Source: Candidatus Latescibacterota bacterium (GTDB taxonomy: Bacteria > Latescibacterota > UBA2968). Taken from it: a DNA stretch of 20,822 nt. A program made the position numbers and the translations under genes. Positions 1-20,822 of this stretch are shown here, one piece after another (position 1 is the first letter of the stretch; every line of letters begins with the position of its first letter). Where the stretch lies: positions 1 to 20,822 of the forward strand of contig JAYODI010000014.1 in assembly GCA_038279365.1 (NCBI GenBank). Reading direction: 5' to 3'. The notes under the pieces were generated by a model. That model searched no databases, had not been told where the DNA came from, and saw nothing but the letters and a program-made list of their open reading frames with translations.

Positions 1-134
1 TGTTACAATGGGACATCGTCCTTTGAATATTTGATTTTTAGGTGTGGTTTCTTTATTTTAGACCCGTAATGAATATCTTTGTCCATGGTGTGCTTTTATG
101 GCTCCTTAAAAAACATGACAAGTAAGGTAAGGCC

Positions 135-962
135 ATGAATATTCAAGATTTATTGTTGTCAGTGGTTGCCATTTTATATGCGCTTGGTGCAGTGGGATAC
201 GCCCTCAACTTTTATCAAGCCAATGATCTTTGGCGACGTGTGGGCATTTGGAGTTTGAGTGGTGGGTGGGTTGTGCATTGTGGCTTGGTGTTGTTTATGT
301 CTGCTGAAGCGGGCACTGTGCCACTCACACGAGAAATCTTGCCATCCTTATGTGCGTGGCTTGATGTTGTGGTCTATTTGTATTTGGAGTGGACCACAAA
401 AGACCGCTCTTTGGGTGCACTGATTGTGCCCATTGTATTGGTTTTGCATTTGTTGACCTTGTCCAACATGATTGGTGTTGCAGATCCAATTAGCGTTAGT
501 CACAATGCCGGTTGGTTTCGCGCTCATGTTTTGGCCTATGTTTTGGCCTATGCAGCTTTGGCCATTTCTTGTGTAAGTGCCATTATGTATGTGATGCTTT
601 TGGGGGAAATTCAGGCCAAACATCTTGGTTTTTTCTACAATCGTTTGCCTTCTTTGGATGTGCTCAACCAAATTAATGATAAGGCTGCAACTTTTGGATT
701 TGTGTTTTTAACATTGGGGTCTGTCACGAGTTCTATCTGGGCTTATCAAGAGTTGTATCGTCTTTGGGTTTGGAGTGATCCGGCCTTTTTACCCATTTTG
801 ATTTCATGGATTATATATGCCGGTCATCTCTATGCTCGTTATTTTGCTGGTTGGCAAGGCAAACGATCGGCCATGTTGTCTATTGCGGGTTTTGTGTTGG
901 TGATTTTTGCATTTCCTGTTATTGGAGTCCTTTTTTCTGGGCAACATCCCCTCGGCGGGTAA
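135..962 (+). CDS. ccsA: Cytochrome c biogenesis CcsA / HemX-like membrane protein
   Basis: 275 aa, multiple hydrophobic helices; WFRAH, LPSLDVL, SIWAY...W-W-DP (WWD-like) and GWQGKR motifs of the CcsA/HemX family; AAGG RBS; first gene of the hem cluster. Confidence 0.8.
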   Translation: MNIQDLLLSVVAILYALGAVGYALNFYQANDLWRRVGIWSLSGGWVVHCGLVLFMSAEAGTVPLTREILPSLCAWLDVVVYLYLEWTTKDRSLGALIVPIVLVLHLLTLSNMIGVADPISVSHNAGWFRAHVLAYVLAYAALAISCVSAIMYVMLLGEIQAKHLGFFYNRLPSLDVLNQINDKAATFGFVFLTLGSVTSSIWAYQELYRLWVWSDPAFLPILISWIIYAGHLYARYFAGWQGKRSAMLSIAGFVLVIFAFPVIGVLFSGQHPLGG

Positions 963-978
963 GTTGGAAGGTTTTACA

Positions 979-1614
979 ATGGGCTTTCCTGTGGTGCTCA
1001 ATATTGATGGGCGTTTGTGTTGTGTGGTGGGGGCAGGCAAGGTCGCCGAGCGCAAAGTGCAAAGTGTGTTAAAGGCCGGTGCACGGGTTCGTGTTGTGGG
1101 CCTTGATCCAACACCCCAATTGATGAAGTTGGCCCATGACAAACAAATTGAGTGCTACCAACGCCGATTTGTAGATGCCGATTTGACAGGGTGCTGGATG
1201 GTTTTTGCAGCAACTGATGACGACGAAGTCAATGCCCATGTTGGTGCGCTGGCGAATGAACAAGGTATTTTGTTTGGACATGCTGCTGGTGGGAGCAGTG
1301 ATTTTATGTTACCTGCTGTTTTGGATATTGGCGATTTGCAAATTGCTGTGTCCACAAATGGGGCGTCTCCGCTTTATGCGCGATGGGTGCGCGATTATTT
1401 ACAACAGCATCTTGTCGATGAGCATGCCGAAGTGTTGTCTGTTTTGAAATGGGCGAGAGAAAAACTTAAAAGTGATTTGCCTAACGATTCTGTCAAACGG
1501 CAAAAAATTTGGCGAACACTGATTTCCAAAGAGATGGTTGAAGCCGTTCAAGTCGGAAATGTGAACCAAGTTAAACAACGGATATCCGAATGCCTATCGT
1601 TGTCACAGGGTTAA
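979..1614 (+). CDS. Precorrin-2 dehydrogenase / sirohydrochlorin ferrochelatase (SirC/Met8/CysG N-terminal type)
   Basis: FPVVLNI...VVGAGKVAERK Rossmann motif, FAATDD, IAVSTNGASP; start moved to ATG 979 after GGAAGG. Confidence 0.88.
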   Translation: MGFPVVLNIDGRLCCVVGAGKVAERKVQSVLKAGARVRVVGLDPTPQLMKLAHDKQIECYQRRFVDADLTGCWMVFAATDDDEVNAHVGALANEQGILFGHAAGGSSDFMLPAVLDIGDLQIAVSTNGASPLYARWVRDYLQQHLVDEHAEVLSVLKWAREKLKSDLPNDSVKRQKIWRTLISKEMVEAVQVGNVNQVKQRISECLSLSQG

Positions 1615-2903
1615 GCCATCGCACGGCACCCGTTGCAATTCGCGACGGCGTGGCTGTTTTGCCAAAAGCCGTAGATGCGGTATTGCACGCATTGCAACAC
1701 ATACCTATTGTTTCTGAGTGTGCCTTGTTGTCTACATGTAACCGCACGGAAATCTATTTGGTGACCTCACAAGTAGACGAGGCCATTGACCAGGTTTGGG
1801 ATATTGTGGGAAAAGAAAGTGGTATTTCTCCAGAAGAATTACGTGCCCATCTGTTTGGGCATGTCGATGCCGAGGCTGTGAGACATCTTTTTGGTGTGGC
1901 GTCTGGATTGGATTCGATGGTGATGGGGGAGCCACAAATTGCGGGCCAAGTAAAAGATGCGGGTGCTTTTGCGCTTTCGGCTGGATCGAGTAAAACCATC
2001 TTGAATCGGTTGTTTCGTTCAGCAACAGAGGCTTCAAAGCGGGCACGCACCGAAACGGAAATTGGCACAGGTGCTGTTTCTGTGAGTTTTGCAGCGGTAG
2101 AGTTGGCTAAGAAAATTTTAGGTAACTTAGAGGGGCAGCGCGCCTTGGTGTTGGGGGCTGGCGAAATGAGTGAACTCACCGCACGGCATTTGATAGACAA
2201 TGGGGTAAAATCACTCACCGTGGCCAGCAGAACGCTTGAACGTGCAGAAGATTTGGCCGAAAGGATTCAAGGTCGGGCTATTGCTTGGGATGTGGCGATG
2301 GCGCATTTGGATCAGGCAGATGTGGTGATCAGTTCTACCAGTGCCGAGGTCTTTGTATTAGAGCGGGATGCCGTGGCGGCCGCTATGCAAAAGAGAAAAA
2401 ATAAGTCGATGTTTTTGATTGATATTGCCATGCCCCGCGATATAGACCCTGAGGCAGGCAAGCTCTACAATGTTTTTCTTTATGACTTAGACGATTTGGA
2501 ATCGGTGGTTGGAGCGAATTTAGAAAAACGCAAAATAGAAGCACAAAAAGTTGCGCATATCTTAGATGAAGAAGTACGGGCATTTGTGGCTTGGATTAAT
2601 TCTCTCGATGTGGTGCCAACCATTGTGGCATTGAGGCAACATTTTCAAGGGTTTCTCGAATCCGAATTGGAACATGCACGATTGGATGATTTAACAGAAG
2701 AACAACAAGCTCAAATTGCTTATTTGCTCAGGCGCTATATGAATAAGTTGTTGCACAAACCGGTTACACGCCTAAAAGAAGCTGCCGAAGCCGAAGATGG
2801 AATGGGATATGTCGAGGCATTGTCCTATTTGTTTGAATTGTCATCATCAGCCCAGCAAAAAACCGCGCAACATACCAATGAGGAAATACCGGATGTCCGA
2901 TAA
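1590..2903 (+). CDS. hemA: Glutamyl-tRNA reductase
   Basis: GLSHRTAP, LSTCNRTEIY, SGLDSMVMGEPQI, GAGEM and DIAMPRDID motifs; overlaps the upstream gene by 25 nt. Confidence 0.97.
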   Translation: MPIVVTGLSHRTAPVAIRDGVAVLPKAVDAVLHALQHIPIVSECALLSTCNRTEIYLVTSQVDEAIDQVWDIVGKESGISPEELRAHLFGHVDAEAVRHLFGVASGLDSMVMGEPQIAGQVKDAGAFALSAGSSKTILNRLFRSATEASKRARTETEIGTGAVSVSFAAVELAKKILGNLEGQRALVLGAGEMSELTARHLIDNGVKSLTVASRTLERAEDLAERIQGRAIAWDVAMAHLDQADVVISSTSAEVFVLERDAVAAAMQKRKNKSMFLIDIAMPRDIDPEAGKLYNVFLYDLDDLESVVGANLEKRKIEAQKVAHILDEEVRAFVAWINSLDVVPTIVALRQHFQGFLESELEHARLDDLTEEQQAQIAYLLRRYMNKLLHKPVTRLKEAAEAEDGMGYVEALSYLFELSSSAQQKTAQHTNEEIPDVR

Positions 2904-3819
2904 GCTGACAATAGGTTCTCGGGGAAGCAAGCTGGCTTTGTGGCAAGCAAATTGGGCAAAAGACCTATTGTGTGAGCACTTTCCCAATTTGCAAGTTGAG
3001 ATTCAAGTGATTCGCACCCAGGGAGATCGCATGGCAGAAGTGCCGCTTTCACAAATGGGTGGAAAAGAAGTTTGGACCAAAGAAATAGAGCAAGCTTTAT
3101 TAGATCATCAAATTGATTTGGCCGTTCACAGCCTCAAAGACCTCCCAACCCTATTGCCATCAGGGTTGATGTTGGGGGCAGTGAGTAAGCGTGAAGATGT
3201 TCGCGATGCATTGGTGAGTTTGGAGGGGAAGCGTTTTGCAAATTTGCCTCAAAATGCGCGTGTTGCAACAAGCAGCTTAAGACGGCAAGCACAACTGCTC
3301 AATGCGCGACCTGATTTAAAAATAGAGAGCATTCGTGGCAATGTGGATACGCGGTTGCGCAAGTTGGAAGAAGAACCTTTTGATGCGATCATTTTGGCTT
3401 CTGCTGGGTTGATTCGTTTGGGGCTTGGTGCGCGAATTACGGAGTTTTTAGACCCCACTTTGTGTGTGCCAGCACCAGGGCAAGCCGCGTTGGGAATAGA
3501 AACCCGGCAACATGATGATCGCGTTGCAATGTATGTGGCTGTATTAAATGATTCAGATGCCTTTAGAGATGTGATTGCTGAGCGTGAAATGCTTCGATCA
3601 TTAGAAGGTGGGTGTCGTGTGCCCATTGGGGCGTGGGCTCGGTTGGCCTCTGGACATTTTGTATTAACGGGGGTGGTGGCGACCCCTAATGGCCTGCGGG
3701 TGATCAAAGAAACAATAGAAGGCCAAATCAACGACCCGCTAGCTTTGGGGCGAGAAATGGCCAACAAATTGCGCCAACAAGGCGCGGCAGAAATTCTCGC
3801 AGATTTAGAAAATGTCTGA
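2893..3819 (+). CDS. hemC: Hydroxymethylbilane synthase (porphobilinogen deaminase)
   Basis: IGSRGSKLALWQ, AVHSLKDLPT, TSSLRR, IRGNVDTRL and LEGGC motifs; start moved to ATG 2893 after GAGGA. Confidence 0.97.
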   Translation: MSDKLTIGSRGSKLALWQANWAKDLLCEHFPNLQVEIQVIRTQGDRMAEVPLSQMGGKEVWTKEIEQALLDHQIDLAVHSLKDLPTLLPSGLMLGAVSKREDVRDALVSLEGKRFANLPQNARVATSSLRRQAQLLNARPDLKIESIRGNVDTRLRKLEEEPFDAIILASAGLIRLGLGARITEFLDPTLCVPAPGQAALGIETRQHDDRVAMYVAVLNDSDAFRDVIAEREMLRSLEGGCRVPIGAWARLASGHFVLTGVVATPNGLRVIKETIEGQINDPLALGREMANKLRQQGAAEILADLENV

Positions 3820-3820
3820 T

Positions 3821-3847
3821 TGCCGCTTTTAAAGCGGCATTTTATTT
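3821..3847 (+). terminator. Hairpin plus U-tract between hemC and cobA-hemD (internal terminator or attenuator)
   Basis: TGCCGCTTT-T-AAAGCGGCA palindrome (3821-3839) followed by TTTTATTT. Confidence 0.55.
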
Positions 3848-3857
3848 GAAGGTGAAG

Positions 3858-5360
3858 ATGCAAATAGGCTGTGTTTATTTGGTGGGTGCTGGTCCTGGTG
3901 ATCCAGAGCTATTGACACTAAAGGGGCTTCGGTTGCTTCAGCAGGCCGATGTAATTTTATATGATGGCTTGGCAAACCCATCGTTGTTGTTACATGCAAA
4001 AGAAACCTGTGAGGTGGTGAATGTTGAAAAACGCCCAGGCTTTCATCGCGTGCAACAAGGCGATATTAATAAGCTCATGGTAGAATATGCTGGTGCAGGA
4101 AAAAGTGTGGTGCGTTTAAAAGGGGGCGACCCGATTGTGTTTGGGCGTGGTGGGGAAGAGGCAGAAGTGCTTCGGCAAGAAGGGATTCCATTTGAGATTG
4201 TGCCTGGTATTTCAAGTGCAATTGCAGCACCCGCTTATGCCGGAATTCCCGTTACGCATCGGGGGGTATCCACGCATTTTACTGTGGTCACTGGCACCAC
4301 AACCGCATTGGATGGTCAGCACGAAGTCAATTGGGAATTGCTTGCCCTAGCGGGGGGCACATTGTTGATCCTAATGGGCACACGCAACCGGGCCGAAATA
4401 GCCCAGCGATTGATAAGTGGGGGGCGAGCACCAGAAACACCCGTTGCCATTGTATATCGTGGAACGACGCCATTTCAAAAGACCACGCGCATCCAATTGA
4501 AGGATTTGGCAGAAACTCCGGTTGAAAATCCGGCGGTTATTGTTGTTGGTCCTGTTGCGGGAATCGATTTTTCTTGGTTTGAGTCTCGTCCGCTTTGGGG
4601 AAAAACCATTGCCGTGACACGTGCTCGCACCCAAGCCAGTGGTTTGGTGAGCCTGTTGTCTGTTATGGGAGCCGATGTGATTGAGGTGCCCACCATAGAG
4701 GTGGTGCCCTGCGATCATTGGAACCTTGTTGATGAAGCCATTTCGCGTTTAAATCAAACCGACTGGGTGGTGTTTACGAGCACCAATGGCGTTGATTATT
4801 TTTTTGAACGCATTTTTGCTTTGAATTTGGACGTGAGAGTTTTCGGACAGGTTAAGGTGGCCAGTATTGGCAAAGCAACCAGTGATCGCATACGCAATTA
4901 TCATCTCCACGTTGATTTGGAGCCGACCACGAACATCTCAGAAGGGCTTTTGGAGGCATTTCAAAAACAAGTGGAGTTAGAGGGGGTGCGTATTTTGTTT
5001 CCCAAAGCCGAGTCTGCACGGGCCATTTTGCCCAATGGTTTGCGCAATTTTGGTGCAGTGGTAGAGGAAGTTGTGGTTTACAAAACGGTGCAACCAAATG
5101 CGCTTCCTGAGCGTTTTAAGCAAGTAGTGGCAGAAAAAAAACTTGATTTAATCACATTTACAAGTTCGTCAACCGTGACAAATTTTGTGGATATGTTGGA
5201 TAATTTTGAATTGCTCAAAGACTTTCAGGCTGCATGTATTGGCCCCATTACGGGGAAAACGGCAACTGATTATGGCATCAAAATAGTCGTGCAACCCGAA
5301 GCAGATGATATTTCGGTAGATGGTTTGGTCAATGAAATCGTTACTTTTTTTGCCAAATAG
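3858..5360 (+). CDS. cobA: Fused uroporphyrinogen-III C-methyltransferase / uroporphyrinogen-III synthase (CobA-HemD)
   Basis: N-half VYLVGAGPGDPELLT, RLKGGDP, VPGISS, GIPVTHRG; C-half IAVTRA, FTSTNGV, FTSSSTV, CIGPIT (HemD); ATG 3858 after GAAGGTG. Confidence 0.95.
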   Translation: MQIGCVYLVGAGPGDPELLTLKGLRLLQQADVILYDGLANPSLLLHAKETCEVVNVEKRPGFHRVQQGDINKLMVEYAGAGKSVVRLKGGDPIVFGRGGEEAEVLRQEGIPFEIVPGISSAIAAPAYAGIPVTHRGVSTHFTVVTGTTTALDGQHEVNWELLALAGGTLLILMGTRNRAEIAQRLISGGRAPETPVAIVYRGTTPFQKTTRIQLKDLAETPVENPAVIVVGPVAGIDFSWFESRPLWGKTIAVTRARTQASGLVSLLSVMGADVIEVPTIEVVPCDHWNLVDEAISRLNQTDWVVFTSTNGVDYFFERIFALNLDVRVFGQVKVASIGKATSDRIRNYHLHVDLEPTTNISEGLLEAFQKQVELEGVRILFPKAESARAILPNGLRNFGAVVEEVVVYKTVQPNALPERFKQVVAEKKLDLITFTSSSTVTNFVDMLDNFELLKDFQAACIGPITGKTATDYGIKIVVQPEADDISVDGLVNEIVTFFAK

Positions 5361-5405
5361 GTTTAAATATCGCGCTTTTTGGCTTTTATGAATCTAAAAA
5401 TGCGG

Positions 5406-5434
5406 TTGACACACTACTAAGGAAGTCGTAAATT
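5406..5434 (+). promoter_or_regulatory. Sigma70-type promoter for the cohesin-FlgD gene
   Basis: TTGACA (5406-5411), 17-nt spacer, TAAATT (5429-5434). Confidence 0.7.
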
Positions 5435-5533
5435 TTAAATTAGTTAAACAAATATTTGAATTTCACGCTGGTCTGGTCGATAATTACTTAATATCGCATC
5501 TTCGTGATTCCGTCTTTTGACAGGGGGCATGGC

Positions 5534-6340
5534 ATGAAAAAGTTCATTATGACAGCATGTGTGGGGGTTGCATTGGCAGGTAGTGCCATTGCTGGTCCGT
5601 TGACACAGGGGTTGGAAATTAACGGGGGCGAAAACAGTTTTGCCGCCCTTACTTTAAAACGCGCTCAAAATGTAAAAGAAGAGTCTGGTGAGATTAAGTT
5701 GCGCGTTTCTCTAAATGAAGCACAACAACTAAAAGGTTATGGTTTTGTGCTCCAGTTTGACCCAACCAAATACGAATTTGTATCGGCCCAAGAAGTAGAT
5801 GGTAACTTGCTTAATACAGGCACAGAGCAATCGACCTTGTTTTTGGCTTCCGATAAAACACCTGGCCAAGTTGCTGTGGGTTCCATGAAAGTGGATGGTG
5901 AAGGTGCCAATGGAGCTGGTGATTTGGTAGAATTCACTTTTCGAACACAAAGCCCACCCTTGTCCACTGATTTTCAAATTTTAGATGGTGTGCTCGTTGA
6001 TCTCACGGGCAGCATTGATGCCATCAACAACATCGAAATTGGCAACTTAAAGCCTGTTCCAACAGATTATTCTTTGGAACAAAATTTACCCAACCCTTTT
6101 AACCCATCAACGACCATTAAATATCAATTGCCAAACTCGGGTGAAGCCACCTTGGTCATTTACAATTTACTCGGTCAACAAGTGCGCACTTTGCTCAAAG
6201 AAACGATGGAAGCAGGTTACCACTCAGTTGTTTGGGACGGCAAAGATGAATTGGGCAAACAAGTGGCCAGTGGTGTTTATATTTATCGTTTGCAATCAGG
6301 TGACTTTTCAACAGCAAAACGTATGATGTTGTTGAAGTAG
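5534..6340 (+). CDS. Secreted protein: signal peptide, cohesin-like domain, C-terminal FlgD Ig-like / T9SS-type sorting domain
   Basis: MKKFIMTACVGVALAGSAIA signal peptide; LKGYGFVLQFDPTKYEFVS and GDLVEFTF cohesin-like strands; QNLPNPFNPSTTI...IYNLLGQQVRTL...WDGKD...VASGVYIYRL C-terminal domain; ATG 5534 after AGGGGG. Confidence 0.82.
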   Translation: MKKFIMTACVGVALAGSAIAGPLTQGLEINGGENSFAALTLKRAQNVKEESGEIKLRVSLNEAQQLKGYGFVLQFDPTKYEFVSAQEVDGNLLNTGTEQSTLFLASDKTPGQVAVGSMKVDGEGANGAGDLVEFTFRTQSPPLSTDFQILDGVLVDLTGSIDAINNIEIGNLKPVPTDYSLEQNLPNPFNPSTTIKYQLPNSGEATLVIYNLLGQQVRTLLKETMEAGYHSVVWDGKDELGKQVASGVYIYRLQSGDFSTAKRMMLLK

Positions 6341-6355
6341 AGGCTCATTCTTTTT

Positions 6356-6389
6356 ACAAAAGGCCGTCTCAAGCGAGACGGCCTTTTGT
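6356..6389. terminator. Intrinsic terminator (symmetric)
   Basis: Perfect 15-bp inverted repeat ACAAAAGGCCGTCTC / GAGACGGCCTTTTGT with 4-nt loop, 15 nt after the stop codon. Confidence 0.85.
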
Positions 6390-6414
6390 GTTTGTGGCGA
6401 GAGGTATACTGTCA

Positions 6415-7458
6415 ATGATACGTGTTGGATTGGTGGGTTATGGTTTGGGCGGCAAGGTTTTTCATGCACCCTTAATCCGTTTGGCGCCCGATTTGGAGTT
6501 GTATGCAATCTGCTCTCGGTCAGAAGATAAGCAGGCCTTGGCCAAAAAAGATTATCCAAACATAAAAACCTATGGTCATTATGAGCAAATGCTTGCCGAT
6601 GATCAGGTGGATCTGGTTGTGTTGTCTACCCCACACGACACCCATGCTCCCTTGTCCATTCAGGCAATGAATGCGGGTAAGCATCTTGTGACCGACAAAG
6701 TCATGTGTTTAAATGAATCAGAAGCTTTGGCCATGATTGAAGCTTCTGTAAAAAATGATGTTTTGTTGAGCGTGTTTCAAAACCGACGGTGGGATGGGGA
6801 CTTTCTCACCTTGCAAAAATTGATGGCAGAAAACGCACTGGGTGAGATATTTACAGTAGAGTCGAATATTACTTCATTTGGTGGTGCGCCATCAGGGTGG
6901 CGTGCCTGGCAAAAAAATGGCGGGGGGCGAGTGCGTGATTGGGGCGCTCATTTGATTGATCAGGCCCTTCAATTATGGGGCGTGAAAGTAAGTCAAGTTT
7001 TTGCAGATTTTCAATTTCATTACCCCACTGAGCGGTCTGATGTTGAAAGCACGGCCATGATTCACTTGCGTTTTGAGAATGGAATACGTTTTTTTATTGA
7101 ACTGGGTAGTGCGTGGATGTATCCAAAGCCGCGTTTTCATGTGCGAGGGGAAAAGGGAAGCTTCCGGAAATATGGTGTTGACCCCCAAGAAGCGGCCATG
7201 AAATTAGGTACGTTTGGTTTGTCCATACCAGAAGACGTGGCGCGCTATCAAATGCGTATCAAAAATGAAAAAGGGCAAACGCAGGAACCTCAGGTTCCTG
7301 TCGTTCCGGGTTGTTATCGAACATATTATGACAATATTGGTGCCGTTTTGGCACACGGTGCAGATTTATTGGTCAAGCCATCACAATGTTTGGATGCCAT
7401 TTGTGTGTTAGATGCGGTGTTTGAGTCGGCAAAACGTGGTGAAGTCATTTCGTTATAA
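6415..7458 (+). CDS. Gfo/Idh/MocA family oxidoreductase (YdgJ/IolW-like)
   Basis: IRVGLVGYGLGGKVFHAP, TPHDTH, AGKHLVTDK, VFQNRRWDGDF and DWGAHLIDQ motifs; ATG 6415 after GAGG. Confidence 0.9.
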   Translation: MIRVGLVGYGLGGKVFHAPLIRLAPDLELYAICSRSEDKQALAKKDYPNIKTYGHYEQMLADDQVDLVVLSTPHDTHAPLSIQAMNAGKHLVTDKVMCLNESEALAMIEASVKNDVLLSVFQNRRWDGDFLTLQKLMAENALGEIFTVESNITSFGGAPSGWRAWQKNGGGRVRDWGAHLIDQALQLWGVKVSQVFADFQFHYPTERSDVESTAMIHLRFENGIRFFIELGSAWMYPKPRFHVRGEKGSFRKYGVDPQEAAMKLGTFGLSIPEDVARYQMRIKNEKGQTQEPQVPVVPGCYRTYYDNIGAVLAHGADLLVKPSQCLDAICVLDAVFESAKRGEVISL

Positions 7459-7475
7459 ATTGTTATGGAGGGCGT

Positions 7476-7631
7476 ATGGTTTGGGGACTTTTGATGTTCA
7501 TTATCTTTTTTGTGTGTTATTTGGGGCAGTCTATTTCTTCGGGAATGGAAGGTAAGCGCGGTTGGACATTGCAATGGGCTTGTTGGTTTGTGGCTTGTGG
7601 AACGATGTTGATTTGTTATTTAGCGGTTTAA
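7476..7631 (+). CDS. Small two-TM membrane protein, 51 aa (absent from the ORF track)
   Basis: GGAGGG then ATG 7476; MVWGLLMFIIFFVCYLGQSISSGMEGKRGWTLQWACWFVACGTMLICYLAV*; fills the gap between two same-strand genes and stops 4 nt before the next ATG. Confidence 0.65.
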   Translation: MVWGLLMFIIFFVCYLGQSISSGMEGKRGWTLQWACWFVACGTMLICYLAV

Positions 7632-7635
7632 GGGT

Positions 7636-8109
7636 ATGACATTTGTTGAAACAAAACGTCACATCAACAAACCCACCCAAACCTATGGTTGTGAGTTGGT
7701 CAAACAAGGGAAAGGGTGGGTTTTGTTGCATTATATTTCCCAAAAGGCTTGGCAAATTGTAGATGCCCATTTGCCGAAGGGAAGTTCTACTTGGGCTTTT
7801 TATGAAGAAGGTGCATCGTCTGTGATTTGGCGTATGGTTGATCCTGCGGGGCAGTTGGTGGGGCACCTTTTCCATATCTGTTCAGATATCACTGTCAAAT
7901 CAAATGGTGTGGATTATTTAGACTTGTTGTTGGATGTTTGGGTAGATGCTCAGGGGCATGCCCATCTTTTAGATGCAGATGAGCTATTTGAATGTGTTGC
8001 CCAACAAAAAATATCTCTTGAGCAAAAGTGTCATATAGAGGCTTTGGCTGTGCAGGTTTTAGATAATTGGCAGATGGATGTTCAGAACTTGGAAGAAAGA
8101 CTCGTATAA
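7636..8109 (+). CDS. DUF402-domain protein (putative nucleotide phosphatase/hydrolase family)
   Basis: Acidic motifs VDYLDLLLDVWV and LLDADEL typical of DUF402. Confidence 0.75.
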   Translation: MTFVETKRHINKPTQTYGCELVKQGKGWVLLHYISQKAWQIVDAHLPKGSSTWAFYEEGASSVIWRMVDPAGQLVGHLFHICSDITVKSNGVDYLDLLLDVWVDAQGHAHLLDADELFECVAQQKISLEQKCHIEALAVQVLDNWQMDVQNLEERLV

Positions 8110-8169
8110 ATAATCACGAGGTTGTTGGATGTTTTGGGTTTTGGTGCCGTGATCTTTCCTTCAAACATC

Positions 8170-8198
8170 TTGACTTTATTGGTCTAAAGGTTTATTAT
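8170..8198 (+). promoter_or_regulatory. Sigma70-type promoter for purN-mreBC
   Basis: TTGACT (8170-8175), 17-nt spacer, TATTAT (8193-8198). Confidence 0.7.
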
Positions 8199-8292
8199 TC
8201 AAGCGATTCCTCAAAATATCCCCCCATAATTCCCCCATTGTTTTAAACTTTAGATCCCCACTTTGTTTGGTCTTATATCGCACTGGTGTTTC

Positions 8293-8937
8293 ATGGCAGA
8301 TTCAGAGCCTGTATCTCCATTTCGTTTGGGGGTATTGGCATCTCATGATGGCACAAATTTCCAGTCTATACTTGATCGTTGTCTAACGGGTGAGATTCCC
8401 GCGCAAGTCAGTGTTGTGATTAGCAACAACAGTCGGTCTGGCGCGGTTCATCGGGCACTCCAATCGGGCATAAACACCTGCCATTTGAGTGGCGAAACAC
8501 ACCCCAATAAAGAAGGCTTGGATCAGGCAATTACGCAGGTTCTGTGTGAACATCAGGTAGACTTGGTCGTGCTTGCTGGCTACATGAAAAAACTCGGGCA
8601 GTGTTTGCTTGAAACATTTAAAGGCCGAGTGATCAATATACATCCCTCTTTGTTGCCTGCTTTTGGTGGGAAAGGGATGTATGGTAAACGTGTGCATCAA
8701 GCCGTTTTGGATCATCGTTGTGCCATAACGGGTGTTACGGTGCATATGGTAGATGGCGAGTATGATCACGGACAAGTGATCGCACAGGAAATCGTGCCCG
8801 TGCTAAGGGGGGATACTGCAGATACATTGGCACGGCGGGTTTTGCAAATGGAGCACAGATTATATCCCAGTGTTGTTCGACGATTGGCACGGGGGCAAAT
8901 TCGAATGACAGGTCACGGCATCAAAACGACCGTTTAG
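8293..8937 (+). CDS. purN: Phosphoribosylglycinamide formyltransferase
   Basis: GVLASHDGTNFQ, VLAGYM, INIHPSLLP, GVTVHMVDGEYDHG and EH motifs; ATG 8293 preferred over TTG 8263. Confidence 0.93.
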   Translation: MADSEPVSPFRLGVLASHDGTNFQSILDRCLTGEIPAQVSVVISNNSRSGAVHRALQSGINTCHLSGETHPNKEGLDQAITQVLCEHQVDLVVLAGYMKKLGQCLLETFKGRVINIHPSLLPAFGGKGMYGKRVHQAVLDHRCAITGVTVHMVDGEYDHGQVIAQEIVPVLRGDTADTLARRVLQMEHRLYPSVVRRLARGQIRMTGHGIKTTV

Positions 8938-8961
8938 CCTTGTTTTGGAGACTATGAATAT

Positions 8962-9981
8962 ATGGCTTTTTCTTTTTCTCGTATGTTGTCGAACGATATT
9001 GGTATCGATCTTGGCACGGCCAATACACTTGTCTATGTGAAAGGGCAAGGGATTGTTGTTAATGAACCTTCCATTGTGGCTTTAGAAAAAAAGACCCGAA
9101 AACCTTTGGCTATTGGGGCCCAAGCCAAGGAGATGTTGGGGCGTGAAAATCCCGACATAGAAGTGGTACGTCCTTTGCGCGATGGTGTGATTGCAGATTT
9201 TGATGTCACCGAAGAGATGTTGCGGTTTTTTATTAAAAAAGTACAAAAAAATAAACTTTTGGTTCGGCCACGTATTGTGATATGTGTTCCTTCAGGAGTC
9301 ACGGCTGTAGAAATGCGTGCCGTTCGAGAATCTGCCGAACGCGCAGGGGCACGAGAAGTGTATCTGATTAAAGAACCGATGGCTGCTGCCATTGGCATTG
9401 GTCTGCCCGTAGAAGAAGCTATTGGTTCAATGGTGATTGATATTGGTGGTGGCACAACCGAAATTGCCGTTATCGCATTGTCGGGCATCGTTACGGCTCG
9501 ATCCATCAAAACGGCGGGTGATGAACTAACCGAGGCCATTGTGCAATTTATGAAGCGCAAACACAACCTCTTGGTAGGGCAACGTACTGCCGAAAAGATT
9601 AAGTGTGCCATTGGTTCTGCTGGTGCATTAGATGAAGAGTTGCAACACACGTGTCGTGGCTTGGAATTGGTTCAGTCTATACCCAAAACCATTATTGTTG
9701 ATTCAACCGAAATTGCAGAGGCGTTGGCAGAATCGGTCAGTTCCATTATTGACGCAGTGCGTCAAACGCTTGAACAAACGCCACCTGAATTGGCTGCTGA
9801 TATTTTGGATCGGGGTATCATTATGACGGGTGGTGGAGCACTGTTAAAAGGTTTGGATCGCAGATTGGTAGAAGAAACCAGTTTGCCCGTGATTGTTGCA
9901 GATGATCCGCTTACCTGTGTTGTGCGAGGTACGGGCAAAGTTTTGGAAGATATTGAAGGCTACCAAAAAGTTCTTGAATAG
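8962..9981 (+). CDS. mreB: Rod shape-determining protein MreB
   Basis: IGIDLGTANTLV, RPLRDGVIADF, EPMAAAIG, DIGGGTTE and TGGGALL motifs; GGAG RBS. Confidence 0.98.
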   Translation: MAFSFSRMLSNDIGIDLGTANTLVYVKGQGIVVNEPSIVALEKKTRKPLAIGAQAKEMLGRENPDIEVVRPLRDGVIADFDVTEEMLRFFIKKVQKNKLLVRPRIVICVPSGVTAVEMRAVRESAERAGAREVYLIKEPMAAAIGIGLPVEEAIGSMVIDIGGGTTEIAVIALSGIVTARSIKTAGDELTEAIVQFMKRKHNLLVGQRTAEKIKCAIGSAGALDEELQHTCRGLELVQSIPKTIIVDSTEIAEALAESVSSIIDAVRQTLEQTPPELAADILDRGIIMTGGGALLKGLDRRLVEETSLPVIVADDPLTCVVRGTGKVLEDIEGYQKVLE

Positions 9982-9987
9982 GATGAT

Positions 9988-10791
9988 ATGCAACGATTAT
10001 ATGCATTTTTAGGCGATCACAGGGGTTATGTAATATTGTCAGGAGCTGTGATCCTGTCTTTGGTGATGTTGTCTCTCGATATGGCCACGCGTTTACAATT
10101 TGCCCGGGGGGTGACCACTGGGCTGATGTCTGTTGGTCACCGTGTTTTCGCGTGGCCTTTAGATTTGGCAAGTTTGCGGTTTGAAAATGGGGTTTTGCGT
10201 GAGCAAAATCTAAGGTTATCCTTGGAGTTGTTGCGCTTGCGCGAGGCCCGTTTGGAAAATACGCGGCTGCGTCAATTGTTACAGTTTCGATCTGCTCAGG
10301 CCACAGCAGACAATTTTATTGCGGCCAAAGTTTTGGCGCGAAATCCTGCCCGTATTTTAAATACCATTTTGATAGATTTGGGCTCCCGCCAAGGGCTTAC
10401 ACCACGCATGCCCGTCGTCACTGCTGATGGGTTGGTGGGGCGTGTGTTGGAAGTGCATGAGCAAACATCTATTGTACAATTGCTTTTAGATCGCAATTGT
10501 CGGGTCAGTGCCGTTGTGCAACGGCAAAATCGAACCCAAGGCATTGTAACATGTGAAAATGGGGTTTTTTATCTACAAAATGTGGGAGTGCGCAGTGATA
10601 TTGAAGTTGGCGATGTGGTTGTGTCTTCGGGGTTGGGGGATGTGTTTCCAGGAGGGCTTTATATTGGACGTGTAGAGTCTTTGGGGGAGGCTGGGCAAGA
10701 GTTGTTTCGACAGGTAATTATAGCCCCTGGTGTTAACTTTTCCAATTTGGAAGAAGTGTTTGTTTTAAAAGATGTGGATTTGCAAAAATAA
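9988..10791 (+). CDS. mreC: Rod shape-determining protein MreC
   Basis: N-terminal TM helix, coiled coil ENTRLRQLL, IDLGSRQG, GLVGRV, GDVVVSSGLGDVFPGG and LEEVFV; directly follows mreB. Confidence 0.95.
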   Translation: MQRLYAFLGDHRGYVILSGAVILSLVMLSLDMATRLQFARGVTTGLMSVGHRVFAWPLDLASLRFENGVLREQNLRLSLELLRLREARLENTRLRQLLQFRSAQATADNFIAAKVLARNPARILNTILIDLGSRQGLTPRMPVVTADGLVGRVLEVHEQTSIVQLLLDRNCRVSAVVQRQNRTQGIVTCENGVFYLQNVGVRSDIEVGDVVVSSGLGDVFPGGLYIGRVESLGEAGQELFRQVIIAPGVNFSNLEEVFVLKDVDLQK

Positions 10792-10827
10792 AAGCCTTGG
10801 AATTGATCTTCCAAGGCTTTTATTTTT
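10784..10827. terminator. Bidirectional intrinsic terminator between convergent mreC and the flavin oxidoreductase
   Basis: Perfect 19-bp inverted repeat AAAAATAAAAGCCTTGGAA / TTCCAAGGCTTTTATTTTT with 6-nt loop. Confidence 0.88.
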
Positions 10828-10839
10828 ATGGCGTAAATG

Positions 10840-12306
10840 TTATAACTGAATATTCTTTTTGATCTCCCTGAGGGCAGCGCCTTCAGGGGATTTTTTATAG
10901 AAGGCATCTAAGGGGAAACATCCAGAAATCATGCCGTTTCGTGGGGCGGTGGTGCAATCGCTAAAGGTACGGCATATTTTACGTTTGATCATTTCACCAT
11001 TTTGAAGAACGTCAATGGGTAAGTCTGGATAAGACAGAACCATACGGCCCAAACCGATGAAGTCAACCATGTTGTCACCCACTAATTTTTGCCCCACGTG
11101 AGGCAAAAATTCTTGTAAGTAAGAATACGCAGAGCCAACAAAGAGAAAATCGGGATAGGCTTTTTTAATTTGGGCCACAATGGCCACTTGACGCGCCACG
11201 CCCACAAGCGGGTCTTCTGGGGGTTGGTAACCGTCTGATGGTGGATAATAGGCTGGGCGCTGAATGTGTGGGTTGTAGTAGGGGCTGCCCGCAGAGAGGT
11301 TTACCAGTGTAATGTTCATTTCACGAAGCAAGTCTAAAAACTTAAATGTTTCAGAAAGTTGCGCTTCTACTGGGTTGTCAAAATTGGTGCCAAAACCATA
11401 TTCGTAGGGCAAATGTTCTGTGAATTCTTCGGGGATGCCTGGTCCTAATTTTTTGCCTTCCGATTTGCTGGGGTCGGGTTTAAAGGGCACAAAATCAAAT
11501 GCACTTAAACGAACACCAATTTGAAGGTTTGGGTGTTTGGCACGAATGCCTTCGACAATTTCACGTAAAAAACGTGTGCGGTTTTCAAAAGAGCCACCAT
11601 AGAGGCCAGGGCGTGTAAATGCGCTTAAAAACTCATGACCCAAATACCCATGACAGTGTTTGATGTCTACAAAGTGATATCCCAAATCAGCAGCCATGTC
11701 AGCCGCTTTGTGATAATCTTCAATAAGGCCTTTAATGTCGTCATCCGAAAGCAAGTTGGCATCGGAAGTGATGCCAAACTTTCTGTCGAGAATCGGGTGG
11801 CGATAGACTGTTTGAGGTTCGAGTTTGGCTTTGTCAAATGGGCGACAAAAGCGACCCGAGTGTGTCAGTTGCAACCCAATATAAAGGTCGTCTGTGTTGC
11901 CCACATGTTCTTTGTGTGCAGCAATTAGTGTTTCTCTGAGTTTTCCAATGCCTGCTTTGGTATGTTCTGCGGCAATCAATTGATTGGGGTTTGCACGTCC
12001 TTCCGGACGCACGGCAACAGCTTCGCCACCCCAAATGAGCTTTGCACCGCTTAGACCAAAGTTATGCCATCGGCGAATGGTATATTCTGAAGGATTGCCA
12101 TCCGTTTCGGCATCCCAACCTTCCATGGGATGAATACAAAAGCGGTTGCCAATCGTAAATCCACCATATTCTGCTGTTTGTGCTAAGGGTGATTCGGGGG
12201 CTTTGAGAATTTCATCGTCACAGGGCAATTCGATATTTTGATCTTTCATGTGAGCCCGAAATTCATCAACTGTTTTGTGGTGGCCAACGCGAACATAATC
12301 TGCCAT
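10840..12306 (-). CDS. NADH:flavin oxidoreductase / Old Yellow Enzyme family protein
   Basis: NRFCIHPMEG, GLQLTHSGR, DIKHCHGYLGHEFLS, YGGSFENRTRF and IGLGR motifs; C-terminal CRTFSDC...C; AAGGAG RBS. Confidence 0.9.
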   Translation of the reverse strand: MADYVRVGHHKTVDEFRAHMKDQNIELPCDDEILKAPESPLAQTAEYGGFTIGNRFCIHPMEGWDAETDGNPSEYTIRRWHNFGLSGAKLIWGGEAVAVRPEGRANPNQLIAAEHTKAGIGKLRETLIAAHKEHVGNTDDLYIGLQLTHSGRFCRPFDKAKLEPQTVYRHPILDRKFGITSDANLLSDDDIKGLIEDYHKAADMAADLGYHFVDIKHCHGYLGHEFLSAFTRPGLYGGSFENRTRFLREIVEGIRAKHPNLQIGVRLSAFDFVPFKPDPSKSEGKKLGPGIPEEFTEHLPYEYGFGTNFDNPVEAQLSETFKFLDLLREMNITLVNLSAGSPYYNPHIQRPAYYPPSDGYQPPEDPLVGVARQVAIVAQIKKAYPDFLFVGSAYSYLQEFLPHVGQKLVGDNMVDFIGLGRMVLSYPDLPIDVLQNGEMIKRKICRTFSDCTTAPRNGMISGCFPLDAFYKKSPEGAALREIKKNIQL

Positions 12307-12358
12307 GGAAACTCCTTGGTCAATAATTCAATTGATTTCTTTTTGTTTGAGAGGTATG

Positions 12359-12387
12359 AATATAAATAAGGTTTGCAATACAAGCAA
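12359..12387 (-). promoter_or_regulatory. Putative sigma70 promoter for the flavin oxidoreductase
   Basis: Minus strand TTGCTT, 17-nt spacer, TATATT. Confidence 0.45.
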
Positions 12388-12408
12388 TTGTTCTAAAAGG
12401 AGAGCCCC

Positions 12409-13374
12409 ATGCAAAATGGCAGTGCAACCATCGTAGTACCAGGGGATGAACCCACGCAAATAGCAGGGTCACCCCATTTGGAAAAACTCAAACCCTATGG
12501 TCATGTGACGCTTTTTGATACCCGCCCAAGCTCCAAAGAGGAACAGGTTGAACGGGTTAGGGATGCCCATATCATCATGAATACGCGTGGGGCTGTGAAA
12601 TGGGGAGAGGCAGAGTTTGCCCAATTGCCCAACTTAAAGATGATAACCACGTGTTCTATTGGAACCGATATGATTGACCTGATATCGGCCAAAAAACATG
12701 GCATTGTGGTATGTAACCAACCAGGTCGCACGGCTCCTGTGGTGGCTGAGCACATGTTTGGGTTGATGTTTGCCATATCAAAGCGTGCCGCATATTCAAC
12801 GGCGCAAATGAAGGCCGGACAGTGGCCCAGAAAAGACAATGTGATGCTTCAGGGTAAAACCTTGGGTATTGTAGGAACGGGAAATATAGGTGCAGAAATG
12901 GCGCGTCTGGCGCGTGCCGTGGGCTTGGAAGTGATTGCTTGGACCTTTAACCCTTCATCAGCGCGTGCCAAAACGTTGGGGGTTCGTTTTGTTGAATTAG
13001 ACGAATTGCTACAAAAATCGGATGTGGTGAGCTTGCATGTGGCTTTGACAGATGATACACGTGGTATGATAGGTGCGCGTGAATTTGGCATGATGAAACC
13101 GGGTGCATTGTTTTTAAATGGTGCCAGAGGAGCAGTGGTCGATACACCCTCTTTGGTGGATGCGCTAAACAGCGGTCATTTGGGTGGGGCAGGGATAGAT
13201 GTTTTTGAAGAAGAACCTCCTCCGGCAGATTTGGCCCTTTTGCAATGTGAGCAAGTGGTACTCACCCCACATTGTGCAGATATGACGCCCGAAGGTGTGG
13301 ATTTGCTCAACAGTGGGGCAGTTGAGAACGTGATCGCATTTTTAGAAGGGCGTGTACAAAATACTGTTGGGTAG
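12409..13374 (+). CDS. D-isomer-specific 2-hydroxyacid dehydrogenase (SerA/glycerate dehydrogenase-like, no ACT domain)
   Basis: VAEH, GKTLGIVGTGNIG, SDVVSLH, NGARG, IDVFEEEP and LTPH motifs; AAGGAG RBS. Confidence 0.92.
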   Translation: MQNGSATIVVPGDEPTQIAGSPHLEKLKPYGHVTLFDTRPSSKEEQVERVRDAHIIMNTRGAVKWGEAEFAQLPNLKMITTCSIGTDMIDLISAKKHGIVVCNQPGRTAPVVAEHMFGLMFAISKRAAYSTAQMKAGQWPRKDNVMLQGKTLGIVGTGNIGAEMARLARAVGLEVIAWTFNPSSARAKTLGVRFVELDELLQKSDVVSLHVALTDDTRGMIGAREFGMMKPGALFLNGARGAVVDTPSLVDALNSGHLGGAGIDVFEEEPPPADLALLQCEQVVLTPHCADMTPEGVDLLNSGAVENVIAFLEGRVQNTVG

Positions 13375-13408
13375 GAAGTTTCTGCCCAAACAGGCAAAAA
13401 ATACACCA

Positions 13409-13447
13409 AAAGGGATTGGGGTTTGTAATGACCCAATCCCTTTATTT
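13409..13447 (+). terminator. Intrinsic terminator after the dehydrogenase
   Basis: AAAGGGATTGGG (13409-13420) / CCCAATCCCTTT (13432-13443) 12-bp stem followed by a T-rich tail. Confidence 0.75.
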
Positions 13448-13484
13448 GATTGATTTAAAAGGTTTTAGGGGCTTGGCTGGATGA

Positions 13485-13501
13485 TTGGCATAGCGTTCGC
13501 T
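13485..13501 (+). promoter_or_regulatory. Sigma54 (-24/-12) promoter for flgC
   Basis: TTGGCATAGCGTTCGCT gives exact GG-N10-GC spacing and resembles TGGCAC-N5-TTGC; lies 55 nt upstream of a flagellar gene. Confidence 0.7.
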
Positions 13502-13556
13502 AAAAGAAAAGGCATCGCGGAATCATTCACCCTGTTGAAGCAAGAGGATCATCCTT

Positions 13557-14108
13557 ATGCCCATTTCTGAAAGTGTTACACTGAGTCGATCTGCATCAGG
13601 TTATGCCCCTCAACGTTCGGGCATTTTTGATTCGCTCGATGTGAGCGCAACAGGTCTTTCGGCACAACGCCGAAAGCTTAATGCCATTGCCAGCAACATT
13701 GCTAATGTGGATACCACGCGCACCGAAGAAGGTGGCGCATACAAACGCAAACGCGTGATGATGATTGAGTCACCTCACATGGCGCGTTTTCGCAATATTT
13801 TACACGCCGAACAAAATAGGTTATCAAGCACCAATCAAAACCATATGCCAGGGGGGCCTGAACCTACAATTGATGAATTGTTAGGGTCGGGGGTCGAAAC
13901 AGCCGAAATTCGTGAAGAACCCATCGAACCACGTTTGGTTTATGACCCAGCCCACCCCGATGCACGCGAAGATGGATATGTCGTTTATCCCGATATTAAC
14001 GTGGTCACCGAAATGGTGGATATGATTTCTGCATCTCGCGCTTATGAAGCCAATGTAACGGCGATGAATGCCTCTAAAGAAATGATTACCAAAGCTCTTG
14101 AAATCTAA
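13557..14108 (+). CDS. flgC: Flagellar basal-body rod protein FlgC
   Basis: SATGLSAQRRKLNAIASNIANVDTTRT...YKRK, VYDPAHPDA..DGYV.YPDIN and EMVDMISASRAYEAN motifs; GAGGA RBS. Confidence 0.95.
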   Translation: MPISESVTLSRSASGYAPQRSGIFDSLDVSATGLSAQRRKLNAIASNIANVDTTRTEEGGAYKRKRVMMIESPHMARFRNILHAEQNRLSSTNQNHMPGGPEPTIDELLGSGVETAEIREEPIEPRLVYDPAHPDAREDGYVVYPDINVVTEMVDMISASRAYEANVTAMNASKEMITKALEI

Positions 14109-14115
14109 AAAAATA

Positions 14116-14255
14116 TAAACGCCTAAGCGTTTAAGGATCTACTATCCCTCCACGAATCTGACCTTGAATGCAGGATCGCTCTCCCCCTTTTGAATGATCC
14201 TGTCCTTCCTCTGAAGCGGTATTCGACACCCTCGTCGAATACCGCTTTATTTTTT
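14116..14255 (+). ncRNA. Candidate structured 3'-UTR element or sRNA with C/U-rich loops
   Basis: Serial hairpins at 14116-14133, about 14133-14165, 14171-14202 and 14214-14247, with exposed TCCCTCC, TCCCCCT, TCCTTCCTC and ACCCTC. Confidence 0.45.
14214..14255 (+). terminator. Intrinsic terminator of the flgC transcript
   Basis: Perfect 14-bp stem AAGCGGTATTCGAC / GTCGAATACCGCTT, loop ACCCTC, then TATTTTTT. Confidence 0.85.
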
Positions 14256-14280
14256 GTTATAATTTGGTATTCAAATGTTG

Positions 14281-14321
14281 AAAAAAAAAGCGTTGGTTTA
14301 ATAATTGACCAACGCTTTTTT
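14281..14321 (-). terminator. Intrinsic terminator of asd (also U-tailed on the plus strand)
   Basis: AAAAAAGCGTTGGT / ACCAACGCTTTTTT 14-bp inverted repeat; the A9 run gives a U-tail on the minus strand. Confidence 0.82.
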
Positions 14322-14373
14322 ATTTTCCTTCAGGAGATAGGCACAGGCACTTACGTTGCATATGCATTGCCCA

Positions 14374-15459
14374 TTATTTGGCTTGTAAATAGCCTTCTCT
14401 GTGGAGAAGTTCGGCCATTAAAACCGCGCCACCAGCCGCACCGCGCACAGTGTTGTGGCTTAGGGCTATGAAGCGATAATCAAACACATTGTCATCACGC
14501 AAACGCCCCAGTGAAATGCCCATGCCATTGCCTGCATCGCGGTCAAGGCGCGTTTGTGGGCGATTTTCTTCGGTGAGGTAGTTGAGAAACGGTTTTGGTG
14601 AGGAGGGTAAGCCCGTTCCTCTTGGATCACCTTGAAATGTCTGCCAGCAAGCAATAATTTCGTCTGCACTGGGTTTGGTTTCAAATGACACCGATACAGC
14701 AGCCAAATGACCGTCACTAACGGGCACACGAACACACTGCGCAGAAATGGCAGGTGTGCGTGCAGGTACAATTTCACCTTTGACCATTTTTCCCCAAATT
14801 TTGAGTGGTTCACGAATGCTTTTTTCTTCTTCACCACCAATAAATGGAATAACGTTGTCTGCCATTTCTGGATAAGTCTCAAATGTTTTTCCTGCACCAG
14901 AAAGTGCTTGGTAGGTGCATACCGACGCTTTTGTTGGAACAAACTCTGCCAAGGCATGAAAAGCGGGCACGTAGGGTTGGATGGAGCAGTTGGGTTTTAC
15001 AGCAATAAACCCATTTTTGGTACCGAGCCTTTTTCGTTGTGCAGGAATAATTTCGACGTGCTCTGGATTCACTTCGGGAATGAACATGGGCACATCAGGC
15101 GTCCAACGATGGGCCGAGTTGTTGGACACCACGGGGGTTTCTGCTAAGGCATAAGCATCTTCTAGGTCGCGAATGGCGTCTTTTTCCATATCCAATGCAC
15201 AACAAACAAAATCAACCTTGTTGGTGATGCTTTCAATGGCATCTACGCGTTGTACTTTGAGGTTGGCAATGTGTTCGGGAATGGCAACATCCTTTTGCGT
15301 CCAACGACCTTCCACCGCTTCTAGGAATGTTTTGCCTGCAGATCTGGGGCTTGCGGCCACAGAAACCACTTCGAAATAGGGGTGGTCTGCCAAGAGGGTA
15401 ATAAACCGTTGGCCCACCATACCAGTGGCGCCCAATACGCCCACTTTGAGTTTGGACAT
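14374..15459 (-). CDS. asd: Aspartate-semialdehyde dehydrogenase (asd_EA / clostridial-type)
   Basis: KVGVLGATGMVGQRF, VVSNNSAHR, KPNCS (catalytic Cys), QALSGAG, RVPVSDGH and SHNTVRGAAGG motifs; ATG 15459 after AAAGGA. Confidence 0.96.
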   Translation of the reverse strand: MSKLKVGVLGATGMVGQRFITLLADHPYFEVVSVAASPRSAGKTFLEAVEGRWTQKDVAIPEHIANLKVQRVDAIESITNKVDFVCCALDMEKDAIRDLEDAYALAETPVVSNNSAHRWTPDVPMFIPEVNPEHVEIIPAQRKRLGTKNGFIAVKPNCSIQPYVPAFHALAEFVPTKASVCTYQALSGAGKTFETYPEMADNVIPFIGGEEEKSIREPLKIWGKMVKGEIVPARTPAISAQCVRVPVSDGHLAAVSVSFETKPSADEIIACWQTFQGDPRGTGLPSSPKPFLNYLTEENRPQTRLDRDAGNGMGISLGRLRDDNVFDYRFIALSHNTVRGAAGGAVLMAELLHREGYLQAK

Positions 15460-15487
15460 GAAGCATCCTTTCTTCGGATCTGGGAAT

Positions 15488-15534
15488 AAAAAAACAGTCG
15501 GTTGCCTAATGTAAAGGTAGAGGCATGCCGACTG
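15488..15534 (-). terminator. Riboswitch-controlled transcription terminator in the asd leader
   Basis: mRNA reads CAGUCGGCAUGCCU - loop CUACCUUUACAUU - AGGCAACCGACUG - UUUUUUU. Confidence 0.85.
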
Positions 15535-15560
15535 CGAATATGTAACGCAGAGATCAACAC

Positions 15561-15740
15561 CCAAGAGAGCGCTCCACAGGTTTTTTGCCCTGTGACAGTT
15601 TTGCAGATATTATCTGACAGAACCAGACAATGCACGTTGCGGAACGTGTATTGACTTCGGCATCTTCACCCTTTCTACCAACCATCCAGATCCGCTTCTT
15701 GTGTTGGTTTACTATTGAGAAGATGCGCCTCTACCCTTGA
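15561..15740 (-). ncRNA. Lysine riboswitch (L-box) aptamer
   Basis: Minus strand has AGAGGCGC...AUAGUA...GAAAGG...GCCGAA...CUGG...AAUA...ACUGUC...GGAGCGCU in canonical order over about 180 nt; complementary kissing loops GCGGA/UCCGC; upstream of asd. Confidence 0.93.
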
Positions 15741-15748
15741 TGGCAAAA

Positions 15749-15777
15749 AAGATCAAGCATTGTGGGTTTTATGTCAA
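15749..15777 (-). promoter_or_regulatory. Putative sigma70 promoter for the riboswitch-asd transcript
   Basis: Minus strand TTGACA (15777-15772), 17-nt spacer, weak -10 GATCTT; predicted start near 15741, at the aptamer 5' end. Confidence 0.55.
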
Positions 15778-15810
15778 GAAAAATTAAACAGGTACCCTTG
15801 TTTTGAATGA

Positions 15811-15839
15811 TTGACTTATTGTAAGCCGATACTTACTAT
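15811..15839 (+). promoter_or_regulatory. Sigma70 promoter for the glaH operon
   Basis: TTGACT (15811-15816), 17-nt spacer, TACTAT (15834-15839). Confidence 0.65.
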
Positions 15840-15896
15840 GTGTTTGTTCCAATAAGCAGGTAGAGACCAGGGTAAGATGGTGGAGGTTTTGTTTTT

Positions 15897-16814
15897 ATGG
15901 ATTTTCTATTTCAAGGTGCGCATTACACCATAGAGGCACATGCTGGGCATCAAAGGTTGTTGCACATACAACTTAAAGAAAAAGCACTCCAAACATTTTT
16001 GGAGGCCACAAAGGCCATGACAGAACAGCATTTGTCTTATGTGCCTTATTTGAGATTGATCGCTGCAGACACCTTAAACACTGTATTGGGAGATCATTTT
16101 TCAGATCGCGTACAAGGTATTGTTTTGGATCGTGCAACGGGCGGGTTCACTTTGTCAGTAGAGCAAGCGTTGACTCTCGATCAGCAGGTGGCACTTGGCA
16201 CGGCGATTTCGCATTTGATTGGAATTCCAAATTTTGATGATATGACAAACAAGTTTTACGCCATTTTTGAAGTGCGCGATACCGATACCAGTGACTCTTA
16301 TTTGCGGCAAGCCTATCGGTTGTTCACATTGCATACCGATGGCACATATGTAACAGAGCCAACCCATTGGATTTTGATGATGAAGATGGCCGAAGTGCAT
16401 GCCAAGGGGGGGGAATCTCGGTTGTTGCATTTGGATGATTGGGAAGATTTGGATCGATTTTCCAAAGACCCGTTGGCCAATTATGCATTTGATTACAAGT
16501 CGCCACCGAGCAAGAATTATGCAAAAACGGTCAAAAAAACGACATTTTTTGAGCGCAACGGCCACCCTTGTGTTTGTTTTATCGATCAATTTGTTTATCC
16601 CGAAACAATTGCTGAAGCCAAGTATTTAAACGATTTATCTGCATCCATGGAAGCGTCCTCTGCTACGGTTGAGTTGCCATTGCCTATCAATCACTTGGTG
16701 GTATTAAACAATGATTTTTGGTTACATGGCAGAGCACCATTTCAGAAACATCCAGACTTAAGCCGAATTATGATGCGACAGCGTGGTTATTTTCGGCAAG
16801 GGGGGGGCGGGTGA
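15897..16814 (+). CDS. glaH: Glutarate 2-hydroxylase (CsiD/GlaH), Fe(II)/2-oxoglutarate dioxygenase
   Basis: SDSYLRQAYR.FTLHTDGTYV (HxD), LMMK, GGESRLLHLDDWE, FIDQF, NN.FWLHGR and RQRGYF match CsiD; GGAGG RBS. Confidence 0.92.
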   Translation: MDFLFQGAHYTIEAHAGHQRLLHIQLKEKALQTFLEATKAMTEQHLSYVPYLRLIAADTLNTVLGDHFSDRVQGIVLDRATGGFTLSVEQALTLDQQVALGTAISHLIGIPNFDDMTNKFYAIFEVRDTDTSDSYLRQAYRLFTLHTDGTYVTEPTHWILMMKMAEVHAKGGESRLLHLDDWEDLDRFSKDPLANYAFDYKSPPSKNYAKTVKKTTFFERNGHPCVCFIDQFVYPETIAEAKYLNDLSASMEASSATVELPLPINHLVVLNNDFWLHGRAPFQKHPDLSRIMMRQRGYFRQGGGG

Positions 16815-17836
16815 GTATTGGGAAGTTGCCAGCAGAAGAATTGGTGAGGCGCATTCGCAAGATTCATCATGAAATACGCGCAATGGTTTTGGCCCATATT
16901 GCCAAGCAAGATTTGCAAACATTATCGGTTGTGGCAGGTGAAACATCAGGGGATACCCTATATGCGATTGATCGGGTCAGCGAAGATGGATTGTTGGCGC
17001 TTTTTGAGCGTGAATTTTCCGATGACACTGCCATAATTTTGATTGGTGAAGGTTTACCCGAACAGGGCAAAGTGATTCCTGCCCATATCAGACGAGAAGA
17101 TGCGCCATATCGGGTGATTGTCGATCCCATTGATGGCACCAGGGGCCTGATGTATGACAAACGCAGTGCTTGGATATTAACCGGAGTTGCAGAAAACAAA
17201 GGCGAAGCAACATCGTTAAAAGATATATTTGCAGCTGTTCAAACCGAAATTCCCACAACCAAACAGTTTCGTTCGGATGCGCTGTGGGCCATTCGGGGGC
17301 AAGGGTGGGAAGCGGAAGGCTACAATGTTTTAAATAATGAGACATTACCCATTTTTTTGCAGCCTTCAAAGGCCACTTCCATAGAACACGGCTTTGCCAT
17401 GATCGCACGCTTTTTTCAGGGTGGGAAACCCTTATTGGCACAGATTGAAGAAACATTGGTTGAGCGATTGATCGGGCCAGTTATCCCCGGAAAAGCAAGA
17501 TTGTTTGAAGATCAGTATATTAGTAGTGGGGGGCAGTTTTATGAACTTATGGTTGGGCATGATCGGTTTAATGCCGATTTGCGCCCCCTTATAGAAGATG
17601 CGCTTCGTTCAAATGGTCAAGCGTTGGGAATTTGTTGCCATCCATATGATGTTTGCACCCATATTATTGCACTGGAGATGGGTGTGTGTGTTGAAAAACC
17701 CAATGGACAATCTTTGGATGCGCCTCTAAATACTACCCATCCAGTAGCCTGGGTGGGGTATGGGAACCAGAAACTTCGAGAGGTCATTGCACCTGTTTTA
17801 AAGGATATTTTGAATGAACAAGGGGTGTTGGTTTAA
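16811..17836 (+). CDS. Inositol monophosphatase (FIG superfamily) protein
   Basis: GDTLYAID, IGEG, IVDPIDGT metal-binding motif and HPYD; GTG start overlaps the glaH stop (GTGA), preceded by AAGGGGG. Confidence 0.8.
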   Translation: MSIGKLPAEELVRRIRKIHHEIRAMVLAHIAKQDLQTLSVVAGETSGDTLYAIDRVSEDGLLALFEREFSDDTAIILIGEGLPEQGKVIPAHIRREDAPYRVIVDPIDGTRGLMYDKRSAWILTGVAENKGEATSLKDIFAAVQTEIPTTKQFRSDALWAIRGQGWEAEGYNVLNNETLPIFLQPSKATSIEHGFAMIARFFQGGKPLLAQIEETLVERLIGPVIPGKARLFEDQYISSGGQFYELMVGHDRFNADLRPLIEDALRSNGQALGICCHPYDVCTHIIALEMGVCVEKPNGQSLDAPLNTTHPVAWVGYGNQKLREVIAPVLKDILNEQGVLV

Positions 17837-20288
17837 AATTTATAAATATCTATGTGTGGTTACTTCGTTGCTGTTGTTTTGCGTGGGGAAAGTATATGGC
17901 GACAATCAAGGTTTGATTGCTCAAGTACACGGTCAATTGGCCTATATTTCTGGACTAAACGGAGATGTGGCACTTTGGAGTCGCTTAAAAGTAGTTGGGC
18001 CAAATGGCACAAGTGGTGGTGAATTGGAAGTAATTAAAGTTTTGGATAATCAGATTATTGCTTGTGCCTGTTCTCCCAATGTCAAATTGATCCCTAAATC
18101 TGTTGTGCATTTGATGCCAAGTGTCGAAACAAAAAGGGCTCTGCGCGACATTGAGGCGGTTTCAGTACCCGTTGGCCCTAAGTTGGATGGCCATTTAGAT
18201 GATGTTGTTTGGGAATCGGCTAAATCTATTGAGGGTTTTGTGCAACGAGATCCTGGTTATTGGGTTCCTGTTTCGGAGCGCACTGTTGTAAGAATTGTAT
18301 ATGATAAAGACGCGCTTTATTTTGGTTTTGAGTGTTTTTCTTCGGATATGTCCACATTGGTGGCTAACAATATGCGTCATGATTCAGAAATATGGGGTGA
18401 TGATAATGTGCAAATATTGTTAGATACATATAACGATCGTCAAACAGGGTTCTTTTTCTTTATTAACCCATTGGGTGCAAAACGAGATTTGATGCTTTCA
18501 GATGAGGGGCGTTCCTACAATGAAGATTGGGATTGTAACTGGGAAGTAAAAACACAAAAACACGCAGATCGGTGGACAGCCGAAGTCAAAATCCCATTTG
18601 ATCAATTGCGGTTTAAAAATGATGGCAACATGACTTGGGGGATTAATTTGGCCCGATTTATCCCGTCCAAAAATGAAGAATCACAGTTGGTTGTTGGGCG
18701 CAAGTCTTCTTCAAGCAGAGCCCGATATTGGATGTCTGATATTGGTGAACTGCATGGTTTGGGGGCAGTTAAAAGCAAAAGGTTGTTTCAGGTAAAGCCT
18801 TATGTTTTGCCGGGTACGAGTCGCAACTACAATGTGCTGGGAGCAAGCGAGGATCCCGTATTTGAAACGGGCTTGGATGTGCGCTATGGTTTGACATCCA
18901 ATTTGACTTTGGATGTGTCTTATAATACCGATTTTGCCCAGGTTGAAGGTGATCAAGAACAAGTTAATCTGTCTCAATTTCAACTTTTTTTTCCTGAAAA
19001 ACGCGAGTTTTTTTTGGAAGGGGCTAACCTGTTTGATTTTGGTGAAGCCGCAGAAACGCGTGGTGGCGATGACAAACCCCCAACCATTTTGTTTTACAGC
19101 CGCAATGTGGGGCTGGAGGGCAAGCGACAGGTGCCTATTTTGTTGGGGACAAAACTTACTGGAAAAACTGGAAGAACGAGCATTGGTGCCTTAAATGTGG
19201 TTACGGGTGATGCCCAGTTTAATGATCCGACGGGTGTGACCACTTTGCCAAAAAGCAATTATTCGGTTGTGCGCCTCAAGCAAGATGTGTTTGCACGGTC
19301 GAATGTGGGGGTTATTTTTGTTAACAAAATGACGGATGGGGTGGGCAATAACCCCTATAATCGCGCAGGGGGTATCGATTTTAGTTTTTCACCGTCTGCA
19401 TCACTCAATTTGCAAGGGTTTGTGGCACGCACCTGGGATTCTACAATAGGTGATGCCGACGATGCTCGTTTTGCACGTGCCGTATATCAAGGTAGTGTTT
19501 TTTCATCAAAGCTTAGTTTTTTAGATGTGGAAGATCATTTTGATCCCGTGGTGGGGTTTGTAAATCGGCGCAATAGTTTGCCTGGTTTTAGACGCTATCA
19601 AGCAAATGCACGTGTCAGGCCTCGGTCTCCTTTTGAAAATGTTCGCACCATTTCAATTGGCCCAGAAGTTGAAGTTTTTACAGATCGAAATAACAATGTG
19701 AAATATTGGGAGGCAGAAGCTTCGTGGTGGACACAATTTGAGAGTGCCGATTGGTATCGGGTGGAGTTTCGGCGGCGTTATGATGTGGTGGCATCTGGAT
19801 TTCGCCCTTCCAAACGCAAACCAACCTTAGCCATTCCTGCCGGTACGTACACGTTTAATACATTTTCAACGGGACCATCAACAAGTCGATCTCGCAAAGA
19901 TCGGCTGTCTGCTTCTTTCGAAGCTGGAGGCTATTATACAGGGAAACGATATGAAATTTCATTTAACAACACATATCGACCAACTGGACAATTGGCATTA
20001 GAAACAGAATACGAAGTTAATTGGTTGCGCCTGCCACAAGGAAATGCTACCATTCAAACCCTGAGTAATCGCTTGATATATGCCTTTAATACGGAGTTTT
20101 TTGTTAAATTATTTGCACAATGGAATAATGATTCGCAACAAATGAGTGCCAATTTTTTAGTCAGCTACCGTTATCGGCCAGGAAGTGATATATTTTTGGT
20201 GTTTGATCATGGATTTGATACACAAAGGGGTGTTGAAAAACAAAGTCGGGCAGTGTTGTTAAAGGTGTCTTATCTCTTAGGATTGTGA
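17814..20288 (+). CDS. Exported CBM9-like sugar-binding domain plus DUF5916 (outer-membrane beta-barrel-like) protein
   Basis: Signal-like N-terminus; PKLDGHLDDVVW, LDTYND, INPLG, WTAEVKIPF.QLRF and WGIN (CBM9-like); NTDFAQVE, FFPEKREFFLEG and FYSR (DUF5916); terminal LLKVSY strand. Confidence 0.85.
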   Translation: MNKGCWFKIYKYLCVVTSLLLFCVGKVYGDNQGLIAQVHGQLAYISGLNGDVALWSRLKVVGPNGTSGGELEVIKVLDNQIIACACSPNVKLIPKSVVHLMPSVETKRALRDIEAVSVPVGPKLDGHLDDVVWESAKSIEGFVQRDPGYWVPVSERTVVRIVYDKDALYFGFECFSSDMSTLVANNMRHDSEIWGDDNVQILLDTYNDRQTGFFFFINPLGAKRDLMLSDEGRSYNEDWDCNWEVKTQKHADRWTAEVKIPFDQLRFKNDGNMTWGINLARFIPSKNEESQLVVGRKSSSSRARYWMSDIGELHGLGAVKSKRLFQVKPYVLPGTSRNYNVLGASEDPVFETGLDVRYGLTSNLTLDVSYNTDFAQVEGDQEQVNLSQFQLFFPEKREFFLEGANLFDFGEAAETRGGDDKPPTILFYSRNVGLEGKRQVPILLGTKLTGKTGRTSIGALNVVTGDAQFNDPTGVTTLPKSNYSVVRLKQDVFARSNVGVIFVNKMTDGVGNNPYNRAGGIDFSFSPSASLNLQGFVARTWDSTIGDADDARFARAVYQGSVFSSKLSFLDVEDHFDPVVGFVNRRNSLPGFRRYQANARVRPRSPFENVRTISIGPEVEVFTDRNNNVKYWEAEASWWTQFESADWYRVEFRRRYDVVASGFRPSKRKPTLAIPAGTYTFNTFSTGPSTSRSRKDRLSASFEAGGYYTGKRYEISFNNTYRPTGQLALETEYEVNWLRLPQGNATIQTLSNRLIYAFNTEFFVKLFAQWNNDSQQMSANFLVSYRYRPGSDIFLVFDHGFDTQRGVEKQSRAVLLKVSYLLGL

Positions 20289-20335
20289 TGTTGCACAAAG
20301 ACAGACAACATGTTTTCAAAAGTGAATGGACATCA

Positions 20336-20367
20336 AAAAATCCCACGACAGTTGCCGTGGGATTTTT
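20336..20367. terminator. Bidirectional intrinsic terminator
   Basis: AAAAATCCCACG / CGTGGGATTTTT 12-bp inverted repeat between convergent genes. Confidence 0.85.
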
Positions 20368-20390
20368 ATTGTTGGGAATATGAACACTCT

Positions 20391-20759
20391 TTAAGCCGTT
20401 AATGTATCAACGACCTGAAGAAACTCTTTGTTTTTAAATGGTTTTGGAAAAGAATGATTGGCCCCCAGATCCAATGCCATTTGGAGATAACCGAGACCAT
20501 CGGGATGGGTACCCCCGCCAGATAAGGCAATGATTTTAATATCAGGTGATTCTTTACGCATTTCTCTAATGGTTTGCATGCCTTCTTTTTCTGGCATTAA
20601 AATGTCAGTAATCACCAAGTTGGGTTTTGTTTTTTGAAAGAGGTCAAAGCCTGTTTGTCCATCATTGGCTTCCAATATTTCGTGCCCTTTATGAGCAAGC
20701 AGATCAAGAAGCATGCTTCGAAACAGGTTGTCATCATCAATGATCAGAATTTTTGCCAT
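20391..20759 (-). CDS. Single-domain response regulator (CheY-like receiver)
   Basis: KILIIDDD, VITDILMP (phospho-acceptor Asp), ALSG and KPF motifs; 122 aa; AGGA RBS. Confidence 0.92.
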   Translation of the reverse strand: MAKILIIDDDNLFRSMLLDLLAHKGHEILEANDGQTGFDLFQKTKPNLVITDILMPEKEGMQTIREMRKESPDIKIIALSGGGTHPDGLGYLQMALDLGANHSFPKPFKNKEFLQVVDTLTA

Positions 20760-20822
20760 AATTATTTTTCCTATTTTTTAGCAGAAAAAGATAGATATAA
20801 ATATAACAGGATAAGAATGGCA

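Follow-up and report, generated by a model that had tools for sequence, protein, structure and literature searches.

In Campylobacter jejuni, the small RNA FlmE (CJnc230) is described as being co-transcribed with the RpoN-dependent gene flgE and processed out of that transcript; it consists of two stem-loops around a single-stranded anti-Shine-Dalgarno (anti-SD) stretch and represses flgM and Cj1387c, acting at the ribosome-binding sites of both (PMC11187230). The cuckoo RNAs of Alphaproteobacteria (RSs0680/CcsR and relatives) are reported to comprise two to four hairpins, each carrying CCUCCUCCC in its loop, and the same source deals with RNAIII and the UCCC motif of Firmicutes small RNAs (PMC4615179). 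In E. coli, FliX, FlgO, MotR and UhpU are presented as small RNAs that are cut from the untranslated regions (UTRs) of flagellar mRNAs and tied to a flagellar sigma factor (PMC10578931). The icaR transcript of Staphylococcus aureus, according to the account in PMC3868564, has a C-rich anti-SD motif in a long 3'UTR, which acts in cis on the transcript's own Shine-Dalgarno (SD) sequence. Single-cell genomes of Latescibacteria are stated to encode flagella (PMC4454575), and among the papers listed in literature searches none linked Latescibacterota to small RNAs or to flgC.

The DNA analysed here is a stretch of 20,822 nucleotides from Candidatus Latescibacterota bacterium (GCA_038279365.1, contig JAYODI010000014.1, positions 1-20,822, forward strand), hereafter referred to as the window. 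The original prediction had placed a candidate RNA on the plus strand directly behind flgC, and this placement held. The core of the element, at 14145-14255 (+), is very probably a conserved plus-strand structured RNA within the flgC 3'UTR, and most likely belongs to a putative small regulatory RNA produced together with flgC. The best explanation of the whole, to which we assign a probability of about 0.5, is a sigma54-coupled RNA of the flgC 3'UTR whose anti-SD patches would block the translation of other mRNAs.

Genomic setting of flgC

The flgC ORF (13557-14108, +), in the 3'UTR of which the element lies, encodes 183 aa with a 22-residue N-terminal extension. Its product matches the Pfam families Flg_bb_rod and Flg_bbr_C and is FlgC by TIGR01395 (154.6 bits, cut-off 102.1, residues 24-183). 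The gene stands alone in the window: its upstream neighbour is a 2-hydroxyacid dehydrogenase gene (12409-13374, +), and downstream the aspartate-semialdehyde dehydrogenase gene asd (14374-15564, -) converges on it across a gap of 265 nt. Among the best 80 of 336 relatives kept from a FlgC protein scan of species-representative genomes, residues 1-183 were matched only in L001-L010 (92-71% identical), and from L011 onwards the match began at about residue 22.

A sigma54-type -24/-12 box, GGCAT-N5-TCGC, was located by pattern matching upstream of flgC (13487-13500, +). In the form GGCAY-N5-TYGC it stands unchanged in all 11 aligned loci, 55-60 nt ahead of the flgC ATG. As the pattern by itself is not rare (two matches in the window against 1.06 expected), the promoter call was based on the invariance of the box amid an otherwise diverged region. 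Of the sigma54 coupling proposed originally, this conservation is the part that stands, at the level of sequence; it points to sigma54-dependent transcription of flgC, with a start predicted about 11-12 nt past the box and a 5'UTR of about 45 nt. Another good box of this type, GGCACTTACGTTGC, occurs at 14346-14359 (+) and is directed, in antisense, into the asd 3' end; it falls within the chance expectation for the window and was not seen in L004 by eye.

The Pfam context of the relatives was derived from 37 of the 104 ORFs called in six loci, those nearest flgC. The order of the 2-hydroxyacid dehydrogenase gene and flgC is retained in L002 and L007-L010, and a convergent asd follows flgC in L004 and L007-L010. 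From this comparison of neighbour order, flgC and the RNA together appear as a stable island among housekeeping genes in the clade. Upstream of flgC in L004, the dehydrogenase is replaced by a FapA-domain (flagellar assembly protein A) gene of 812 aa (265-2703, +) and an 832-aa ORF without a Pfam match. In L002, a phage-type integrase gene (10794-11780, +) is found at the usual place of asd, about 100 nt past the terminator of the RNA, and a mobile element may have inserted there beside the 3' end of the RNA. Another reading frame lies immediately 3' of flgC in L011-L025, L028 and L029. In L017, the only such locus annotated, the genes are arranged as flgB-flgC-orf-SLT-fliE-fliF (9461-13365), which is the usual order, and orf encodes 105 aa of no family. 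The flgC of the clade stands alone, has a sigma54 box of its own and encodes an N-terminal extension of 22 residues that is conserved; the flgB-flgC-orf-SLT-fliE-fliF arrangement characterizes the more distant relatives.

Elsewhere in the window, a tetrapyrrole cluster (907-5360, +) contains a siroheme synthase N-domain gene, hemA, hemC and a fused methylase-HemD gene, with a cytochrome c assembly gene before it. A 278-aa ORF (5504-6340, +) shows a cohesin-like region, FlgD_ig and C-terminal matches of the Por_Secre_tail/CHU_C type, which suggests that its product is sorted by a type IX secretion system. A lysine riboswitch (RF00168, gathering score 30) was detected just upstream of asd both in the window (15559-15741, -; 99.4 bits) and in L004 (7642-7822, -; 101.8 bits); since the listed asd start (TTG, 15564) overlaps the aptamer, the true start is probably further in. 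These two riboswitches were the only matches in the Rfam gathering scan of the window, L001, L003, L004 and L006.

Architecture, conservation and strand of the element

The fold of 14100-14262 reached a minimum free energy (MFE) of -49.7 kcal/mol compared with -22.3 +/- 3.3 in shuffles (z = -8.44), and none of 200 shuffles was as good. The gap between flgC and asd contains, in order, a 7-bp hairpin, an unpaired C-rich stretch, the hairpin H2, a linker, a 16-pair terminator with its T-run and a separate bidirectional terminator. The first hairpin, TAAACGC-CTAA-GCGTTTA (14116-14133), is an insert particular to this lineage, placed after the stop codon and ahead of the conserved element, and is missing from the equivalent position in L001-L004 and L006-L010. 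Read on the minus strand, it forms a terminator-like site with the tail TATTTTTTTA, which may catch read-through coming from asd. The 5' motif TCCCTCCACGAATCTGACC (14145-14163, +) is conserved and mostly unpaired, the unpaired probability being 0.75 when the whole 3'UTR is folded and 0.94 when the RNA is taken to begin at 14141; it provides the first anti-SD-like patch and is a candidate seed or processing region. H2 (14170-14203, +) has the stem GCAGGATCG/TGATCCTGT and a loop with TCTCCCCC. Between H2 and the terminator hairpin H3 lies the single-stranded linker TCCTTCCTC (14203-14211, +; unpaired probability 0.66-0.70), an anti-SD-like stretch flanked by stem-loops. H3 (14212-14249, +) comprises 16 pairs, seven of them G-C, and a C-rich loop, ACCCTC, at 14228-14233. 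Together with the tail TTTTTTGTTA it has the layout of an intrinsic (Rho-independent) terminator, and its T-run (14250-14255, +) is the likely 3' end of both the flgC transcript and the RNA. The separate bidirectional terminator (14284-14321), composed of an A-run, a 15-pair stem and a T-run, serves asd and bounds the RNA from outside.

Four hairpins had been named in the original prediction. Three of them, namely TAAACGC/GCGTTTA, H2 and the terminator about 105 nt past the flgC stop codon (stem starting at 14212-14213, with its T-run tail), were recovered in both the MFE and the centroid folds. The weak pairing AAGG-a-TC/GACCTT (14133-14165) appeared in neither fold. The first two hairpins are not conserved: L001, L002 and L003, the closest relatives of the window, lack both 14116-14133 and the AAGGATC arm, which is the 5' arm of the weak pairing. 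The supposed duplication of hairpin modules was dropped, because its local alignment score of 16 was reached by 443 of 5000 mononucleotide shuffles. The exposed pyrimidine-rich segments are located as had been claimed: TCCCTCC (14145-14151), TCTCCCCC (14180-14187), the linker and the H3 loop have computed unpaired probabilities of 0.66-1.0. The base composition is skewed in the same direction, with 42 C against 24 G in the element of the window and 255 C, 167 T, 135 A and 35 G at the unpaired positions of ten MFE folds.

The element is conserved at one place in a clade of Latescibacterota. A related element is present directly behind flgC in 10 of the 11 sequences with full-length FlgC (the window, L001-L004 and L006-L010), starting 0-82 nt past the stop codon. 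It comprises a C/U-rich 5' motif that is left unpaired, then a hairpin whose loop is of the UCCCC type, a linker of the form YCCYUCC and, last, another hairpin, with a C-rich loop, behind which all 10 element-bearing sequences have a T-rich tail on the plus strand. The linker of the relatives reads TCCCTCC, TTCCTCCC, ACCTCCC or TTCCCCC, and their last-hairpin loops carry TTCTTCCTC, AATCCTTCCTC or AATCCCGT. Two conserved hairpins are found in the core of the window (H2 and H3) and three in L004 and L006-L010; in these latter loci the last hairpin is also the asd terminator, with an A-run before it and the end of asd just beyond. The 5' motif CYC..CCACGAR(N)CTG occurs in 8 of 11 loci, directly abuts the stop codon in L003, L006, L008 and L009, and is absent in L007 and L010. 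Its 11-nt part CCACGARNCTG was counted nine times in 1.21 Mb on both strands, eight of these at the place of the element. L005 retains a weak remnant at the orthologous place (10734-10809; 24.1 bits, E = 0.039). Parts of the element are dispensable, since L005 has largely lost it and L007 and L010 are without the 5' motif. Between flgC and the remnant, L005 has an ORF of 57 codons (10566-10739, +) that matches neither Pfam nor NCBIfam.

A full-length MAFFT alignment from stop codon to tail (A1) was structurally inconsistent, and a core alignment (A2) was therefore used. It contains 10 sequences, several of them close relatives, and nine distinct rows, since the cores of the window and L002 are identical. 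RNAalifold predicted two helices on A2 with 22 consensus pairs, 16 of which show compensatory changes. The structure is paired in 91.4% of cells, compared with 32-53% in slid controls, and the covariation score was 0.607 against 0.282 +/- 0.032 in shuffles (0 of 500 as high), a control that ignores relatedness. In H2, six of the nine pairs are changed on both sides and 90.1% of cells are paired; in H3, 10 of the 13 pairs are changed on both sides. Because terminator hairpins covary regardless of any further function, only H2 argues for a specific structure. Its stem occurs in at least four versions (GCAGGATC, GCAGGATT/AATTCTGC, CGGGAT/ATCCCG, CCGAATC/GATTCGG and CGGGTCG/CGACCCG), while the C-run of the loop is kept. 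The comparison of flgC 3' regions among relatives thus spoke for the original prediction, as the structured element is conserved, the stems covary and the C-rich unpaired motifs are retained.

The minus strand folds equally well or better in 9 of the 11 sequences by MFE. Since these energies fail to separate the strands, G-U cells were counted against A-C cells instead. In H2, 10 G-U cells, able to pair on the plus strand alone, stand against one A-C cell, a ratio that favours the plus strand. The near-even count in the last hairpin (G-U 5, A-C 4) fits its double role as asd terminator in L004 and L006-L010. Over 1410 nt, 30 C-rich pyrimidine runs were counted on the plus strand and one on the minus strand, the background being 4.3 per kb. 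In four loci the 5' motif begins at the stop codon itself, so that a promoter of the element's own would not fit in. An internal promoter in the 3' end of flgC was considered and set aside on inspection by eye, in which no conserved promoter hexamers were seen across the loci and synonymous sites varied freely. Given the abutting motif and the absence of visible conserved hexamers, co-transcription with flgC is the simplest reading.

A covariance model (R1) built from the core scored 58.6-82.9 bits on its ten training sequences. In 1,213,268 bases from 81 sources, it gave no other match above 25.4 bits, and the remaining weak matches were mostly reverse-strand terminator halves. With filters off, the best other match in the window reached 17.2 bits, and none of the repeat families listed for the window includes the element. 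The search for further copies, which had been suggested at the outset, therefore yielded none of a REP-like kind in the 1.21 Mb searched. An Rfam scan of 13300-14500 with E up to 10 returned nothing near a gathering score, the best match being TD-1 with 26.7 bits against 64.5, and no cuckoo-like and no Csr/Rsm family was among these matches. Two further candidates were rejected. The sole ORF touching the region (14190-14471, TTG, 93 aa) extends into asd in antisense and lacks an equivalent among the relatives, and the idea of a riboswitch or leader was rejected because the gene that follows, asd, is convergent.

Possible modes of action

According to the preferred reading, the RNA would be transcribed with flgC from the sigma54-type promoter, ending at the intrinsic terminator, and would either be cut off near the stop codon or be kept on the flgC mRNA. 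Its two to four exposed anti-SD-like patches would pair with G-rich ribosome-binding sites elsewhere and block translation. The outcome would be a coupling of rod-gene expression to the translation of other, plausibly flagellar, genes. The element has the anatomy of an anti-SD base-pairing RNA, with G-poor, C-rich accessible patches on stable hairpins and an intrinsic terminator with a U-tail. Action in trans by pairing with ribosome-binding sites is put at even odds. Duplex scans of the locus flanks (about 20 kb per genome) revealed no conserved trans target. Partner scans with the 5' motif gave the trivial antisense match and unrelated sites, such as one at the start of csiD, near position 15851 of the window (-25.9 kcal/mol), and RNAduplex runs of the whole element against start regions produced long unrealistic loops. 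Of the 19 longest-ORF starts in the window, which are unverified, only 10 have an SD-like motif ahead of them.

Among the other explanations, a cis-acting 3'UTR survives best, though it is unlikely. The C-rich patches would then pair with the SD region of flgC itself, AAGGA(C/T)C, leading to less translation or to decay. The element is always physically linked to flgC, the window has an 8-nt complement between ATGATCCT (14194-14201) and the ribosome-binding site AGGATCAT, and the icaR 3'UTR as described in PMC3868564 is a precedent; however, the 8-nt match is lost in L003, L004 and L006-L010. By a crude energy test in 10 loci, the C-rich segments paired with the flgC region -60..+21 no better than in dinucleotide shuffles (p 0.095-0.86, Fisher's combined 0.58). 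The flgC start region was likewise no outlier among ORF starts in such a crude test; over the 10 loci, the share of other ORFs with pairing as good or better ranged from 0.00 to 1.00.

A protein-titrating or docking RNA, analogous to CsrB/RsmZ, is improbable. CsrB and RsmZ are multi-motif sponges; here, the C-rich motifs would bind an RNA-binding protein and would not be pairing seeds. The presence of two to four motifs per RNA agrees with this explanation, as does the turnover of hairpins between subgroups with motif multiplicity and exposure kept. However, we know of no bacterial protein that reads UCCC/CUCC loops, and none is suggested as a partner by the flanks. Moreover, the same architecture is described for the base-pairing cuckoo RNAs (PMC4615179). 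Little weight is also given to a multivalent sponge, whose patches would titrate either a C-rich-loop-binding protein or G-rich leaders, with the output set by sigma54-driven rod-gene expression. Such a sponge, unlike a usual seed-pairing small RNA, would be a C-rich mirror image of the CsrB/RsmZ type, the number of UCCC/CUCC patches being kept despite hairpin turnover, and would belong to a phylum for which riboregulation has not been described.

It is doubtful that the element is a passive 3' end, which would stabilise the flgC mRNA against 3' exonucleases or provide rut-like Rho loading that backs up flgC/asd termination. The convergent genes, the terminators shared or bidirectional in L004 and L006-L010, and the excess of C over G throughout are consistent with such a role. 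A strong intrinsic terminator is, however, already there, the sequence-specific 11-nt motif is nearly exclusive to this place, and the H2 stem covaries with its loop motif retained, which is more than stabilisation or a rut site needs.

A minus-strand RNA with GGA-rich loops acting as a CsrA-type sponge, offered as the alternative in the original prediction, is very improbable. The complement necessarily has GGA clusters, and the window has a terminator-like hairpin with a T-run at 14133-14116, but this terminator is window-specific and missing in the relatives, and the G-U count of H2 opposes this strand. In L004 and L007 the asd stop codon abuts the shared terminator, so that no room is left for a minus-strand promoter; in the window, asd transcripts should stop at 14321-14284, and the Rfam matches included no Csr/Rsm family. 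A REP- or MITE-like dispersed repeat that lies behind flgC by chance would suit the intergenic palindromic structure between convergent genes, but it is very unlikely in view of the single copy per locus at an always orthologous place, the results of the R1 search in 1.21 Mb and in the window, and the absence of the element from the repeat families listed for the window.

Comparison with known systems

The finding is a prediction at sequence level. If true, the sigma54-coupled flgC 3'UTR RNA with trans-acting anti-SD patches would give the uncultured phylum Latescibacterota its first candidate riboregulator linked to the expression of flagellar genes. The FlmE logic, by which a 3' anti-SD RNA comes with a flagellar structural gene of the sigma54 class, would also gain a second, independent case, and a convergent origin of this wiring would be suggested. 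The covariance model offers a handle for finding metagenome members and for predicting targets.

Several of the known systems share single features with the element. The E. coli flagellar small RNAs FliX, FlgO, MotR and UhpU have Hfq-type seeds and are not multi-C-rich; unlike the present RNA, with its predicted sigma54 coupling, they are sigma28-dependent, and their sequences are unrelated. RsaE/RoxS represents the Firmicutes class of small RNAs with UCCC or C-rich motifs. Like RNAIII and RsaE/RoxS, the element exposes C-rich loop and linker motifs of the kind thought to pair with SD sequences, whereas the Firmicutes RNAs are independent genes with their own promoters and have no homology to it by Rfam. 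With the icaR 3'UTR it has the C-rich 3'UTR motifs in common, but specific complementarity to the start region of its own gene was not found for the element.

A kinship with cuckoo RNAs, which the original prediction had cited for comparison, could not be upheld. The modular row of hairpins, two in the core of the window and three in L004 and L006-L010, the anti-SD-like C-rich motifs and the variation of module number between relatives resemble the cuckoo RNAs as they are described in PMC4615179. However, the loop motif CCUCCUCCC has no match with up to one mismatch in 14109-14256, its three matches in the window lying elsewhere, and the element is on this ground not a cuckoo RNA. Unlike the cuckoo loops, its loops hold TCTCCCCC and ACCCTC, and half of its motifs are in single-stranded linkers. 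The taxon and the gene neighbourhood differ as well, and no cuckoo family was matched near any Rfam gathering score.

Like FlmE, the element has a single-stranded anti-SD-like stretch between stem-loops, here the linker between H2 and H3. As with FlmE, the element is located directly downstream of a flagellar structural gene with a sigma54 box, the dependence on sigma54 being predicted here from the conserved promoter; the host gene is the rod gene flgC instead of the hook gene flgE, and the phylum is another. FlmE has one CCUU seed, whereas the element has two to four longer C-rich patches, and with phyla so remote from each other sequence homology is not to be expected. On the best reading, the element would represent a new RNA family of a known kind, a sigma54-coupled flgC 3'UTR RNA that is a member of neither the FlmE nor the cuckoo group, functionally closest to Campylobacter FlmE and architecturally closest to the cuckoo RNAs.
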